A DNA stretch of 64,000 nucleotides from an uncultured Lachnospiraceae bacterium (GCA_948470755.1 CAOKPU010000006.1:7723-71722); one strand, 5' to 3'. Counted from the first letter of the stretch, positions 1-64,000 are shown. Program-made: numbers and translations. Notes: generated by a model not told the origin, from the sequence alone.

Positions 1-389
1 ATGACGGGTCTTATGGAAGAAGCGGGATGGTAACGCAGACCATTAAAGATTTGGTGGACGAAGGGAAGCATTATGACGTATGTGTGGCAATCGGGCCTAT
101 GATCATGATGAAATTTGTCTGCAAGATGACAAAAGAGCTTCAGATCCCTACGGTGGTAAGTTTGAACCCGATTATGGTAGACGGAACCGGGATGTGCGGC
201 GCCTGCCGTGTGACGGTGGACGGGGAAGTGAAATTTGCCTGTGTGGACGGGCCGGAATTCGACGGTCATAAGGTGGACTTTGACCAGGCGATGAAACGCC
301 AGCAAATGTATAAAACAGCGGAGGGCAGGGCGGCCTTAAAGGAAGAAGAAGGCGATACCCACCATGGAGGCTGCGGGAACTGCAGTTAA
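1..389 (+). CDS. C-terminal part of an NfnA-like / sulfide-dehydrogenase-like FAD/NAD(P)-binding electron-transfer subunit (5' end outside the window)
   Basis: The reading frame is open from nt 3 (..DGSYGRSGMVTQ..). It has a CGACRV Cys motif and a C-terminal Cys cluster, and lies directly upstream of a GltD/NfnB-like gene. The family was assigned from motif recall only. Confidence 0.65.
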   Translation, partial: DGSYGRSGMVTQTIKDLVDEGKHYDVCVAIGPMIMMKFVCKMTKELQIPTVVSLNPIMVDGTGMCGACRVTVDGEVKFACVDGPEFDGHKVDFDQAMKRQQMYKTAEGRAALKEEEGDTHHGGCGNCS

Positions 390-481
390 AGGTAAGCGGC
401 TGTTTCTAAAGAATTGCAGCTTGTGTATAGAACAGGCGGCAGCGGCAGATGGTACATAAGGCGATGAGAACGGAGGTTAGG

Positions 482-1867
482 ATGGACGTATTAAAGAAGG
501 TGCCTGTACGTGAACAGGATGCGAAAGTGCGCGCAGCCAATTTTGAGGAGGTGTGCCTTGGATATAATAAAGAAGAAGCGATGGAAGAGGCCGGTAGATG
601 CATTAACTGTAAAAATGCGCAATGCATCAAAGGATGCCCGGTAGCGATTAATATTCCCGGTTTTATCGAGAAAGTAAAGGACGGGGATATCGAAGCGGCT
701 TATCAGGTGATCAGCGCTTCCAGCGCGCTTCCGGCGGTCTGCGGACGCGTCTGCCCTCAGGAAAGCCAGTGTGAGGGGAAATGCATACGGGGTATTAAGG
801 GGGAACCGGTTTCCATCGGCAAGCTGGAACGTTTTGTAGCGGACTGGGCGAGGGAGAATGGGATAAAACCCGCCGGCGCCAAAGGGAAAAACGGTAAAAA
901 AGTGGCGGTGATCGGATCCGGGCCGGCAGGGCTTACCTGCGCCGGGGATCTGGCGAAAATGGGATATGAGGTAACGATTTTTGAAGCCCTGCATGAAGCG
1001 GGAGGCGTGCTTGTGTACGGGATTCCGGAATTCCGTCTTCCAAAAGAGGATGTGGTAGCCAAAGAGATTGAAAACGTAAAGGCTTTGGGAGTAAAGATAG
1101 AAACGAATGTAGTGGTAGGCAAGTCGGTGACGATTGATGAGTTGATGGAAGAAGAAGGATTTGACGCAGTCTTTATCGGTTCCGGCGCAGGGCTGCCCAA
1201 ATTTATGGGTATCCCCGGGGAACAGGCAAACGGTGTGTTTTCTGCCAATGAATATCTGACAAGAAGCAATTTGATGAAAGCATTCGATGAAAAATCCACT
1301 ACGCCGATCATGCGCGGGAAAAAGGTAGCGGTAGTAGGCGGCGGCAATGTGGCAATGGATGCGGCAAGGACGGCGCTGCGCCTTGGGGCGGAAGTGCATA
1401 TCGTTTACAGAAGGAGTGAAGAAGAGCTTCCCGCCAGGGTGGAAGAAGTGCATCATGCAAAGGAAGAAGGGATTATCTTTGATTTGTTGACTAACCCGGT
1501 GGAGATCCTGGCAGATGAAAACGGCTGGGTATGCGGTATGACTTGTGTAAAAATGGAATTAGGGGAGCCGGATGAATCGGGAAGGAGAAGGCCGGTGGTA
1601 AAGCCTGGTTCGGAATTTGTCATTGAGGCGGATACCGTAATCATGTCTCTTGGAACATCCCCTAACCCGTTGATTTCTTCTACCACAAGCGGATTGGAAA
1701 CCAATAAGTGGAAATGCATTGTGGCTGATGAGGAATTTGGCAAGACAACGAAGGAGGGCGTATATGCCGGCGGCGATGCCGTTACGGGGGCTGCTACGGT
1801 AATCTTAGCTATGGGTGCGGGAAAAGCCGGGGCAAAGGGCATCGATGAATACTTAAGAAACAGGTAG
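482..1867 (+). CDS. NfnB / GltD-like NADPH-dependent oxidoreductase (glutamate synthase small-chain family; Fe-S plus FAD/NAD Rossmann domains)
   Basis: The ORF runs 449..1867. The ATG at 482 is preceded by GGAGG at 472-476. It has N-terminal Cys clusters (CINCKNAQC, CPQESQCEGKC) and two GxGxxG motifs (VAVIGSGPAG, VAVVGGGNVA). Confidence 0.85.
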   Translation: MDVLKKVPVREQDAKVRAANFEEVCLGYNKEEAMEEAGRCINCKNAQCIKGCPVAINIPGFIEKVKDGDIEAAYQVISASSALPAVCGRVCPQESQCEGKCIRGIKGEPVSIGKLERFVADWARENGIKPAGAKGKNGKKVAVIGSGPAGLTCAGDLAKMGYEVTIFEALHEAGGVLVYGIPEFRLPKEDVVAKEIENVKALGVKIETNVVVGKSVTIDELMEEEGFDAVFIGSGAGLPKFMGIPGEQANGVFSANEYLTRSNLMKAFDEKSTTPIMRGKKVAVVGGGNVAMDAARTALRLGAEVHIVYRRSEEELPARVEEVHHAKEEGIIFDLLTNPVEILADENGWVCGMTCVKMELGEPDESGRRRPVVKPGSEFVIEADTVIMSLGTSPNPLISSTTSGLETNKWKCIVADEEFGKTTKEGVYAGGDAVTGAATVILAMGAGKAGAKGIDEYLRNR

Positions 1868-1897
1868 CCTTGGATCAGGCTCCTTCTCATATCATAG

Positions 1898-2130
1898 GAT
1901 CCGGGCGTCAAAAGGCCCATCCGGCGGCCCCGCCTGGCAGATGGCACAATAGATTTGTGTACACTCTGTTGCACGGGACATTCCAATGAGCCTCGGAAAG
2001 CGAAAATCGTGTTCAGCAGAGGCTTCCACGATTTTAGAGTCTCATCTCCATCGTGCAAAAGCCGTTTGCACAAATCTATTGCGCCATCTGCCAGGCGGGG
2101 CCGCCGGATGGGCCTTTTGACGCCCGGATC
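1898..2130. repeat. 233-bp near-perfect palindromic element (62-nt arms at 1898-1959 and 2069-2130 with 1 mismatch; the degenerate inner arms continue the hairpin)
   Basis: The reverse complement of 2069-2130 equals 1898-1959 except for one A/G. The element sits between the stop codon at 1867 and the terminator at 2148. The outer ~55 nt recur at 45735. Confidence 0.9.
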
Positions 2131-2147
2131 TTATATAAGAAATAAGG

Positions 2148-2186
2148 CAGCCGTCAGTTTTGCGAAAAACAGGACGGCTGTTTTTG
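2148..2186 (+). terminator. Rho-independent terminator of the nfnAB-like operon
   Basis: The stem is CAGCCGTC...GACGGCTG, followed by TTTTT. Confidence 0.7.
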
Positions 2187-2321
2187 CCTATGCCTGGCAT
2201 GGATGATGGCAAAAGATAAATGATAAAAAGGTTAAGAAAACATTAATAAATTTCCCACCATCAAATTAAAACAAGGCATGGTATAATGGCAGTTAGAGAA
2301 GAAAAATACGGAGGAAAGAGC

Positions 2322-2627
2322 ATGGTACATCATATCGTTTTATGGGATTTAAAAGAAGGACTAAAGGAAGAGGAGAAGAGGGAAGCCGCCGCCGCTGTCA
2401 AGGCTAAGCTGGAAGCTGTAAAAAATAAAGTGGAAGGGGTGGTTTCCTTAGAAGTGATTATTGACGGCCTGCCTTCCGGGAATAAGGACATCGGGCTGAT
2501 CTCATCCTTTCAATCGGAAGAAGCGCTGAATGCTTACCAGACTCATCCGGCCCATGTGGAGGCGGCGGGTTATGTAAAAAGCGTTACATGCAACAGGACA
2601 TGCTTTGATTTTAAACAGCCGGAATAG
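2322..2627 (+). CDS. Dabb (stress-responsive alpha/beta-barrel) family protein
   Basis: The ATG at 2322 follows GGAGGAAAG. The protein begins MVHHIVLWDLKEG and carries a ...AYQTHPAHV... motif typical of Dabb domains. Confidence 0.75.
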   Translation: MVHHIVLWDLKEGLKEEEKREAAAAVKAKLEAVKNKVEGVVSLEVIIDGLPSGNKDIGLISSFQSEEALNAYQTHPAHVEAAGYVKSVTCNRTCFDFKQPE

Positions 2628-2685
2628 AGGAAGGACGGCACCTATCCATATAGGTAAAAAGCGTGGGAATGAGGAATGATTTAAT

Positions 2686-3792
2686 ATGAAAGAAAATAAA
2701 AATGCAAATTTATTGACTCTGGGGATTGCCGTTGTGTTGATCCTGATTATCTGCGGCATCAGCGTAGTCGTCCATCTGCTGAACGAAAAGGAAAGCCTAA
2801 GTACGAGTAGTATGTTGCAGGAGGATATTATAGAATACGCAAACGCTTCCCAGGAGCAAAGCGTGACGGCTTCCGATGTTGTTAAGGAAGAAAAAACAAC
2901 GGGAAATAAAGACGAAGAAGGACAAAAAGGGACGGACGGGCCGCAGGAGCCGGAAAAGGCGCAAGCTTCCGGGGAAGAGCAAGAGCCTGCCGTCATAGTA
3001 AAAGAAGAAAAGGTTCCTGATAAGACGATCATGGAAGAGACGGGGGAAGAGACGGCTTCGCAGGAGGGGCCTACAACGGCAAAATGGCAGAAAGAAGCCG
3101 GGGAAAACCTTGCGGCGGTAGAAATTGACCTGCCCAGGCAAATGTCCGAAATGAAAGGTTATTGGGAAGCCGGGAATATGGAAGCAGTGGAAGATCTGGC
3201 ATACTTGCCGAGATATCGCGCGGCTTCTGAAAAATTGAGCGGTACAACAAAATATTATTATTTTGGCGATACGGATGAAAATAAACGTCCGAACGGTAAA
3301 GGGCTTGCAATGTATACGGATAACCAGTATTATTATGGCGAGTGGGAAAACGGTGTCAGGAGCGGAGGCGGCATGTGGGTGAAGTTCTATGTGTATGACC
3401 AAAATGCAAAAGCAAAGGACAGCATTTATCTGCAGCATAGTTATTCCGGCACATGGGGAAATGACCTGCCAAACGGGGACGGCGCGGAACACTATGACTT
3501 TATTGATGAGAACCTGGAAAGCAATGTAGGCTATAATCGTAATTTTATAGGAAATTTTAAAAACGGCCTTTATCATGGGGAAATCTATATTACTAATTAC
3601 TACAGTGACGGCAATTCTAAGGAATGGAGCGGCACTGCAAAGGACGGAGTGTGGCAGCCTATGGGGGAAAAGGATCAAAAAGGCCAGTTCCCTGTCATTG
3701 TTGATTTGACCGATCCGGATAATTACCAATGGATGGCGGAGAAAGCCAATCGGAATAACGGCGTGGATGGGATCATATCCGCCGCGAAATAA
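2686..3792 (+). CDS. Membrane-anchored MORN-repeat-like protein
   Basis: It has an N-terminal TM helix, a low-complexity acidic linker, and repeated YxGxWxNGxxxGxG-type motifs (YYYGEWENGVRSGGG, GTWGNDLPNGDG, GNFKNGLYHGE). Confidence 0.55.
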   Translation: MKENKNANLLTLGIAVVLILIICGISVVVHLLNEKESLSTSSMLQEDIIEYANASQEQSVTASDVVKEEKTTGNKDEEGQKGTDGPQEPEKAQASGEEQEPAVIVKEEKVPDKTIMEETGEETASQEGPTTAKWQKEAGENLAAVEIDLPRQMSEMKGYWEAGNMEAVEDLAYLPRYRAASEKLSGTTKYYYFGDTDENKRPNGKGLAMYTDNQYYYGEWENGVRSGGGMWVKFYVYDQNAKAKDSIYLQHSYSGTWGNDLPNGDGAEHYDFIDENLESNVGYNRNFIGNFKNGLYHGEIYITNYYSDGNSKEWSGTAKDGVWQPMGEKDQKGQFPVIVDLTDPDNYQWMAEKANRNNGVDGIISAAK

Positions 3793-3812
3793 ACAGTCAG
3801 GGAGGGAAAAAG

Positions 3813-4679
3813 ATGCCTTGGTGTCCAAAATGCAGGAATGAATATGTGGAAGGGATAAAAGTCTGCGCCGACTGCAAAACGGCCTTAGTGGAATCTTTGG
3901 AGGAAGGGGGCCGTATCCCCTTGATTTTCGGAGAGAAAGGACAGATGGAAAGGCTGAAAGGCTTCCTTACATATTCCGGATTCGTTACAGCGGATATATC
4001 GGAGGATGAAAAAGAAGGAGTATATGAATTATATATAGAGGAAGCGGAAAGACAGAAGGCCGGGGCTGCGGTAAGGGTGTTTTTGCAGCAGGAAGCGGAA
4101 GCGGCCGGTAAAGCGGAAGGCGTTTTTCAGGAGGATGCACAGGAAGATACGGAAGTCGGAAAAGCACAAGAGGGGCTGGGGCCGGGGAAAAAAACAGGCA
4201 GCAGCTTTTATCAGGACAGTGCAAAACAGGCGGCGGATAACCGTTCCTCCGGTTACATGCTGATAGTAATTGGCGGCCTTGGCCTGGCGGCGGTTGGCAT
4301 GATAGCGGCAGGGATCATCCGCCTGCCGTCCGGCATGATAAATAAGTATATGCTCTGTTTTGTCATGGGGGCTTTATTCCTTTTATTCTTTATTATGGGG
4401 ATTGTTGCTGTCAAATCCTCCAAGTCGCTGGAAAAAAAGGCGGAGACGGAAAGCATCCTGTTAAGCGAGATAAAACAATGGTGCGGGGAGAATATTTCTG
4501 CAGGAAAAGTCGATGAGGATCTTTTCTGGGGGGAAGAGACGGGGAAAGAAATCAAATATTTTAAACGTACGGATAAAATGAAGAAGATGATTGCCCGCCA
4601 GTTTATGAATCTGGACGATGGGTTTTTAGACTCTTTTGTAGATGATTATTATCAGACGGTTTTTGAAGAAGAAGCTTGA
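3813..4679 (+). CDS. Zinc-ribbon membrane protein of unknown function
   Basis: The N-terminus carries CPKC...CADC, there are two central TM helices, and an RBS (GGGAGGG) lies upstream. Confidence 0.5.
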   Translation: MPWCPKCRNEYVEGIKVCADCKTALVESLEEGGRIPLIFGEKGQMERLKGFLTYSGFVTADISEDEKEGVYELYIEEAERQKAGAAVRVFLQQEAEAAGKAEGVFQEDAQEDTEVGKAQEGLGPGKKTGSSFYQDSAKQAADNRSSGYMLIVIGGLGLAAVGMIAAGIIRLPSGMINKYMLCFVMGALFLLFFIMGIVAVKSSKSLEKKAETESILLSEIKQWCGENISAGKVDEDLFWGEETGKEIKYFKRTDKMKKMIARQFMNLDDGFLDSFVDDYYQTVFEEEA

Positions 4680-4736
4680 AAGTAAACTGCCAAATATTGA
4701 TGGATATGTGCGCCGAAGCACGTAAGAGGTATAAGC

Positions 4737-5216
4737 ATGAGAATCACAATCATAGCGGTAGGAAAGGTAAAAGAGAAATTTTACCGGGATGCTTTTGCGG
4801 AGTATGAAAAAAGGCTTGGAAAGTATTGCCGTGTGGAAGTGGTTGAGGTAGAGGATGAAAAGACCCCGGACAGGGCGGGGGAATCTTTGGAAGATCAAAT
4901 CAAGGAAAAGGAAGCGCTGCGTATTTTAAAATATGTCAAAGAGGAAGCCCATGTGATCGCGCTTGAGATACAAGGAAGGAAAATGGATTCCGTCGCTTTT
5001 GCCAAGAAGCTGGAAAAATTGGCAACCTATGGAACCAGCCATATCCAGTTTATTATTGGCGGCTCTTTAGGGCTGCATGATAAGGTGTCTCAAAGGGCAG
5101 ATGAGAAGATCAGCTTTTCGGATATGACATTTCCTCATCAATTAATGCGTATCCTGTTAGCGGAGCAAATCTACCGAAGTTACCGCATTATCTGCGGGGA
5201 GCCGTATCATAAGTAA
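4737..5216 (+). CDS. rlmH: 23S rRNA (pseudouridine1915-N3)-methyltransferase RlmH
   Basis: The protein is 159 aa, begins MRITIIAVGKVKEKFY, and has the SPOUT C-terminus ...FPHQLMRILLAEQIYRSYRIICGEPYHK. Confidence 0.9.
   Translation: MRITIIAVGKVKEKFYRDAFAEYEKRLGKYCRVEVVEVEDEKTPDRAGESLEDQIKEKEALRILKYVKEEAHVIALEIQGRKMDSVAFAKKLEKLATYGTSHIQFIIGGSLGLHDKVSQRADEKISFSDMTFPHQLMRILLAEQIYRSYRIICGEPYHK
5196..5216. repeat. Left direct repeat (attL-like) GGGGAGCCGTATCATAAGTAA, covering the last rlmH codons
   Basis: It matches 11388-11408 at 20/21 positions. The first 17 nt are perfect and the single mismatch is G/A at position 18. Confidence 0.85.
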
Positions 5217-5224
5217 GTGCGAAA
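5214..5224. repeat. Left terminal inverted repeat TAAGTGCGAAA
   Basis: It is the perfect reverse complement of 11367-11377 (TTTCGCACTTA). Confidence 0.6.
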
Positions 5225-5270
5225 CCGGTTGGAAGTCTCTGGAAATAAAAGAGAATAAGAGTTGTATTTT

Positions 5271-5306
5271 TAACCCCATGGGAGTGTGCGGCTTCCATGG
5301 GGGTTA
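5271..5306 (+). terminator. Hairpin downstream of rlmH, inside the element (possible surrogate terminator)
   Basis: TAACCCCATGG...CCATGGGGGTTA forms a stem with one bulge. The T-tract is weak. Confidence 0.4.
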
Positions 5307-5382
5307 TATTATGACTTTGCACAAAATTTCTATAGTGAAAATTTATATTATTGTGAAATAAAAAAGAAAAGGGGTGATAGGT

Positions 5383-5460
5383 ATGCACGCAGGAATCTTT
5401 TTAGGCGCATGTGCCGCAACGCTGGGTGTATTGGTGGCACTGGAAACCGCAGCAGCTTAA
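5383..5460 (+). CDS. Candidate 25-aa hydrophobic peptide (MHAGIFLGACAATLGVLVALETAAA)
   Basis: The ATG lies 6 nt after AAAGGGGTGA, and a hairpin plus T-tract (about 5491-5525) lies downstream. It is too short for the ORF track and there is no homology evidence. Confidence 0.3.
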   Translation: MHAGIFLGACAATLGVLVALETAAA

Positions 5461-5544
5461 CAGCAAAATTGTATAGGAGCAAAGAAAAGAGGCAGGTAGC
5501 AGGAATGTTATCTGCCTTATTTTTGTGCAAAAAGGAGCATAAGA

Positions 5545-6246
5545 TGGAACGATATACAACCAACACAATGATAATAGAACGGAAAGGCATTTTTGATAAG
5601 AACAGGAAAAAACGGTTTGAGCTGACTATTTACCTGCAAGGACAGCAAACAGAAGAAATGTATTCTGGTAATCGGCCTCAATCCTGCAAGTGATGATATC
5701 AGCAGGCTGGACACGACAACGACTTTTATCCTGAATAATCTGATTCCAATGGGATATGGCACAATTACGATCTGCAATCTTTACGGGGAACTGTTTAAAC
5801 AGCGTTTAAAGCCCCAAGAAGTGCCGAACAACAGGGAGAACCGGAAATACCTGGAGGAAGTGTTAAAACGCGGATTTGATACCATTCTGCTTGGATATGG
5901 CAATACCTTTCTGACCAATAAGTTTGTAAACGGGGAAAAAGAATATTTAAGAAAACTGTTATCGGATTATAAAGAGAAAGTAGTGGATATTGTGGATGAC
6001 AAGGGGGAGTATGAAAGACTGACGGCAGTTCATCCTTTAATGGCAGGAAGATATTTTCCAGACAGGTGGAGGCTCCGGCCTTTTGTCTTTGGGAAGGAGG
6101 AGACAGAGAAATCAGAAAATCCAGGTAACGGAAAGCCGTCAGAGAAAGCGAAGGAATCCCAAAAAGAGGAAGGAGAAAACAAACCAAATGAAGAATGCAG
6201 TACGAATCAAGACCATGAGCCAGTGGTATCTGCTGAAACAGTTTAA
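5545..6246 (+). pseudogene. DUF1643-family gene interrupted by a +1 frameshift (about 5625-5655)
   Basis: The N-terminal part (MERYTT..RFELTIYL) reads in the frame of ORF 5286..5693, with its ATG at 5545 after AAGGAG. The remainder (KKCILVIGLNPASDD..GYGTITICNLYGE..LLGYGN..HPL) reads in the frame of ORF 5749..6246, which is open from about 5625. The LNPS/NL motifs are typical of DUF1643. Confidence 0.65.
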
Positions 6247-6568
6247 CGATTATCTGGGAAAGAAACGAGTTCCCGAAGAGGTAATGAGGGCAATCTGCCA
6301 TATCCTTTATTCAAAAGAATTAGGGAAAGACGGCTATGTGGTTCTGTGCCTGGATAAGATAGCAGATGATTTCTATGGGATAGAGGACGCAGTGGGAATG
6401 TACCCAAACAAACTGAAACTGTCAGAGCGCATAGACGAGATACGGACGAGGAGCAGGAAAGGAAAAATCCGGAGCTGGTATGTGTCATACATAAAAATAA
6501 AGAGGCAGAAGATTCGCCTCATCTATACAACGAAAGGCCAGGGCGATTACAGGAGGGATGGAGAATGA
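6188..6568 (+). CDS. Hypothetical basic protein (start at 6188 or 6215)
   Basis: It is the in-frame part of ORF 6083..6568 lying downstream of the DUF1643 body. Its stop overlaps the next start (ATGA at 6565-6568). No domain was recognised. Confidence 0.45.
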   Translation: MKNAVRIKTMSQWYLLKQFNDYLGKKRVPEEVMRAICHILYSKELGKDGYVVLCLDKIADDFYGIEDAVGMYPNKLKLSERIDEIRTRSRKGKIRSWYVSYIKIKRQKIRLIYTTKGQGDYRRDGE

Positions 6569-7302
6569 CAGGGATTCGGTTTCAAAGCTGGGAGTATTTC
6601 TTATGTTATGTGCAGAAAAGGGAAAAGACTGCACAGGAGAAGGAATGGAGCAATACTTCCAAGTTATTTGATGTGGACTATCTGGAAGCGGATGAGTGGG
6701 AAGGGCTTCAGAAGATGTTATCTGTTACGGATTACGAAGAATTGACAGCAGAGAAGCGTGTGGCTGAGGTAAGGTCATTCCATGTGCCGGAAGAAACAGG
6801 CCGGATGATTTTCTATTCTGTGGGAGAAGAAGATACAGAGGGAGGATATCTGTGCATGGGTTATGGGTTCGTAAATGGAATGGACGTAGAGGATAAGGCC
6901 AACCGATTTGTGCCAATGCCGGAGAGACAGGAGAGGGAGAAAGAATTTTACTATATTGGAACGGAGAATGATTACTGGGAGTATTACCCAATTCTTCAAA
7001 TGTATTTACCAGAGAAAGTGCTGGAATACCTTGCTTGTCAGGTAGACATACTGGATGGCAATTATGGGGCAGACCGGGATGTAGAAGGGGGAATGGGCGG
7101 CTTTTGCGCTGTTATACCCAAAATGGATGAAGCCGCAAAGAAAGCCTACAGTCAGATACTGGAAAGACATTATATCCAGGAATCCATGTACGAATACCTT
7201 GATACGGTCACGGTTGACGGTAAATACTGGGCAGAAGTTTTGTATCTGACGAACAATGACTATGGGATTGTCTTAATCTATCAGAAGGGGGTGGAAGCAT
7301 GA
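6565..7302 (+). CDS. Hypothetical acidic, aromatic-rich 245-aa protein
   Basis: The ORF is clean and is translationally coupled at both ends (ATGA overlaps at 6565 and 7299). No domain was recognised. Confidence 0.6.
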   Translation: MTGIRFQSWEYFLCYVQKREKTAQEKEWSNTSKLFDVDYLEADEWEGLQKMLSVTDYEELTAEKRVAEVRSFHVPEETGRMIFYSVGEEDTEGGYLCMGYGFVNGMDVEDKANRFVPMPERQEREKEFYYIGTENDYWEYYPILQMYLPEKVLEYLACQVDILDGNYGADRDVEGGMGGFCAVIPKMDEAAKKAYSQILERHYIQESMYEYLDTVTVDGKYWAEVLYLTNNDYGIVLIYQKGVEA

Positions 7303-7445
7303 TTTTAGGATTATTAACAGCAGTGGGAAGTGCCATAACATCAACGGTCATCATTGAATCCATGACGACTGGCATTGGTTTGGGAATTTCTATCTATACG
7401 GCTTCAAAGTGTGCAAGACAGAGTGGCAGGACACGGAGAAAGTAA
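7299..7445 (+). CDS. Candidate 48-aa membrane peptide with a basic tail (MILGLLTAVGSAITSTVIIESMTTGIGLGISIYTASKCARQSGRTRRK)
   Basis: Its ATG overlaps the upstream TGA (ATGA), and a strong terminator follows it. It is below the ORF-track length cut-off. Confidence 0.45.
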   Translation: MILGLLTAVGSAITSTVIIESMTTGIGLGISIYTASKCARQSGRTRRK

Positions 7446-7451
7446 GGGAAA

Positions 7452-7494
7452 AGACTATGTGGGGTGGCTGATAATTCCCACATAGTCTGTTTTC
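7452..7494 (+). terminator. Rho-independent terminator of the four-gene operon
   Basis: A 12-bp stem AGACTATGTGGG / CCCACATAGTCT is followed by GTTTTCT. Confidence 0.65.
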
Positions 7495-7871
7495 TAACTT
7501 AAATTTCTGAATCTATATTTCGCATGATTTATTCCCGGATACTGTTTTGAATAATTGCGATATTGTTAGAGTTGGTGTAATTTTAATCCTTTCGTTATTT
7601 CCTTTTGCTGCGAGATAAAAAAGCAGTTTTTTTAAATTATTTTTTCAGCAGTAGTAAAAGTTATTTTTTTTATTATATTTTATGAAGTGAAGAATTTGTA
7701 AGACATCATATATTTGGAATGTCTGCCAGCAACAATATCAGACAGCCCAACCACTTATCAAGACGGTTAAGAGAATTGGAAACCGGTTTGTATTATGCGG
7801 GAATCTCTGTGGAGATAGGAAGAATGAAAGGGGAGCGATTTATAAAAATTTATAAAAAAGATATGGAATAA

Positions 7872-7999
7872 GACGATAAGGACAATAAGGACGATAAAAA
7901 ACAGAAAAAACAGACAATATGAAAAAGTTATCGCCAATAAAAAAAGTATTGCTATAAAAAATATTTTTTGTTAAATTATCGTCCTTACCGTCCTTATTG
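7872..7999. repeat. Inverted clusters of (A/G)(A/G)TAAGGAC repeats flanking an A-rich spacer
   Basis: 7872-7897 reads GACGATAAGGACAATAAGGACGATAA. The reverse complement of 7976-7999 reads CAATAAGGACGGTAAGGACGATAA. About 78 nt of AT-rich sequence lies between them. Confidence 0.7.
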
Positions 8000-8223
8000 A
8001 CCTGGTTTAAATAATCATGCCTGTGTGTGGGAGGAATAGGAACAGTGAATGATCGGAAATCGAATGAATGATTAGAAATGGTTATGACAATTCTGTCACA
8101 ACTTATTGTTGAATTTTATTCCAAAGAGAAGGAATCGTAAATACATAGGAAAATTCAGACAGGAAAAGATTTGGCTCCTGGTCTGGGAAGGCGACTGGAA
8201 TATATATTATAAATTTGAAATAA

Positions 8224-9821
8224 ATGAGGAAAGGCAGGGACAGCAAAATGTCTGACATAATAACCAAAAAAGTGGCAATTTATTGCCGTGTATCAACACA
8301 GGAACAGGCGGAGGAAGGTTATTCCCTGGAAGAGCAGCAGCGTCTAATCCGTGAATACTGTGTAAACCATCACATGGAGGTTGTGAAAGTATATCAGGAT
8401 GCAGGAATCAGCGGCAAAGATATCCGGCACAGGCCAGCCATGCAGCAGTTATTAGAGGACGTTTCCAAAAAAGAATTTGATTTGGTCATGAGCTGGAAGA
8501 TTAACCGAATCAGCCGGAAATTATCGGACGCAATCAAAATCGTGGAGACATTAGAAAAATATGGAATCAGCTACCAGTCCTATTCAGAACCTTTTGAATC
8601 CAGTACACCAGCCGGAAAAATGCAGTTCCAGATGATGGCGTTGGTGGGAGAATTTGAGAGGAATACCATTGCCCAGAATGTAAAAATGGGAATGAGGGCA
8701 AAGGCTGTGTCCGGGGAATGGTGCAGAGGGATTCCGCCTTTTGGGTATCACTGGACAGCAATGGAAGGGACAGAAAATCATGGAAGAAGAAAATCAAGGC
8801 TGGAGGTAGTAGAAAGAGAAGCAGAGGCAGTGCGGCTTATCTTTCAGCTCTATGCGTCTGGAAAGGGATATAAGGCGATTGTAGGCAGGATTAACAAACG
8901 GGGATACCGGACAAAGAAGGATAACGCTTTTTCTGTGGCACAGATAAAAACAATCCTGACAAATCCGGTATATATTGGGAAAGTAAGGTATGATGTAAGG
9001 AGGGACTGGAACGAAAAACGAAGGAAAAATATCAACCCGAATCCCATTATTGCAGATGGAAAACATGAAGCAATCATATCAGAAGAATTATGGGAACAGG
9101 TTCAGTTTATGATTTCCCAGAAGAGTGGAAAACCAGCCAGAATCTATGACGGGGAATATCCGCTGACAGGTATCCTGAAATGCCCGGAGTGCGGCGCAGG
9201 CATGGTAATTTCCAGGACAACGAACAGAATCAAAGACGGCAGTAAAAGAAGGATTACCTATTATGCCTGTGGAAACTGGAAAAATAAAGGCACTGCTGTC
9301 TGCCACGGCAACATGATACGGGTGGAAAAGGCAAATGCCTTCGTGTACCATCAACTGGATAAGCTGTTAAGTGATGAAAAATTTTTTAAAGAGGTGGCAG
9401 GCAGAGTAAAGAACTCTATGAGGACGGCGAGATTTCCAGGGATGAATTTATAACCCGCAGAGAAGAACTGAACCGGCAGATTTGTGAGCTTCAAGAGAAA
9501 CAGACGGAAACATCCATGGCGATCTTGGAAGAAGGGAAGAAAGAAATTCCACAGGAAACTATCCGGGAGATATTAAAAAATTTCAGCAGGATTTTATCCG
9601 GCGACATTGACCAAACCATCCGAAAACGGCTGCTGCACCTTTTGATTACAGAGATAACAATCGACCAATACAGGAACATTGATTCCATAAAATTAAAATT
9701 ATCGGATGAACTGGTTCAGTTCTTACAGGGCTATGACGGCACACCCCCAGACGGTGCGCCGTCTGTTTTTATGTTTGGGAGATTGGGGATTAAGACCATG
9801 GATTTGGAGCTTGTGATTTGA
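8224..9821 (+). pseudogene. Large serine recombinase, apparently split by a frameshift near 9390-9415
   Basis: It has a resolvase-type N-terminus (VAIYCRVSTQEQ) and a recombinase domain with a zinc ribbon (CPECGAGM...YYACGNW...CHG). Frame 1 stops at 9453. The expected continuation (ELYEDGEISRDEFITRREELNRQ...) is open in another frame from 9390 to 9821. Confidence 0.85.
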
Positions 9822-9850
9822 AGAATAAAAATGAGAAAGAGGATAAAAAG

Positions 9851-10423
9851 ATGATGACAAACAATCTGAATCAGTATATTAGGGTGGAATATGAAAAGTT
9901 AAAGACAGAGACGGAGCAGAGGGAGTTTGTGGAAAAATTCCGCTTTTTGATGATGGCAAAGGATAACGCTTTTTCCGATTACTATTCGAACCGTAACCTG
10001 ACAAAAGCAGAATTTTACTCCGTTGCGGATACCGTTTATGACTTGAACAATCTCTGGATGCTGTCCGGATTTATCCGCCAGAACCGGCAGGTCTTGTTCC
10101 AGGAGATTCAAACCAGTATGGACGGCCTGAAAAGACCAGATTTCACGGAAACCTGCAAGTTTGGAAAAGATACCATGCTGTCAAGAATGTTCCAGGTCAT
10201 GGAGAATTTTCGTTTCAATGACTGTATGGTGGCAGAGGGTACGGGATTGGGCTATAGCGTGGCAACCCGGAGGATGAAGGCATACGCATTTACCACAAAG
10301 AGCGGAAAAAATGTGCCGCAGATAATCTTACAGGGGAACTGGGTGGAACAGTGGGGATTTGAGGCCGGGTGCAGTGTCTCTGTGGAGTGCTATCAGAATA
10401 AACTGGTGATTTTGAAAGACTAG
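9851..10423 (+). CDS. Protein with an unknown ~140-aa N-terminal domain fused to a SymE/AbrB-like C-terminal domain
   Basis: The C-terminus (..RRMKAYAFTTKSGKNVPQIILQGNWVEQWGFEAGCSVSVECYQNKLVILK) resembles the SymE toxin / SpoVT-AbrB fold signature. The ATG is at 9851, and the ORF-track start at 9818 is a TTG. Confidence 0.55.
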   Translation: MMTNNLNQYIRVEYEKLKTETEQREFVEKFRFLMMAKDNAFSDYYSNRNLTKAEFYSVADTVYDLNNLWMLSGFIRQNRQVLFQEIQTSMDGLKRPDFTETCKFGKDTMLSRMFQVMENFRFNDCMVAEGTGLGYSVATRRMKAYAFTTKSGKNVPQIILQGNWVEQWGFEAGCSVSVECYQNKLVILKD

Positions 10424-10456
10424 GAGAAAAACTCCAAAAGACAGGTTCCATGCTTA

Positions 10457-10485
10457 TTGTAATTTGCCGGAAGGCTGTGTATAAT
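10457..10485 (+). promoter_or_regulatory. Sigma-70-like promoter upstream of the Rpn-type gene
   Basis: TTGTAA (10457-10462), a 17-nt spacer, then TATAAT (10480-10485). Confidence 0.45.
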
Positions 10486-10551
10486 AAGAATAGAAGAATA
10501 CAAAGCTTTCCGGCAGTATTTATGTTAGTTAGGAAGAAAGCAGGTAGATAA

Positions 10552-11349
10552 ATGGAAAACATAGAAGCAAAGCAGCCAAAATGGGAAGAATTAGGTATAT
10601 CCAATGACTTTTTATTCGGAAAGGTCATGCAGAATTCAGAATTGTGTAAAGAGTTGTTACAGAGGATTCTTCCAGATTTGGAGATTGAGCGTATTGAGTA
10701 CCCGGAATTGCAGAAGGCAATTAAAGAGGACTATGAAGCAAAAGGTATCCGTTTGGATGTGTATATAAATGATGGAAAGGGCACTGTATATGATATCGAA
10801 ATGCAATCGGTTACATCTAAATATTTACCAAGGAGAAGCAGATATTACCAGAGTATGATAGATTTACAGTTAGTAGATAAAGGGCAGGATTATGATACCT
10901 TGAATAATAGTTATATTATCTTTATCTGCCTGTCGGACTTATTTGGAAAAGGCCGTTATCTGTACACCTTTGAGAATATCTGCAAAGAAGATTCGGAGGT
11001 CATGCTGAATGATGGGACAAAGAAATTATTTCTAAATGCAGATGGAAAGAATGGGGCAGTAAGCGGGGAATTAAAAGCGTTTTTAGATTATGTGGCAGGG
11101 ATACCATCAGAAGATACATTTGTGAAGAAACTTGAGTATGCTGTGGAGAAGGCAAAGCAGAACCGGGAATGGAGGCGTGAGTATATGACGTTGTTAATGC
11201 GTGATAAAGAGAATCAAAAAATCGGAGAAAAAAAGCTGGCTAAACTGATAATGTTATTAAATAAGGATAATCGGTTAACTGATATTGTCAAAGTTTCACA
11301 AGATGAAGAATACCGCCAAAAACTTTATATAGAATACCATATTATCTAA
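10552..11349 (+). CDS. Rpn-family recombination-promoting nuclease / PD-(D/E)XK putative transposase
   Basis: The N-terminus ..NDFLFGKVMQNSELCKELLQRIL.. and ..IRLDVYINDGKGTVYDIEMQ.. are typical of the YhgA/Rpn PD-(D/E)XK family. Confidence 0.8.
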   Translation: MENIEAKQPKWEELGISNDFLFGKVMQNSELCKELLQRILPDLEIERIEYPELQKAIKEDYEAKGIRLDVYINDGKGTVYDIEMQSVTSKYLPRRSRYYQSMIDLQLVDKGQDYDTLNNSYIIFICLSDLFGKGRYLYTFENICKEDSEVMLNDGTKKLFLNADGKNGAVSGELKAFLDYVAGIPSEDTFVKKLEYAVEKAKQNREWRREYMTLLMRDKENQKIGEKKLAKLIMLLNKDNRLTDIVKVSQDEEYRQKLYIEYHII

Positions 11350-11366
11350 GATAATATTATGCGATT

Positions 11367-11377
11367 TTTCGCACTTA
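11367..11377. repeat. Right terminal inverted repeat TTTCGCACTTA
   Basis: It is the perfect reverse complement of 5214-5224. Confidence 0.6.
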
Positions 11378-11387
11378 GATACGTTAT

Positions 11388-11408
11388 GGGGAGCCGTATC
11401 ATAAATAA
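11388..11408. repeat. Right direct repeat (attR-like) GGGGAGCCGTATCATAAATAA
   Basis: It matches 5196-5216 at 20/21 positions and would encode the same GEPYHK-stop ending as rlmH. Confidence 0.85.
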
Positions 11409-11427
11409 AAAGGGCATGTTCCCCGGA

Positions 11428-11460
11428 GGGTTTGCTTCCATCGCAAAGCCTTTCTTTTTT
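11428..11460 (+). terminator. Likely native rlmH terminator, displaced ~6.2 kb by the insertion
   Basis: GGGTTTGC-loop-GCAAAGCC (one mismatch) is followed by TTTCTTTTTT, starting 20 nt after the right repeat. Confidence 0.5.
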
Positions 11461-11566
11461 ATACTCTATAGCAGCAAGGCTTTTTTATGGAATGAAAAAA
11501 ACGTCCGGCAGGGGAGGAATAGCAGAAAAGTAGTATTCTTTGGCAAAACGGAACATATATTATTCC

Positions 11567-11872
11567 ATGATGAGAAACAAAAAATTAACCGGAAAACAGA
11601 AACTGGAAAGAAGAAAAGAAATCATCGTGGAATCCTTAAAGCTCCCAAAAGATTCCATGCTGGGGGCTTCTATTGTCACAGTGACAGGGAACAGGGACGC
11701 TTTTGTGGAAAATTATAAAGGGATTCTGGAATATTCGCCGGAAGCGATCGTGCTGCAGGGAAAAACGTGCCAAATCAGCATTTTAGGAAAAAAAATGTCG
11801 ATCGATTATTATACGAACGAAGACATGAAAATTACAGGAAATATTGAATGCGTCCGCTATCATAACGGATAA
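11567..11872 (+). CDS. yqfC: Sporulation protein YqfC
   Basis: It is a YabP/YqfC-type small protein (..ASIVTVTGNRDAFVENYKGILEYSPEAIVL..) lying directly upstream of yqfD. The ATG is at 11567 within ORF 11540..11872. Confidence 0.8.
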   Translation: MMRNKKLTGKQKLERRKEIIVESLKLPKDSMLGASIVTVTGNRDAFVENYKGILEYSPEAIVLQGKTCQISILGKKMSIDYYTNEDMKITGNIECVRYHNG

Positions 11873-11940
11873 AGGGATTCTGATGCAAGCGGCAGGGGGA
11901 GAGCATGGGTTTGGCAATGAAGGGTAAGAGGGGATAAGAT

Positions 11941-13239
11941 ATGCTTCAGTTCATACAATATTTGAAAGGTTATGTCACTATTATGGTATGGGGATATTCC
12001 CCGGAGCGGTTTATGAACCTATGCAGCAATCATGATATTCTTCTCTGGAATATCGAAAGCCATGGGGAATATTACACCATGTGCATTACGGTGAAAGGAT
12101 TTAAAAAACTAAAAGGGATTGTAAAGAAAACAGGAACAAAGGTGGCCATACAAAAGCGTTGCGGACTGCCTTTTTTTGTGCCTAAGATGAAAAGAAGGAA
12201 GATTTTCCTGATAGGCCTGGCCGGAAGCCTGATTTTCTGGATGTGGATGTCCACATTTATCTGGGCGGTGGATATTACCGGGAATTACTCGGTTTCTGAA
12301 GATATTTTCATGGATTTCCTAATGGAAAATGATATTTATGTAGGAATGAAAAGGAAAAAAGTAAATATTGAAGAGTTGGAAAAGAAAATACGGCAGGATT
12401 TTGAGATCGTAACCTGGACTTCGGCCAAAATAGACGGGACCCGTTTGGAAATCCAGGTGCGGGAAAACGAAGTGGGCGGGAATCCTGAAGTTGAGGGGAA
12501 AAAAGAGGACCGGATGGAAACGGAACTGGAAAAGGGCGGAGCCGGTTCCGATCTGGTTGCGGAAGAAGACGGGGTAATCGTAAGCATGGTTACGAGGCAG
12601 GGGGTGCCTCAGGTCAGCATAGGCATGGAAGTCAAAAAAGGGGATATATTGGTTTCCGGCAGCGTGCCTGTCTATAATGAAGACGCTACCGTAAAATTTT
12701 ATCAGTATTATGACGCGGATGCCGATATCTACATACGCAGGCAGTTAAAATACAAAGAGGAACTTCCGCTTCATTATGAAAAGAAGGAATATACAGGAGA
12801 AGAGAAAAAGGAAATGGTATTTGCCGTTATGGATAAAGACTTTGTATTTCGTCTTGGAAAAATAAATTATGAAAATTTTGATAAAGTCACGGATAAAAAG
12901 CAGTTAAAGCTTTTGAAAAATTTTTATCTTCCGCTTTATTTTGGCAGCAGCATAAACAGGGAATATGTGTGGAAGGATAATATTTATACGAAAGAAGAGG
13001 TAAAAACGATATTTTCTGAAAAATTAATAAAATATATCGCTGGTTTGGAGGAAAAAGGGGTACAAATAATTAAAAAAAATGTTACAATAAATAAGAATCA
13101 GAAAAAATGGCAAATGAATATGGATTTCCAGATTGTGGAGAAAACAGGAAAAAGCGTGGCGGCGCCGCCGAAGATGACGACGGAAGAGATATCGGAAAAA
13201 GAAGAAGGGGAAATAGCGGTGCAGCAGCCAGAGGATTAA
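11941..13239 (+). CDS. yqfD: Sporulation protein YqfD
   Basis: The N-terminus MLQFIQYLKGYVTIMVWGYSPERFMNLC is typical of YqfD, there is a single TM helix, and it occupies the conserved position between yqfC and phoH. Confidence 0.8.
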   Translation: MLQFIQYLKGYVTIMVWGYSPERFMNLCSNHDILLWNIESHGEYYTMCITVKGFKKLKGIVKKTGTKVAIQKRCGLPFFVPKMKRRKIFLIGLAGSLIFWMWMSTFIWAVDITGNYSVSEDIFMDFLMENDIYVGMKRKKVNIEELEKKIRQDFEIVTWTSAKIDGTRLEIQVRENEVGGNPEVEGKKEDRMETELEKGGAGSDLVAEEDGVIVSMVTRQGVPQVSIGMEVKKGDILVSGSVPVYNEDATVKFYQYYDADADIYIRRQLKYKEELPLHYEKKEYTGEEKKEMVFAVMDKDFVFRLGKINYENFDKVTDKKQLKLLKNFYLPLYFGSSINREYVWKDNIYTKEEVKTIFSEKLIKYIAGLEEKGVQIIKKNVTINKNQKKWQMNMDFQIVEKTGKSVAAPPKMTTEEISEKEEGEIAVQQPED

Positions 13240-13264
13240 ATGAGGATTTTCATACACGAAAAAA

Positions 13265-14320
13265 ATGGAAGTAAAAAAGGGAAACAGGCAGGGATTTTTT
13301 ATGGACTTTACAGAACGCCATATTGATATTCCGGCGGAATATATGCAAAATATATTCGGGTATTATGACAATTATATCCGGAAGATTGAAAATGATCTTA
13401 ATGTAACAATCGTGGATCGGAACGGGGCCGTGAAGATTACAGGGACAGGGCGCGCAGTACGGCAGGCGGAGAACATCGTGCGCCAATTGACGGAATTGTC
13501 GAAGAGAGGGAATACGATCGGGGAACAGAATGTGGATTATGCGATTATGATGGAAAGGGAAGAAAAAGAGAACGTATTAGTTGAAATGGATGAGGAATGT
13601 ATTTGCCATACGGTGACCGGAAAGCCCATCAAGCCCAAAACCCTTGGGCAGAAACGGTATGTGGATGCTATGAAAAAACATATGATTGTCTTCGGGCTCG
13701 GGCCGGCGGGAACAGGAAAGACTTATCTCGCAATGGCAATGGCGATCATGGCCTTTAAGAAAGAGGAAGTAGGGCGGATTATACTGACGAGGCCTGCTAT
13801 TGAAGCAGGGGAAAAGCTTGGTTTTCTGCCGGGGGATTTACAAAGCAAAGTGGATCCTTATTTGAGGCCTTTATACGATGCGCTTTATCAGATTATGGGC
13901 GCAGACAGTTTCACCAGGAATATGGAAAAGGGGCTGATAGAGGTTGCCCCGTTGGCATATATGCGTGGGCGGACGTTGGATAATGCGTTTATTATTCTGG
14001 ATGAGGCCCAGAATACGACGCCGGCCCAGATGAAAATGTTTTTGACCCGTATCGGTTTTGGTTCAAAGGTTATTGTAACCGGCGACAGTTCTCAGAAAGA
14101 TCTGGCGCCGGGAGTAAAATCGGGGTTGGATATTGCAGTGCAGGTGTTAAGCAAGATTGAAGACATTGCTTTTTGCAGCTTATCGAGCAAGGATGTGGTA
14201 AGACATCCATTGGTGCAGAAAATCGTTATGGCTTACGAAGATTTTGAAAAATCAGCTTTGAAAAAGCAAAACAGGGTAAGGGAGAAAGCCGGCCGCAGGA
14301 AAGAAGACCGAAGAAAATAG
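13265..14320 (+). CDS. phoH: PhoH-family ATPase
   Basis: It has a Walker A motif (GPAGTGKT) and ILDEAQN. The start could alternatively be 13301. Confidence 0.85.
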   Translation: MEVKKGNRQGFFMDFTERHIDIPAEYMQNIFGYYDNYIRKIENDLNVTIVDRNGAVKITGTGRAVRQAENIVRQLTELSKRGNTIGEQNVDYAIMMEREEKENVLVEMDEECICHTVTGKPIKPKTLGQKRYVDAMKKHMIVFGLGPAGTGKTYLAMAMAIMAFKKEEVGRIILTRPAIEAGEKLGFLPGDLQSKVDPYLRPLYDALYQIMGADSFTRNMEKGLIEVAPLAYMRGRTLDNAFIILDEAQNTTPAQMKMFLTRIGFGSKVIVTGDSSQKDLAPGVKSGLDIAVQVLSKIEDIAFCSLSSKDVVRHPLVQKIVMAYEDFEKSALKKQNRVREKAGRRKEDRRK

Positions 14321-14372
14321 GAATCTCCAAATAGAAACCAGACAGGCTGGGGAAAGGGACATAGAACGGAAG

Positions 14373-14876
14373 ATGACATCATATGTAGAAAATGAAACCG
14401 GAACGATTTTTTCTTTTGATGGACAAAAAGTGGCAAGGCAGGTTATGGAAGCAGTTCTGGAAATGGAGGGCTGCCCTTATGAGGCTTCTATTAATGTGCT
14501 TTTAACGGATAATGACGGGATCAGGAAATATAATAGGCGCTACCGTGGGATCGATCAGGCAACGGATGTGCTTTCTTTCCCGAATATAGAATACAATGTA
14601 CCGGCGGGCTTTTCCGTTTTAAAGGATAAGGAAGCGGATTGCTTTGATCTGGACAGCGGCGAATTAGTGCTGGGCGATATTATTTTGTCTGTGGACAAGG
14701 TAAAGGAACAGGCGGATAGGTATGGACACAGCCAGCTTAGGGAATTTGCCTTTTTAGTTACCCATAGTATGCTCCATCTTTGCGGCTATGACCATATGGA
14801 AGAAGAGGATGCGGGGGTTATGGAAGAAAAGCAGGATTATATCTTAGGACAATTAGGGATTACAAGAGAAAAATAA
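14373..14876 (+). CDS. ybeY: rRNA maturation endoribonuclease YbeY
   Basis: It carries the HSMLHLCGYDH metal-binding motif. Confidence 0.9.
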   Translation: MTSYVENETGTIFSFDGQKVARQVMEAVLEMEGCPYEASINVLLTDNDGIRKYNRRYRGIDQATDVLSFPNIEYNVPAGFSVLKDKEADCFDLDSGELVLGDIILSVDKVKEQADRYGHSQLREFAFLVTHSMLHLCGYDHMEEEDAGVMEEKQDYILGQLGITREK

Positions 14877-14895
14877 AAATGAGGAACATCAGGAT

Positions 14896-16545
14896 ATGAA
14901 GCAGAAATCAAAAATAAAAGGAACGGGCAGGGGAAAGAGAAGGGAATGGATGTTGGCGGCCGGGCTGATCGTCTATTTGATAATGTTTATCCTCCGAATC
15001 CCTTTAGTCCGTATGATAGGGGATAAAGGGCTCGGCTTTTTTTCCGCAGGAATGGAAATATTTGCAGTGGCCAGCGCAGTGTTTTGCTATGGCGTTTCAA
15101 AGGCGGTGGCGATACTGGTAAAGTATAGGGCGAAAAGGGAGATGTTTAAAAGCGCAAGGAAGGTATACAGGAACGCTTTGTTTGTTACATTATTAGCATG
15201 CGTGTTGATGGCCTTGTTCCTGTTTTTTTTCTCAGAGTTTATTGCAGAGACGCTTTTACTGGAATATATGAGTTATCTTTCCATTGCGGCTGTAGCCCCT
15301 GCAGTTTTGCTGTCAGGGATTTTAGGAGTAATGAGAGGATATTTGCAGGGGATGGGGGCCATGACTCCTACGGTGCATTCAAGGCTTTTGGAAAAATTAA
15401 TTATGTTTGTTGTATGCCTTCTTCTGGCAACGACATTATCCGCATATGGAAAAAAGGTAGCGGCTTTGCTCAGGAATACGGAATATGCGGCGGCATATGG
15501 GGCGATGGGTGCAGCAATGGGGGTTTCGATAGCTTGTGGATTCGGGTTGGCATATCTGTTATTGATCCGGCTGATTTATGCGGGGACATTTAAACAGCAG
15601 TTGGAAAACGATACTGCCAAATATGTAGAATCCAGTGGGCAGATCAGTTCGCTCTTTCTTTCCACGGGGCTTCCCTATATATTGTGCGCATTGCTTTATA
15701 ATATGAATTATCTGGCGGAGCAGAGGATCTTTAATTACGCCATGAATAAGCAGGAGAAAGGAAGCTTAAGAGTGGCGCATTGGGGTATTTATTACGGGAA
15801 GTATAGTGTAGTAGTGGGCATTGCGGCCATCATCTGTACATTGGCTGCGGTTTATGGGATGCCCAAGATTGCCCAGATGTATGACAAACAGGAATATGGG
15901 GAAGTAAAATACCGGATAGGGAACATTGTACATAATCTGGCTGTTTTGACAATCCCATTTGCCGTGTGGACGGCAATGCTTGCCAAGCCGATCGTAGGAA
16001 TGTTGTTTACCGGGGATCAGAATACGGCTGTCAAACTGTTGCAGACCGGTTCGTGCATTATCGTATTTTTCCCGTTTGCTTATTTTTTCATGTCGCTGCT
16101 GCAGAGGATGAGGAAGATAAAGATAGTGATCATGGGAGGCCTGGCGGCTTTTATTAGCCACTTGATCTTTCTGCTTGTCCTGATCAGCGTTACAAAGCTG
16201 GGGATCCAGGCAGTGGTTTTGGGTTTGTTGGTATTCTGGGCAGCGGTTTGTGTCATAGGCTTTATTGGAGTGATGCGGTATACCCAGTTTGTTCCGGAAT
16301 GGATACGTACTTTTGGGATAACGGTAATTTCCGCGGGGGTCTCCGGGTTAGCTGGAATGCTCCTTAGTAAAGCCATGCTGTCCTGGGCGGGGAATATAAT
16401 AACGTTTTTCGTGTGCTTTTTAATCTGTGCGGTTATTTATCTCGTATTGATGATATTGTTAAAAGGGATCAGGGAAGATGAGCTGGAAGATATGCCCGGG
16501 GGAAGGGTCCTGGCTGCCTTGGCGGAGAAGATGCATCTGCTATAA
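14896..16545 (+). CDS. MOP-superfamily polytopic membrane protein (polysaccharide biosynthesis / SpoVB-like flippase)
   Basis: It has about 14 predicted TM segments across 549 aa. The family was assigned from overall architecture only. Confidence 0.6.
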   Translation: MKQKSKIKGTGRGKRREWMLAAGLIVYLIMFILRIPLVRMIGDKGLGFFSAGMEIFAVASAVFCYGVSKAVAILVKYRAKREMFKSARKVYRNALFVTLLACVLMALFLFFFSEFIAETLLLEYMSYLSIAAVAPAVLLSGILGVMRGYLQGMGAMTPTVHSRLLEKLIMFVVCLLLATTLSAYGKKVAALLRNTEYAAAYGAMGAAMGVSIACGFGLAYLLLIRLIYAGTFKQQLENDTAKYVESSGQISSLFLSTGLPYILCALLYNMNYLAEQRIFNYAMNKQEKGSLRVAHWGIYYGKYSVVVGIAAIICTLAAVYGMPKIAQMYDKQEYGEVKYRIGNIVHNLAVLTIPFAVWTAMLAKPIVGMLFTGDQNTAVKLLQTGSCIIVFFPFAYFFMSLLQRMRKIKIVIMGGLAAFISHLIFLLVLISVTKLGIQAVVLGLLVFWAAVCVIGFIGVMRYTQFVPEWIRTFGITVISAGVSGLAGMLLSKAMLSWAGNIITFFVCFLICAVIYLVLMILLKGIREDELEDMPGGRVLAALAEKMHLL

Positions 16546-16633
16546 GTATGCAGGCATTTTTCTTTTACGCGCAGCGCGCATCCGAATAAGATTGTAAAAT
16601 TTGGCTGATACTGTTTACAAAGGAGAATGGGAA

Positions 16634-17266
16634 ATGAAATTTGTAAAACGTATCAGTCTATTTTTTATTTTACCGATGGGAATGTATGCCTTTGGTTTTT
16701 ATTCCCATATGAAACTGCAGGAAGAGTTCTATCCGGGAAAGTTCGCCCGGACAGAAAGTGAGGAAAGGAATGCTGCGGCCAGTGAGAGTCCGCAAATTAT
16801 CCCTGCTGCTATAGAGGAGGAGCAGGTGATCAGCGCAGATACCCAGTATATTATTGAAGAAGTGGATTTGAAAAAGGATACTTCGGTAGAAACAAAATGG
16901 AGGGTCCCGGATAAATATATCGGTATGAATAGACAGCAGTTTATAAAGGAAATGGAGCTGTATCAGCAATCCCCCTCGTTAAAAGATCAGGAGCTGGGGT
17001 TTGTCAGCGCGGAAGTGGTTTCCTTTTCCCAAAGGAGGGTGGTGGTACGTAAGAGCTATATTTTTAAAGAGGTATGCACCAGCTTTTATTTAGTGAATGA
17101 GAAAAATTATGTGGTGGTATATTGTGATGACTTGAGGACGGTTTATATGAATACGAATATTACGCTGGATTCTTTGCCGGATACATTAAAGCAGGAGATA
17201 ATACAAAATAAATATATAGCAACGGAAGAAGAGTTGTACAATTTTTTGGAATCCTACTCCAGTTAA
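16634..17266 (+). CDS. Hypothetical membrane-anchored protein
   Basis: The ATG at 16634 follows AGGAGA, and there is an N-terminal TM helix. No domain was recognised. Confidence 0.5.
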   Translation: MKFVKRISLFFILPMGMYAFGFYSHMKLQEEFYPGKFARTESEERNAAASESPQIIPAAIEEEQVISADTQYIIEEVDLKKDTSVETKWRVPDKYIGMNRQQFIKEMELYQQSPSLKDQELGFVSAEVVSFSQRRVVVRKSYIFKEVCTSFYLVNEKNYVVVYCDDLRTVYMNTNITLDSLPDTLKQEIIQNKYIATEEELYNFLESYSS

Positions 17267-17335
17267 AAGAAAGGGCCTTTTTATCAATGCTGGTTTTAGG
17301 CTTTCTATGATACGGTGTTTTTCATCTGGATTTGC

Positions 17336-17526
17336 GCCGCTGCGAAGCAGCGGCATGGGGGTTAGCGTGAGAAGTGCTTCTAATCACTCGCAGCAGAGGC
17401 TGCTTCGCGAAGAAGTTCTACGACTTGCTTTGCAAGTCTTTCTCACACGGGAGAATGCCTAAAATACGGCATTCTCCCAGACAAGCTTGCTTGTCTGGGG
17501 ATTTTGAGATTCCGCGAAGCGGGATC
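17336..17526. repeat. Array of at least six distinct consecutive hairpins in a convergent intergenic region
   Basis: The stems are at 17336-17354, 17391-17404, 17422-17438, 17449-17478, 17476-17499 and 17508-17526. Two of them contain GCGAAGC. Confidence 0.7.
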
Positions 17527-17549
17527 ATGGGGGTAATAGGATTTGGGCA

Positions 17550-19496
17550 TTACAAGGCCTGCTTTTTATCTGTAATAGGGATGTTGATTTTTACCTGCGC
17601 TACATATTCCTGCAGGCTTTCCGCCTGGGATAAGGATTGCGCTGCCATACCGTCGTTTTTGCTGGCAATATCCAAAAGAGAGATAAGGTTTTCATTGGCA
17701 TGGGAAACGGCGCCTGTCTGTTCTTTTACCGTATCGGAAAGCTGACCGGAGATTTTCCGGTATTGCGTAGTCAGCGAGGCGATTTCCTGGAAAGTCTGGG
17801 CTGTCTGGTTTGCCGTTTTTAATCCGGCTTGTATCGTTTCCGAAGAACGGACGATCAGGTCTCCGGTTTGTTGGAGAGCATCGGCAGTCTGGCTGGAAAG
17901 ATGATTGATCTCACCGGCAACAACAGCGAATCCCCGGCCTGCTTCGCCTGCTCTCGCCGCTTCAACGGAGGCGTTTAGGGACAGGAGGTTGGTCTGCCGG
18001 GAAATATTTTCAATTAGCATGCTGACTTTAGATATTTCCTCTACCGACGCATGAATCTGTGACATGGAGTCTAACATATTCTGCATATAACTATCTCCCA
18101 GGGCTGTTTTTTGACCTGCCAATTCGGCGCATTGTTCAATCTGGAGGACGTTTTCTTTATTTTTTTCAATGGAAGCAGTAATGGCAGCCATGTTTTCTTC
18201 CATATCGTGTAGGAGGGAGGTCTGCTCTCTGGATCCGTCCATAAGCTGTCTCGCATAACCGGACATGTCGGTAGAAGAGCGGTTCATCCGCATCATCGTC
18301 TTATTCAAGGCATCCGTAATATTGCTGAGGGAATGCTGTATGGAAATAAAATCCCCCCGGAAATCATCAGGAATATGAATGGTATAATCGCCAAGAGAGA
18401 GGGAACTTAGGCATAATTCGATATCCTGTATGTACTTTTTAAGGCTTGCGACCGTTTTGGAAAGAGCGTCCGTCAATATGCCCGTTTCATCATTGCTATG
18501 TGACAAGACGACTTCATCGTGTAAATTGCCGCCGGCCAGAGCCTGCAGCCGTTTGGTGGCATCAGCCAGAGGGCTGGCGATTTTCTGGGATACAGGAATA
18601 ATATAGGCGGCTGCAATCAGTAAAAACAGGACGGACAGCAAAATGGACAGGAAAGTGGAGATTACTGTCGTACCCATAAATTCGTATTTTGGTGCATAGA
18701 CGAACAGCGACCAGTTGGTTCCGGAGATTGGCGCGTAACCTGTGTAATAGTGTTTGGAACCAAGTTCCATCTTTGCGGAGCCGATTTGGAAAGAGGTTAT
18801 TTTATCGAAGTATTCCTGGTTTTTGGAAGAGCCATACAAATCATAAATATTTTTCTTGTCAATGATATTCTCAAGATTCCTGTCTCCGATGATGTCCCCG
18901 TTTTCGTTTACGATGCAGGCGGTCCCTGTATTGCCGATAACAAGCTGGCTGATGACATCGTTAAGAAGATCATATTTGTAGCTTCCCACCAGATACCCGG
19001 CAATGCTGCCTTCATCGTCCTTTAATGGGATCCCTACGCAAAGCTGGAGTATGTTGTCATCGTAAAAGGGTTCCCCAATTACTATATTCCCGGTCTGGGA
19101 TAGTAGGGCGTAATATTTTGTATCGGAAATAGTGGCGGGCGAAATATCGTCGCCATAAAGTTTTGAACCGGAAGCGTCATAGGCGGAAATCCAGACAAAT
19201 TCAATCTGGCTTTTAATCTCCTGAAAACGCGCCTGCCTATCTTGCGCAGATACGGCATCGTCAAGAAAAAAGGATTCTTTTGATAAGTGAAACATCCGCT
19301 CGGTGAGCAGATGGAGGTTGGAGCTGATATTTTGTGCAGCGATCCTTGCAGTCATCTGCATATTGTCCAGCAGGACGGTATTGGTAGAACGGGCGCTTCC
19401 GATAGACATAATTGTAGTTATGAGTACCGTTACCAGAATGGAAACGGACATCACATAGAAAATAATTTTGTGTTTTAAATCCCGGTATTTTTTCAT
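17550..19496 (-). CDS. Methyl-accepting chemotaxis protein (Cache-type sensor, HAMP domain, MA signalling domain)
   Basis: The C-terminal signalling domain has the conserved ..[31 protein letters not shown].. segment. There are two TM helices flanking a periplasmic domain. The ATG at 19496 follows AAAGGAGA. Confidence 0.85.
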
Positions 19497-19656
19497 GATG
19501 AATCTCCTTTGTTCCATTTCTTAAAACTCTATTTTATCATAGCATATTTTAAGAGAGAATCAAGTGATAACCGGCAATACTTGATTTGTGTTTGACAACG
19601 GAATGAAGTTATAATAGTATGGAAAAGGACCGGATGCTCCATGACGTCTATACGGC

Positions 19657-20952
19657 ATGGAGGGCGCCGGAAGTCTTGGGTTTGTGGAAAGGAAGGCCGG
19701 AGTGGGGAAAATTGCAGTAATTGGAGCAGGGGCGTCGGGGATGATGGCTGCGATTACAGCGGCCAGAAGCGGCGGGGATGTAACGGTATTTGAAAAGAAT
19801 GAAAGAGTAGGAAAGAAAATCTTAGCTACCGGCAATGGAAAATGTAATTTTTCCAATAAGGATTTAAGTATAAACCATTATTATGGAAATAGGGATAAGC
19901 TCAAAGCCTGTTTTGACACATTTTCGGGAGAGGATACTTTGCATTTCTTTCAACAGGCAGGGATGCTTGTAAAAGAAAAAAGAGGCTGCCTATATCCATG
20001 GTCGGAGCAGGCTTCTACGGTGCTGGATATATTAAGGAAGGAAATGAAGGACGTAAAGACGGAACTTTCCGCAGAGGTTAAGGGTATTTCCCGGGATAAA
20101 AAAACGGGGAGATTTATAATTTCGACATTATCAGGAAAGGAAAAGGAAGGGTATGACGCCGTGATCCTTGCCTGTGGGGGATGCGCTGCTCCTAAGACAG
20201 GGTCGGACGGCGGCGGATTTGTCCTGGCAAAGAGGATGGGGCATCATATCGTTCCGACAGTTCCGGCTTTGGTCCAGTTAAGATGCAAGGATGGCTTTTT
20301 GAAGGCGGTGGCCGGCGTCAGGTGTGAGGCTAGGATTTCTTTATATGAAATAGGGAAAGAAGACCGGCTGGTACAGGAGGAAGAAGGGGAGCTGCAGTTT
20401 ACGGACTATGGTATATCGGGAATCCCGGTTTTTCAGCTTAGCCGTCAGGCGGCATACCTGATGTATGAAGGAAGGAATGCGGCGGCGGTTATTGATTTGC
20501 TGCCTCAGATGGACGGCTCAACCTATGACGCCATGTGCATGGATAGGTTGAGGATGGCGGAAGATAAAACTTTGGAAGGATTTTTGCTGGGGCTTGGAAA
20601 TAAAAAGATAAACCTGATGCTCATCAAAGAGGCTGGATATAAACCGGGGGACGTTGCAAAAGGGTTCGGGGAACGGCAGTTAAAGACTTTGCTTCTTTCC
20701 TATAAAAATCTGAGGGTGCATCTTTTATCGGCGAATTCCTTTGAACATGCACAGACGACAGCCGGAGGCGTAGATTTTAGCGAGGTGACGGAGGGATTGG
20801 AGTCTTTAAAGGCGCCGGGGCTGTATTTTGCAGGCGAGATACTGGATGTGGACGGCAGATGCGGCGGCTATAATCTGCAGTGGGCATGGACAAGCGGGTA
20901 TATAGCGGGAAAAAATGCGGCAAAAAGAGCCTGCATGAAACGGGAAGTATAA
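19657..20952 (+). CDS. BaiN/HI0933-like NAD(P)/FAD-dependent oxidoreductase
   Basis: It has IAVIGAGASGMMAA and KILATGNGKCN motifs. The true start may be the GTG at 19702. Confidence 0.8.
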   Translation: MEGAGSLGFVERKAGVGKIAVIGAGASGMMAAITAARSGGDVTVFEKNERVGKKILATGNGKCNFSNKDLSINHYYGNRDKLKACFDTFSGEDTLHFFQQAGMLVKEKRGCLYPWSEQASTVLDILRKEMKDVKTELSAEVKGISRDKKTGRFIISTLSGKEKEGYDAVILACGGCAAPKTGSDGGGFVLAKRMGHHIVPTVPALVQLRCKDGFLKAVAGVRCEARISLYEIGKEDRLVQEEEGELQFTDYGISGIPVFQLSRQAAYLMYEGRNAAAVIDLLPQMDGSTYDAMCMDRLRMAEDKTLEGFLLGLGNKKINLMLIKEAGYKPGDVAKGFGERQLKTLLLSYKNLRVHLLSANSFEHAQTTAGGVDFSEVTEGLESLKAPGLYFAGEILDVDGRCGGYNLQWAWTSGYIAGKNAAKRACMKREV

Positions 20953-20965
20953 TAAGGAGTAAAAT

Positions 20966-22645
20966 ATGATTCGGATCAATCAGATCAGGCTTAGGCCAGG
21001 ACGGGAAACGGATGAGGAAAAAGAAAAAATCCTGGAAGGAAAAATAAGAAAGCTTTTAAAAATAAAAGATAACCCTCCTTTTACCTTTGAAATCGTGAAA
21101 TGTTCCATTGATGCAAGGAAAAAACCGGATATTTTTTATTCGTATACGGTGGATGTAAACGGTTTAAGGGAAGAGGAAACCATAAAAAGAATAAAGGGGA
21201 ACCAGGTCAGCTTGGTATACCCGGTAAAATATCATTTTCCGGTTTCAGGGGAAAAATGCATGGAACATAGGCCGGTGATTGTGGGGGCGGGGCCTGCAGG
21301 ACTGTTTTGCGGGTATATGCTTGCAAAGCATGGCTACCGTCCTATTATATTAGAACGGGGAATGGATGTGGATCGCAGGCGCAGGAAGACGGAGGGATTC
21401 TGGCAGACCGGGCGGCTGGATGAGGAATGCAATGTACAGTTTGGAGAAGGCGGGGCAGGCGCTTTTTCCGATGGGAAATTAAATACATTAGTAAAGGATA
21501 AAGAGGGAAGAAGCAGGGAAGTGTTGTCTGTTTTTGTGGAGGCCGGAGCCCCGGAGAATATCCTATATGAAGGGAAGCCTCATATAGGTACGGATATCCT
21601 GGCGGATGTAGTGAAAAATATGCGTAAAAAGATAACCGCATACGGGGGCGAGATTTATTTTTGTACGAAAATGGTGGATTTGTGTATAGAAAGCGGCCGC
21701 GTTAAGGCAGTGGCTATAGAAAGGCGGGGGCAGGAAGAAGCTTCTTCGGCTGCGGCCAGGGAAGAAATAGAAACCGATACGGTGGTACTGGCAATCGGCC
21801 ATAGTGCAAGGGATACCTTTGAAATGCTGTACCAAAAAGAGATACCTATGGAGGCCAAGGCTTTTGCCGTAGGGTTCCGGGTGGAGCATCCTCAGGGATT
21901 GGTGAACCGTTCCCAGTATGGGGTGGAAGAACCGGAATCCCTTCCGCCTGCTTCCTACAAATTGGCGGCGCAGACGAAGGAAGGGAGAGGGGTATATTCC
22001 TTTTGTATGTGTCCGGGAGGATATGTGGTAAATGCTTCTTCGGAAGAAGGGCATCTGGCGGTGAACGGGATGAGCTACAGCAAACGGGACGGGCGGAATG
22101 CGAATAGTGCGGTGATCGTTTCCGTCTCGCCAAAAGACTATGGCAGCAGCCATCCCCTTGGAGGGATCGCGTTCCAGAGGAAATTGGAAAAACGTGCCTA
22201 TGCAGCCGGACATGGAAAGGTGCCGGTAGAGTATTACGGAGATTTTAAGAAGGCGGTATGGGAAAAAGAGGATATGGGAAGAGAAGGAGAGAAGATTACC
22301 GGACAGTACGGCCCTCAGATCAAAGGAGAATGGCAGTTTGGCAATGTGCATGATATTCTGCCGGAAGCTTTAAACCGCGCTTTTGTAGAGGGCATGGAAG
22401 CTTTTAACCGGAAGATCCCGGGCTTTGGGGCAGAAAATGTGATTCTGTCGGGAGTGGAGAGCCGAACATCGTCCCCGGTCCGCATTTGCAGGGATGAAAG
22501 AGGGCAATCGGGGATTACCGGTTTGTATCCTTGCGGGGAGGGGGCCGGCTATGCCGGAGGCATTATGTCGGCAGCGATGGACGGCATCCGTATGGCGGAA
22601 CAGATTGCCCGGATATACCGGCCCTTTACTGCAAAAGATAAATAG
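20966..22645 (+). CDS. FAD-dependent protein (COG2509-like)
   Basis: It has a VIVGAGPAGLF dinucleotide-binding motif and a family-typical N-terminal domain (..CSIDARKK..). Confidence 0.75.
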   Translation: MIRINQIRLRPGRETDEEKEKILEGKIRKLLKIKDNPPFTFEIVKCSIDARKKPDIFYSYTVDVNGLREEETIKRIKGNQVSLVYPVKYHFPVSGEKCMEHRPVIVGAGPAGLFCGYMLAKHGYRPIILERGMDVDRRRRKTEGFWQTGRLDEECNVQFGEGGAGAFSDGKLNTLVKDKEGRSREVLSVFVEAGAPENILYEGKPHIGTDILADVVKNMRKKITAYGGEIYFCTKMVDLCIESGRVKAVAIERRGQEEASSAAAREEIETDTVVLAIGHSARDTFEMLYQKEIPMEAKAFAVGFRVEHPQGLVNRSQYGVEEPESLPPASYKLAAQTKEGRGVYSFCMCPGGYVVNASSEEGHLAVNGMSYSKRDGRNANSAVIVSVSPKDYGSSHPLGGIAFQRKLEKRAYAAGHGKVPVEYYGDFKKAVWEKEDMGREGEKITGQYGPQIKGEWQFGNVHDILPEALNRAFVEGMEAFNRKIPGFGAENVILSGVESRTSSPVRICRDERGQSGITGLYPCGEGAGYAGGIMSAAMDGIRMAEQIARIYRPFTAKDK

Positions 22646-22659
22646 AAGAAAGGGGCGGG

Positions 22660-23550
22660 ATGGCATTGATGAAGGAAAACGCTGATTGGATTGCTTTTCG
22701 GCAGAAGCTGAAAGATAAAAAAAGGATTGTTGTAAAAATAGGCTCATCTTCCCTGCAGCATCCGGAAACCGGGGATTTGGATTATACAAAGCTGGATGTG
22801 CTAGTCAGGGAACTTTGTGATATGCGTAATAAAGGAAAAGATGTGGTCTTAGTAACTTCCGGCGCAATTGCCGTAGGGAAGAAAGCGGTATGCTTAAAAG
22901 ACCGTTGTCAACCGGGGGAGAGTACGATTGCGGAGAAGCAGGCATGCGCCGCCATAGGGCAAGCCAGGCTGATGATGATATATCAGAAAATCTTTGCGGA
23001 GTATAATCAAGTGGCGGCCCAGATTTTAATGACAAAAAATACCATTGTAGATAACTTAAATAGATACAATGCCCACAACACATTTTCCGAGCTTTTCAAA
23101 TTGGGGGCGGTCCCTATTGTAAATGAAAATGACACGGTCGCTACTTATGAGATTGAATTCGGGGATAATGACAGCCTTTCCGCCATTGTGGCCGCATTGG
23201 TGGGGGCGGATCTCTTGATCCTCCTGTCGGATATTGACGGGCTGTATACGGATGATCCAAGGAAAAACAAAGATGCGGAATTCATCCGGGTGGTAGAAGA
23301 GTTAAATCATGAGTTGATGGAAATGGGAAAGCCGTCTACCGGGAGCAGCGTGGGGACCGGAGGGATGAATACGAAGCTGGTTGCGGCAAAGATAGCGACA
23401 AGCTCCAATATTGATATGGTAATTGCCAACAGCAGGGATATTAAAGTGCTGCATCGCATCCTGGATGGGCAGGATATCGGCACTTTGTTTGTAGGCAATC
23501 AGAACACTTATTTTGATCTACCGGAATTTGTGGAGAAGATGCATTCCTGA
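22660..23550 (+). CDS. proB: Glutamate 5-kinase (short form, no evident PUA domain)
   Basis: It has the RIVVKIGSSSL amino-acid-kinase N-terminus and ..NENDTV..FGDND.. motifs, and is 296 aa long. Confidence 0.85.
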   Translation: MALMKENADWIAFRQKLKDKKRIVVKIGSSSLQHPETGDLDYTKLDVLVRELCDMRNKGKDVVLVTSGAIAVGKKAVCLKDRCQPGESTIAEKQACAAIGQARLMMIYQKIFAEYNQVAAQILMTKNTIVDNLNRYNAHNTFSELFKLGAVPIVNENDTVATYEIEFGDNDSLSAIVAALVGADLLILLSDIDGLYTDDPRKNKDAEFIRVVEELNHELMEMGKPSTGSSVGTGGMNTKLVAAKIATSSNIDMVIANSRDIKVLHRILDGQDIGTLFVGNQNTYFDLPEFVEKMHS

Positions 23551-23583
23551 CAGGCGACGGTTAATAAAAAGGAGAAAGAAAAA

Positions 23584-23811
23584 ATGGACAGCATGGAAAT
23601 GAAAATTGCGCGGATTAACGAGCTATACCGTAAATCCAAAGCGGAAGGGCTGACGGAAGAGGAAAAAAAGGAACAAGCCGCATTGCGAAGCGAATATATT
23701 GCCAGGATACGCGCCAGTCTTAGAGGGCAGCTAAATCAAATGGATATTCAGGAAAAAGACGGTTCCATTACCAATCTGGGAGAAAAATATGGAGACAAAA
23801 GCACACATTAG
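23584..23811 (+). CDS. DUF896 (UPF0291) family small protein
   Basis: It shows the pattern ..[30 protein letters not shown].. Confidence 0.7.
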
Positions 23812-25627
23812 GAAAAAGATGTTGATGCTTCGGGACGGGATGGGCAAGGAAGAGCGGGATAAGAAAAGCGGTATGGTTATGGGATGCATAATGGGAACCC
23901 GTTGGTACCAGGATGCGGACATCCTGCTGGTTTATGCAGCATATCGGAGCGAAGCGGATACCGGAGTCCTGATAAAAAAAGCCCTGGAAGAAGGAAAGCG
24001 GGTATACTGCCCGAAAGTGAAGGGGGAGAGTATGGACTTTTACCGTATCTATTCTAAAGAAGATTTAAGGGAAGGATATTGCGGGATAAAAGAACCCCCG
24101 GGAGGATCGGAACGGTTATTTACAAAAGAAGATGCGGACAAAAACCGGTGCCTGATGCTTATGCCGGGCAGCAGTTTTGACAAGGAAGGGAACCGGATTG
24201 GTTATGGGAAGGGATATTATGACAGATATCTGGAAAAATTCCCGGATATCCCTACTGTCGGGGTATGCTTTGATTGTCAGGTGCAGGAGAGGATCCCGGC
24301 AGACGTGCATGATAAAAGGGCGGATAAAGTAGCGACGGAAAAGGGCATTTATGAAAGCGGAGGAAGAAGAAAGGATAAAGTCATGGATTTAGGGCAAATG
24401 GGAAAAAGGGCGGCAGACGCAAAGTATCTGTTGCAGAGCCTGTCGCCGGAAAAGAAAAAACAGGCTCTTTTAGCGGCGGCAGATGCATTGATTGCTGATA
24501 CAGGCTGTATTTTGCAGGAGAATGGAAAAGATATCAGACGGGGGGAGGCGAATGGTATGCATCCCGGGATGATAGACCGCCTGCGCTTAAACAGGGAAAG
24601 GATCCTTGCAATGGCGGAGGGATTAAGGCAAGTGGCAGATCTGGAAGACCCGGTAGGGGAGGTGATAGAGACTTTTACCAGGCCTAACGGATTGGTCATC
24701 CGTAAAAAAAGAGTGCCTTTTGGCGTCGTTGGCATTATTTATGAATCCCGCCCCAATGTAACGGCGGATGCTTTCGGCTTATGTTTCCGGTCTGGCAATG
24801 CCGTCATCTTAAAAGGGGGGAGCGACGCCCTGCAGTCGAATATTGCAGTGACGGCATCCATCCGGAGGGCCTTGAGGGAACAGGGGATTTGTGAGGACGC
24901 CATTCAATTGATCGAAAGCACGGATCGGGAAGTAGCTGCAAGCTTTATGAGGTTGAACCAATATGTGGATGTACTGATTCCCAGGGGAGGGGCCGGGCTG
25001 ATCCGCCGTGTGGTGGAGGACAGTACCATTCCGGTAATTGAGACAGGGACGGGGAACTGTCATATTTATGTGGATGAATATGCGGATTTGAAAAAAGCCC
25101 TGCCCATTATTATCAATGCAAAGACACAGCGCATCGGCGTCTGCAATGCCTGCGAATCACTGGTAATTCATAAAAGCATAAAGGACGGCTTTTTGCCGGA
25201 ACTGGCAAAGGCATTAAGGGAAAATCATGTGGAAATGCGCGGGGACGAAACCGTATGCGGAATCATAGAAGATGCAGTGCCTGCGGCGCAGGAAGATTAC
25301 GGCAGGGAATATCTGGATTATATTGTGTCCATAAAGACGGTGGATAGTATTGAGGAGGCCATTGGGCATATTAATCAATACAGTACGAAGCATTCCGAGG
25401 CAATCATAACGGAAAACAGGGAAAACGCCGATCGGTTTTTAAATGAAGTGGATGCGGCCTGTGTATATGTGAATGCATCCACCCGTTTTACGGATGGTTT
25501 TGAATTTGGTTTTGGAGCGGAAATAGGGATCAGCACCCAGAAAATGCATGCCAGGGGGCCGATGGGGCTTAGGGAACTGACTTCTTATAAATATACGATT
25601 GAAGGAAATGGACAGATACGTCCTTAA
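23789..25627 (+). CDS. proA: In-frame fusion of 5-formyltetrahydrofolate cyclo-ligase (aa 1 to ~188) and glutamate-5-semialdehyde dehydrogenase ProA (aa ~199 to 612)
   Basis: The N-terminal part has ..[26 protein letters not shown].. (MTHFS). The C-terminal part has ..[16 protein letters not shown].. and ..GVCNACESL.. (ProA). No stop codon lies between them, and an internal ATG is at 24383. Confidence 0.8.
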
Positions 25628-25670
25628 GGCGTCTTTTCGGAGAACCTTCCGAGGGGATGCGGTACTGTAC

Positions 25671-25734
25671 GCAAAAGGAAATGGCTGCTGATGCAGCCAT
25701 TTCCTTTTGCGTGAGTCTGCGTTTTGACGCACGC
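25671..25734. repeat. Hairpin repeat related to the 45842/54229 family
   Basis: It has an 18-bp stem GCAAAAGGAAATGGCTGC-TGAT-GCAGCCATTTCCTTTTGC followed by a GCGT..ACGC hairpin. It shares the AAATGGCTGC..GCAGCC and GCGT..GACGCAC modules with that family. Confidence 0.6.
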
Positions 25735-25737
25735 TGT

Positions 25738-26808
25738 TTATTCTGATTTTACTTCTTTCCACAGGCTGTTATACATTTGATCCGCTTCTTCTCCCAAGTA
25801 CCGATAGGTTTCCAGATTCTGGTACTGGTTTAGATCCGGAAAAGCGATGGATGAATTGCGGATATCGTCATCTTCGATCAGCTCCCTGGCCGCATCGTTG
25901 GGAGTAGAGTAGGTAATATATTCAAAGTTCATCAGGGCGATATCCGGACGGCACATGAAATCAATAAATTTTTCGCCGTTTTCTTTATTGGGCGCGTTTT
26001 TTGCGATGACCCAGGAATCAATCCATACATTGGTGCCTTCTTTCGGGATGACATATTCCAAATCGGGGTTTTCGCGCTGGGTATAAATGGCCTCTCCGGA
26101 ATAAATAACTCCGATGGCGGCTTCATTGCCGATCATTTTATCCCTTACCTGATCCACTACATAAGCCTGGACTAAGGGTTTTTGTAAAATAAGGGAATTT
26201 TTTGCCTTTTCCAGTTCCCCGGCATCGGTAGAGTTCATGGAATAGCCGTTTAGTTTTAAGCCAACCATAAAAGCATCCCGGACGGAGTCCTGCATTAGAA
26301 TATTGTCCTGATACTGTTCATCCCAAAGGACGCTCCAACTGTCAATCGGCTCGCTGACCATGGTTTTGTTGTAGAGGATGCCTACCGTACCCCAGCAGTA
26401 CGGGACGGAATATTTGTTTTCCGGGTCGAATTCTTTGGATCTGTCCCAGTATTGTGCGCCGATATTGGCTTTGGCATTTGGTATATTGTCAAAATTAAGT
26501 TCTGCCAGCAGACCATGTTCCATCATTTTCTGGATCATATAATCGGAGGGGCAGATGACATCATACTGTGTAGCTCCGGCTTCTACCTTTGGGAACATGA
26601 TTTCATTGGTTTCAAATTCGTCATAGATAACCTGTATCCCTGTCTCTGCTTCAAAAAGGCTGATAACTTCCGGATCCAGGTATTCTCCCCAGTTATAGAC
26701 GATAACCTCCCCGTTTTTGCCTTCTGCACTGTTTCCGCACCCTGCAGAAAATAGAAATAATACCATGCATATAGATAAAAAGAATATTTTGTTCATTCTG
26801 GATTTCAT
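25738..26808 (-). CDS. potD: Spermidine/putrescine ABC transporter substrate-binding lipoprotein
   Basis: It has a lipobox (LFSAGCG), PotD-like sequence, and lies in an operon with potABC. Confidence 0.85.
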   Translation of the reverse strand: MKSRMNKIFFLSICMVLFLFSAGCGNSAEGKNGEVIVYNWGEYLDPEVISLFEAETGIQVIYDEFETNEIMFPKVEAGATQYDVICPSDYMIQKMMEHGLLAELNFDNIPNAKANIGAQYWDRSKEFDPENKYSVPYCWGTVGILYNKTMVSEPIDSWSVLWDEQYQDNILMQDSVRDAFMVGLKLNGYSMNSTDAGELEKAKNSLILQKPLVQAYVVDQVRDKMIGNEAAIGVIYSGEAIYTQRENPDLEYVIPKEGTNVWIDSWVIAKNAPNKENGEKFIDFMCRPDIALMNFEYITYSTPNDAARELIEDDDIRNSSIAFPDLNQYQNLETYRYLGEEADQMYNSLWKEVKSE

Positions 26809-26831
26809 GTTGATTCCTCCCTGTGTTCCGT

Positions 26832-27644
26832 TTATTTTTCTTTCGGCGCTTTATTGATAAGGAATAAAAGAAAAAGCACCGTGATGAAAATGATGGTCGA
26901 TAAGGCATACATTTCCGGTTTGATCCCTTTTTTGACTTCGGTATAGATTTTGGTGGAAAGGGTATCCACGCCGGCTCCTTTGGTAAAGTGTGTAATGATA
27001 AAGTCATCCAGGGACATGGTAAAAGCCATAAGGAAGCCGGAAAGCACGCCGGGAAAAATATCAGGGAAAACCACTTTAAAAAAAGCATGGACAGGGGATG
27101 CCCCAAGATCCAGGGCGGCTTCGTAAGTGCTTGGGTTCAATTGTTTCATCCGTGGCATAATACATAAAATCACGTAAGGGATATTAAAAGTAATATGGGC
27201 TAAGAGAATGGTACCCATGCCGAATTTTATCCCGAAACTAATGAAAAGGAGCATGAGCGAGATTCCCGTGACAATATCCGCATTCAACATCGGGATATTG
27301 GTGATGCCTATTATGACGGCGCGTTTGCGCTTCCCCATTTTGTTTATGGCGATACACGCCACTGTGCCGATGACGACGGCCGTCATGGACGATACAAGGG
27401 CGATAAAAAGCGTGTTCCATAATGCCTGCATAATTTCCCGGTTATCGAAAAGCGAAGTATACCATTTCAAAGTAAGCCCGCCCCATTTCGACCGGGTGCG
27501 GCTGGCGTTGAAGGAAAGAGCCATCAGCGTACCGATGGGCGCATACAGGAAAACAAATATGAGGAAAATATAAATCCTTTTAAGCGTTACTTTTATCATA
27601 AAATCCTCCATTCTTGCGTAGCCTGTGAAAAATCTGTTTTTCAC
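26832..27644 (-). CDS. potC: Spermidine/putrescine ABC transporter permease
   Basis: It is a BPD-type permease, and its start overlaps the potB stop by 4 nt. Confidence 0.85.
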   Translation of the reverse strand: MKNRFFTGYARMEDFMIKVTLKRIYIFLIFVFLYAPIGTLMALSFNASRTRSKWGGLTLKWYTSLFDNREIMQALWNTLFIALVSSMTAVVIGTVACIAINKMGKRKRAVIIGITNIPMLNADIVTGISLMLLFISFGIKFGMGTILLAHITFNIPYVILCIMPRMKQLNPSTYEAALDLGASPVHAFFKVVFPDIFPGVLSGFLMAFTMSLDDFIITHFTKGAGVDTLSTKIYTEVKKGIKPEMYALSTIIFITVLFLLFLINKAPKEK

Positions 27645-28468
27645 AGTAAGCTGCCCTCCCCATCCTTATCGAAGATAGCGGAAGCCGCCATATTTACGAT
27701 GATAAAAATCATCAGCACGATGGACAGGCCGCTCCCCAAATGCCAGTTGCCTGCCTGTGTGAATTCTTCCTCAATGACATTTCCGATCAGTAGTATTTTG
27801 CTTCCGCCTAAGAGCTTGCTGATAACGAAAGTAGTAAGGGCGGGGATAAAAACCATCGTAATCCCGCTGATGATGCCAGGGATGGACAGCGGAAGGGTGA
27901 TCTTAAAAAAAGTCTGTATACGATTGGCTCCCAGATCTTTTGCTGCATTTACTACATTGGGATCGATTTTTACCAGGGAATTGTAAATGGGCAGCACCAT
28001 AAAAGGGAGGAAATTGTATACCATGCCTAGGATGATGGCATAAGGGGTATTAATGATATTCAATGCCGGCAGATGGAAGAAAGCGAGAATATTGTTGATG
28101 ACGCCCGTCTTTTCCAGCAAGGCCTGCCATGCCAAAGTGCGCAGCAGGAAATTCATCCACATAGGGAGGATAAAGATCAATACGATGAAGCTGTGCTGGC
28201 TCACATTCATATTAGCCAGTATCGCTGCTAAAGGATATGCCAGAAAAAAGCAGATCATCGTGCTGATCAATGATAAGCCGAGGGATATCCACAAAGCTTT
28301 GGCATGTTCCGCGCTCATAATTGCCGTTACATTATCGATTGTGAAAGCCCCTGTTTTGTCTGTCAGGCCATAATAGAATACCATTCCAAGAGGAACGATG
28401 ATAAAAATGACAGCCCAGACGATGTATGGTGAGGAAAGGAGTTTCCCCGTGAGTCCGTTATTCTTCAA
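27641..28468 (-). CDS. potB: Spermidine/putrescine ABC transporter permease
   Basis: It is a BPD-type permease and overlaps the end of potA. Confidence 0.85.
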
Positions 28469-29531
28469 TTGCCGCCGCCTCCTCGTCTTCCGATGCCGGT
28501 TTGTTCATGATCTGGATGTTGAAAGGATCCACTTTAATGCCCACTTTTGTGCCTACGGGGAACATGCCCGTAGAATGCACCAGCCATTCAAAACCGCCCG
28601 CCATGACTTCCATTTCGTAATGCACTCCTTTGAAAATAAGATGAGTGACCATTCCCTGCAGTGCGCCTTCCTCCGGCGTTACCAGTTCCACGTCTTCCGG
28701 GCGTATGACCACATCCACCGGCCTGTTGCGTCCAAAACCGATATCCACGCAGGCAAACCTGACCCCCAGGATGGAAACGAGCTTATCTTCTAACATCACT
28801 GCATCAATGATGTTGCTGTCCCCGATAAAATCGGCGACAAAAGCATTTTCCGGTTCATTGTAAATAGTTTCCGGCGTACCTACTTGCTGGATATAGCCTT
28901 GGTTCATGACCACAATGGTGTCGGACATGGTTAGCGCTTCCTCCTGGTCGTGGGTTACGTAAATAAAGGTAATGCCGAGTTCATTTTTCAGGCGGATAAG
29001 TTCGTATTGCATATCCTGACGGAGTTTTAGGTCAAGGGCGCCTAAAGGTTCATCCAGAAGGAGGACCTTCGGTTCATTGACAATAGCTCTTGCAATAGCG
29101 ATGCGTTGCTGTTGGCCGCCGCTTAGGGAGTCGGGCATGCGTTTTTCAAATCCTTCCAGATTGACCAGTTTCAAGGCATATTTGATTTTGTCATTTATGT
29201 ATGTTTTCGGTTTGTTTTTTATTTTCAGCCCAAAGGCAATGTTTTCCGCAATATTCATATGGGAAAAAAGGGCGTATTTTTGGAATACGGTATTTAACTG
29301 GCGTTTGTTGGGGGGGAGGGTAGTAATATCCTGATTGTCGAAAACGACACGGCCCATATCGGGGGTCACGAACCCGCCGAGAATGCGTAGCGTTGTCGTC
29401 TTGCCGCAGCCGCTGGGGCCTAAAAGGGTCAGGAATTCATTTTCATGGATGTTGAGGTTCAGTTCATCCAGCACTATTTCACCGTCATAGGATTTGGATA
29501 TATCGACCAGATTAATTAGTTCTTTACTCAT
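28458..29531 (-). CDS. potA: Spermidine/putrescine ABC transporter ATP-binding protein
   Basis: It has Walker A (GPSGCGKTT), the LSGGQQQR signature, Walker B (LLLDEP), and a C-terminal TOBE-like domain. Confidence 0.9.
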
Positions 29532-29588
29532 CTTGGATACCTCCGGTATATGATCTTTCTTAAGTAAATAGGGAATAGCCGTAGCGCT

Positions 29589-30131
29589 TTAAAAACTGGG
29601 GGGCGAGCTGACCCACAAAATGACGGCCCCTGTTTTTGGGCTTGCCGTTATGTAGTGGGTAGTGTTGGGGATAAAATAGAAAGATTCCCCTTTTTTTGCC
29701 CTTATCGTTTTTTTGCCCATGACGACTGTAATGCTTCCGGACAGCACATAGCCGAATTCTTCCCCTTCGTGGGGGTTATCCGGATAAGTGGAACCGCCGG
29801 GTTTTAAGGTAAGACGGATCGGCTCCATAATATTTTTCTGCGCATTCGGGATGATCCATTCTACCGTGTTGCCAAGCTCTTCGTCCACTTTTTCAAAATA
29901 ATCCGAATCGTGGAAGACGATTTGCTCTTCCTTAGGGCTTTCGGCAAAGAATTCCTGTATGTCTGTGCCGAGACATTGGAGGATATCCACTAGCGTCGCA
30001 ATGGAGGGGGAGGTGAGATCCCTTTCCAACTGGGAAATGAAGCCTTTGGATAGTTCGCACCGGCCTGCCAGCTCTTCCTGGGTTAATCCTTTTTGTATTC
30101 TTAATTCCTTTAATCTGTTTCCTATTTTCAT
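29589..30131 (-). CDS. XRE-family HTH transcriptional regulator with a C-terminal cupin domain
   Basis: It begins MKIGNRLKELRIQKGLTQEELA (HTH) and has a cupin-like C-terminus. The start was chosen at the internal ATG 30131. Confidence 0.8.
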   Translation of the reverse strand: MKIGNRLKELRIQKGLTQEELAGRCELSKGFISQLERDLTSPSIATLVDILQCLGTDIQEFFAESPKEEQIVFHDSDYFEKVDEELGNTVEWIIPNAQKNIMEPIRLTLKPGGSTYPDNPHEGEEFGYVLSGSITVVMGKKTIRAKKGESFYFIPNTTHYITASPKTGAVILWVSSPPSF

Positions 30132-30304
30132 CGTGTCCGCATCTCTTGAAATTAAATGATAATAAACATAAAGTTTACTGTTACTAAACAAACGCTGATA
30201 CTCATTATACTAGGAGTTGCACGGATGTCAATAGGGAATGACAAAAAAATAGAAATGTGTTACAATAAATGAAATATTCTATATTTATGGAGGAGAGCGG
30301 TCCG

Positions 30305-31363
30305 ATGGAAAAAGGAAAATATGTGGCGTATGTTTCAACCTATACGATGGGCAAGGGCGACAAACACGGGATTAAGATTTATGATGTGGACATGGAAAAT
30401 GGAAGACTGTATGCAAAAGACCAGGTAGAAATCACGAATTCTTCTTACGTAACGATCTCCCATAATAAGAAGTATCTTTATTCGATCACGGATTTTGGCG
30501 TAGAGGCATTCCGGATATTGCCGGACGGCGAACTCAAGCTGATCGGCCATGCATCCATTAACGGGATGAGAGGATGTTATTTATCGACGGATTATGATGA
30601 CAAATATCTGTTCGTAGCAGGGTATCATGACGGGAAGATTACCGTACTTAGGCTGAACGAAGATGGATCCGCAGGGGATATTACGGATGAGATTTTTCAT
30701 AAAGGGCTGGGAAGCATTGCGGAGAGGAATTTCAGGCCCCATGTGAATTGCGTAAAGATGACGAGGGATAATAAATATCTTTGCGCTGCGGATCTGGGCA
30801 TGGATCATGTAAAAGTATACCGCCTGGATAAGGAAAAAGGGACATTGAATCTGGCGGACGTCATCAGGAGCGAGCAGGAATCGGCGCCCAGGCATTTAAA
30901 ATTTTCGCCGGACGGCACGTTGCTGTATATTGTCCATGAGTTAAAGAATTATATCGATGTATATGGTTATCGGGAAGTGAACAATAACCCGGAATTTGAA
31001 AAACTGCAGACGGTTTCTACGCTGAATGATTACCATGCCAGCGGTTCTGCGGCGAGTGCGCTGAATTTCTCTACGGATTATCATTATATGGTAAGTTCCA
31101 ATGCAGGGGACAACAGCGTCGTGGTATACCGGATTGATTTTGAGAGCGGGCTGTTGTCAAAAGTACTGTGTCTTCCGATCAGCGGGGACTATCCCAAAGA
31201 TGCAGCCCTTTTCCCGGATAATAAGCATCTGGTGTCTTTAAATCATGAATCCGACACGATGACATTTTTCAACGTGGATATGGAAAAAGGGCTTCTTGTA
31301 ATGAACGGGCCGGAAATCAAAGTGGATAAACCCAATTGTATTATTTTCCATAAGCTGGGTTAG
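30305..31363 (+). CDS. Beta-propeller lactonase family protein (6-phosphogluconolactonase-like)
   Basis: It has a repeated-blade pattern and ..PRHLKFSPDG... The ATG at 30305 follows GGAGGAG. Confidence 0.65.
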   Translation: MEKGKYVAYVSTYTMGKGDKHGIKIYDVDMENGRLYAKDQVEITNSSYVTISHNKKYLYSITDFGVEAFRILPDGELKLIGHASINGMRGCYLSTDYDDKYLFVAGYHDGKITVLRLNEDGSAGDITDEIFHKGLGSIAERNFRPHVNCVKMTRDNKYLCAADLGMDHVKVYRLDKEKGTLNLADVIRSEQESAPRHLKFSPDGTLLYIVHELKNYIDVYGYREVNNNPEFEKLQTVSTLNDYHASGSAASALNFSTDYHYMVSSNAGDNSVVVYRIDFESGLLSKVLCLPISGDYPKDAALFPDNKHLVSLNHESDTMTFFNVDMEKGLLVMNGPEIKVDKPNCIIFHKLG

Positions 31364-32459
31364 CAGTATAAAAATCTTTCAGATAGGAAATGCGGGAAGA
31401 CATATTCCCTATCATAGCGTCCGCCAGCGTGAGGGCAGCCATTGCTTCCACTACGACTACGGCGCGGGGTACGATGATGGGGTCATGTCTTCCTTTTATT
31501 TGGATACGTATATTTTCCCCGTTTTTATTCACGGTTTCCTGTTCCTGAAAGATAGAGGGAGTAGGTTTTATGTAGGCGCGCAGGATGATTTCCGATCCAT
31601 CGCTGATGCCGCCTAAGATTCCGCCGGCATGGTTTGTTTTCTTCATGATTTTCCCGTTTTCGGAAAAGAAGAAATCATTATTGGAGGAACCGTTTGCAAA
31701 GCTGGCCTTAAAGCCGTCGCCGATTTCAAAAGCTTTGACGGCGCCGATGGACATGACGGCTTTTGCCAGATTGGCGTCCAGTTTTTCAAAGACCGGATCG
31801 CCGATGCCGGCGGGCAGCCCTTGGATGCGGCACTCGATAACGCCTCCGGCAGAATCCTTGTTGGCCATGCAGGAAGCCAGATATTTTCCCGCCCTTTCAT
31901 CCGCTTCGTAATCCGGCATACAGGTAGGGGTTTTTAAAATGGCTTCTTTATGGAAAGAACTTTTGTTGATATGGATGGGGCCGATAGATTGGGTATAGGC
32001 ATAAACCTGTACTCCGAGTTCGTTTAAAATCCTGGCGGCCACGGCGCCGGCGGCCACTCGGCCGATAGTCTCCCGTCCGGAAGAACGTCCGCCGCCCCGA
32101 TAATCGCGGAAGCCGTATTTTGCGTCAAAAGTATAGTCTGCGTGGCCGGGCCGGTAATAGGAGGCGATTTCGCTGTAATCCCGGGATTTCTGGGAGGTAT
32201 TCCTTACGATAAGGGAGATGGGGGAGCCGGTGGTAAGACCGTCAAAGACTCCGGAGAGGATTTCCACAAGGTCATCCTCCTTGCGGGGGGTGGAAATCTG
32301 CGTCCGGCCGGGTTTTCGCCGGTCTAAATAGTCTTGGATGTCCTTTTCGCAAAGGGGCAGGCCGGCCGGACAGCCGTCAATGACTACGCCTAAAGCTTTA
32401 CCGTGGGATTCGCCCCAAGTGGATATTTTTAAAAATGTGCCGAAAGTTGAACCTGACAT
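31341..32459 (-). CDS. aroC: Chorismate synthase
   Basis: It begins MSGSTFGTFLKISTWGESHGKALGVVIDGCPAG. The ATG at 32459 follows AAGGAG, so the longer ORF-track N-terminus was rejected. Confidence 0.9.
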   Translation of the reverse strand: MSGSTFGTFLKISTWGESHGKALGVVIDGCPAGLPLCEKDIQDYLDRRKPGRTQISTPRKEDDLVEILSGVFDGLTTGSPISLIVRNTSQKSRDYSEIASYYRPGHADYTFDAKYGFRDYRGGGRSSGRETIGRVAAGAVAARILNELGVQVYAYTQSIGPIHINKSSFHKEAILKTPTCMPDYEADERAGKYLASCMANKDSAGGVIECRIQGLPAGIGDPVFEKLDANLAKAVMSIGAVKAFEIGDGFKASFANGSSNNDFFFSENGKIMKKTNHAGGILGGISDGSEIILRAYIKPTPSIFQEQETVNKNGENIRIQIKGRHDPIIVPRAVVVVEAMAALTLADAMIGNMSSRISYLKDFYTANPAYGK

Positions 32460-32696
32460 AAGCAACTCCTTTTCTATCCGATGTTGTTTTGATTTTCTTA
32501 TAGGATTGAGGCGCCAAAGGATTTTTATCCAAAATCCTGAAGGCATCTTAATCATTATATAGAAAGAAAGAGTGGGTGGCAATAGTTTGTACCGGATATC
32601 TTGCGCGGCGGGGATGGATATGGTAAAGTGGATATGCATTGCCGAATCAGGCGAAGTGGATTGGTTTATCCGGAAAGGTGATGGAAAGGGAAAGGT

Positions 32697-33833
32697 ATGT
32701 ATCGGTTATTAAAGCAAGAAGGCAGGGCGAAGAGAGGGGAATTCCATACGGTACATGGAGTCATTCAGACGCCGGTATTTATGAATGTAGGGACGGCTGC
32801 GGCAATTAAAGGGGCTGTTTCCACGGAAGACCTGGAAGGCATAAAAACACAAGTGGAGTTGTCCAATACGTATCATCTCCATGTGAGGCCGGGAGATGGG
32901 ATTGTAAAGAAAATGGGAGGGCTTCACAAATTTATGTCGTGGGATAAGCCTATTTTGACAGATTCAGGGGGATTTCAGGTTTTTTCGCTGGCTTCGTTGA
33001 GGAAGATAAAGGAAGAAGGGGTTTATTTTAATTCCCATATCGATGGCCGGAAGATTTTTATGGGGCCGGAGGAAAGCATGAGGATACAGTCCAACCTTGC
33101 TTCAACGATAGCCATGGCCTTTGATGAATGTCCTTCCAGCCGGGCGGACAGGAAGTATGTGCAGGCATCCGTGGAACGGACCACCCGGTGGCTGGCGCGC
33201 TGTAAAGAAGAAATGAGCCGTTTGAACAGCCTGGATGATACGATTAACAGGCAGCAGATGCTCTTTGCCATTAATCAGGGCGCTGTTTTTGCGGATATCC
33301 GCATAGAACATGCAAAACGGATCGCGGAGATGGAATTGGACGGTTATGCGGTAGGAGGGCTGGCAGTAGGGGAGAGCCATGAGGAGATGTATTATATATT
33401 GGAAGAAACCGTTCCCTATCTGCCGGTGGAAAAACCTACTTACCTGATGGGAGTCGGAACTCCGGCGAATATTTTGGAAGGGGTGGAAAGAGGGGTAGAC
33501 TTTTTTGACTGCGTATATCCAAGCAGGAACGGGCGCCACGGACATTTATATACGAATCTGGGAAAAATTAATTTATTTAACGCTCAATATGAAACCGATG
33601 GCCGGCCGATAGAAGAAGGCTGCGACTGTCCTGCCTGCCGGCGTTATTCCCGTGCGTATATCCGCCATTTGCTTAAGGCAAAAGAAATGCTCGGGATGCG
33701 GCTTTGCGTCCTCCATAACTTATATTTTTACAATACGATGATGGAAGAAATCAGGAACGCCCTGGATCATAATTGTTTTGCGGAATACAAAAAGAATAAG
33801 CTTGCGAAAATGCAGGCTTCGTCGTTATCATAA
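32697..33833 (+). CDS. tgt: Queuine tRNA-ribosyltransferase (tRNA-guanine transglycosylase)
   Basis: It has ..TPVFMNVGT.., ..LTDSGGFQV.. and the zinc site CDCPAC.. Confidence 0.9.
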   Translation: MYRLLKQEGRAKRGEFHTVHGVIQTPVFMNVGTAAAIKGAVSTEDLEGIKTQVELSNTYHLHVRPGDGIVKKMGGLHKFMSWDKPILTDSGGFQVFSLASLRKIKEEGVYFNSHIDGRKIFMGPEESMRIQSNLASTIAMAFDECPSSRADRKYVQASVERTTRWLARCKEEMSRLNSLDDTINRQQMLFAINQGAVFADIRIEHAKRIAEMELDGYAVGGLAVGESHEEMYYILEETVPYLPVEKPTYLMGVGTPANILEGVERGVDFFDCVYPSRNGRHGHLYTNLGKINLFNAQYETDGRPIEEGCDCPACRRYSRAYIRHLLKAKEMLGMRLCVLHNLYFYNTMMEEIRNALDHNCFAEYKKNKLAKMQASSLS

Positions 33834-33950
33834 ATCGGCTGATAAAGAAATTTATCCACAAAGTACTTGTTTTCTCCCCCGTTTTTGTGTATGATGTCTA
33901 TTAAGCCGTTTCCAGGCTGGAGTGAAGATAAAGTTTAGGAGGAATTACGA

Positions 33951-34271
33951 ATGGGTATACTGTTGGCAGAAGGCGCGGCAGGCGGAGATGGAATGGGCGT
34001 TATTATGATAATAGAAATCGTACTGATTTTTGTTGTTTTTTATTTCATTATGCTCCGTCCGCAGAAAAAAGAGCAGAAAAGAGTGGCAGCTATGCTGGCT
34101 GCACTTGAAATAGGGGATTTCGTCCTGACAAGTAGCGGCATGTACGGCACGGTGATCGATATTACGGATGATACGGTGATTGTAGAATTCGGCAGCAACA
34201 AAAACTGCCGCATACCTATGCAGAAATCAGCAATTGCACAGGTGGAAAAATCAGAGGCAGAAGGAAAGTAA
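33951..34271 (+). CDS. yajC: Preprotein translocase subunit YajC
   Basis: It has a single TM helix followed by ..MLRPQKKEQKR.. and ..GDFVLTSSGMYGTV.. Confidence 0.8.
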   Translation: MGILLAEGAAGGDGMGVIMIIEIVLIFVVFYFIMLRPQKKEQKRVAAMLAALEIGDFVLTSSGMYGTVIDITDDTVIVEFGSNKNCRIPMQKSAIAQVEKSEAEGK

Positions 34272-34279
34272 TCATTATA

Positions 34280-34340
34280 AAAACGTCAATACCTTAGGTG
34301 ATTTTAAAATTTGTTGAAACTCCTAGTATTGGCGTTTTTA
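34280..34340 (+). terminator. Long-stem terminator after yajC
   Basis: AAAACGTCAATAC..GTATTGGCGTTTT arms (with a wobble and a bulge) are followed by a T-run. Confidence 0.55.
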
Positions 34341-34476
34341 TGTGGGAACCCATACACATAGACTTGAATTTTGGGATATTATACGATATTATGTTACAAG
34401 TAGGCTTTTATACTTTACTACGGCAAAGGATTGTGGATTTATAAACAAAGAATAAATATAAGGAGCGGATAATATC

Positions 34477-35565
34477 ATGGAATTGAAAATCGCATGTATT
34501 GCGGGCGACGGCATAGGGCCGGAGATCGTGGGGGAAGCAAGAAAAGTATTGGATGCAATAGCAAAGCGTTATGGTCATGAAATAAAATATACGGATATTT
34601 TAATGGGCGGGGCTTCTATTGACGTCCATGGAACCCCTTTAACTAAGGAAGCGGTGGAAGCGGCGAAAACGGCGGACGCAGTACTGATGGGATCTATTGG
34701 CGGGGATGCGTCGACTTCCCCATGGTATAAGCTGCCCCCAAGCCTAAGGCCTGAGGCGGGGCTTCTTGGCATCCGCAAGGCATTAAACCTTTTTGCGAAC
34801 CTGCGTCCTGCGGTCTTATATCCGGAACTTTCCGGGGCATGCCCGTTAAAGGCGGAAATCAGCGACAAGGGGTTTGATATGCTGATCATGAGGGAGCTGA
34901 CCGGCGGGCTTTATTTTGGAGATAGGAAAACTGTGGAAGAAGACGGGGTGAGAAAAGCCATCGATACCCTTGTGTATGATGAGAACGAAATCCGCCGCAT
35001 TGCGGTGAAAGGTTTTGATATCGCAAGAAAGAGAAAGAAAAAAGTAACCAGCGTGGATAAGGCCAATGTGCTGGATTCTTCAAGGCTTTGGAGAAACGTG
35101 GTGGAAGAAGTGGCAAAGGGCTACCCGGATGTGGCGCTGGAGCATATGCTGGTGGACAACTGCGCGATGCAGCTTGTGAAAGACCCGTCGCAGTTTGACG
35201 TGATCCTGACGGAAAATATGTTCGGGGATATTCTTTCCGATGAAGCGAGCATGGTAACCGGATCCATAGGGATGCTGGCTTCCGCATCATTAAATGATAC
35301 GAAGTTCGGATTGTATGAGCCAAGCCATGGGTCAGCCCCGGATATCGCAGGCAAGGATATTGCCAATCCGATTGCCACTGTATTATCGGCGGCTATGATG
35401 CTTAGGTATTCTTTTGACTTAGACAAAGAAGCGGACGCGGTGGAAGCGGCTGTAAAAGAAGTATTGAAAGAAGGCTACAGGACGACGGACATTATGTCGG
35501 AAGGCTGCCGGGAAGTGTCCTGTACAAAGATGGGTGATTTACTTGTGGAAAAATTGTGCAAATAG
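34477..35565 (+). CDS. leuB: 3-isopropylmalate dehydrogenase
   Basis: It has ..IAGDGIGPEI.., ..NLFGDILSD.. and ..GSAPDIAGK.. Confidence 0.9.
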   Translation: MELKIACIAGDGIGPEIVGEARKVLDAIAKRYGHEIKYTDILMGGASIDVHGTPLTKEAVEAAKTADAVLMGSIGGDASTSPWYKLPPSLRPEAGLLGIRKALNLFANLRPAVLYPELSGACPLKAEISDKGFDMLIMRELTGGLYFGDRKTVEEDGVRKAIDTLVYDENEIRRIAVKGFDIARKRKKKVTSVDKANVLDSSRLWRNVVEEVAKGYPDVALEHMLVDNCAMQLVKDPSQFDVILTENMFGDILSDEASMVTGSIGMLASASLNDTKFGLYEPSHGSAPDIAGKDIANPIATVLSAAMMLRYSFDLDKEADAVEAAVKEVLKEGYRTTDIMSEGCREVSCTKMGDLLVEKLCK

Positions 35566-37141
35566 GAAATGGTTCCATAATTTTCTATCGGACAAAGAAA
35601 ATAGGCTGTTTGCCTTATGGTTTGTGTGGATGGCGGTCTATTACTGCTATCGGATGTTTTCTTTGACGCCATGGTACGATGAACTGTATACATATTATTA
35701 TTTCATCAGCAGGGGGCCTGTTTATGCGGCCATTCATTGGCCTTTGCCGAATAACCATGTGGGCTATTCGGTCCTTTCCGGATTCTTTGATCTGTTGGGC
35801 AATCCGATCCTGGGGCTAAGGGGAGTGTCCTATTTAGCTGCATTGGCAAATCTGGCGCTGCTTTACCGGATAGGGAAAATGTGTTTTTCAAAAGGATGGT
35901 CTTTTTGCTGTGTTGTCTTATATTCTTGTATGCAGCTTGTCAACCAGTTGGCGGTACAGGGCAGGGGGTATACATTGGCAGTCTCCTGTTTTCTGACGGC
36001 TGTTTTTATGTTGCAGAAGATTGGTTGGAAGGAAGAGGAAGGGACGGGGAAAGGCTTTGGGACAAAAAAGGATGGCAAGTATTATATTATTTTCTCGCTA
36101 TCCTTAACCTTAGGGCTGTATATTCTGCCAAGCAGCGTGTACTGGGTGATTCCGGTATGTATAGCAGGAGGGCTGTTCCTGCTTTGTTATCAAAAAACCA
36201 GAAGGCTGGTTTTACTAATCATAAGCAGCGTGATCGCTGCATGGCATACGCTGCTCTTGTATATGCTTATCTGGCTGGCGATCGGCTCCAATTTGTTAAG
36301 CAAGGCGGAGGACGGGTTTTTTTACGGGCAAGGACATATAGCCATTATCCGATCGGCCCCTTTTTTGGCTTTTAAGACAGGCATGGATTATATGTTGTCT
36401 ACGCCATATATACAGAGTGTGGAAAGGGAAGGGTATTTTGCCAAACTGGCAGGGTGGTTCCGGTCTTTGTTTGATTTATATTATCCGGATATGGGGGAAG
36501 TTTTGCTGGTTGTTGCGGCTGTTGGTTTGGCGTTTACAATCCGGCGTGCATATAAGGCATATAAAGAAGGATGCAGGGAACGTTTTTTTCTCCTGCTTTT
36601 TATTGCAACAACCTTGCTGCTTATGCCGGCGTTTTTGACAATACAGTGCGCATTGCCTTATTTCCGGGTTTTTTCCTATATCGGGATCCCGCTTTCCATG
36701 TTGCTTTGTGCGCTGTTGCAGGGGATTGCCGGTAAATGCAGCGGATTGCCTGGCTTCCCCGTATGGAAGGCGGCGGGGGCGGTCTGTGCATTATTGGCAA
36801 TTGTATTGCTGCTTTCCAAGGGGTATAATAATGAGTACGGTTTGTCTGAATATTATGCAAAGGATGCTTTGGACAAAGCGGATGTGGAGATAGGCGGGAA
36901 TATATGCGTTACCGACTGCTATCAGCAGTATCTGCTGAAATTTTACTATGGCTTGGAATGTGAAAATATTGTAGTGGAAGGAACGGATATATTGCTTTTA
37001 CATAAAGAAATGACTATTCCGGGCGGCAGTTTCCGCTGGGAGTTTTATCATACTTATGATACGATTCCCTGGGATGTGGTAGAAGAGGGGATGCAGCCTG
37101 TTTATGAAAATGAAGAATATATCGTTTATAGAAGAAAATAA
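35534..37141 (+). CDS. Polytopic membrane protein, possibly a GT-C / GT39-like glycosyltransferase
   Basis: It has more than 10 TM helices and a WYDELYT acidic motif after the first TM, as in the GT-C first loop. The GTG start overlaps leuB and is uncertain. Confidence 0.45.
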   Translation: MIYLWKNCANRKWFHNFLSDKENRLFALWFVWMAVYYCYRMFSLTPWYDELYTYYYFISRGPVYAAIHWPLPNNHVGYSVLSGFFDLLGNPILGLRGVSYLAALANLALLYRIGKMCFSKGWSFCCVVLYSCMQLVNQLAVQGRGYTLAVSCFLTAVFMLQKIGWKEEEGTGKGFGTKKDGKYYIIFSLSLTLGLYILPSSVYWVIPVCIAGGLFLLCYQKTRRLVLLIISSVIAAWHTLLLYMLIWLAIGSNLLSKAEDGFFYGQGHIAIIRSAPFLAFKTGMDYMLSTPYIQSVEREGYFAKLAGWFRSLFDLYYPDMGEVLLVVAAVGLAFTIRRAYKAYKEGCRERFFLLLFIATTLLLMPAFLTIQCALPYFRVFSYIGIPLSMLLCALLQGIAGKCSGLPGFPVWKAAGAVCALLAIVLLLSKGYNNEYGLSEYYAKDALDKADVEIGGNICVTDCYQQYLLKFYYGLECENIVVEGTDILLLHKEMTIPGGSFRWEFYHTYDTIPWDVVEEGMQPVYENEEYIVYRRK

Positions 37142-37178
37142 AAAGAAAAACAGGAAAAAAAGTTAGGAGAGATGAGAA

Positions 37179-38849
37179 ATGAGAAGCGATTCCGTAAAAA
37201 CAGGCGCCCAGCAGGCGCCTCACAGAAGTTTGTTCAATGCACTTGGCTATACCGAGGAAGAAAGGAAACGGCCGATGATAGGCATTGTAAGTTCTTATAA
37301 CGAGATTGTACCGGGCCATATGAATCTGGATAAGATTGTGGAAGCGGTCAAGCTCGGCGTTGCTATGGCAGGCGGGATGCCGGTGGTCTTCCCTGCGATT
37401 GCCGTGTGTGACGGGATTGCAATGGGGCATATTGGAATGAAATATTCCCTGGTTACTAGGGACCTGATTGCGGACAGTACGGAATGCATGGCTTTGGCCC
37501 ACGGTTTTGACGGCCTTGTCATGGTGCCGAACTGCGATAAAAACGTGCCGGGGCTTTTGATGGCGGCGGCAAGGCTGAATATCCCTGCGATTTTCTGTTC
37601 CGGCGGCCCGATGCTGGCGGGAAGGGTAAAAGGGGAAAAGAGAAGCCTTTCTTCTATGTTTGAAGCGGTAGGAAGCGTGGCGGCAGGAACGATGTCCATG
37701 GAAGAACTTTGTGAGTTTGAGGAAAAAGTATGTCCGACTTGCGGCTCCTGCTCCGGCATGTATACGGCGAATTCCATGAATTGTTTAACGGAAGCGCTGG
37801 GAATGGGGTTAAAGGGCAACGGGACGATTCCGGCGGTATATTCGGAAAGGATCCGTCTGGCAAAGCATGCAGGCATGAAGATTATGGAATTGGTGGAAAA
37901 GGATATCAAGCCAAGGGATATTATGACGGAAAAGGCATTTTTAAATGCTTTGCGGATGGATATGGCCTTAGGCTGTTCCACGAACTCCATGCTTCACCTT
38001 CCGGCAATCGCGCATGAGGCCGGGGTGGAACTGGATCTGGAAGTGGCCAATAAACTTTCGGCGGATACGCCGAATTTATGCCATCTGGCTCCTGCAGGCC
38101 CTACTTATATGGAAGATTTGAACGAGGCGGGCGGCATCTATGCGGTAATGAATGAATTGAGTAAAAAAGGTTTATTGTATACGGATCTGATGACTGTGAC
38201 AGGAAAGACGGTGGGGGAGAATATAAAAGGGTGTATTAACAAAAACCCGGAAGTCATCCGTCCTTTGGAGAACCCTTATAGTGAAACGGGCGGCATTGCC
38301 GTGCTGAAAGGCAATCTTGCGCCGGATTCCTGTGTGGTAAAGCGTTCTGCGGTAGTACCGCAGATGATGGTACATGAAGGGCCGGCAAGAGTATTTGACT
38401 GTGAAGAAGATGCGATCGAAGCCATTAAAGGCGGAAAAATCGTGGAAGGGGATGTGGTGGTCATCCGCTACGAGGGGCCCAAAGGCGGCCCTGGCATGAG
38501 GGAAATGCTAAATCCCACCTCGGCCATTGCAGGAATGGGGCTTGGAGCCAGCGTAGCTTTGATTACGGACGGACGTTTTTCCGGCGCTTCCAGAGGAGCT
38601 TCCATTGGCCATGTATCGCCGGAAGCGGCAGTGGGAGGGCCGATTGCCCTGGTGGAAGAAGGGGATATCATCAGCATTAATATTCCGGAAAATACGATAA
38701 ACATGAAAGTGCCGGAAGAGGAACTGGAAAAAAGGAGGGAAAAATGGCAGCCCAGGGAGCCGAAGGTAACGACGGGATATTTGTCGCGTTACAGGGAACT
38801 GGTAACGAGCGGCAACCGTGGCGCTATTTTAGAGATACCACATAAATAA
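37179..38849 (+). CDS. ilvD: Dihydroxy-acid dehydratase
   Basis: It has ..CDKNVPG.., ..[16 protein letters not shown].. and ..LITDGRFSG.. Confidence 0.9.
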
Positions 38850-38870
38850 GGCCATTAGGAGGAGACTGGT

Positions 38871-40565
38871 ATGCAGCTTACAGGTGCGGAAATTGTAGTG
38901 GAATGTTTGAAAGAACAGGGAGTGGATACTGTTTTCGGATATCCGGGAGGGACTATTTTAAATGTATATGATGCTTTATATAAGCATAGCAGTGAGATCA
39001 ACCATATTTTGACTTCCCATGAACAGGGAGCGGCACATGCGGCGGACGGTTATGCGAGGGCTACCGGAAAAGTGGGAGTATGCCTTGCTACCAGCGGTCC
39101 GGGGGCGACTAACCTTGTAACAGGGATTGCAACGGCGTATATGGATTCCGTGCCGATGGTGGCGATTACCTGTAATGTGAATCTTCCTCTTTTGGGAAAG
39201 GATTCTTTTCAGGAAGTGGATATTGCGGGGGTAACGATGCCGATTACGAAGCATGGTTATATCGTAAAAGATGTGGCGATCTTAGCGGACACTTTGCGGA
39301 AAGCATTTAAAATTGCCGGAAGCGGGCGGCCCGGCCCGGTATTGGTGGACATTACCAAAGATGTGACGGCAAATCTTTACGAGTATGAGCCTGCGCCGAT
39401 AGAAGCGCTGAAAAAAGACGGATCAGAAGATAAACAATATACGCAGGAAGATATAGACAGGGTATTGGGATTGATGAGGGATGCAAAGAAGCCTTATATT
39501 TATGTAGGCGGCGGTGCGGTGATTTCTGAGGCGGCAAAGGAAGTGACGGAGTTTGCAAAGAAATTGGATGCGCCTGTCTGCGATACATTGATGGGTAAAG
39601 GCGCTTTTGACGGCCGGGATGCATTGTATACGGGGATGATAGGCATGCATGGAACGAAAACGTCCTATCTGGGCGTTAGCGAATGCGACCTTTTAGTGGC
39701 GCTGGGGGCCAGGTTTTCCGACCGGGTGGTAGGGAATGCGGCAAAGTTTGCGAGCCATGCCAAGGTAGTCCAGATCGACATTGATGCGGCTGAAATCAAT
39801 AAAAACATCCGTACGGAAGCGGCCATTGTGGGCGATCTGAAAGAGGTCCTGACGGTCATCAATGAGCGGCTTCCACAGATGGAGCATAAGGAATGGGTAG
39901 GGCATATTCAGGAATTGAAGGAAAGATATCCTCTTAATTATGATAAAAGCGGCTTATCCTGTCCCTATGTCATCGAAGAACTGGACAGGATAACCAAGGG
40001 GGAAGCGGTTGTTACGACAGATGTGGGCCAGCATCAGATGTGGGCGGCGCAGTATTATAAATATTCCAAACCGCGGACGTTTTTAAGTTCCGGAGGCCTT
40101 GGCACTATGGGATATGGGCTTGGGGCGTGTATTGGAGCGAAGATGGGCAGGCCGGATAAGATTTGCGTCAATATCGCAGGCGACGGCTGTTTCCGGATGA
40201 ATATGAATGAACTGGCAACAGCCAGCCGTTATAATATCCCGGTAATCCAAATCGTGATCAATAACCATGTGCTTGGGATGGTCCGTCAATGGCAGACATT
40301 GTTTTACGGGCAACGGTATTCCCAGACGGTCCTGAACGATAAGGTGGATTTTTGTAAAGTAGCGGAGGGATTAGGCTGTGAAGCGGTGCGGGTGACAAAA
40401 AAGGAAGAGGTTGCCCTGGCAATCGAAAAGGCAATTGCTAAAAAAGCGCCAGTGCTGATCGAATGCGTAATCCCTGAAGACGATAAAGTATTCCCTATGG
40501 TCCCGGCAGGGGAGGCGATCAGTGAAGCGTTCGACGAGACAGACCTGAAGAAAAAAGAAAAATGA
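38871..40565 (+). CDS. ilvB: Acetolactate synthase large (catalytic) subunit
   Basis: It is a ThDP enzyme with GYPGG.. and ..GLGTMGYGL..IAGDG motifs. No small-subunit gene is adjacent. Confidence 0.85.
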   Translation: MQLTGAEIVVECLKEQGVDTVFGYPGGTILNVYDALYKHSSEINHILTSHEQGAAHAADGYARATGKVGVCLATSGPGATNLVTGIATAYMDSVPMVAITCNVNLPLLGKDSFQEVDIAGVTMPITKHGYIVKDVAILADTLRKAFKIAGSGRPGPVLVDITKDVTANLYEYEPAPIEALKKDGSEDKQYTQEDIDRVLGLMRDAKKPYIYVGGGAVISEAAKEVTEFAKKLDAPVCDTLMGKGAFDGRDALYTGMIGMHGTKTSYLGVSECDLLVALGARFSDRVVGNAAKFASHAKVVQIDIDAAEINKNIRTEAAIVGDLKEVLTVINERLPQMEHKEWVGHIQELKERYPLNYDKSGLSCPYVIEELDRITKGEAVVTTDVGQHQMWAAQYYKYSKPRTFLSSGGLGTMGYGLGACIGAKMGRPDKICVNIAGDGCFRMNMNELATASRYNIPVIQIVINNHVLGMVRQWQTLFYGQRYSQTVLNDKVDFCKVAEGLGCEAVRVTKKEEVALAIEKAIAKKAPVLIECVIPEDDKVFPMVPAGEAISEAFDETDLKKKEK

Positions 40566-41968
40566 AGAAAAAATGGGTAAAACAAACCGGAATAGCAATC
40601 GGGGCGTTTTTCTTCCTGCTTGCGGTATCCTATGTGGGGCTGGCGGAATATTATAAAAACGTGTTCAGCTATGGCACATGGGTAAATCATGTTTATTGCA
40701 CCGGTAAGACAGTGGAAGAGGTAAACAGGGAACTGATCGAGGGCTGTTCTTATGACGGGCTGACCATATATGATGATAAAGGGAATCCCTTTCGGATAGA
40801 GGCGGAGGAGATTGGCTTTTCCTTTGATTTTAAAAATGATTTAAAGGAATGTCTGGAAGCGCAGGACTCATATCTGTGGATCGATAATCTGTTAAAGAGG
40901 AAGGATTATGTGCTGGAACCGGTAGTTTCCTATGACGAAGAGCGGCTTGGGGAGATTCTTAAGCCTGTTCCGGCTTTTATGGGGAAGAAAGCGGAGGACA
41001 GACAGGTATGGATTCAAAAAGCGGATAATGGGTATGTACTGGTAGACGAAAGGAAAGATGTACTTGATGAAGAAAAGGCAAAGGAGGCAATCCGGCAGAA
41101 GCTGCTTTCTTTGGAAACGGAACTGGATTTAAAGAAAAGCGGCTGTTATGAAGACCTTCCCTATACGGAACAGATGAAGGCGGAGCTTGCCAAGTGGGAA
41201 AAAATAAAAGAGTTTCAGGAATGCCGCATTGTTTATGCTTTTGGCGGCGAACGGGTACCGGTGGACGCTTCCGTTGCCTGTGATTTTATCGCGGTGGATG
41301 AAAACGGGGATTTTCTTTATGATGAGGCAGGAGAGCTATTGCAGGATAATGAAAAAATTGAGGAGTTTGTTGACCGCCTTGCGGATGAATATGATACGGT
41401 AGGGAAAATCCGGCAGTTTGAAACGACAAAAGGGGATATTGTACCGGTAGAGGGAGGCAATTATGGAAACCGGATAGACCGGGCGGCGGAAAAGGAATAT
41501 TTAATAGAAGCTTTTTGCAGCCGGGCGGCGGGAACCCATACGCCCCGGTATCTTCAGGAGGGCTGGGCATATGGGAAAGACGATATTGGCAGTACATACA
41601 TCGAAGTGGATATGACCGAGCAGATGATGTATTATTACCTGAATGGGGAACTACAGCTTGAAACCCCTATCGAAACAGGAAATACCGGACGTAGATGGGG
41701 GACGCCGGAAGGCGTAAATTATGTGTATGGGAAGGCGGTGAACCGGGTTTTAAGCGGGCCGGGTTATCAATCCCATGTCAATTTCTGGATGCCCGTCAAA
41801 GGGAATATAGGGATCCATGATGCCCCATGGCGCGGTGAATTCGGCGGGGATATTTATCAGACTGCCGGTTCCCACGGCTGTATCAATACACCTTATGAAG
41901 CGATGGAAAAACTATATGAAATGGCACAGACCGGGACCCCGGTTGTGATGTTTTACCGTGGAAGTTGA
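40562..41968 (+). CDS. L,D-transpeptidase (YkuD) family protein with an N-terminal anchor
   Basis: The C-terminus has ..GIHDAPWR..GSHGCINTP.., the YkuD catalytic motif. Confidence 0.75.
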   Translation: MKKKWVKQTGIAIGAFFFLLAVSYVGLAEYYKNVFSYGTWVNHVYCTGKTVEEVNRELIEGCSYDGLTIYDDKGNPFRIEAEEIGFSFDFKNDLKECLEAQDSYLWIDNLLKRKDYVLEPVVSYDEERLGEILKPVPAFMGKKAEDRQVWIQKADNGYVLVDERKDVLDEEKAKEAIRQKLLSLETELDLKKSGCYEDLPYTEQMKAELAKWEKIKEFQECRIVYAFGGERVPVDASVACDFIAVDENGDFLYDEAGELLQDNEKIEEFVDRLADEYDTVGKIRQFETTKGDIVPVEGGNYGNRIDRAAEKEYLIEAFCSRAAGTHTPRYLQEGWAYGKDDIGSTYIEVDMTEQMMYYYLNGELQLETPIETGNTGRRWGTPEGVNYVYGKAVNRVLSGPGYQSHVNFWMPVKGNIGIHDAPWRGEFGGDIYQTAGSHGCINTPYEAMEKLYEMAQTGTPVVMFYRGS

Positions 41969-42037
41969 CGGAAACGGGAAATGAAATGTAAAATAAAAAA
42001 TTGTAAATATTATATATGCATACAGGAGGAGAGAAAA

Positions 42038-43120
42038 GTGTCCAGAGTATATAATTTTTCGGCAGGCCCGGCGGTCCTGCCCGAGGAGGTTTTAAAGGAA
42101 GCGGCGGACGAGATGTTAGATTATAAAGGAACTGGCATGTCCGTTATGGAAATGAGCCATAGATCGAAGGCTTATGATACAATAATCAAAGAGGCGGAAG
42201 CGGATCTAAGGGATTTGATGGATATCCCGGATAATTATAAAGTATTGTTCCTTCAAGGCGGGGCAAGCCAGCAGTTTGCCATGATACCCATGAATCTTAT
42301 GAAAAATAAGAAAGCGGCTTATATTGTGACCGGCCAATGGGCGAAAAAAGCATATCAGGAGGCAAAAATATATGGGGAAGCGGTGGAAGTGGCGTCTTCC
42401 GCAGATAAGACTTTTTCCTATATTCCGGATTGTTCCAATCTGGATATCCCCGAGGATGCGGATTATGTGTATATTTGTGAAAACAATACGATTTACGGCA
42501 CCAAATTCAGGACCCTGCCGGATACGAAGGGCCATACGCTGGTGGCGGACGTATCCTCCTGTTTTTTATCCGAGCCTGTAGATGTAAGCAAATATGGGGT
42601 GATTTACGGCGGCGTCCAGAAGAATATCGGCCCGGCAGGAGTGGTAATTGTTATCATCAGGGAAGATCTGATCACCGAGGACGTGCTTGCAGGGACGCCG
42701 ACGATGTTGAAATATAAGACTCATGCGGATGCGGATTCCCTTTACAACACGCCTCCGGCCTATGGCATTTATATATGCGGCAAAGTATTCAAATGGCTTA
42801 AAAAGCAAGGCGGCCTTTTGGCAATGAAAGAGTATAATGAAAAGAAGGCAAAGATCTTATATGACTTTTTGGATGAAAGCAAATTATTCTGCGGGACGGT
42901 AAGAAAAGAGGACAGATCGTTGATGAATGTCCCGTTTATCACAGGGAATGAGGGATTGGACGCGAAATTTGTAAAAGAGGCGAAAGAAGCCGGGTTCGAG
43001 AACTTGAAGGGACATAGGAGCGTCGGCGGTATGCGGGCCAGTATTTACAATGCCATGCCGATGGAAGGCGTGGAAAGGCTGGTGGGGTTTATGAGGAAAT
43101 TCGAGGCGGAAAATGCCTGA
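42038..43120 (+). CDS. serC: Phosphoserine aminotransferase
   Basis: The GTG at 42038 follows AGGAGGAG. It has VYNFSAGPAVLPEEVL.. and ..GGVQKNIGPAG.. Confidence 0.9.
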   Translation: MSRVYNFSAGPAVLPEEVLKEAADEMLDYKGTGMSVMEMSHRSKAYDTIIKEAEADLRDLMDIPDNYKVLFLQGGASQQFAMIPMNLMKNKKAAYIVTGQWAKKAYQEAKIYGEAVEVASSADKTFSYIPDCSNLDIPEDADYVYICENNTIYGTKFRTLPDTKGHTLVADVSSCFLSEPVDVSKYGVIYGGVQKNIGPAGVVIVIIREDLITEDVLAGTPTMLKYKTHADADSLYNTPPAYGIYICGKVFKWLKKQGGLLAMKEYNEKKAKILYDFLDESKLFCGTVRKEDRSLMNVPFITGNEGLDAKFVKEAKEAGFENLKGHRSVGGMRASIYNAMPMEGVERLVGFMRKFEAENA

Positions 43121-43160
43121 TATAGAAAAGGCTGTCGGTTAATGGAAATGAAATGGGAGG

Positions 43161-44330
43161 ATGGAAATGTTTAAATATCATTGTTTAAACCCGATTGCGG
43201 AGGTTGGATTGGGTAAATTCACGGGTAATTATGAAAAGACGGAAGACGTCAATGAAGCGGACGGGATTTTAGTCCGCAGCGCATCCATGCATGATATGGA
43301 ACTGCCGGAGGGCTTATTGGCGGTGGCCAGGGCCGGGGCCGGGGTAAATAATATTCCTTTGGATAAATGTGCGGAAAAAGGGGTTGTTGTTTTCAATACG
43401 CCGGGCGCCAATGCCAATGGGGTAAAAGAGCTTGTGATCGCCGGTATGCTTTTAGCCTGCCGCGATATCATAGGGGGCGTCAATTGGGTGTATGCCAATA
43501 AAGAGAATGAAAATATTGCTAAGGCGGCGGAAAAGGAAAAGAAGAACTTCGCAGGGACGGAAGTTCAGGATAAAAGGCTGGGCATTATCGGCTTGGGGGC
43601 TATTGGCGTAAAGGTAGCGAATGTGGCGAAACATATGGGGATGGAAGTATATGGATTTGATCCTTATGTTTCTGTGGATGCAGCCTGGAATCTGAGCAGG
43701 GATGTCAAACATGTATTGAATGTAGAAGAAATCTATGAAAGCTGCGATATTATCACTATCCATGTCCCGCTTTTGGATAGTACGAAGGGCATGGTAGATA
43801 AAGCGGCGATCGACAGGATGAAAGACGGAGTGATACTTTTGAATTTTTCAAGAGATTCCCTTGTAAAGGAAGCGGATGTGCTGGAGGGCATTAAGGCGGG
43901 GAAGATACGCAAGTATGTTACGGATTTCCCCAATCCTATGACGGCCGGGCAGGAAGGCTGTATCGTGATCCCGCATCTTGGGGCATCCACGGAGGAGTCG
44001 GAAGATAACTGCGCCAAGATGGCAGTGAAGGAAATGATGAATTATCTGGAAAACGGCAATATCAACAATAGCGTGAATTACCCGAACTGCGATATGGGGA
44101 TTTGTTCGCAGGCCGGCAGGATTGCTATTTTCCATAGGAACATTGCTAATATGATCACAAAATTTACCGCCTGCTTCGGCGATGAAGGCATTAATATTAC
44201 GGATATGACGAATAAGTCCAAAGGGGAAGTGGCTTATACGATGATAGATTTGGAAAGCCCGGCGACGGATGAGATGATCAGGAAGCTGCAGGCGATTCCC
44301 GGCGTGTTCAGGGTCAGGGTAGTGAAATAG
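43161..44330 (+). CDS. serA: D-3-phosphoglycerate dehydrogenase with a C-terminal ACT-like domain
   Basis: It has the 2-hydroxyacid dehydrogenase motif GIIGLGAIG and ..PHLGAST.., and is adjacent to serC. Confidence 0.85.
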   Translation: MEMFKYHCLNPIAEVGLGKFTGNYEKTEDVNEADGILVRSASMHDMELPEGLLAVARAGAGVNNIPLDKCAEKGVVVFNTPGANANGVKELVIAGMLLACRDIIGGVNWVYANKENENIAKAAEKEKKNFAGTEVQDKRLGIIGLGAIGVKVANVAKHMGMEVYGFDPYVSVDAAWNLSRDVKHVLNVEEIYESCDIITIHVPLLDSTKGMVDKAAIDRMKDGVILLNFSRDSLVKEADVLEGIKAGKIRKYVTDFPNPMTAGQEGCIVIPHLGASTEESEDNCAKMAVKEMMNYLENGNINNSVNYPNCDMGICSQAGRIAIFHRNIANMITKFTACFGDEGINITDMTNKSKGEVAYTMIDLESPATDEMIRKLQAIPGVFRVRVVK

Positions 44331-44432
44331 CCCGCTTGCAGGATGCAATGGATCCGGTGCAAATATGGATGGGTATGCTTGGATCGTCGTCTTTGGAGAA
44401 TAGGGCAGGACAGCGGGCGGAGGATGGATGGG

Positions 44433-45716
44433 ATGAGAAAGAAAGCGGTTATTTTGTGGATTGCGGGATGTCTCTTTATCAGTATGGCTTTCATAGGATG
44501 CGGCCCTATAGGGCAGTTAAGAAATGTAGCCCGCGCGTACGGGGGAGCCGGAGACGGAAATGAACAAAGGGCAGAAGCAGAAGAAGCGGCTAAAGCGGGA
44601 GAAACGGCGGCTGCAGCTAAGACGCCTGTGCTGGGCGGGGAAGCAATCAGTGGTTATGAAGGATTTTCTTATCTATATGAGGAATCGCTTACAGCTTATA
44701 TGGAAGAAGACGCGGAAAACGGGAAAATAAAACGGAAAACGGTTACCATATATGTTCCGAAAGGGAAAAAATCAGGCAAGAACAGCGATTTCCCGGGTAC
44801 CGCATATGCGGATGCATTTGGCGTATCTTTCTGTTTCAGCCTGAATCCATATGAGTTATCCGACCAAAAAGACGAGCCGGCAGCTAAAAGGCTGCAAGGG
44901 TATATGGAAAAGGCCTATCCTGGCGCAGACGAAAAAAAAGAAGGGACAGACAGTGGGGCTTATGAAGATCTGGAAGTCTCCCCAGTGAGGGAGCTGGGTA
45001 AGGATGCTGCATCTGTGACGGTAAAATATTGTAGATGGAATGACAGGAAGGAAGATTATAGTGTAATTTATGGCACTTATTATCTAAAAGAGCTGCAGCC
45101 TGGTTTGTTAGCTTTGTTGGAAGTGGAGATTGACAGCAGAGAAGCAACTTCCAAGACACCGGGGCTGTTAGAAGAGCTGGAGGCTTTTTATGAAGTAGAT
45201 ATGGAGTGGGACAGCGGCAGGGCGCAGGAAAAGCTGGAAAAGTATCTTGCCGGAAAAGAGGATAAGGAAATTGCGGGAATGATAGAGTTCCAGTTTCCAA
45301 AGGGCTGGGAAATAGATGATAATTATTCCGGGGAGGAAATGGTTATTTATGCGCCGGGAGGAGACAGCGACGGAGCCGGCTGCGGGATTGGCATTACGAA
45401 TCTGCAAGCCATGGGTTATACCAGTGAAGCCTTGGACTGGCCGATGAATGAAAAATATATGGAAATGTTTATACAGGACGGGTTGGGAGATCGTGCGGAG
45501 GGCCTGACGGTGAATGACTATGGGGAAACTTGCATCGGTAAGACCATATTGGCGGAGTTTGCTTACAAAGAAGCAGGGGAGACTATAGACTGTCGGCTTT
45601 ATTTTGGAAGAAGCGATAAAGGTATGTATCTTGTGGTAGCCGTCCAGTTTCAATGGTTGGAGATGAATACATTTGAAGTGGTGGAAGAACTGCTGGAAAA
45701 AGGAAGGGTGGAATGA
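44433..45716 (+). CDS. Hypothetical lipoprotein
   Basis: It begins MRKKAVILWIAGCLFISMAFIGCG (signal peptide plus lipobox). No other domain was recognised. Confidence 0.55.
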   Translation: MRKKAVILWIAGCLFISMAFIGCGPIGQLRNVARAYGGAGDGNEQRAEAEEAAKAGETAAAAKTPVLGGEAISGYEGFSYLYEESLTAYMEEDAENGKIKRKTVTIYVPKGKKSGKNSDFPGTAYADAFGVSFCFSLNPYELSDQKDEPAAKRLQGYMEKAYPGADEKKEGTDSGAYEDLEVSPVRELGKDAASVTVKYCRWNDRKEDYSVIYGTYYLKELQPGLLALLEVEIDSREATSKTPGLLEELEAFYEVDMEWDSGRAQEKLEKYLAGKEDKEIAGMIEFQFPKGWEIDDNYSGEEMVIYAPGGDSDGAGCGIGITNLQAMGYTSEALDWPMNEKYMEMFIQDGLGDRAEGLTVNDYGETCIGKTILAEFAYKEAGETIDCRLYFGRSDKGMYLVVAVQFQWLEMNTFEVVEELLEKGRVE

Positions 45717-45732
45717 CGATTCCACCCTTTTT
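45706..45732 (+). terminator. Rho-independent terminator overlapping the stop codon
   Basis: GGGTGGAAT-GACG-ATTCCACCC is followed by TTTTT. Confidence 0.75.
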
Positions 45733-45734
45733 GC

Positions 45735-45807
45735 ATCATAGGATCCGGGTACCAAAAGGCCCATCCGGCGGCCCCGTCCGGCAAATTGCACTGCAATTTC
45801 CTATGAT
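45735..45807. repeat. Solo copy of the arm of the 1898-2130 palindromic element
   Basis: ATCATAGGATCCGGGTACCAAAAGGCCCATCCGGCGGCCCCGTCCGGCAAATTGCA aligns with 1891-1946 with a few substitutions. It is closed by ATCATAGGA / TCCTATGAT. Confidence 0.75.
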
Positions 45808-45841
45808 ACAAAAACCCTCCGGAAGGATGCGCACTGCGCGC

Positions 45842-45908
45842 AAGAGGAAAATGGCTGCTGTCGCAGCCGCGCTCCGGCGCGAATGTGCGTCAGGACGCAC
45901 ACTTTTTT
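45842..45908. repeat. ~66-nt triple-hairpin repeat (copy 1)
   Basis: The sequence is AAGAGGAAAATGGCTGC-TGTC-GCAGCCGCGCTCCGGCGCGAATGTGCGTCAGGACGCACACTTTTTT. It is near-identical to 54229-54294. Confidence 0.8.
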
Positions 45909-46188
45909 ATTGTAAAGCATTGGCCATGCCGGAAAAACCCTGCCCGTTTTCCTGCAGATCGGCCTGGAATTTGGCTTCTGCTTCTACGGAAGCTTCGCTG
46001 GCAAGATCCATATAAAGGATAAAGATATCCTCAAGGCTTTTCTTTTGCTCTTTAGCAATTTCTTCCATAATAGGCCTTAAGGCATCCAATTGTACGGACA
46101 CCTGTGTTTTTTGCGGGTCGATGTCTTTTAAAACTTCTTCCGCGTAAGCGCTGATCCTTTCCCATATCTTTCTATTTTCATTTGTCAT
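45907..46188 (-). CDS. Hypothetical 93-aa protein
   Basis: The ATG at 46188 follows GGAGGAAAC. The long upstream extension in the ORF track (to 46956) is antisense to the DUF1015 gene and was rejected. Confidence 0.55.
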   Translation of the reverse strand: MTNENRKIWERISAYAEEVLKDIDPQKTQVSVQLDALRPIMEEIAKEQKKSLEDIFILYMDLASEASVEAEAKFQADLQENGQGFSGMANALQ

Positions 46189-46320
46189 AGCTGTTTCCTC
46201 CCTGTCATAGATTGGCCGCCTTGTTAATAATGCCGGATTTATTTTATCACTTGATGCTTGTGCTGTATAGGTTAATTTGTTAAAATAATTGATAGAAAAA
46301 AGATGGAAAGGATAAAATAT

Positions 46321-47631
46321 ATGGCGGACATTAAACCTTTTAAAGCAATCCGCCCAAGGAAAGGGCTGGAACGGCAAATAGCGGCGCTTCCCTATGACGT
46401 ATATAGCAGGGAAGAAGCAAAGCGGGAGGTGGAAAAGGAGCCGTTGTCTTTTCTGCGGATCGACAGGGCGGAAACATTGTTTCCGGACAATGTGGATGCT
46501 TATGCAGACGTTGTTTATGCGAAAGCGCATGATCTGCTTTGGGAAATGGTAAAAAACGGGGAAATGGAAGAAGACCCCGTGGAATGCTATTATGTGTATG
46601 AACTGGTGATGGATGGAAGATCGCAGACAGGGATTGCCGCATGCGCTTCGGTGGATGATTATTTGCATGGGGTAATAAAAAAACACGAAAATACGAGAAA
46701 GGAAAAAGAGCTTGACCGCATCCGCCATGTGGATAGCTGTAATGCGCAGACGGGGCCTATTTTTCTTGCGTACCGTTCCCATCCTGTAATCTGTGAAGAG
46801 ACGGAAAAGGCGGGAAAAGGGGAACCGTTGTATGACTTTACCGCGTCTGACGGCATTACCCATAGGGTATGGAAAGTGGAAGATAGGGAAGCAGTGGAAA
46901 AGATAAAGGAAGCATTCCGGGAAGTGGAAAGCATTTATATTGCGGATGGGCATCATAGGTGCGCTTCGGCAATGAAAGTATCGTTAAAAAGGCGGGAAAT
47001 GAATCCTTGTTATACGGGGAAAGAAGAATTTAATTATTTCCTTTCCGTCCTGTTCCCTGATGACCAGCTTATGATTATGGATTATAACCGGGTGGTGAAA
47101 GACTTGAACGGGCTTTCCGAAGAAGAATTCCTAGATCGCGTTTCGGAACGTTTTTGTGTGGAGGAAAGAGGGAAGGAACCTTATCTGCCAAAAGAAAAGG
47201 GATGTTTTGGCATGTATCTTGCAGAAAACTGGTATGAACTTAGGGTAAAGCACCAGGAAGGAGGTCAAGATCTTGGCCTTGATGGGCCGCCGCAGGGCAT
47301 GGGGCCTTGCAGCGGGGATCATGGGAAGGATAGTTATACGCTGCATCCGGAAAAGATGCTGGATGTGGCAGTGCTTCAGGACCGGCTGCTCGCCCCGATC
47401 CTTGGCATTGCGGATCCTAAGACAGATAAAAGGATTGATTTTGTAGGGGGGATACGGGGGCTTAAAGAGTTGGAACATAGAGTACATACGGATGCTGCCG
47501 TGGCGTTTTCCATGTATCCGACCTCGATTGGCGAACTGTTTGCCGTAGCGGATGCAGGAAGACTGATGCCGCCGAAATCTACGTGGTTTGAACCGAAGTT
47601 AAGAAGCGGGCTGTTTATCCATAAAATATAA
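46321..47631 (+). CDS. DUF1015 family protein
   Basis: It begins MADIKPFKAIRPRKGLERQIAALPYDVYSREEA.. and has ..IADGHHR.., typical of DUF1015. Confidence 0.8.
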   Translation: MADIKPFKAIRPRKGLERQIAALPYDVYSREEAKREVEKEPLSFLRIDRAETLFPDNVDAYADVVYAKAHDLLWEMVKNGEMEEDPVECYYVYELVMDGRSQTGIAACASVDDYLHGVIKKHENTRKEKELDRIRHVDSCNAQTGPIFLAYRSHPVICEETEKAGKGEPLYDFTASDGITHRVWKVEDREAVEKIKEAFREVESIYIADGHHRCASAMKVSLKRREMNPCYTGKEEFNYFLSVLFPDDQLMIMDYNRVVKDLNGLSEEEFLDRVSERFCVEERGKEPYLPKEKGCFGMYLAENWYELRVKHQEGGQDLGLDGPPQGMGPCSGDHGKDSYTLHPEKMLDVAVLQDRLLAPILGIADPKTDKRIDFVGGIRGLKELEHRVHTDAAVAFSMYPTSIGELFAVADAGRLMPPKSTWFEPKLRSGLFIHKI

Positions 47632-47665
47632 AAATACAGGCGATGGAAAGGGCAAAGGTATCGAT

Positions 47666-50278
47666 ATGAATAACAAACTTTACAAATTAATGAATTGGCC
47701 GGATATTGAAGAAATCATTTATTCGGAATCGGATGATCCCCACCGGACGCTGGGGGCGCATATGGTTGGGGGCAATACCCTGGTACAGGCTTATCTGCCA
47801 GGGGCAAAGAGCGTAACTTTGCAGAATAAAAAGGATAAGAAGAGCTATGAAATGGAAATGGCGGATGAAGAAGGTTATTTTGCCGTGTTGATCCCGGGGA
47901 AAGCCCCTTTTTCTTATGAGTATATTGTGGAATACGAAGACGGCAGCCTGAAAAAGGTAAAAGATGCGTATAATTTTGCCCCTCAGATCGATGAGAGCGA
48001 TATGGACAGGTTTGCTGCAGGCATCCATTATACCATTTATGAGAAGCTCGGCGCACATCCTATGGCCATTGACGGGGTGAAAGGGGTATATTTTGCCGTG
48101 TGGGCGCCCAATGCGCTGCGCGTCAGTGCGGTAGGGGATTTTAACGGATGGGACGGACGCATCCATCAAATGCGCAGGCTGGGCAGTTCCGGCATATTTG
48201 AAATATTTGTGCCGGACGCAAAGGCAGGGCAGAATTATAAATACGAAATTAAAGTAAAAGGCGGGCTGACATACTTAAAAGCGGATCCTTATGCTTTTGG
48301 GCAGCAGCTTCGGCCGGATACGGCTTCAGTGATCAGGGAAAGCATAGGAAGTGCAAAGGACGGCGCTTCCGGCAAGGTGATATGGGAAGATCAGGAATGG
48401 ATAAAAGCACGGAAAGAGCGACAGGGAAGTGATAAGCCGATCAGCATATATGAGCTTTATCTTGGATCTTTTAAGCGGGGAGAGGATAATGAGTATTTAA
48501 ACTACAGGGAGTTGGCCCCTCTCGTGGCCGATTATGTGAAGGAAATGGGATATACGCATATCGAACTGATGCCGGTGATGGAGCATCCGTTTGATGGTTC
48601 CTGGGGATATCAGGTGATCGGATATTATGCGCCTACGGCCAGATATGGAACGAATGAAGATTTTATGTTTTTTATGAATGAAATGCATAAAGCGGGGATT
48701 GGGGTCATCTTGGATTGGGTTCCGGCCCATTTCCCCAGGGATACTTTCGGGCTTTCTAATTTTGACGGCACATGTCTTTATGAGCATCAGGATCCCAGGA
48801 AAGGGAGCCATCCTCATTGGGGGACATTGATTTATAATTATGGAAGGCCTCAGGTTTCCAATTATTTAATTGCCAATGCCCTTTATTGGATAGAACAGTA
48901 TCACGCGGATGGGATACGTATGGATGCGGTGGCGTCTATGCTTTATTTGGATTATGGCAAAAATGACGGGGAATGGGTGGCGAATTTTTACGGCGGCCAT
49001 GAAAATTTAGAAGCGGTAGAGTTTTTAAAACATTTGAATTCTATTGTAAAAAGACGCGATGAAGGCGTTTTGATGATTGCGGAAGAGTCTACGGCATGGC
49101 CTAAGGTAACGGGGGATGTGGAAGATAACGGGCTTGGGTTTGATATAAAATGGAATATGGGCTGGATGAATGATTATCTTGGTTATATTGCCTGTGATCC
49201 TTATTTTAGGGCGCATCACCATAATGAATTGACATTCAGTATGATATATGCCTACAGCGAGCAGTTTATGCTTGTATTTTCCCATGATGAGGTGGTTCAC
49301 GGGAAAGGGACTCTGATCGGTAAAATGCCGGGGGAGATCAAAGATAAATTTGCCAATTTAAGGCTGACTTATGCATATATGATGATGCATCCGGGCAAAA
49401 AGCTGCTGTTTATGGGGCAGGATATCGGAGAATTTGATGAATGGAACGAAGAACGGGAAGTGGAGTGGGATCTTACTGTTTATGACAGCCATAAAGGGGT
49501 GCAGAATCTTGTAAAAGCATTGAACAAACTGTATACTTCATCGCCGGCTTTGTATAAATACGATACTTCCTGGGAGGGGTTTGAATGGATTAACTGTATT
49601 TCTTCTAATGACTGTATGCTTGTATTTATGCGTAAGGCTGATGCGGAGGAGGAAACGCTTATAGCGGTAGCTAATTTTGCCAATGTATGGAGAGAATTCA
49701 CGGTCGGCGTCCCTTATGCCGGAAAATATAAGGAAATCCTGAATACGGACGCTGAAGAATTTGGCGGGGAAGGCAGGGTCAACGCGGAAGAAATAAGATC
49801 GGAGGAGGAAGAATATGATGGCAGGGCAAATTCCATTCAGGTAAGCAGCGCGCCGTTGTCGGTATGTATTTTCTCCTATACTCCATATACGGAAGAAGAG
49901 AAAAAAGAAATTGAAAGAAAAAAAGCGGAAAAGGAAAGAAAAGAACGGGAAGAAGCGCAGGAGCGGGAGCGGCAGGAAAAAATAGAACAGTTGGAGCGGG
50001 AACGCTTAGAAAAGGAAGCGGAGATCCAACGCGCCCTGCAGGAAGCGAAAGAAGCGAAAGAGCGCGCGGAGCAAATGCTTAAAGAAGTGGAACTGGTAAA
50101 GAGAGAAGAAGAAAAGGTGCTGGAACAGAAGAAAGAGGCCGAAAAAAGACAGCGGATGGCTGACGTAGAAATAGACGTAGAAAAAAAAGAAACGGAAGAA
50201 AAGAAAAGGAAGACGGCGGAAAAGAAGCCAAAGACGGCAAAAAATACAAAAAATGCCGGAAACAGAAGGAAATCATAA
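47666..50278 (+). CDS. glgB: 1,4-alpha-glucan branching enzyme with a ~130-aa Lys/Glu-rich C-terminal extension
   Basis: It has GH13 motifs (..DWVPAHF.., ..GIRMDAVASM.., ..IAEESTAWP.., ..FSHDEVVHGK..). The tail starts at about nt 49891. Confidence 0.9.
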   Translation: MNNKLYKLMNWPDIEEIIYSESDDPHRTLGAHMVGGNTLVQAYLPGAKSVTLQNKKDKKSYEMEMADEEGYFAVLIPGKAPFSYEYIVEYEDGSLKKVKDAYNFAPQIDESDMDRFAAGIHYTIYEKLGAHPMAIDGVKGVYFAVWAPNALRVSAVGDFNGWDGRIHQMRRLGSSGIFEIFVPDAKAGQNYKYEIKVKGGLTYLKADPYAFGQQLRPDTASVIRESIGSAKDGASGKVIWEDQEWIKARKERQGSDKPISIYELYLGSFKRGEDNEYLNYRELAPLVADYVKEMGYTHIELMPVMEHPFDGSWGYQVIGYYAPTARYGTNEDFMFFMNEMHKAGIGVILDWVPAHFPRDTFGLSNFDGTCLYEHQDPRKGSHPHWGTLIYNYGRPQVSNYLIANALYWIEQYHADGIRMDAVASMLYLDYGKNDGEWVANFYGGHENLEAVEFLKHLNSIVKRRDEGVLMIAEESTAWPKVTGDVEDNGLGFDIKWNMGWMNDYLGYIACDPYFRAHHHNELTFSMIYAYSEQFMLVFSHDEVVHGKGTLIGKMPGEIKDKFANLRLTYAYMMMHPGKKLLFMGQDIGEFDEWNEEREVEWDLTVYDSHKGVQNLVKALNKLYTSSPALYKYDTSWEGFEWINCISSNDCMLVFMRKADAEEETLIAVANFANVWREFTVGVPYAGKYKEILNTDAEEFGGEGRVNAEEIRSEEEEYDGRANSIQVSSAPLSVCIFSYTPYTEEEKKEIERKKAEKERKEREEAQERERQEKIEQLERERLEKEAEIQRALQEAKEAKERAEQMLKEVELVKREEEKVLEQKKEAEKRQRMADVEIDVEKKETEEKKRKTAEKKPKTAKNTKNAGNRRKS

Positions 50279-50298
50279 ACATAACAAGGGTTTGAATC

Positions 50299-51171
50299 AT
50301 GGGTAGGATCGGGATGTCGGTGCCGCTTGCGGCCAAGGAAGAAATGAATATGGGGATGATAGAGGGATTTTTTCATAAATTGCCGGAGAAGGCATGGCGC
50401 TTGGGAACAAGAATCATGTTGTCTGCCATTGTGCTGCTGATTGGGATACAGGTCATTAAGGTTATCCGCCGTCTGGTAAAGAAGTCTTTGGTAAAAGGGA
50501 ATGCGGATCAAGGAGTGATACAGTTTATTGATTCTTTCCTGAAATTTTCTTTATATGCCATCTTGTTTATTACTATAGCGTCCGGCTTTGGGCTGGACGC
50601 TGCAAGCATCCTGGCCCTGCTTGGTTCGGCCGGCGTAGCCATTGGCCTTGCGATTCAGGGCAGCCTTGCGAATTTTGTGGGCGGCGTCCTGATTCTTCTT
50701 CTGAAACCCTTTAAGGTTGGGGATTATATTAAAGAAGATACTAACGGCAATGAAGGCTCCGTCATTTCCATCGAACTGTTTTATACGAAATTATCCACGC
50801 CGGATAACCGGGTGATCGTGCTGCCAAACGGTACACTTGCCAATTCCAGCCTGACAAATGCAACAGCATGTGAAAGCAGGCGGCTGGATATTAAGATAGG
50901 GATATCCTATGATGCGGATATCCGAAAGGCTAAAGAGGTCCTTTTGGAAGTCCTCGAAGAAGATGAGGCTGTAATAAAGGATAAAGATCATTTTGTTTAT
51001 GTGGATGAATTGGGGGAAAGCGCCGTTTATCTGGGGGTGCGCTGTTGGCTTTTCACCGATGATTTTTGGCAGGGAAAGTGGAGGCTGACGGAAAATGTGA
51101 AGTACGCTTTGGATGAAGCGGGCATTCCGATCCCTTATCCGCAGATGGATATTCACATGGCGGAAAAATAA
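50299..51171 (+). CDS. MscS-family mechanosensitive channel
   Basis: It has three TM helices and ..PFKVGDYI.. followed by a beta-domain. The start could be an internal ATG near 50344-50350. Confidence 0.8.
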   Translation: MGRIGMSVPLAAKEEMNMGMIEGFFHKLPEKAWRLGTRIMLSAIVLLIGIQVIKVIRRLVKKSLVKGNADQGVIQFIDSFLKFSLYAILFITIASGFGLDAASILALLGSAGVAIGLAIQGSLANFVGGVLILLLKPFKVGDYIKEDTNGNEGSVISIELFYTKLSTPDNRVIVLPNGTLANSSLTNATACESRRLDIKIGISYDADIRKAKEVLLEVLEEDEAVIKDKDHFVYVDELGESAVYLGVRCWLFTDDFWQGKWRLTENVKYALDEAGIPIPYPQMDIHMAEK

Positions 51172-51196
51172 AAATAAAAAAAATTGAAAAATGTTC

Positions 51197-51225
51197 TTGC
51201 AAAATAAGCGATTACCTATTATAAT
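51197..51225 (+). promoter_or_regulatory. Sigma-70-like promoter for the tRNA gene
   Basis: TTGCAA (51197-51202), a 17-nt spacer, then TATAAT (51220-51225), which ends 14 nt upstream of the tRNA 5' end. Confidence 0.55.
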
Positions 51226-51239
51226 AGCATTTGTTGAGT

Positions 51240-51312
<73 letters not shown>

Positions 51313-51335
51313 GGCGGTATGGAACAAACCATAAC

Positions 51336-51375
51336 AAAAAAGATGTTTTCCTTTTATTGGAAAACATCTTTTTTG
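51336..51375. terminator. Bidirectional terminator (for the tRNA on + and the ybjQ-like gene on -)
   Basis: A ~15-bp stem AAAAAGATGTTTTCC / GGAAAACATCTTTTT is flanked by an A-run and a T-run. Confidence 0.8.
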
Positions 51376-51687
51376 TTAAACAAATTTAACTGCGGTGCCG
51401 TAAGCGATAACTTCTGCGGCTCCCTGCATAACTGCGGAGGAGGCATAGCGGATGTTGACAACGGCGTCTGCACCTAAAGCTTCTGCTTCGCCAACCATTC
51501 TTTTGGTAGCTAAGGCGCGGGCTTCGTTCATCATTTCCGTGTAAGCGCCCAGTTCCCCTCCAACGAGCGTTTTAAAGCCTTGCGTAATATCCTTTCCGAT
51601 ATTTTTGGATTGTATGGTGCTTCCCTTGACAAGCCCCAGCGTTTCTAAATTTTTTCCTGAAATGTAATCAGTATTGACTAAGATCAT
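51376..51687 (-). CDS. YbjQ (UPF0145) family protein
   Basis: It begins MILVNTDYISGKNLETLGLVKG and has ..ALGADAVVNIRY.. Confidence 0.8.
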   Translation of the reverse strand: MILVNTDYISGKNLETLGLVKGSTIQSKNIGKDITQGFKTLVGGELGAYTEMMNEARALATKRMVGEAEALGADAVVNIRYASSAVMQGAAEVIAYGTAVKFV

Positions 51688-51895
51688 CTTCCTCACCACT
51701 CCTTATTTCCTTGATTCGTTCCGCCATTACATAGACGCTTACCCCGGCCAGTAAAAGCGGGATAAGGCCTAGCAGAAGTTTGAGCGTTGGAGGAACGGGA
51801 ACGCTTAGGAAGAGAATGCAGATTCCTGCATAATAAAGGAATAATAGGATGCCGATAATAACAGGCGCGATCATTTTCTTTCCGTGAGAGTTCAT
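51668..51895 (-). CDS. Small two-TM membrane protein
   Basis: It has a hydrophobic profile and overlaps the downstream gene start by 20 nt. Confidence 0.45.
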   Translation of the reverse strand: MNSHGKKMIAPVIIGILLFLYYAGICILFLSVPVPPTLKLLLGLIPLLLAGVSVYVMAERIKEIRSGEEDDLSQY

Positions 51896-52032
51896 GGTAG
51901 TGCCTCCTTGCTATGTTAAAAGGTATTATTGTATTAATTGAATAATACAGTATAAATATAAATGATGGATGATAAAATGTCAATAGGTATTATGGATTAT
52001 GCATTCGTATCCCATTGTAAAAAAACCGGGGA

Positions 52033-53211
52033 TTACAGGGCATTTCCGGCATATGCCTTGTCAATTTGAATCACTGCAAAATAGGTTTCATCCATGCGGT
52101 GGATTTCTTTTTTGAGAAAATCCGCAATTGCCTCATCAGTTTCCCGGTATGCGAAAGGCACTACGATGTCAAAAATGATATTGGTATGGGTAGGGCCTTT
52201 TACCACACGGAAGTCATGGAAACGTATTTCCGGATAAGAAGATTCCAGTAGGTCTGTGAGATCCTGCTTGATCCGGTTGGTCTGCGCATCATCGGTAATG
52301 ATCGGATCCATGTGGATTACGGCTTCGCAGTGAAGTTCATCATGGAGCCTGTGTTCGATATTATCGATCATATCATGAAGAACTAAAAGATTGCCATCTG
52401 CGGATACTTCCGCATGAAGGGAAATCATAACACGGCCCGGCCCGTAATCATGGACAACCATATCATGAATGCCTTTGATGTGTTCATAACTCATAACAAT
52501 GTTTTCCACATTTTTGACGAAAGCAGGGTCAGGGGCCTGGCCGAGCAAAGGGCTGATGGTATCCCTCGCAGCGCAGTATCCCGCATAAAAAATGAAGAAG
52601 CCCACAAGGATGCCGCAGTAGCCGTCAATCTTCAATCCGGTGAAATGGGCCGTCAGTGACGCGGCCAGGACAACCGTAGTGGCGAGAGTATCGCTTAAAC
52701 TGTCGGTGGCAGTGGCGTTCATGGCGGCGCTGTCTATTTTTTTACCGATCCTTTTATTATAATATGCCATATAAATTTTAACGGCAATGGATAGGATCAG
52801 GATAAAGATAGTGAGGGGGCTGAAAGTGACTGGCTGGGGATGTAGGATTTTATCAAAAGAGGAACGGACCAGTTCAAAAGCCATAATAAGGATGGCGATG
52901 GAGACAAAAAGCCCGGATAGATATTCAATCCGCCCATGTCCAAAGGGGTGGTGCGGATCCGGTTTCTGTCCGGCCATCTGAAAGCCCACCAAGGTAATTA
53001 AAGAAGAACCCGCATCGGAGAGATTATTGAAAGCGTCCGCAGTTATGGCGATGGAATTGCTGAAGTAACCTGCCAGGAATTTCCCGGCAAACAACAATAT
53101 ATTCAAAGCGATCCCCATGCTGCCGCAGAGGATCCCATAGGCTTTCCGCACTGCAGGGGAAGAAGTATTATCTTTATCTTTGATTAATAGTTTGGCAAGT
53201 AACGATATCAT
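52033..53211 (-). CDS. Cation diffusion facilitator (CDF) family transporter
   Basis: It has six TM helices, ..ADAFNNLSD.. and ..HGRIEY.. motifs, and a C-terminal cytoplasmic domain. The ATG at 53211 follows GGAGTGG. Confidence 0.85.
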   Translation of the reverse strand: MISLLAKLLIKDKDNTSSPAVRKAYGILCGSMGIALNILLFAGKFLAGYFSNSIAITADAFNNLSDAGSSLITLVGFQMAGQKPDPHHPFGHGRIEYLSGLFVSIAILIMAFELVRSSFDKILHPQPVTFSPLTIFILILSIAVKIYMAYYNKRIGKKIDSAAMNATATDSLSDTLATTVVLAASLTAHFTGLKIDGYCGILVGFFIFYAGYCAARDTISPLLGQAPDPAFVKNVENIVMSYEHIKGIHDMVVHDYGPGRVMISLHAEVSADGNLLVLHDMIDNIEHRLHDELHCEAVIHMDPIITDDAQTNRIKQDLTDLLESSYPEIRFHDFRVVKGPTHTNIIFDIVVPFAYRETDEAIADFLKKEIHRMDETYFAVIQIDKAYAGNAL

Positions 53212-53338
53212 ATTTTCCACTCCTATGTAATTATGAAATAGTATGGCTATTTTATCCCTTTTTGGCAAAAAATACAAACATTATTTTTATTGCCTGTTTG
53301 TCCGCTGACGGTATTCTTAAGGCAGGCATCCGAATCAA

Positions 53339-53365
53339 TTATTATAATAAAATTTATTATAATAA
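53339..53365. promoter_or_regulatory. Two tandem copies of the perfect 12-bp palindrome TTATTATAATAA (15-bp period)
   Basis: The copies are at 53339-53350 and 53354-53365. Each carries TATAAT on both strands. They lie in the divergent intergenic region between the CDF gene and the acetyltransferase gene. Confidence 0.5.
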
Positions 53366-53455
53366 ATTGGAAAGATATTGTTAGAAACTGTTCGGATAAG
53401 ATGATATAATCATAACAGGTAACAGGGGAAAGGAACGGATGGAGGAGGAAATGAC

Positions 53456-54085
53456 ATGACAAATAAAGAACGCAGGGATGCACAGATGGCTTATATTTCG
53501 GATGGCAGTGTTTTTGAGGAGCAGCAAATATGCAGAAGGAAGCTGCAGAAACTGAACTTCATGGACCGCTCCGATTTTGAGGGGATAAAAAAGGCCGTAA
53601 AGGATCTGCTTGGGAAATCGGAAGGAGCTTGGATAAACCCGCCGTTTTACTGTGATTACGGAACGAACATTGAAGTTGGGAAAAATTTTTTTGCTAATTA
53701 TAATTGCACGATTTTAGATGTGGCAAAGGTAAAAATCGGGGACAATTGCCAGATGGCCCCTAATGTGGCGATATATACGGCCGGCCATCCGGTCCATCCG
53801 GTCAGCCGGAATTCGTCGTATGAATATGGAAAAGAAATTACAATCGGGGATAATGTTTGGATCGGAGGGAATACGGTAATCTGCCCCGGGATCCATATTG
53901 GGGATAACGTAGTGATTGGGGCGGGCAGCGTGGTAACTAAGGATATCCCGGAATGGACCGTTGCCGCAGGCAATCCCTGCCGCGTGATAAGAAGGATTAC
54001 GGATGACGATAAAAAGAAACTTTTTGGAGATGAGGAGATAGACCGGGAGGCATGGGAGGATATTGTAAGCCGGATGGAGTTTTGA
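53456..54085 (+). CDS. Maltose/galactoside-type sugar O-acetyltransferase (left-handed beta-helix)
   Basis: It has a Mac N-terminal segment, hexapeptide repeats and ..YTAGHPVHP.. Confidence 0.85.
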   Translation: MTNKERRDAQMAYISDGSVFEEQQICRRKLQKLNFMDRSDFEGIKKAVKDLLGKSEGAWINPPFYCDYGTNIEVGKNFFANYNCTILDVAKVKIGDNCQMAPNVAIYTAGHPVHPVSRNSSYEYGKEITIGDNVWIGGNTVICPGIHIGDNVVIGAGSVVTKDIPEWTVAAGNPCRVIRRITDDDKKKLFGDEEIDREAWEDIVSRMEF

Positions 54086-54228
54086 TGGGTCTGTAGGATT
54101 GGCATATCCAGGAAGCGGCATAGGAATGTAGAAAAAGCTTAAGGCCCGCTTATGCCGGCTTGTATTTCCATATTTACAATAACAGAAAAAATGGGTATAA
54201 TTACAGACGGATTAAAAATATATGCTGC

Positions 54229-54294
54229 AAGAGGAAAATGGCTGCCAGAGCAGCCGCGCTCCGGCGCGAGTGTGCGTCAGGACGCACACTTTTT
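54229..54294. repeat. ~66-nt triple-hairpin repeat (copy 2)
   Basis: It differs from 45842-45908 only in the first hairpin loop (CAGA versus TGTC) and in one A/G position. Confidence 0.8.
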
Positions 54295-54378
54295 ATGCGG
54301 GTTTGAATCGCTGAAAAAGCGGCATGGAATGTCAGGAATAACAAAAATGGTAAAATATAGAAAAAGGAGAAGAGGAAA

Positions 54379-55923
54379 ATGAGCAAGAAACCAACAGTAT
54401 TAATGATTCTGGACGGCTATGGGCTGAATGAGAGAAAAGACGGCAATGCAGTAGCAAAAGCGAATACGCCGGTGATGGATGGTTTGATGAAGGAATACCC
54501 TTTTGTAAAAGGGAATGCCAGCGGTATGGCAGTAGGGCTTCCGGAAGGCCAGATGGGTAATTCCGAAGTGGGGCATCTGAATATGGGGGCCGGCCGTATC
54601 GTATATCAGGAATTGACAAGGATTACCAAAGAAATTCAGGATGGTGCTTTTTTTGAGAATCCGGCATTGATGGATGCGGTGAATAATTGCAAGGCAAATG
54701 ATTCCGCCCTGCATATGTTCGGACTTGTATCCGATGGAGGCGTACACAGTCATAATACACACATTTACGGGATTTTGGAACTGGCGAAAAGGAACGGGCT
54801 TTCTAAAGTATATGCCCATTGTTTCCTGGACGGCAGGGATACGCCGCCGGAAAGCGGCAAAGGCTATGTGGAAGAGCTGGAAGGGAAGATGAAGGAAATT
54901 GGCGTAGGAGAAGTTGCTTCCGTTATGGGCCGTTACTACGCGATGGACAGGGATAACAACTACGACAGGGTAAAACTTGCATATGACGCCCTCACCAAAG
55001 GCGAGGGCCTGACAGCGGCGGGCGGTCCGGCGGCTATTGCCGAATCCTATGAAAGAGGGGAAACGGATGAATTTGTAAAGCCTACCGTCGTCGTAAAAGA
55101 CGGCGCCCCAATAGCTACGATTAAAGATAAGGATTCGGTGATTTTCTTTAATTTCAGGCCTGACCGGGCAAGGGAAATTACAAGGTGCTTCTGCAATGAT
55201 GAGTTTACTGCTTTTGACAGAGGGGAAAGGCTGGATCTGACCTATGTATGTTTTTCCGATTATGACCCGACCATTCCCAACAAAGAAGTTGCATTCCATA
55301 AAATCAGTGTGGAGAACACCTTTGGGGAATGGCTTGCATCGAACCACATGACTCAGGCCAGGATTGCGGAGACGGAGAAATATGCCCATGTTACTTTCTT
55401 TTTTAACGGCGGGGTGGAAGAGCCGAACGAAGGGGAAGACAGGATCCTTGTAAATTCTCCAAAAGATGTGGCTACTTATGACCTGAAACCTCAGATGAGC
55501 GCTTATGAAGTATGCGATAAACTGGTAGAATCTATTAAGTCGGGCAAATATGATGTGATTATCATTAATTTTGCGAATCCGGATATGGTCGGCCATACCG
55601 GTGTGGAAGCTGCGGCCGTCAAGGCGGTGGAAGCGGTGGATGAATGCGTAGGGAGAGCAGTGGAAGCTGTAAAAGAAATGGATGGAACGATGTTTATCTG
55701 CGCGGATCACGGCAATGCGGAACAGCTTGTGGATTATGAAACCGGCGAGCCTTTTACCGCGCATACGACTAATCCGGTGCCGTTCATCCTTGTCAACTAT
55801 GACAAAGATTATACTTTAAGGGAAGGCGGCTGTCTGGCCGACATCATTCCTACGATGATAGAAATTATGGGAATGGAGCAGCCAAAGGAAATGACAGGGA
55901 AATCTTTATTGATAAAGAAATAA
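54379..55923 (+). CDS. gpmI: 2,3-bisphosphoglycerate-independent phosphoglycerate mutase
   Basis: It has ..LMILDGYGL.., ..NSEVGHLNMGAGR.. and ..ADHGNAE.. Confidence 0.9.
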   Translation: MSKKPTVLMILDGYGLNERKDGNAVAKANTPVMDGLMKEYPFVKGNASGMAVGLPEGQMGNSEVGHLNMGAGRIVYQELTRITKEIQDGAFFENPALMDAVNNCKANDSALHMFGLVSDGGVHSHNTHIYGILELAKRNGLSKVYAHCFLDGRDTPPESGKGYVEELEGKMKEIGVGEVASVMGRYYAMDRDNNYDRVKLAYDALTKGEGLTAAGGPAAIAESYERGETDEFVKPTVVVKDGAPIATIKDKDSVIFFNFRPDRAREITRCFCNDEFTAFDRGERLDLTYVCFSDYDPTIPNKEVAFHKISVENTFGEWLASNHMTQARIAETEKYAHVTFFFNGGVEEPNEGEDRILVNSPKDVATYDLKPQMSAYEVCDKLVESIKSGKYDVIIINFANPDMVGHTGVEAAAVKAVEAVDECVGRAVEAVKEMDGTMFICADHGNAEQLVDYETGEPFTAHTTNPVPFILVNYDKDYTLREGGCLADIIPTMIEIMGMEQPKEMTGKSLLIKK

Positions 55924-55974
55924 TATATTGCCGTCAAGGTTTTTCCATATTGTACGCATTTTATAAGGTAAAAG

Positions 55975-56005
55975 CAGCCCTCGCCCGTTTTACGGGCGGG
56001 GGCTG
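55975..56005 (+). terminator. GC-rich hairpin after gpmI
   Basis: It has a 13-bp stem CAGCCCTCGCCCG / CGGGCGGGGGCTG with one wobble. The T-tract is weak. Confidence 0.5.
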
Positions 56006-56107
56006 TTAGCGTCTATATATCCATATTCCTGCACTATATCAAAAACAAGATCAGGCCTGCGGTGCAAAGCCCTTTCGGATGGTTTCCAGGCATCGGGAAA
56101 TTATCTG

Positions 56108-56136
56108 TTGACAAAATAAAAAGATAGATGTATATT
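56108..56136 (+). promoter_or_regulatory. Sigma-70-like promoter of the GntR-ABC operon
   Basis: TTGACA (56108-56113), a 17-nt spacer, then TATATT (56131-56136). Confidence 0.55.
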
Positions 56137-56156
56137 AAGTGTATTAATAGTGATAG

Positions 56157-56172
56157 TACAGTATAAACTGTA
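56157..56172. promoter_or_regulatory. Palindrome TACAGT-ATAA-ACTGTA, a possible autoregulatory operator
   Basis: It lies between the -10 element and the RBS of the GntR gene. Confidence 0.3.
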
Positions 56173-56196
56173 AAAAGACAGAAGGAAGGAGTGCGT

Positions 56197-56556
56197 ATGA
56201 TAATTCTGGATTATAAGGATACCAGGCCGATTTATGAGCAGATTGTGGAAAAGTTTAAACTGCTTATATTAAAAGGCATCCTGCAGAAGGATGAACAGAT
56301 GCCGTCGGTCAGAAGCCTGGCGGTGGAGCTTTCCATTAATCCCAATACGATTCAAAAAGCATATGCGGAGCTGGAGCGGCAGGGCTATCTTTACGTAGTA
56401 AAAGGAAGAGGGAATTTTATCGCTGATAATAAGAATCTGCTAAACGAAAGAAAAGAAGAATTAAAAGACCGGATGATTTTCCTTTACAGAGAAGGGAAAG
56501 AACTGGGCATGACGAAGATGGATTTTATAGAGTGCCTTGAAAAAATTGAGGAATAG
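56197..56556 (+). CDS. GntR-family (YtrA-subfamily, short) transcriptional regulator
   Basis: It has ..RPIYEQIVEKFKLLILKGILQKDEQMPSVRSLAVELSINPNTIQKAY.. The ATG at 56197 follows AAGGAG. Confidence 0.85.
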   Translation: MIILDYKDTRPIYEQIVEKFKLLILKGILQKDEQMPSVRSLAVELSINPNTIQKAYAELERQGYLYVVKGRGNFIADNKNLLNERKEELKDRMIFLYREGKELGMTKMDFIECLEKIEE

Positions 56557-56574
56557 GCAGGGAGGAGAGGCAAG

Positions 56575-57480
56575 ATGATCGAGATAAAAGACATCAGCAA
56601 ATCATTTGGGGATGTGTTGGCTGTGGATCAGGTGAGCGTACAGATGAAAGAAGAGACGGTGTTTGGACTGATCGGAACCAACGGTGCAGGGAAAAGCACT
56701 GTGTTACGGATGATAGCAGGAGTGCTGAAAGCGGATAAAGGGAGCATAGAAGTAGACGGGATTCCTGTTTTTGATCAGGTGGAGGCGAAGGAAAAAATTT
56801 TCTTTATAGCGGATGAGCCTTATTTTTTCCCAAATGCAAACGCATCGGATATGGAAAAATATTTTTCTTCAGTATACGAAAATTTCTGCAAAGAGAGTTT
56901 CTATCAATATCTGAATGGATTTGGGCTGGAGAAAAAAAGGAAAATCAATACTTTTTCAAAAGGGATGAAAAAGCAGCTTGCGCTTTTATGTGGCATTTGT
57001 TCAGGTACAAGGTATCTATTATGCGATGAGACTTTCGACGGCCTTGATCCGGTTATGCGCCAAGGGATAAAAAGTATTTTTGCCAGGGAAATAGAAAACA
57101 GAGGACTTACTCCTATTATCGCTTCCCACAACTTAAGGGAGCTTGAGGATATCTGTGACCATGTGGGGCTTTTGCATAAAGGGGGAGTTCTTTTGTCCAA
57201 AGACTTAGAGGATATGAAATGCAATATCCAGAAAGTGCAATGCGTATTTGCATCGGAAGAGGACAGAAAAAAAACGATGGAAGGGCTGGATGTAGTGAAG
57301 CGGGAAGAAAGGGGATCTTTGCATACCATTACGGTAAGAGGAACGAGGGAAGAGATTATCGGACTTTTTGCCACAGTAGACACTGTATTTTTTGAAGCGC
57401 TGCCTCTTTCTTTGGAAGAGATATTTATCAGTGAAACGGAGGTGACGGGCTATGATGTCAAAAAACTCATTTTGGGTTAG
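56575..57480 (+). CDS. ABC transporter ATP-binding protein
   Basis: It has Walker A (GTNGAGKST), a FSKGMKKQL signature-like motif, and Walker B (LLCDETFDGLD). Confidence 0.85.
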   Translation: MIEIKDISKSFGDVLAVDQVSVQMKEETVFGLIGTNGAGKSTVLRMIAGVLKADKGSIEVDGIPVFDQVEAKEKIFFIADEPYFFPNANASDMEKYFSSVYENFCKESFYQYLNGFGLEKKRKINTFSKGMKKQLALLCGICSGTRYLLCDETFDGLDPVMRQGIKSIFAREIENRGLTPIIASHNLRELEDICDHVGLLHKGGVLLSKDLEDMKCNIQKVQCVFASEEDRKKTMEGLDVVKREERGSLHTITVRGTREEIIGLFATVDTVFFEALPLSLEEIFISETEVTGYDVKKLILG

Positions 57481-59587
57481 CATGAAGGAAAATAATAAGC
57501 GAAGGATATGGCTCTGGATTATATCCGCATTGTTTTGGTTTTTTTATTATCCGGTAAGTATGGCTATGCTGATGAGCCGTAAGCAAGGGCATAACCGTAT
57601 CGACGGGCTGACAGGCGCTGCGGCTAAGGAACGACTTGTCAAAGCGGCATATGGGTGGTTGAATTATAACCATGGAGCGATTGTATTCATCATAGTTATT
57701 ATTGCCATAATATGTGCAATACAGGGATTTTCTTATTTGTACAGCAGGAAGAGGGTCGATATGTATCATAGCGTTCCGGTAAAGAAATCCCGCAGGTTTG
57801 TTGTTATTTTTATCAATGGAGTACTGATTTGCTTTATACCTTATGTATTGAATCTGTTTTTAGCTATTTTGGCGGCATGGATAAGCGGGGGTATGAACGG
57901 GCATAATTTTGTAACGGCAATGGTTACTATGATTTTGAATTTAGTCCTTTATTTGGGGATTTACGGATTAGCATTGATTGCAGTGATGTTAACCGGCAAG
58001 CTGATCATTACCATATTTGCCGTATTGATCTTTCTCATATATGAGCTGGCGGTGCGGATGATCATAGAAGAATACCAAAGAATGTTCTTTTCTTATTTTT
58101 CCACTTATTCGGTAAATGATGCGCTTTATTTATCGCCATTGTCACGAGTAACGGAAGTAATGGAGTCAGTGGATAGGGCAGGAGAAAGGATAGGACCTGT
58201 TTTGTGGTCGTCCATGCCTTCCATTCTCATCGCTCTGCTTATGGCGGCGGCTTTTATTGGCATTGCTTATTTCTGTTATATAAAAAGGCCGGCCGAAGCC
58301 GCAGGGAAAACAATGGCTTTTGACAGGACCAAAGCGGCGGTGAAGCTTTTCCTTACGGTGCCGTTTAGCCTTGGAATGATCAGCATTATCTCCAGTATTG
58401 TAGAAGACAATGATGGTTTTATCCTGTTTGGGATGGTTATGGCAGTGATTTTGAGCAACTGTATTATTGAAGTAATATATGAAGCGGATTTAAAAGCGGC
58501 TTTCAGGAAAAAATATCAGATTTTCATTTCAGGAGGATGTACGGCGGTTATCTTTAGTATTTTTGCCTTTGACCTTATAGGCTATGATGCATGGGTGCCT
58601 TCGCCGGAAAAAATAGAATCCGCTTATTTCCTGTTTTATGATGTGAATCGTTGGGGGACTTATATGGATGAGGATATGGAATATGCCAGTCCGGCAGATT
58701 ACGCCTTATCCAAGCCCGGGGTGACGGACATAGAAGCCATCTGCGAATTGTCTCAAAATAAGGCAAGCGGAGAAGATGCGGTTGTATGGCTTGATGTCGC
58801 ATACCGGATGAAGAACGGGAAGATAGTCTGGAGGAATTTTGCAGTCAGCGGCCGGCAAGAAGAGTTATTAAACCGGGTGATTGGTTCAGAGGAATATAAA
58901 AAGATGTCTTATCAGCTTTATGACGATGACAGCTTTGCGTTTTTTAAGGAATATGATGTAAAGGAATTTACTTTTAACAGCGGTTTCAGGATTGATAATC
59001 TGCCTTCTGAAGATTGGGTTATTTTCCGGGAAGCATGGAAAAAAGATATGCGGAATCTGTCTTATACCGGTATGCGGGATGAATTCGCCTGCGGGAGGAT
59101 CAGCATAGATTTCCCGGTGATACGGAATAGGAGCAGTTGGTTTGCGTATGATATTTATCCTTCTTTTACAAATGTGATCGCTTTTCTGAAAGAACGGGGC
59201 ATAGATCCAATGGAGTCTTTGGATGCGGAAAAGATTGCAAGCATTACGGTCTGCAATGAGCATGCAAAAGAGAGGGAAGCCATATACCGTCAGAAGCTGG
59301 AGGAGGTTGGGGAAGCGCAGGCTTCACTGTTTATGAATTCTGTGGACACATCTGTGACGAAAACTTATACGGAGAAAGAAAAGATAGAAGAGCTGGTAGA
59401 AGCAATGTATCACAGGGAATTGTCGCTGGCATGGAAATTACCGGGAACGGTCAACGATGATTACAGCGTGACGATACGGTATAAGGACGAGCAAGTGGAT
59501 AATGCGGTATACAGAGGGTCTTCCAGCGCCTATCTTATCGCGGACAGGATCCCTTCCTGGCTGGAAAGCGAGACTGCATATAAATGA
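57452..59587 (+). CDS. Large (711-aa) ABC-associated membrane protein with a C-terminal soluble domain
   Basis: The N-terminal half has multiple TM helices and the C-terminal ~330 aa are hydrophilic. It overlaps the ATPase gene by 29 nt. Confidence 0.6.
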   Translation: MMSKNSFWVSMKENNKRRIWLWIISALFWFFYYPVSMAMLMSRKQGHNRIDGLTGAAAKERLVKAAYGWLNYNHGAIVFIIVIIAIICAIQGFSYLYSRKRVDMYHSVPVKKSRRFVVIFINGVLICFIPYVLNLFLAILAAWISGGMNGHNFVTAMVTMILNLVLYLGIYGLALIAVMLTGKLIITIFAVLIFLIYELAVRMIIEEYQRMFFSYFSTYSVNDALYLSPLSRVTEVMESVDRAGERIGPVLWSSMPSILIALLMAAAFIGIAYFCYIKRPAEAAGKTMAFDRTKAAVKLFLTVPFSLGMISIISSIVEDNDGFILFGMVMAVILSNCIIEVIYEADLKAAFRKKYQIFISGGCTAVIFSIFAFDLIGYDAWVPSPEKIESAYFLFYDVNRWGTYMDEDMEYASPADYALSKPGVTDIEAICELSQNKASGEDAVVWLDVAYRMKNGKIVWRNFAVSGRQEELLNRVIGSEEYKKMSYQLYDDDSFAFFKEYDVKEFTFNSGFRIDNLPSEDWVIFREAWKKDMRNLSYTGMRDEFACGRISIDFPVIRNRSSWFAYDIYPSFTNVIAFLKERGIDPMESLDAEKIASITVCNEHAKEREAIYRQKLEEVGEAQASLFMNSVDTSVTKTYTEKEKIEELVEAMYHRELSLAWKLPGTVNDDYSVTIRYKDEQVDNAVYRGSSSAYLIADRIPSWLESETAYK

Positions 59588-59773
59588 AGAGAAGACGGCG
59601 CATTCCTATATTTTACCGGATGCAGCATTATCATACGGAAAACATGGAAGAATGATTTTTAGAAATAGGGAAATAAATATAGAGGAAATAGTTTATGTAT
59701 AGTGCGGATTAAGTTTTGCACAAGAATCTGGGTGCAGGCCCTGGATGACGGGCTGGCAGGAATGGAGGAAGCT

Positions 59774-61078
59774 ATGAATCTATATTTAAAAATTACGGAT
59801 GTCTGCGGAAGGGAGATCCTGGATTCCAGAGGGAATCCTACGGTAGAAGCGGAAGTAACCGTAGAAGGCAGTATCGTGGGGCGCGCCGCAGTTCCTTCGG
59901 GAGCGAGTACCGGCCGTTTTGAAGCGGTGGAATTAAGGGACGGGGAAACCAGATATTATGGCCTGGGAGTTAAAAATGCGGTAAAAAATATCAATACGAA
60001 GCTAAAAGACGCCCTTGTAGGGAAAAATGTTCTCGAACAGAGCTTGATCGACCGGATATTGGTGGAAACAGACGGTACGGATAACAAAGGGAATTTGGGG
60101 GCTAATGCGACTTTGGGTGTTTCCATGGCATGTGCCAGAGCGGCGGCGGAAGCCTTGGAAATGCCTCTTTACCGGTATTTGGGCGGAGTGCATCCAAGGC
60201 TGCTTCCCGTACCGATGATGAACATTTTAAACGGCGGGAAACACGCTGCAAATACCGTGGATTTTCAAGAATTTATGATTATGCCGGTCCAGGCGGAAAG
60301 CTTCGCGGACGGACTGCGTATTTGCGCGGAAATCTATCATAACCTGAAAAAGATATTAAATGACAGGGGGCTGTCCACCGGGGTGGGGGATGAGGGAGGA
60401 TTTGCACCGGATCTTCCTGACGCGCCGGCAGTCCTTTCCCTGATCGTGGAAGCTATTGAGACGAGCAAATATATTCCGGGGCAGGATATTAAAATTGCTT
60501 TAGATGTGGCAAGCAGTGAACTATATAACGAAAAAACGGGAATGTACCACTTTCCGGGCGAAAGCAGGCTGACGGGAAGCGAAGTAGTCAGGGATACGGC
60601 GGAGATGATTTCATATTATGAAGAATTAATTGAAAAATTCCCGATTATTTCGATTGAAGACGGTTTGGCCGAGGACGATTGGGACGGCTGGAAGGAACTG
60701 ACGAAACGGCTGGGAGGAAAAATACAGTTGGTAGGCGATGATTTATTTGTCACCAATACAAAACGGCTGGATGCAGGGATCAAACTACAGGTGGCTAATG
60801 CGATTCTAGTGAAAGTCAACCAGATTGGCACAGTATCGGAGGCAATGGAAGCGATTGAAATGGCGCATAAGAATGCGTACCGGGCAGTGATTTCCCATCG
60901 GTCGGGAGAAACGGAAGATACCTTTATTGCAGATCTGGCAGTAGCGGTCAATGCCGGTCAGATAAAGACGGGTGCGCCCTGCAGATCCGACAGGGTGGCA
61001 AAATATAACCAGCTTCTTAGGATTGAAGAAGGATTGGGTGAAGCCGGGGCCTATAAGGAGCCGTTTAATAAGATGTAA
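59774..61078 (+). CDS. eno: Enolase
   Basis: The ATG at 59774 follows GGAGGAA. It has ..[16 protein letters not shown].. and ..SHRSGETED.. Confidence 0.92.
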
Positions 61079-61182
61079 GATTCAGGAAAAAGCAGGCGGC
61101 AGGGAAAGGATAGAGGATGCCTTGCCGCCTTTGCCCTTTTAGAGTTTCAAAGAAGAGGGGCGAAATTGGAAGGAGGAGAAAG

Positions 61183-61728
61183 ATGAAGAGGATATTGGTA
61201 GTTGTGGATATGCAGAATGATTTTATTGATGGGGCCCTGGGAACGGCGGAGGCGGCCGGTATTGTAAATAAGGTGATAAAGAAGATACATAGTTATTCGG
61301 ACGCGGGGGACCTGGTCTATGCAACGAGGGATACCCATGGGGAAGATTATCTGGAAACTTCCGAAGGAAAATACCTTCCGGTGAAGCATTGCATAAAAGG
61401 GACAAAAGGATGGGAAATACACAAAGAAGTGGAGGAGGCTTTACGCGAACGGAAGGCTGTCATCATAGATAAACCGACATTTGGATCGGAAGAATTAGTA
61501 CAAAAATTGTGGGAAGAAAATCAGAGGGACGAAATGGAGATTGAACTGACAGGCCTTTGTACGGACATCTGTGTCGTGACAAATGCGTTGCTTTTAAAAA
61601 CAAAACTCCCGGAAACCAAAATCAGCGTGGATGCTTCCTGTTGTGCTGGCGTAACGCCTAAAAGCCATGCGGCGGCATTGCTGACAATGGAAATGTGCCA
61701 AATCGAAAGAAAAGAGGGGAAATGCTAA
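61183..61728 (+). CDS. Isochorismatase-family cysteine hydrolase (nicotinamidase-like)
   Basis: It has VVVDMQNDF, DKPTFGS and GLCTDICV, which together form a D-K-C triad pattern. The ATG at 61183 follows GGAGGAG. Confidence 0.8.
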   Translation: MKRILVVVDMQNDFIDGALGTAEAAGIVNKVIKKIHSYSDAGDLVYATRDTHGEDYLETSEGKYLPVKHCIKGTKGWEIHKEVEEALRERKAVIIDKPTFGSEELVQKLWEENQRDEMEIELTGLCTDICVVTNALLLKTKLPETKISVDASCCAGVTPKSHAAALLTMEMCQIERKEGKC

Positions 61729-61815
61729 CGGTAAATTAGAAAAATTCCCCAAAGTACTTGAAAACTTCCCGCAACTATGCTAAACTTAAATCCGCATGTA
61801 TCAGGAGGTGTAGAA

Positions 61816-62055
61816 ATGCAGGCTTTAAGAACAGTATTATTAATAGTCTTTATTATAATTTGTATAGCGTTGGTTATATTAGTATTGATGCAGGAAGGAA
61901 AATCGGCAGGTTTGGGTGCGATCAGCGGTGCGGCTGAGACATACTGGGGGAAGAATAAAGGCCGTTCCATGGAGGGCGCTTTAGTAAAGATCACGAAGTA
62001 TTTGGCAGTCGGCTTTATTGTTTTAGCGGTTATCTTAAATCTGAATGTATTTTAA
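61816..62055 (+). CDS. secG: Preprotein translocase subunit SecG
   Basis: It has two TM helices and ..VLMQEGKSAGLG... The ATG at 61816 follows AGGAGG. Confidence 0.8.
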   Translation: MQALRTVLLIVFIIICIALVILVLMQEGKSAGLGAISGAAETYWGKNKGRSMEGALVKITKYLAVGFIVLAVILNLNVF

Positions 62056-62067
62056 GGGAAGATACGA

Positions 62068-62098
62068 AAGCGCTCTTGCAGGATCAAGGGCGTTTTTG
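62068..62098 (+). terminator. Rho-independent terminator after secG
   Basis: CGCTCTTG-loop-CAAGGGCG is followed by TTTTTG. Confidence 0.6.
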
Positions 62099-62232
62099 TT
62101 TTATCCGTATGGGAAAGCACCGCGTATCTTTCATATAGAGAAACAAAGGTGACAGATGTTTTTTTATCGTTATATTTCAGGTGTCGGATAGGCTTTTTGA
62201 CATCTGGATCTTAATAAGGAATCAGAGGGAAA

Positions 62233-64000
62233 ATGGATAGGCACTTACAGGAAAAAAGAAAAAAAATAATATGCGAACTGATACAGGATCAAATTTATGT
62301 TCCTATGAAAGAGAAAGAAATGGCAGCCTTTATGCAGGTGGCAAAAGAAGATCGGGAAGAATTCCACAAACTTCTGGATGAACTTTTAAGGGAAGGCAGG
62401 ATTGGCATAACTGAGAAAGGGAAATATATAAAACCAGGCAAAGATGTTTTAAAGGGGACTTTTATCAGCAATGCGAGAGGCTTTGGGTTTGTGGAGGCGG
62501 AAGGGATGGAGAATGACCTGTTTATTCCGGAAGACGGGGTTAACGGGGCTTTCCATAACGACACTGTCCAGGTAAGGCTTTTGCCGGAACAGTCAGGAAA
62601 ACGGCAGGAAGCGGAAGTTGTGCGGATTTTAAGCCGGGGAACGGCACAAGTGGTGGGGACTTTTCAAAAAGGGAAAAATTATGGTTTTGTGGTGCCGGAT
62701 AATACAAAACTGGCAACGGACGTTTTTGTTCCCGCTGAATGGTCTAAAGGAGCCGTTGACGGGCATAAAGTAGTTGTGGAACTGACGAATTATGGAAATG
62801 AAAAGAAAAATCCGGAAGGGAAAGTAACGGAAATCCTTGGGCATATCAATGACCCTGGCGTGGATGTACTTTCCATTGTAAAAAGCTTTGACATCCCTAT
62901 GGAGTTTGAGGAGAGGGTTTTAAATCAGGCGGTAAGGGTGGCTTCGGAAGTATCGGAAGCGGACAGGCAGGGACGGGAAGACTTGAGGGATCTTCTAATG
63001 GTAACCATTGACGGTGAAGACGCCAAAGATCTGGACGACGCGGTGAGTCTTGTAAAAGAAGGGGATTTTTATCATTTAGGCGTCCACATTGCGGATGTGA
63101 CGAATTATGTGCAGGAAAATTCCGCATTGGACAGAGAAGCGTTAAAACGCGGCACCAGCGTCTATCTGGTGGACAGGGTAATTCCTATGCTGCCTCACAA
63201 GCTTTCTAACGGTATCTGTTCCCTGAACGAAGGGGTAGACCGGCTGGCATTAAGCTGTCTGATGAAAATAAATGAAAATGGCGAAGTAAAGGACTATCGG
63301 ATTGTGGAGTCGGTAATCCGTGTGGACCGGCGCATGACCTATACAAGCGTAAAGAAGATTTTAGAAGAAAAAGATGCGGAGGAGAGGCTAAAATACGAGG
63401 CCTTTGTTCCCATGTTTGAACAGATGGGAGCGTTGTCCGCTATACTCCGGGCAAAAAGGAGGAAAAGAGGCTCCATAGATTTTGATTTCCCGGAAACGAA
63501 GATCATACTGGATAAAGAAGGAAGACCTGTTGATATCAAGCCATATGAGAGAAATACGGCGACCAAGATTATTGAAGATTTTATGTTATTGGCGAACGAG
63601 ACGGTAGCAGAGCATTTTTACTGGATGGATATGCCTTTTGTTTACCGCACCCATGATAATCCGGATCCGGAAAAAATCAATCAGCTTGGGATATTTATCG
63701 GCAATTTTGGTTACGGCATGAAAACAGCGGGAGAAGAAGTGCATCCGAAGGAGATACAGAAACTTCTGGGTAAGGTGGAGGGGACGCCTGAAGAAGCCCT
63801 GATCAGCCGGCTGGCCCTGCGCAGCATGAAGCAGGCAAAGTATTCGGTAGAATGCACAGGCCATTTTGGGCTGGCCTGCGGATATTACTGTCATTTCACT
63901 TCCCCTATCCGCAGATATCCTGATTTACAGATCCATAGGATCATCAAGGAGCATTTGAGGAACCGCCTGAAAGAAAACCGCATCCAGCATTACGAATCGA
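62233..64000 (+). CDS. rnr: Ribonuclease R (3' end outside the window)
   Basis: This was hand-translated from the ATG at 62233: MDRHLQEKRKKIICELIQDQ..GTFISNARGFGFVEAEG..VTIDGEDAKDLDDAVSL.. (RNB motif). The frame is open to the window end, and the gene is absent from the ORF track because no stop lies within the window. Confidence 0.85.
   Translation, partial: MDRHLQEKRKKIICELIQDQIYVPMKEKEMAAFMQVAKEDREEFHKLLDELLREGRIGITEKGKYIKPGKDVLKGTFISNARGFGFVEAEGMENDLFIPEDGVNGAFHNDTVQVRLLPEQSGKRQEAEVVRILSRGTAQVVGTFQKGKNYGFVVPDNTKLATDVFVPAEWSKGAVDGHKVVVELTNYGNEKKNPEGKVTEILGHINDPGVDVLSIVKSFDIPMEFEERVLNQAVRVASEVSEADRQGREDLRDLLMVTIDGEDAKDLDDAVSLVKEGDFYHLGVHIADVTNYVQENSALDREALKRGTSVYLVDRVIPMLPHKLSNGICSLNEGVDRLALSCLMKINENGEVKDYRIVESVIRVDRRMTYTSVKKILEEKDAEERLKYEAFVPMFEQMGALSAILRAKRRKRGSIDFDFPETKIILDKEGRPVDIKPYERNTATKIIEDFMLLANETVAEHFYWMDMPFVYRTHDNPDPEKINQLGIFIGNFGYGMKTAGEEVHPKEIQKLLGKVEGTPEEALISRLALRSMKQAKYSVECTGHFGLACGYYCHFTSPIRRYPDLQIHRIIKEHLRNRLKENRIQHYES

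What the first reader, a model, noticed from the sequence alone, without database searches (positions are those of the whole stretch)
5196..11408. SCC-like integrative element at the 3' end of rlmH in a non-staphylococcal Firmicute
The last codons of rlmH (GGGGAGCCGTATCATAAGTAA, 5196-5216) recur 6,192 bp downstream (GGGGAGCCGTATCATAAATAA, 11388-11408; 20/21 identical). Both copies encode GEPYHK-stop. A terminator-like hairpin (11428-11460) and then conserved sporulation genes follow the second copy directly. The DNA between the copies is visibly AT-richer and carries a large serine recombinase plus mobile-element-type cargo.

Established knowledge: staphylococcal SCC elements, including SCCmec, are inserted by Ccr large serine recombinases at the 3' end of orfX/rlmH, and they leave direct repeats that include the ..TATCATAA.. 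end of that gene. From memory, the repeat seen here closely resembles that integration site sequence.

Inference: this is a compact rlmH-targeting element of the same logic in a Clostridia-like genome, where such elements are not a standard annotated class.
Basis: partly seen in the sequence, partly recalled or inferred. Interest (0 to 1): 0.85.

Follow-up and report, generated by a model that had tools for sequence, protein, structure and literature searches.

The report
Decayed SCC-like island at rlmH

Summary
The 21-nt repeat lies at 5196-5216 and 11388-11408, 20/21 identical, with no chance matches expected. The predicted empty site exists: three independent metagenome contigs with an identical RlmH read rlmH..GGGGAGCCGTATCATAAATAA and then the sequence from 11409 onward. 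Three others carry the island.

The island's ends rebuild a ~50-bp attP with dyad symmetry centred on GA, the first two bases of the rlmH Glu codon. GA is also the dinucleotide published for CcrAB.

Intact homologues of the recombinase score best against the NCBIfam CcrB and CcrC models (380 and 352 bits). They are 42% identical to S. aureus CcrB and 30% or less to phage integrases. In 79 related loci from Lachnospiraceae, Clostridium, Romboutsia and Bacillales, the rlmH-end motif occurs 90 times on the recombinase strand and never on the other.

This copy is a fossil:
- the recombinase has a 97-nt frameshifting deletion;
- a ~3.1-kb primase-helicase-like gene is deleted;
- the DUF1643 gene is frameshifted.

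SCC-like elements at rlmH are published for Enterococcus, Bacillus and others, and a Tet(P) island flanked by GAACCGTATCA at rlmH is published for C. difficile. I class it as a new member of a known kind.

The parts
4737..5216 (+). rlmH (23S rRNA methyltransferase H), the target gene. It stays intact after insertion.
   Evidence: Pfam SPOUT_MTase, E 4.6e-59, full length. The identical 159-aa protein is encoded at both empty and occupied sites.
5175..5224 (+). attL (B-O-P'). The host half-site is followed by the central GA at 5199-5200 and then the element half-site, which rebuilds codons E-P-Y-H-K-stop. The direct-repeat copy is 5196-5216.
   Evidence: (D9, I5). The AAG Lys codon at 5211-5213 comes from the element; empty sites and attR read AAA.
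5217..5305 (+). Conserved left-end segment, containing a 12-bp-stem hairpin at 5274-5302.
   Evidence: 77-85% identical to the left ends of relatives L012, L015, L016, L022 and L068. The hairpin comes from the terminator scan. A role as a replacement rlmH terminator is inferred.
5383..5460 (+). Small hydrophobic ORF (25 aa, MHAGIFLGACAATLGVLVALETAAA).
   Evidence: Sequence and conservation in L013. Function unknown.
5544..6246 (+). DUF1643 pseudogene. One extra base near 5627 splits it into 5544-5693 and 5749-6246.
   Evidence: Pfam DUF1643 matches only profile positions 45-134. Alignment to the intact 233-aa gene of L013 shows the 1-nt insertion. The independent contig L002 matches the window without any gap.
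6188..6568 (+). ORF of 126 aa, unknown function, conserved in relatives.
   Evidence: Gene call in L002. No Pfam, NCBIfam, PHROG or PADLOC hit. No similarity to SCCmec DUF960.
6565..7302 (+). ORF of 245 aa, unknown function, acidic, restricted to Lachnospiraceae.
   Evidence: Only 44 homologues and no Pfam domain. AF2 model pLDDT 68.6. No PDB fold match with E <= 0.001.
7299..7445 (+). Small hydrophobic ORF (48 aa, basic tail), followed by an inverted repeat at 7440-7500.
   Evidence: I2; L002 gene call.
7462..7871 (+). Deletion scar. About 3.1 kb present in relatives is missing between 7462 and 7716. 7719-7871 holds the last 50 codons of the lost 831-aa primase-helicase-like gene.
   Evidence: blastn against L008, L012, L013 and L017. 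The L013 ORF 7129-9624 has Walker A GPKGSSKTT, and its N-terminus hits phrog_19.
7876..7997 (.). Inverted AAGGAC-type repeats (22-nt arms, 91% complementary) in the AT-rich spacer upstream of the recombinase gene.
   Evidence: I3, I8. Conserved in L007. A role as operator or origin is only a guess.
8248..9821 (+). CcrB/CcrC-like large serine recombinase pseudogene. A 97-nt deletion at 9410|9411 removes about 32 aa of the coiled-coil and shifts the frame. This leaves ORF 8224/8248-9453 and a C-terminal piece in another frame that ends at 9821.
   Evidence: Pfam domains. Three-frame translation. Alignment to L007. The same break appears against every relative. The same deletion is in independent contigs L087, L090 and L091.
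9818..10423 (+). ORF of 201 aa with a C-terminal SymE/AbrB-like domain. Its start overlaps the recombinase stop.
   Evidence: Pfam SymE_toxin, E 5.4e-9. It keeps this position in L007, L087 and L090.
10552..11349 (+). Rpn-family PD-(D/E)XK nuclease / putative transposase gene, the last gene of the element.
   Evidence: Pfam PDDEXK_2, E 2.7e-15. TIGR01784 Rpn family, 106.6 bits, above its cut-off.
11367..11416 (+). attR (P-O-B'). The element half-site TTTCGCACTTAGATACGTTATGG is followed by the central GA at 11391-11392 and then the host half-site. The direct-repeat copy is 11388-11408.
   Evidence: (I5).
11426..11460 (+). Weak hairpin plus T-run. It is host sequence, the likely native rlmH terminator.
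   Evidence: Present unchanged at the empty site in L001. Fold -15.2 kcal/mol, z -1.2.
11567..13239 (+). Host genes yabP (11567-11872) and yqfD (11941-13239). They lie directly next to rlmH at empty sites.
   Evidence: Pfam YabP and YqfD. Gene order in L001.

Best explanation
The interval 5217-11387, together with the 21-nt duplicated core, is a cassette-chromosome-type genomic island. A CcrB/CcrC-like large serine recombinase inserted it into the 3' end of rlmH in an uncultured Lachnospiraceae bacterium.

The mechanism is inferred by homology and from the junctions. A circular form carried a ~50-bp attP (TTTCGCACTTAGATACGTTATGG-GGAG-CCGTATCATAAGTAAGTGCGAAA). The recombinase paired it with attB inside rlmH, cut both at the central GA of the Glu155 codon, and exchanged strands. 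The element's P' arm carries its own copy of E-P-Y-H-K-stop, so RlmH is unchanged. The host copy of those codons is left behind at attR.

The copy in this window can no longer move by itself. Its recombinase gene has a 97-nt frameshifting deletion in the coiled-coil region. The primase-helicase-like gene found in intact relatives has been deleted. The DUF1643 gene is frameshifted. In effect it is the equivalent of a staphylococcal pseudo-SCC: a recently inactivated island that is still polymorphic (present or absent) in the population.

Shown: the insertion, the exact junctions, the empty site, the affinity of the recombinase to Ccr, the link between this recombinase family and the rlmH end, and the three lesions.

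Inferred: the catalytic steps, the GA crossover, and the replicative role of the lost helicase. How the element moves between cells is unknown.
For: - Empty and occupied alleles occur with an identical RlmH. Breakpoints are at 5216 and 11388 with a 21-nt overlap.
- The A/G difference in the repeat places the crossover 5' of position 5213.
- The reconstructed attP has its best dyad symmetry, 16/22, centred on GA. No other centre exceeds 10/22.
- In relatives, 38 of 38 symmetric junctions centre on the same GA.
- GA is the central dinucleotide published for CcrAB (PMC10581047, citing Misiura 2013).
- The window's attL core matches the attSCC core of an excised SCCmec circle at 17 of 18 bases (GAGCCGTATCATAAGTAA against GAGGCGTATCATAAGTAA).
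- Recombinase affinity: NCBIfam CcrB 380 bits, CcrC 352, XisF 141, CcrA 113. It is 42% identical to S. aureus CcrB, E 4e-112. Phage integrases reach 30% at most.
- Family behaviour: in 79 loci totalling 1.23 Mb, the rlmH-end motif occurs 90 times on the recombinase strand and 0 times on the other. Of these, 17 are at the end of rlmH, 38 are P-O-P' junctions and 35 are attR-like. Fifty-nine loci have a site downstream of the recombinase, at a median distance of 1,660 nt.
- Lesions. They recur in independent assemblies.
- dN/dS of the recombinase against L007 is 0.11-0.15, so inactivation is recent.
- DUF1643, a component of the SCC ccr gene complex, is present. The intact homologue in relative L013 is 29% identical to the SCCmec DUF1643, E 1e-10.
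Against: No excised circle or recombination activity was observed; the mechanism rests on homology. The recombinase scores well below the NCBIfam equivalog cut-offs (900 bits), so it is a relative of Ccr and not an orthologue. Apart from the recombinase and DUF1643, no gene resembles the SCCmec ccr complex. L090 carries the same broken recombinase in another context, so the damaged element has still been reshuffled, by homologous recombination or by a recombinase acting in trans. I could not retrieve the primary paper for the position of the CcrAB GA.
Confidence: 0.85

Rival explanations
1. The island is still an active mobile element in this genome. It would be excised and reinserted either by a recombinase of the same family encoded elsewhere in the genome, or by the truncated 409-aa protein together with the separate C-terminal ORF.
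For: Both att sites are intact. The island is polymorphic among near-identical strains. L090 shows the same broken recombinase next to a different Rpn allele and an extra cassette. Tandem arrays in relatives show that cassettes without a recombinase are common.
Against: The deletion removes part of the coiled-coil, which large serine recombinases need for synapsis (established knowledge of the family). There is no second recombinase of this family in the 64-kb window. No attP junction was found, although the collection searched does not contain this species. The polymorphism is explained just as well by an insertion that predates the damage.
Confidence: 0.08
2. It is a degraded phage satellite or prophage remnant that happens to use a serine integrase, and not a cassette-chromosome element.
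For: Intact relatives combine an integrase with a primase-helicase-like gene and small unknown ORFs, a layout also seen in phage-inducible islands. The recombinase hits the general PHROG integrase family phrog_95.
Against: No capsid, terminase, portal, lysis or repressor gene was recognised in the window element or in L013. The best phage integrases are only about 30% identical, against 42% for CcrB. Target site, att core and DUF1643 are all shared with SCC.
Confidence: 0.04
3. The DNA entered by homologous or microhomology-mediated recombination through the short rlmH-end repeat, with no site-specific recombinase. This was proposed for the Tet(P) island of C. difficile.
For: PMC12232799 interprets GAACCGTATCA repeats flanking Tet(P) at rlmH in this way. 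The recombinase here is non-functional.
Against: The element ends are inverted repeats that form a symmetric ~50-bp attP. The same architecture recurs with this recombinase family in 68 of 79 loci, always in one orientation. A 17-21-nt repeat is short for RecA-dependent recombination. The junctions are base-precise.
Confidence: 0.02
4. The insertion is an assembly chimera or mis-join.
For: The sequences come from metagenome assemblies with low coverage, 1.5-5x.
Against: Independent assemblies from different samples reproduce attL (L002, L004, L006), attR (L087, L088) and the interior at 99.9-100% identity.
Confidence: 0.01

Closest known systems
Staphylococcal cassette chromosome (SCC/SCCmec), especially single-recombinase ccrC types and recombinase-less pseudo-SCC
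   Same: - Inserted at the homologous position in the 3' end of rlmH/orfX.
- The direct repeats contain ..GNCGTATCATAA.., matching an SCCmec attSCC core at 17 of 18 bases.
- The central GA falls on the Glu codon.
- The target gene is rebuilt by the element.
- The ends are imperfect inverted repeats.
- The recombinase is closest to CcrB/CcrC.
- A DUF1643 gene is present.
- In intact relatives a helicase-type gene lies upstream of the recombinase.
- Relatives form tandem arrays with cassettes that lack a recombinase.
   Different: - The host is a sporulating Lachnospiraceae.
- The recombinase is only 42% identical to CcrB over 393 aa and falls below the equivalog cut-offs.
- There is one recombinase and a strongly symmetric attP, where CcrAB is a pair acting on an asymmetric site.
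- The primase-helicase-like protein of relatives shows no sequence similarity to Cch (DUF927).
- DUF960, SAUGI and CCPol-MP homologues are not detected.
- A SymE-like and an Rpn-like gene are conserved at the right end.
- No resistance cargo is present.
- This copy is non-functional.
Enterococcus cassette chromosome (ECC; PMC6222049) and the SCC-like islands of Bacillus, Paenibacillus, Listeria and others surveyed in PMC10061031
   Same: They are non-staphylococcal Bacillota elements inserted at the 3' end of rlmH by Ccr-like large serine recombinases. They are flanked by repeats of the rlmH end and are sometimes tandem composites. In some cases empty sites were used to confirm them.
   Different: ECC uses a ccrAB pair and is 30 kb or larger with variable cargo. 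The PMC10061031 set was selected for Pol-SSB pairs, which are absent here. In that survey the two class-Clostridia examples (C. difficile, C. perfringens) sat in ssrA, not rlmH.
Tet(P) island at the 3' end of rlmH in C. difficile, C. perfringens, Romboutsia and others (PMC12232799)
   Same: These are class Clostridia hosts. The insertion is at the rlmH 3' end and is flanked by GAACCGTATCA, the same core as GAGCCGTATCA here and as the motif in the Clostridium and Romboutsia loci.
   Different: That island is a ~4.8-kb resistance cassette with no recombinase reported, and it was explained by homologous recombination. No tet genes are present here. I did not test a link between the two.

Membership tests
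SCC (staphylococcal cassette chromosome, IWG-SCC sense) | Integrated at the integration site sequence in the 3' end of orfX/rlmH | tested here: met
   The junction lies inside the last six codons of rlmH, and the empty site was recovered.
SCC (staphylococcal cassette chromosome, IWG-SCC sense) | Flanked by direct repeats containing the integration site sequence, with inverted repeats at the ends | tested here: met
   The direct repeat is 20/21 identical. It matches the published staphylococcal repeat GAAGC(A/G)TATCATAA(G/A)TGA at 15 of 18 bases and an SCCmec attSCC at 17 of 18. The terminal inverted repeat has 23-nt arms, 78% complementary (I5).
SCC (staphylococcal cassette chromosome, IWG-SCC sense) | Carries functional ccr gene(s) (ccrAB or ccrC) | tested here: not met
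   The best NCBIfam hits are CcrB (380 bits) and CcrC (352 bits), but the equivalog cut-off is 900. The window copy is also a pseudogene.
SCC (staphylococcal cassette chromosome, IWG-SCC sense) | ccr gene complex neighbours (cch/cch2 helicase, DUF950 or CCPol-MP, DUF960, DUF1643, SAUGI) | tested here: inconclusive
   A frameshifted DUF1643 is present. Relatives have a helicase-type gene, but it shows no sequence similarity to Cch. DUF960 and SAUGI were not detected. I made no fold-level comparison of the helicase.
SCC (staphylococcal cassette chromosome, IWG-SCC sense) | Host is Staphylococcus or a close relative | tested here: not met
   The flanks carry sporulation genes yabP and yqfD. The best named PhoH hits are Lachnospiraceae, Kineothrix and Acetatifactor.
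Large serine recombinase (serine integrase) integrative elements | Resolvase catalytic domain with the catalytic Ser, Recombinase domain, zinc ribbon and coiled-coil | tested here: met
   The three Pfam domains are present. The R-V-S-T motif is invariant in alignment A1. Intact homologues of 550-560 aa have the coiled-coil, which is truncated in the window.
Large serine recombinase (serine integrase) integrative elements | attP of about 50 bp with imperfect dyad symmetry around a central dinucleotide; attL and attR are hybrids of attP and attB | tested here: met
   The reconstructed attP scores 16/22 symmetry centred on GA, and attB was recovered from empty sites.
Large serine recombinase (serine integrase) integrative elements | Demonstrated attP x attB recombination or excised circle | not testable with these tools
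   No reads or experiments were available. The attP junction search found nothing, but the collection lacks this species.
Pseudo-SCC-like relic (att-flanked island at rlmH without a working recombinase) | Both att sites present and recombinase absent or inactivated | tested here: met
   attL and attR are intact. The recombinase has a 97-nt frameshifting deletion that also appears in independent samples.
Prophage or phage satellite | Virion, packaging or lysis genes, or capsid-hijacking genes | tested here: not met
   Apart from the integrase and transposase-type matches of the recombinase and Rpn gene, the only PHROG hits are an unknown-function family for the SymE-like ORF and a DnaB-like helicase family for the helicase of relative L013. 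Pfam finds none either. The unknown ORFs leave a small residue of doubt.

The most novel reading that the evidence does not exclude
The CcrB-like, single-recombinase clade to which this relic belongs may be a large and essentially undescribed family of rlmH-targeting cassette elements across anaerobic Clostridia (Lachnospiraceae, Clostridium, Romboutsia) and some Bacillales. In Lachnospiraceae it has its own backbone: DUF1643, two orphan ORFs, an 831-aa primase-helicase-like protein with no Pfam domain, the recombinase, a SymE-like ORF and an Rpn nuclease. It builds tandem arrays that capture cassettes lacking a recombinase. On this reading, rlmH is a general gene-capture platform in gut anaerobes, and the published Tet(P) islands at rlmH would be passengers of this system.
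Probability: 0.55. Interest if true: 0.55.

Novelty: new member of a known kind. Interest (0 to 1): 0.4.

Why it matters
It shows that the SCC strategy extends into sporulating gut Lachnospiraceae and many Clostridium species. That strategy is a Ccr-type serine recombinase inserting cassettes into the end of rlmH while rebuilding the gene. The att core and central dinucleotide are almost the same as in staphylococci.

This gives a ready annotation rule for these genomes: search for GARCCNTAYCAYAA downstream of rlmH. It also offers a mechanistic explanation for resistance islands already reported at rlmH in C. difficile and C. perfringens. The recombinases have defined ~50-bp sites and could be tested as integration tools.

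The copy in this window is a decaying relic without obvious adaptive cargo, so its own biological importance is small.

Tried and rejected
- Function of ORF245 (6565-7302): only 44 homologues, all Lachnospiraceae, with no domain. The AF2 model is mediocre (pLDDT 68.6), and Foldseek against the PDB gave nothing with E <= 0.001. No function assigned.
- Sequence similarity of the other element genes to the SCCmec ccr-complex genes (Cch/DUF927, DUF960, SAUGI): none.
- PADLOC scan of the cargo: only a marginal, non-credible hit for the Rpn-like protein. There is no evidence for a defence system.
- In-silico search for the excised-circle junction in metagenome contigs: 0 hits. The control search with the 21-mer found 81 rlmH ends of other species and none from this species. 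The negative result is therefore uninformative.
- Primary papers on CcrAB sites and non-staphylococcal SCC-like elements (PMC3714108, PMC5052118) are not held. I relied on papers that cite them.
- Rfam, tRNA and tandem-repeat scans found nothing associated with the element.
- The hairpin after attR is not a convincing intrinsic terminator by the scan or by z-score.
- I did not build a full phylogeny that includes CcrC. No CcrC sequence was available, so I used the NCBIfam CcrC model score.

Full report
OBSERVATION

The last six codons and stop of rlmH (4737-5216; Pfam SPOUT_MTase, E 4.6e-59) read GGGGAGCCGTATCATAAGTAA at 5196-5216. The sequence recurs as GGGGAGCCGTATCATAAATAA at 11388-11408. 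Allowing up to three mismatches, these are the only two copies in the 64-kb window, against 0.00 expected from shuffles.

The interval has 40.8% GC against 46.0% for the rest of the window. None of 186 equally long windows elsewhere is as low. It is AT-richer, but modestly; only 7501-8000 is strongly so, at 29%.

The hairpin after the second copy is weak (z = -1.2). The host genes yabP, yqfD and phoH follow. The closest named PhoH relatives are Lachnospiraceae MAGs, Kineothrix and Acetatifactor, so the host is an uncultured Lachnospiraceae.

THE INSERTION IS REAL

An exact-sequence look-up of the 159-aa RlmH returned six metagenome contigs.
- In L001, L003 and L005, rlmH is followed 159 nt later by yabP.
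- blastn places the breakpoints at window 5216 and 11388, with the 21-nt repeat shared by both alignments.
- L002, L004 and L006 carry the island at 98.8-99.99% identity.
- L087, L088 and L091 reproduce the interior at 100% identity, and L087 and L088 extend across attR.

The island is therefore a true presence/absence polymorphism in one species and not an assembly artefact. The empty site and attR read AAA at the Lys codon, and attL reads AAG. The G therefore came from the element, and the crossover lies 5' of position 5213.

ATT SITES

The element ends are inverted repeats: 5202-5224 against 11367-11389 (I5). Joining the left part of attR to the right part of attL rebuilds an attP, TTTCGCACTTAGATACGTTATGG-GGAG-CCGTATCATAAGTAAGTGCGAAA. 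Its best dyad symmetry is 16/22, centred on the GA at 5199-5200 / 11391-11392. No other centre scores above 10/22. That GA is the first two bases of the Glu codon of ...G-E-P-Y-H-K-stop.

In the related loci described below, 38 of 38 strongly symmetric junctions centre on the same GA. GA is also the central dinucleotide reported for CcrAB (PMC10581047, citing Misiura et al. 2013).

An excised SCCmec circle deposited as a plasmid (NZ_AP024743.1) has the attSCC ...GCAGAGGCGTATCATAAGTAATGAGG.... Its core, GAGGCGTATCATAAGTAA, matches the window's attL core at 17 of 18 bases.

THE RECOMBINASE

ORF 8224-9453 has Resolvase, Recombinase and Zn_ribbon_recom domains, but it stops after 409 aa. The rest of the protein continues in another frame to 9821. 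All homologues are 550-560 aa long.

Alignment with the closest one (P0002 on L007, 93% identical) shows a 97-nt deletion at 9410|9411. It removes about 32 residues of the coiled-coil and shifts the frame. The same break appears against every Lachnospiraceae relative. The same deleted allele occurs in the independent contigs L087, L090 and L091, so it is not a sequencing error.

dN/dS against L007 is 0.11-0.15, and L090 differs from the window by one base across the recombinase. The inactivation is therefore recent.

The intact homologue P0002 scores as follows:

| Comparison | Result |
|---|---|
| NCBIfam CcrB | 380 bits, full length |
| NCBIfam CcrC | 352 bits |
| NCBIfam XisF | 141 bits |
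| NCBIfam CcrA | 113 bits |
| Real S. aureus CcrB | 42% identity over 393 aa, E 4e-112 |
| Real S. aureus CcrA | 23% identity |
| Phage serine integrases | 30% identity at most |
| Best solved structure (SPbeta YokA) | 97 bits |

Both the CcrB and CcrC scores are far below the equivalog cut-off of 900 bits. The recombinase is a CcrB/CcrC-like enzyme but not an orthologue.

THE FAMILY TARGETS rlmH

A scan of one genome per species with an alignment of this recombinase returned 79 loci. They come from Lachnospiraceae, Clostridium, Romboutsia, Hathewaya and several Bacillales, at 44-91% identity.
- Each locus has a single CcrB-like gene and no CcrA-like partner.
- rlmH lies upstream on the same strand within the 10-kb flank in about 19 loci.
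- The motif GAR[CG]CNTAYCAYAR occurs 90 times on the recombinase strand and 0 times on the opposite strand in 1.23 Mb. It is present in 68 of the 79 loci.
- Of the 90 sites, 17 are at the end of rlmH (attL), 38 are symmetric P-O-P' junctions and 35 are attR-like.
- Fifty-nine loci have a site downstream of the recombinase, at a median distance of 1,660 nt.

The P-O-P' junctions mark tandem arrays, which are the equivalent of SCC composite islands. Examples are L007 6133-6185 and the junction in L090.

THIS COPY IS DECAYED

The closest full-length relative is L013, whose left part is 89% identical to the window over 5106-7462. Its order is attL, DUF1643 (233 aa), a 126-aa ORF, a 275-aa ORF matching the window's 245-aa ORF, an 831-aa ORF, the recombinase (560 aa), a 141-aa ORF in the position of the window's SymE-like gene, an Rpn-like nuclease, and the next att site.

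The 831-aa protein has no Pfam domain. It has a Walker A motif (GPKGSSKTT), and its N-terminus matches the N-terminus of a PHROG annotated as a DnaB-like helicase. I read it as a primase-helicase, which is an inference.

The window carries three lesions relative to L013:
- About 3.1 kb between 7462 and 7716 is missing. Only the last 50 codons of the 831-aa gene remain (7719-7871).
- The DUF1643 gene has one extra base near 5627, which splits it. The independent contig L002 matches the window without any gap.
- The recombinase carries the 97-nt deletion described above.

The remaining genes are two orphan ORFs (6188-6568 and 6565-7302), two small hydrophobic ORFs, a SymE/AbrB-domain ORF that overlaps the recombinase stop (9818-10423), and an Rpn-family PD-(D/E)XK nuclease (10552-11349; TIGR01784, 106.6 bits). 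The scans were. No resistance, defence, phage-structural or conjugation gene was recognised.

COMPARISON WITH KNOWN SYSTEMS

Six features are shared with SCC:
- the target position in rlmH;
- the repeat core;
- the GA centre;
- reconstruction of rlmH by the element;
- the CcrB/CcrC-like recombinase;
- a DUF1643 gene. DUF1643 belongs to the SCC ccr gene complex (PMC10581047) and is seen next to ccrB in NZ_AP024743.1. The L013 copy is 29% identical to it, E 1e-10.

Other genes show no similarity to Cch, DUF960 or SAUGI. Strict SCC membership fails on two points, the host and ccr orthology and function. In how it works, the copy corresponds to a pseudo-SCC.

The idea is not new:
- ECC in Enterococcus faecium is inserted at rlmH by ccrAB-Ent (PMC6222049).
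- SCC-like islands downstream of rlmH, confirmed by empty sites, are described in Bacillus, Paenibacillus, Listeria and others. [quoted passage not shown]
- A 4.8-kb Tet(P) island flanked by GAACCGTATCA at the rlmH 3' end is reported in C. difficile, C. perfringens, Romboutsia and others. It was attributed to homologous recombination, and no recombinase was mentioned (PMC12232799).
- Searches of the held literature found no description of such elements in Lachnospiraceae.

VERDICT

The element is a recently inactivated member of a widespread family of rlmH-targeting cassette elements that use a CcrB/CcrC-like recombinase. I class it as a new member of a known kind. Interest is moderate: the copy itself is a relic. 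The breadth of the family in Clostridia and the nearly identical att core across classes are the useful results.

Noticed in passing
L007 2643-4502: In the closest intact relative, a group II intron (an ORF with RVT_1 and GIIM domains at 3130-4413) is inserted in the last codons of the recombinase gene and replaces its C-terminal ~20 residues.
   Followed up: partly
window 11010-11354; L007 7233-7576; L013 14354-14697: The last ~345 nt of the Rpn-like gene recur at ~93% identity near the right end of neighbouring cassettes that lack a recombinase (acetyltransferase cassettes); in L007 a P arm follows the copy. This suggests a conserved right-end module that lets passenger cassettes be recognised. 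The Rpn gene is also far more divergent and mosaic than the recombinase (pS 0.70 against 0.18, window against L007).
   Followed up: partly
L090 1-5477 and L089 1-1250: There are population variants of the island. L090 has the same broken recombinase but another Rpn allele, a P-O-P' junction at ~2628 and a further cassette (abhydrolase, DUF218, methyltransferase). L089 joins left-end sequence (window 5236-5317) directly to 10439-11489.
   Followed up: partly
window 7876-7897 / 7976-7997: Inverted AAGGAC-type repeats (22-nt arms, 91% complementary, 78-nt spacer) lie in the 29%-GC spacer between the helicase remnant and the recombinase gene. They are conserved in L007. They could be an operator or an origin.
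   Followed up: no
window 5383-5460 and 7299-7445: Two small hydrophobic ORFs (25 aa, and 48 aa with a basic tail) are each conserved in a relative (L013 and L007 respectively). The second is followed by a 24-nt-arm hairpin at 7440-7500. They resemble type I toxin-like membrane peptides, but this was not tested.
   Followed up: no
window 1894-1964 / 2064-2134 (and 45735-45776): A 71-nt inverted repeat, 94% complementary with a 99-nt spacer, lies in an intergenic region upstream of the Dabb-domain gene. A partial third copy of the arm is at 45735-45776. It looks like a MITE or REP-type element and has no Rfam match.
   Followed up: partly
L007 7775-7835: A (CAGA)n microsatellite of about 13 units follows the att-like site at the end of the second cassette.
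   Followed up: no
L007 7630-7665: The last att-like site of the L007 array has a normal P arm up to ..TTATGGAG, followed by AGATAAACGATCTG in place of the rlmH-end sequence. The divergence starts right after the GA, which fits that crossover point. The site suggests use of a secondary, non-rlmH target or a later rearrangement.
   Followed up: no
L094-L174 (metagenome contigs): The exact 21-mer GGGGAGCCGTATCATAARTAA ends rlmH in many other uncultured species. In a frequent human-gut one it is followed by a P'-like arm (GAGTGCGAGGAAAA), so occupied sites appear common in human gut metagenomes.
   Followed up: partly
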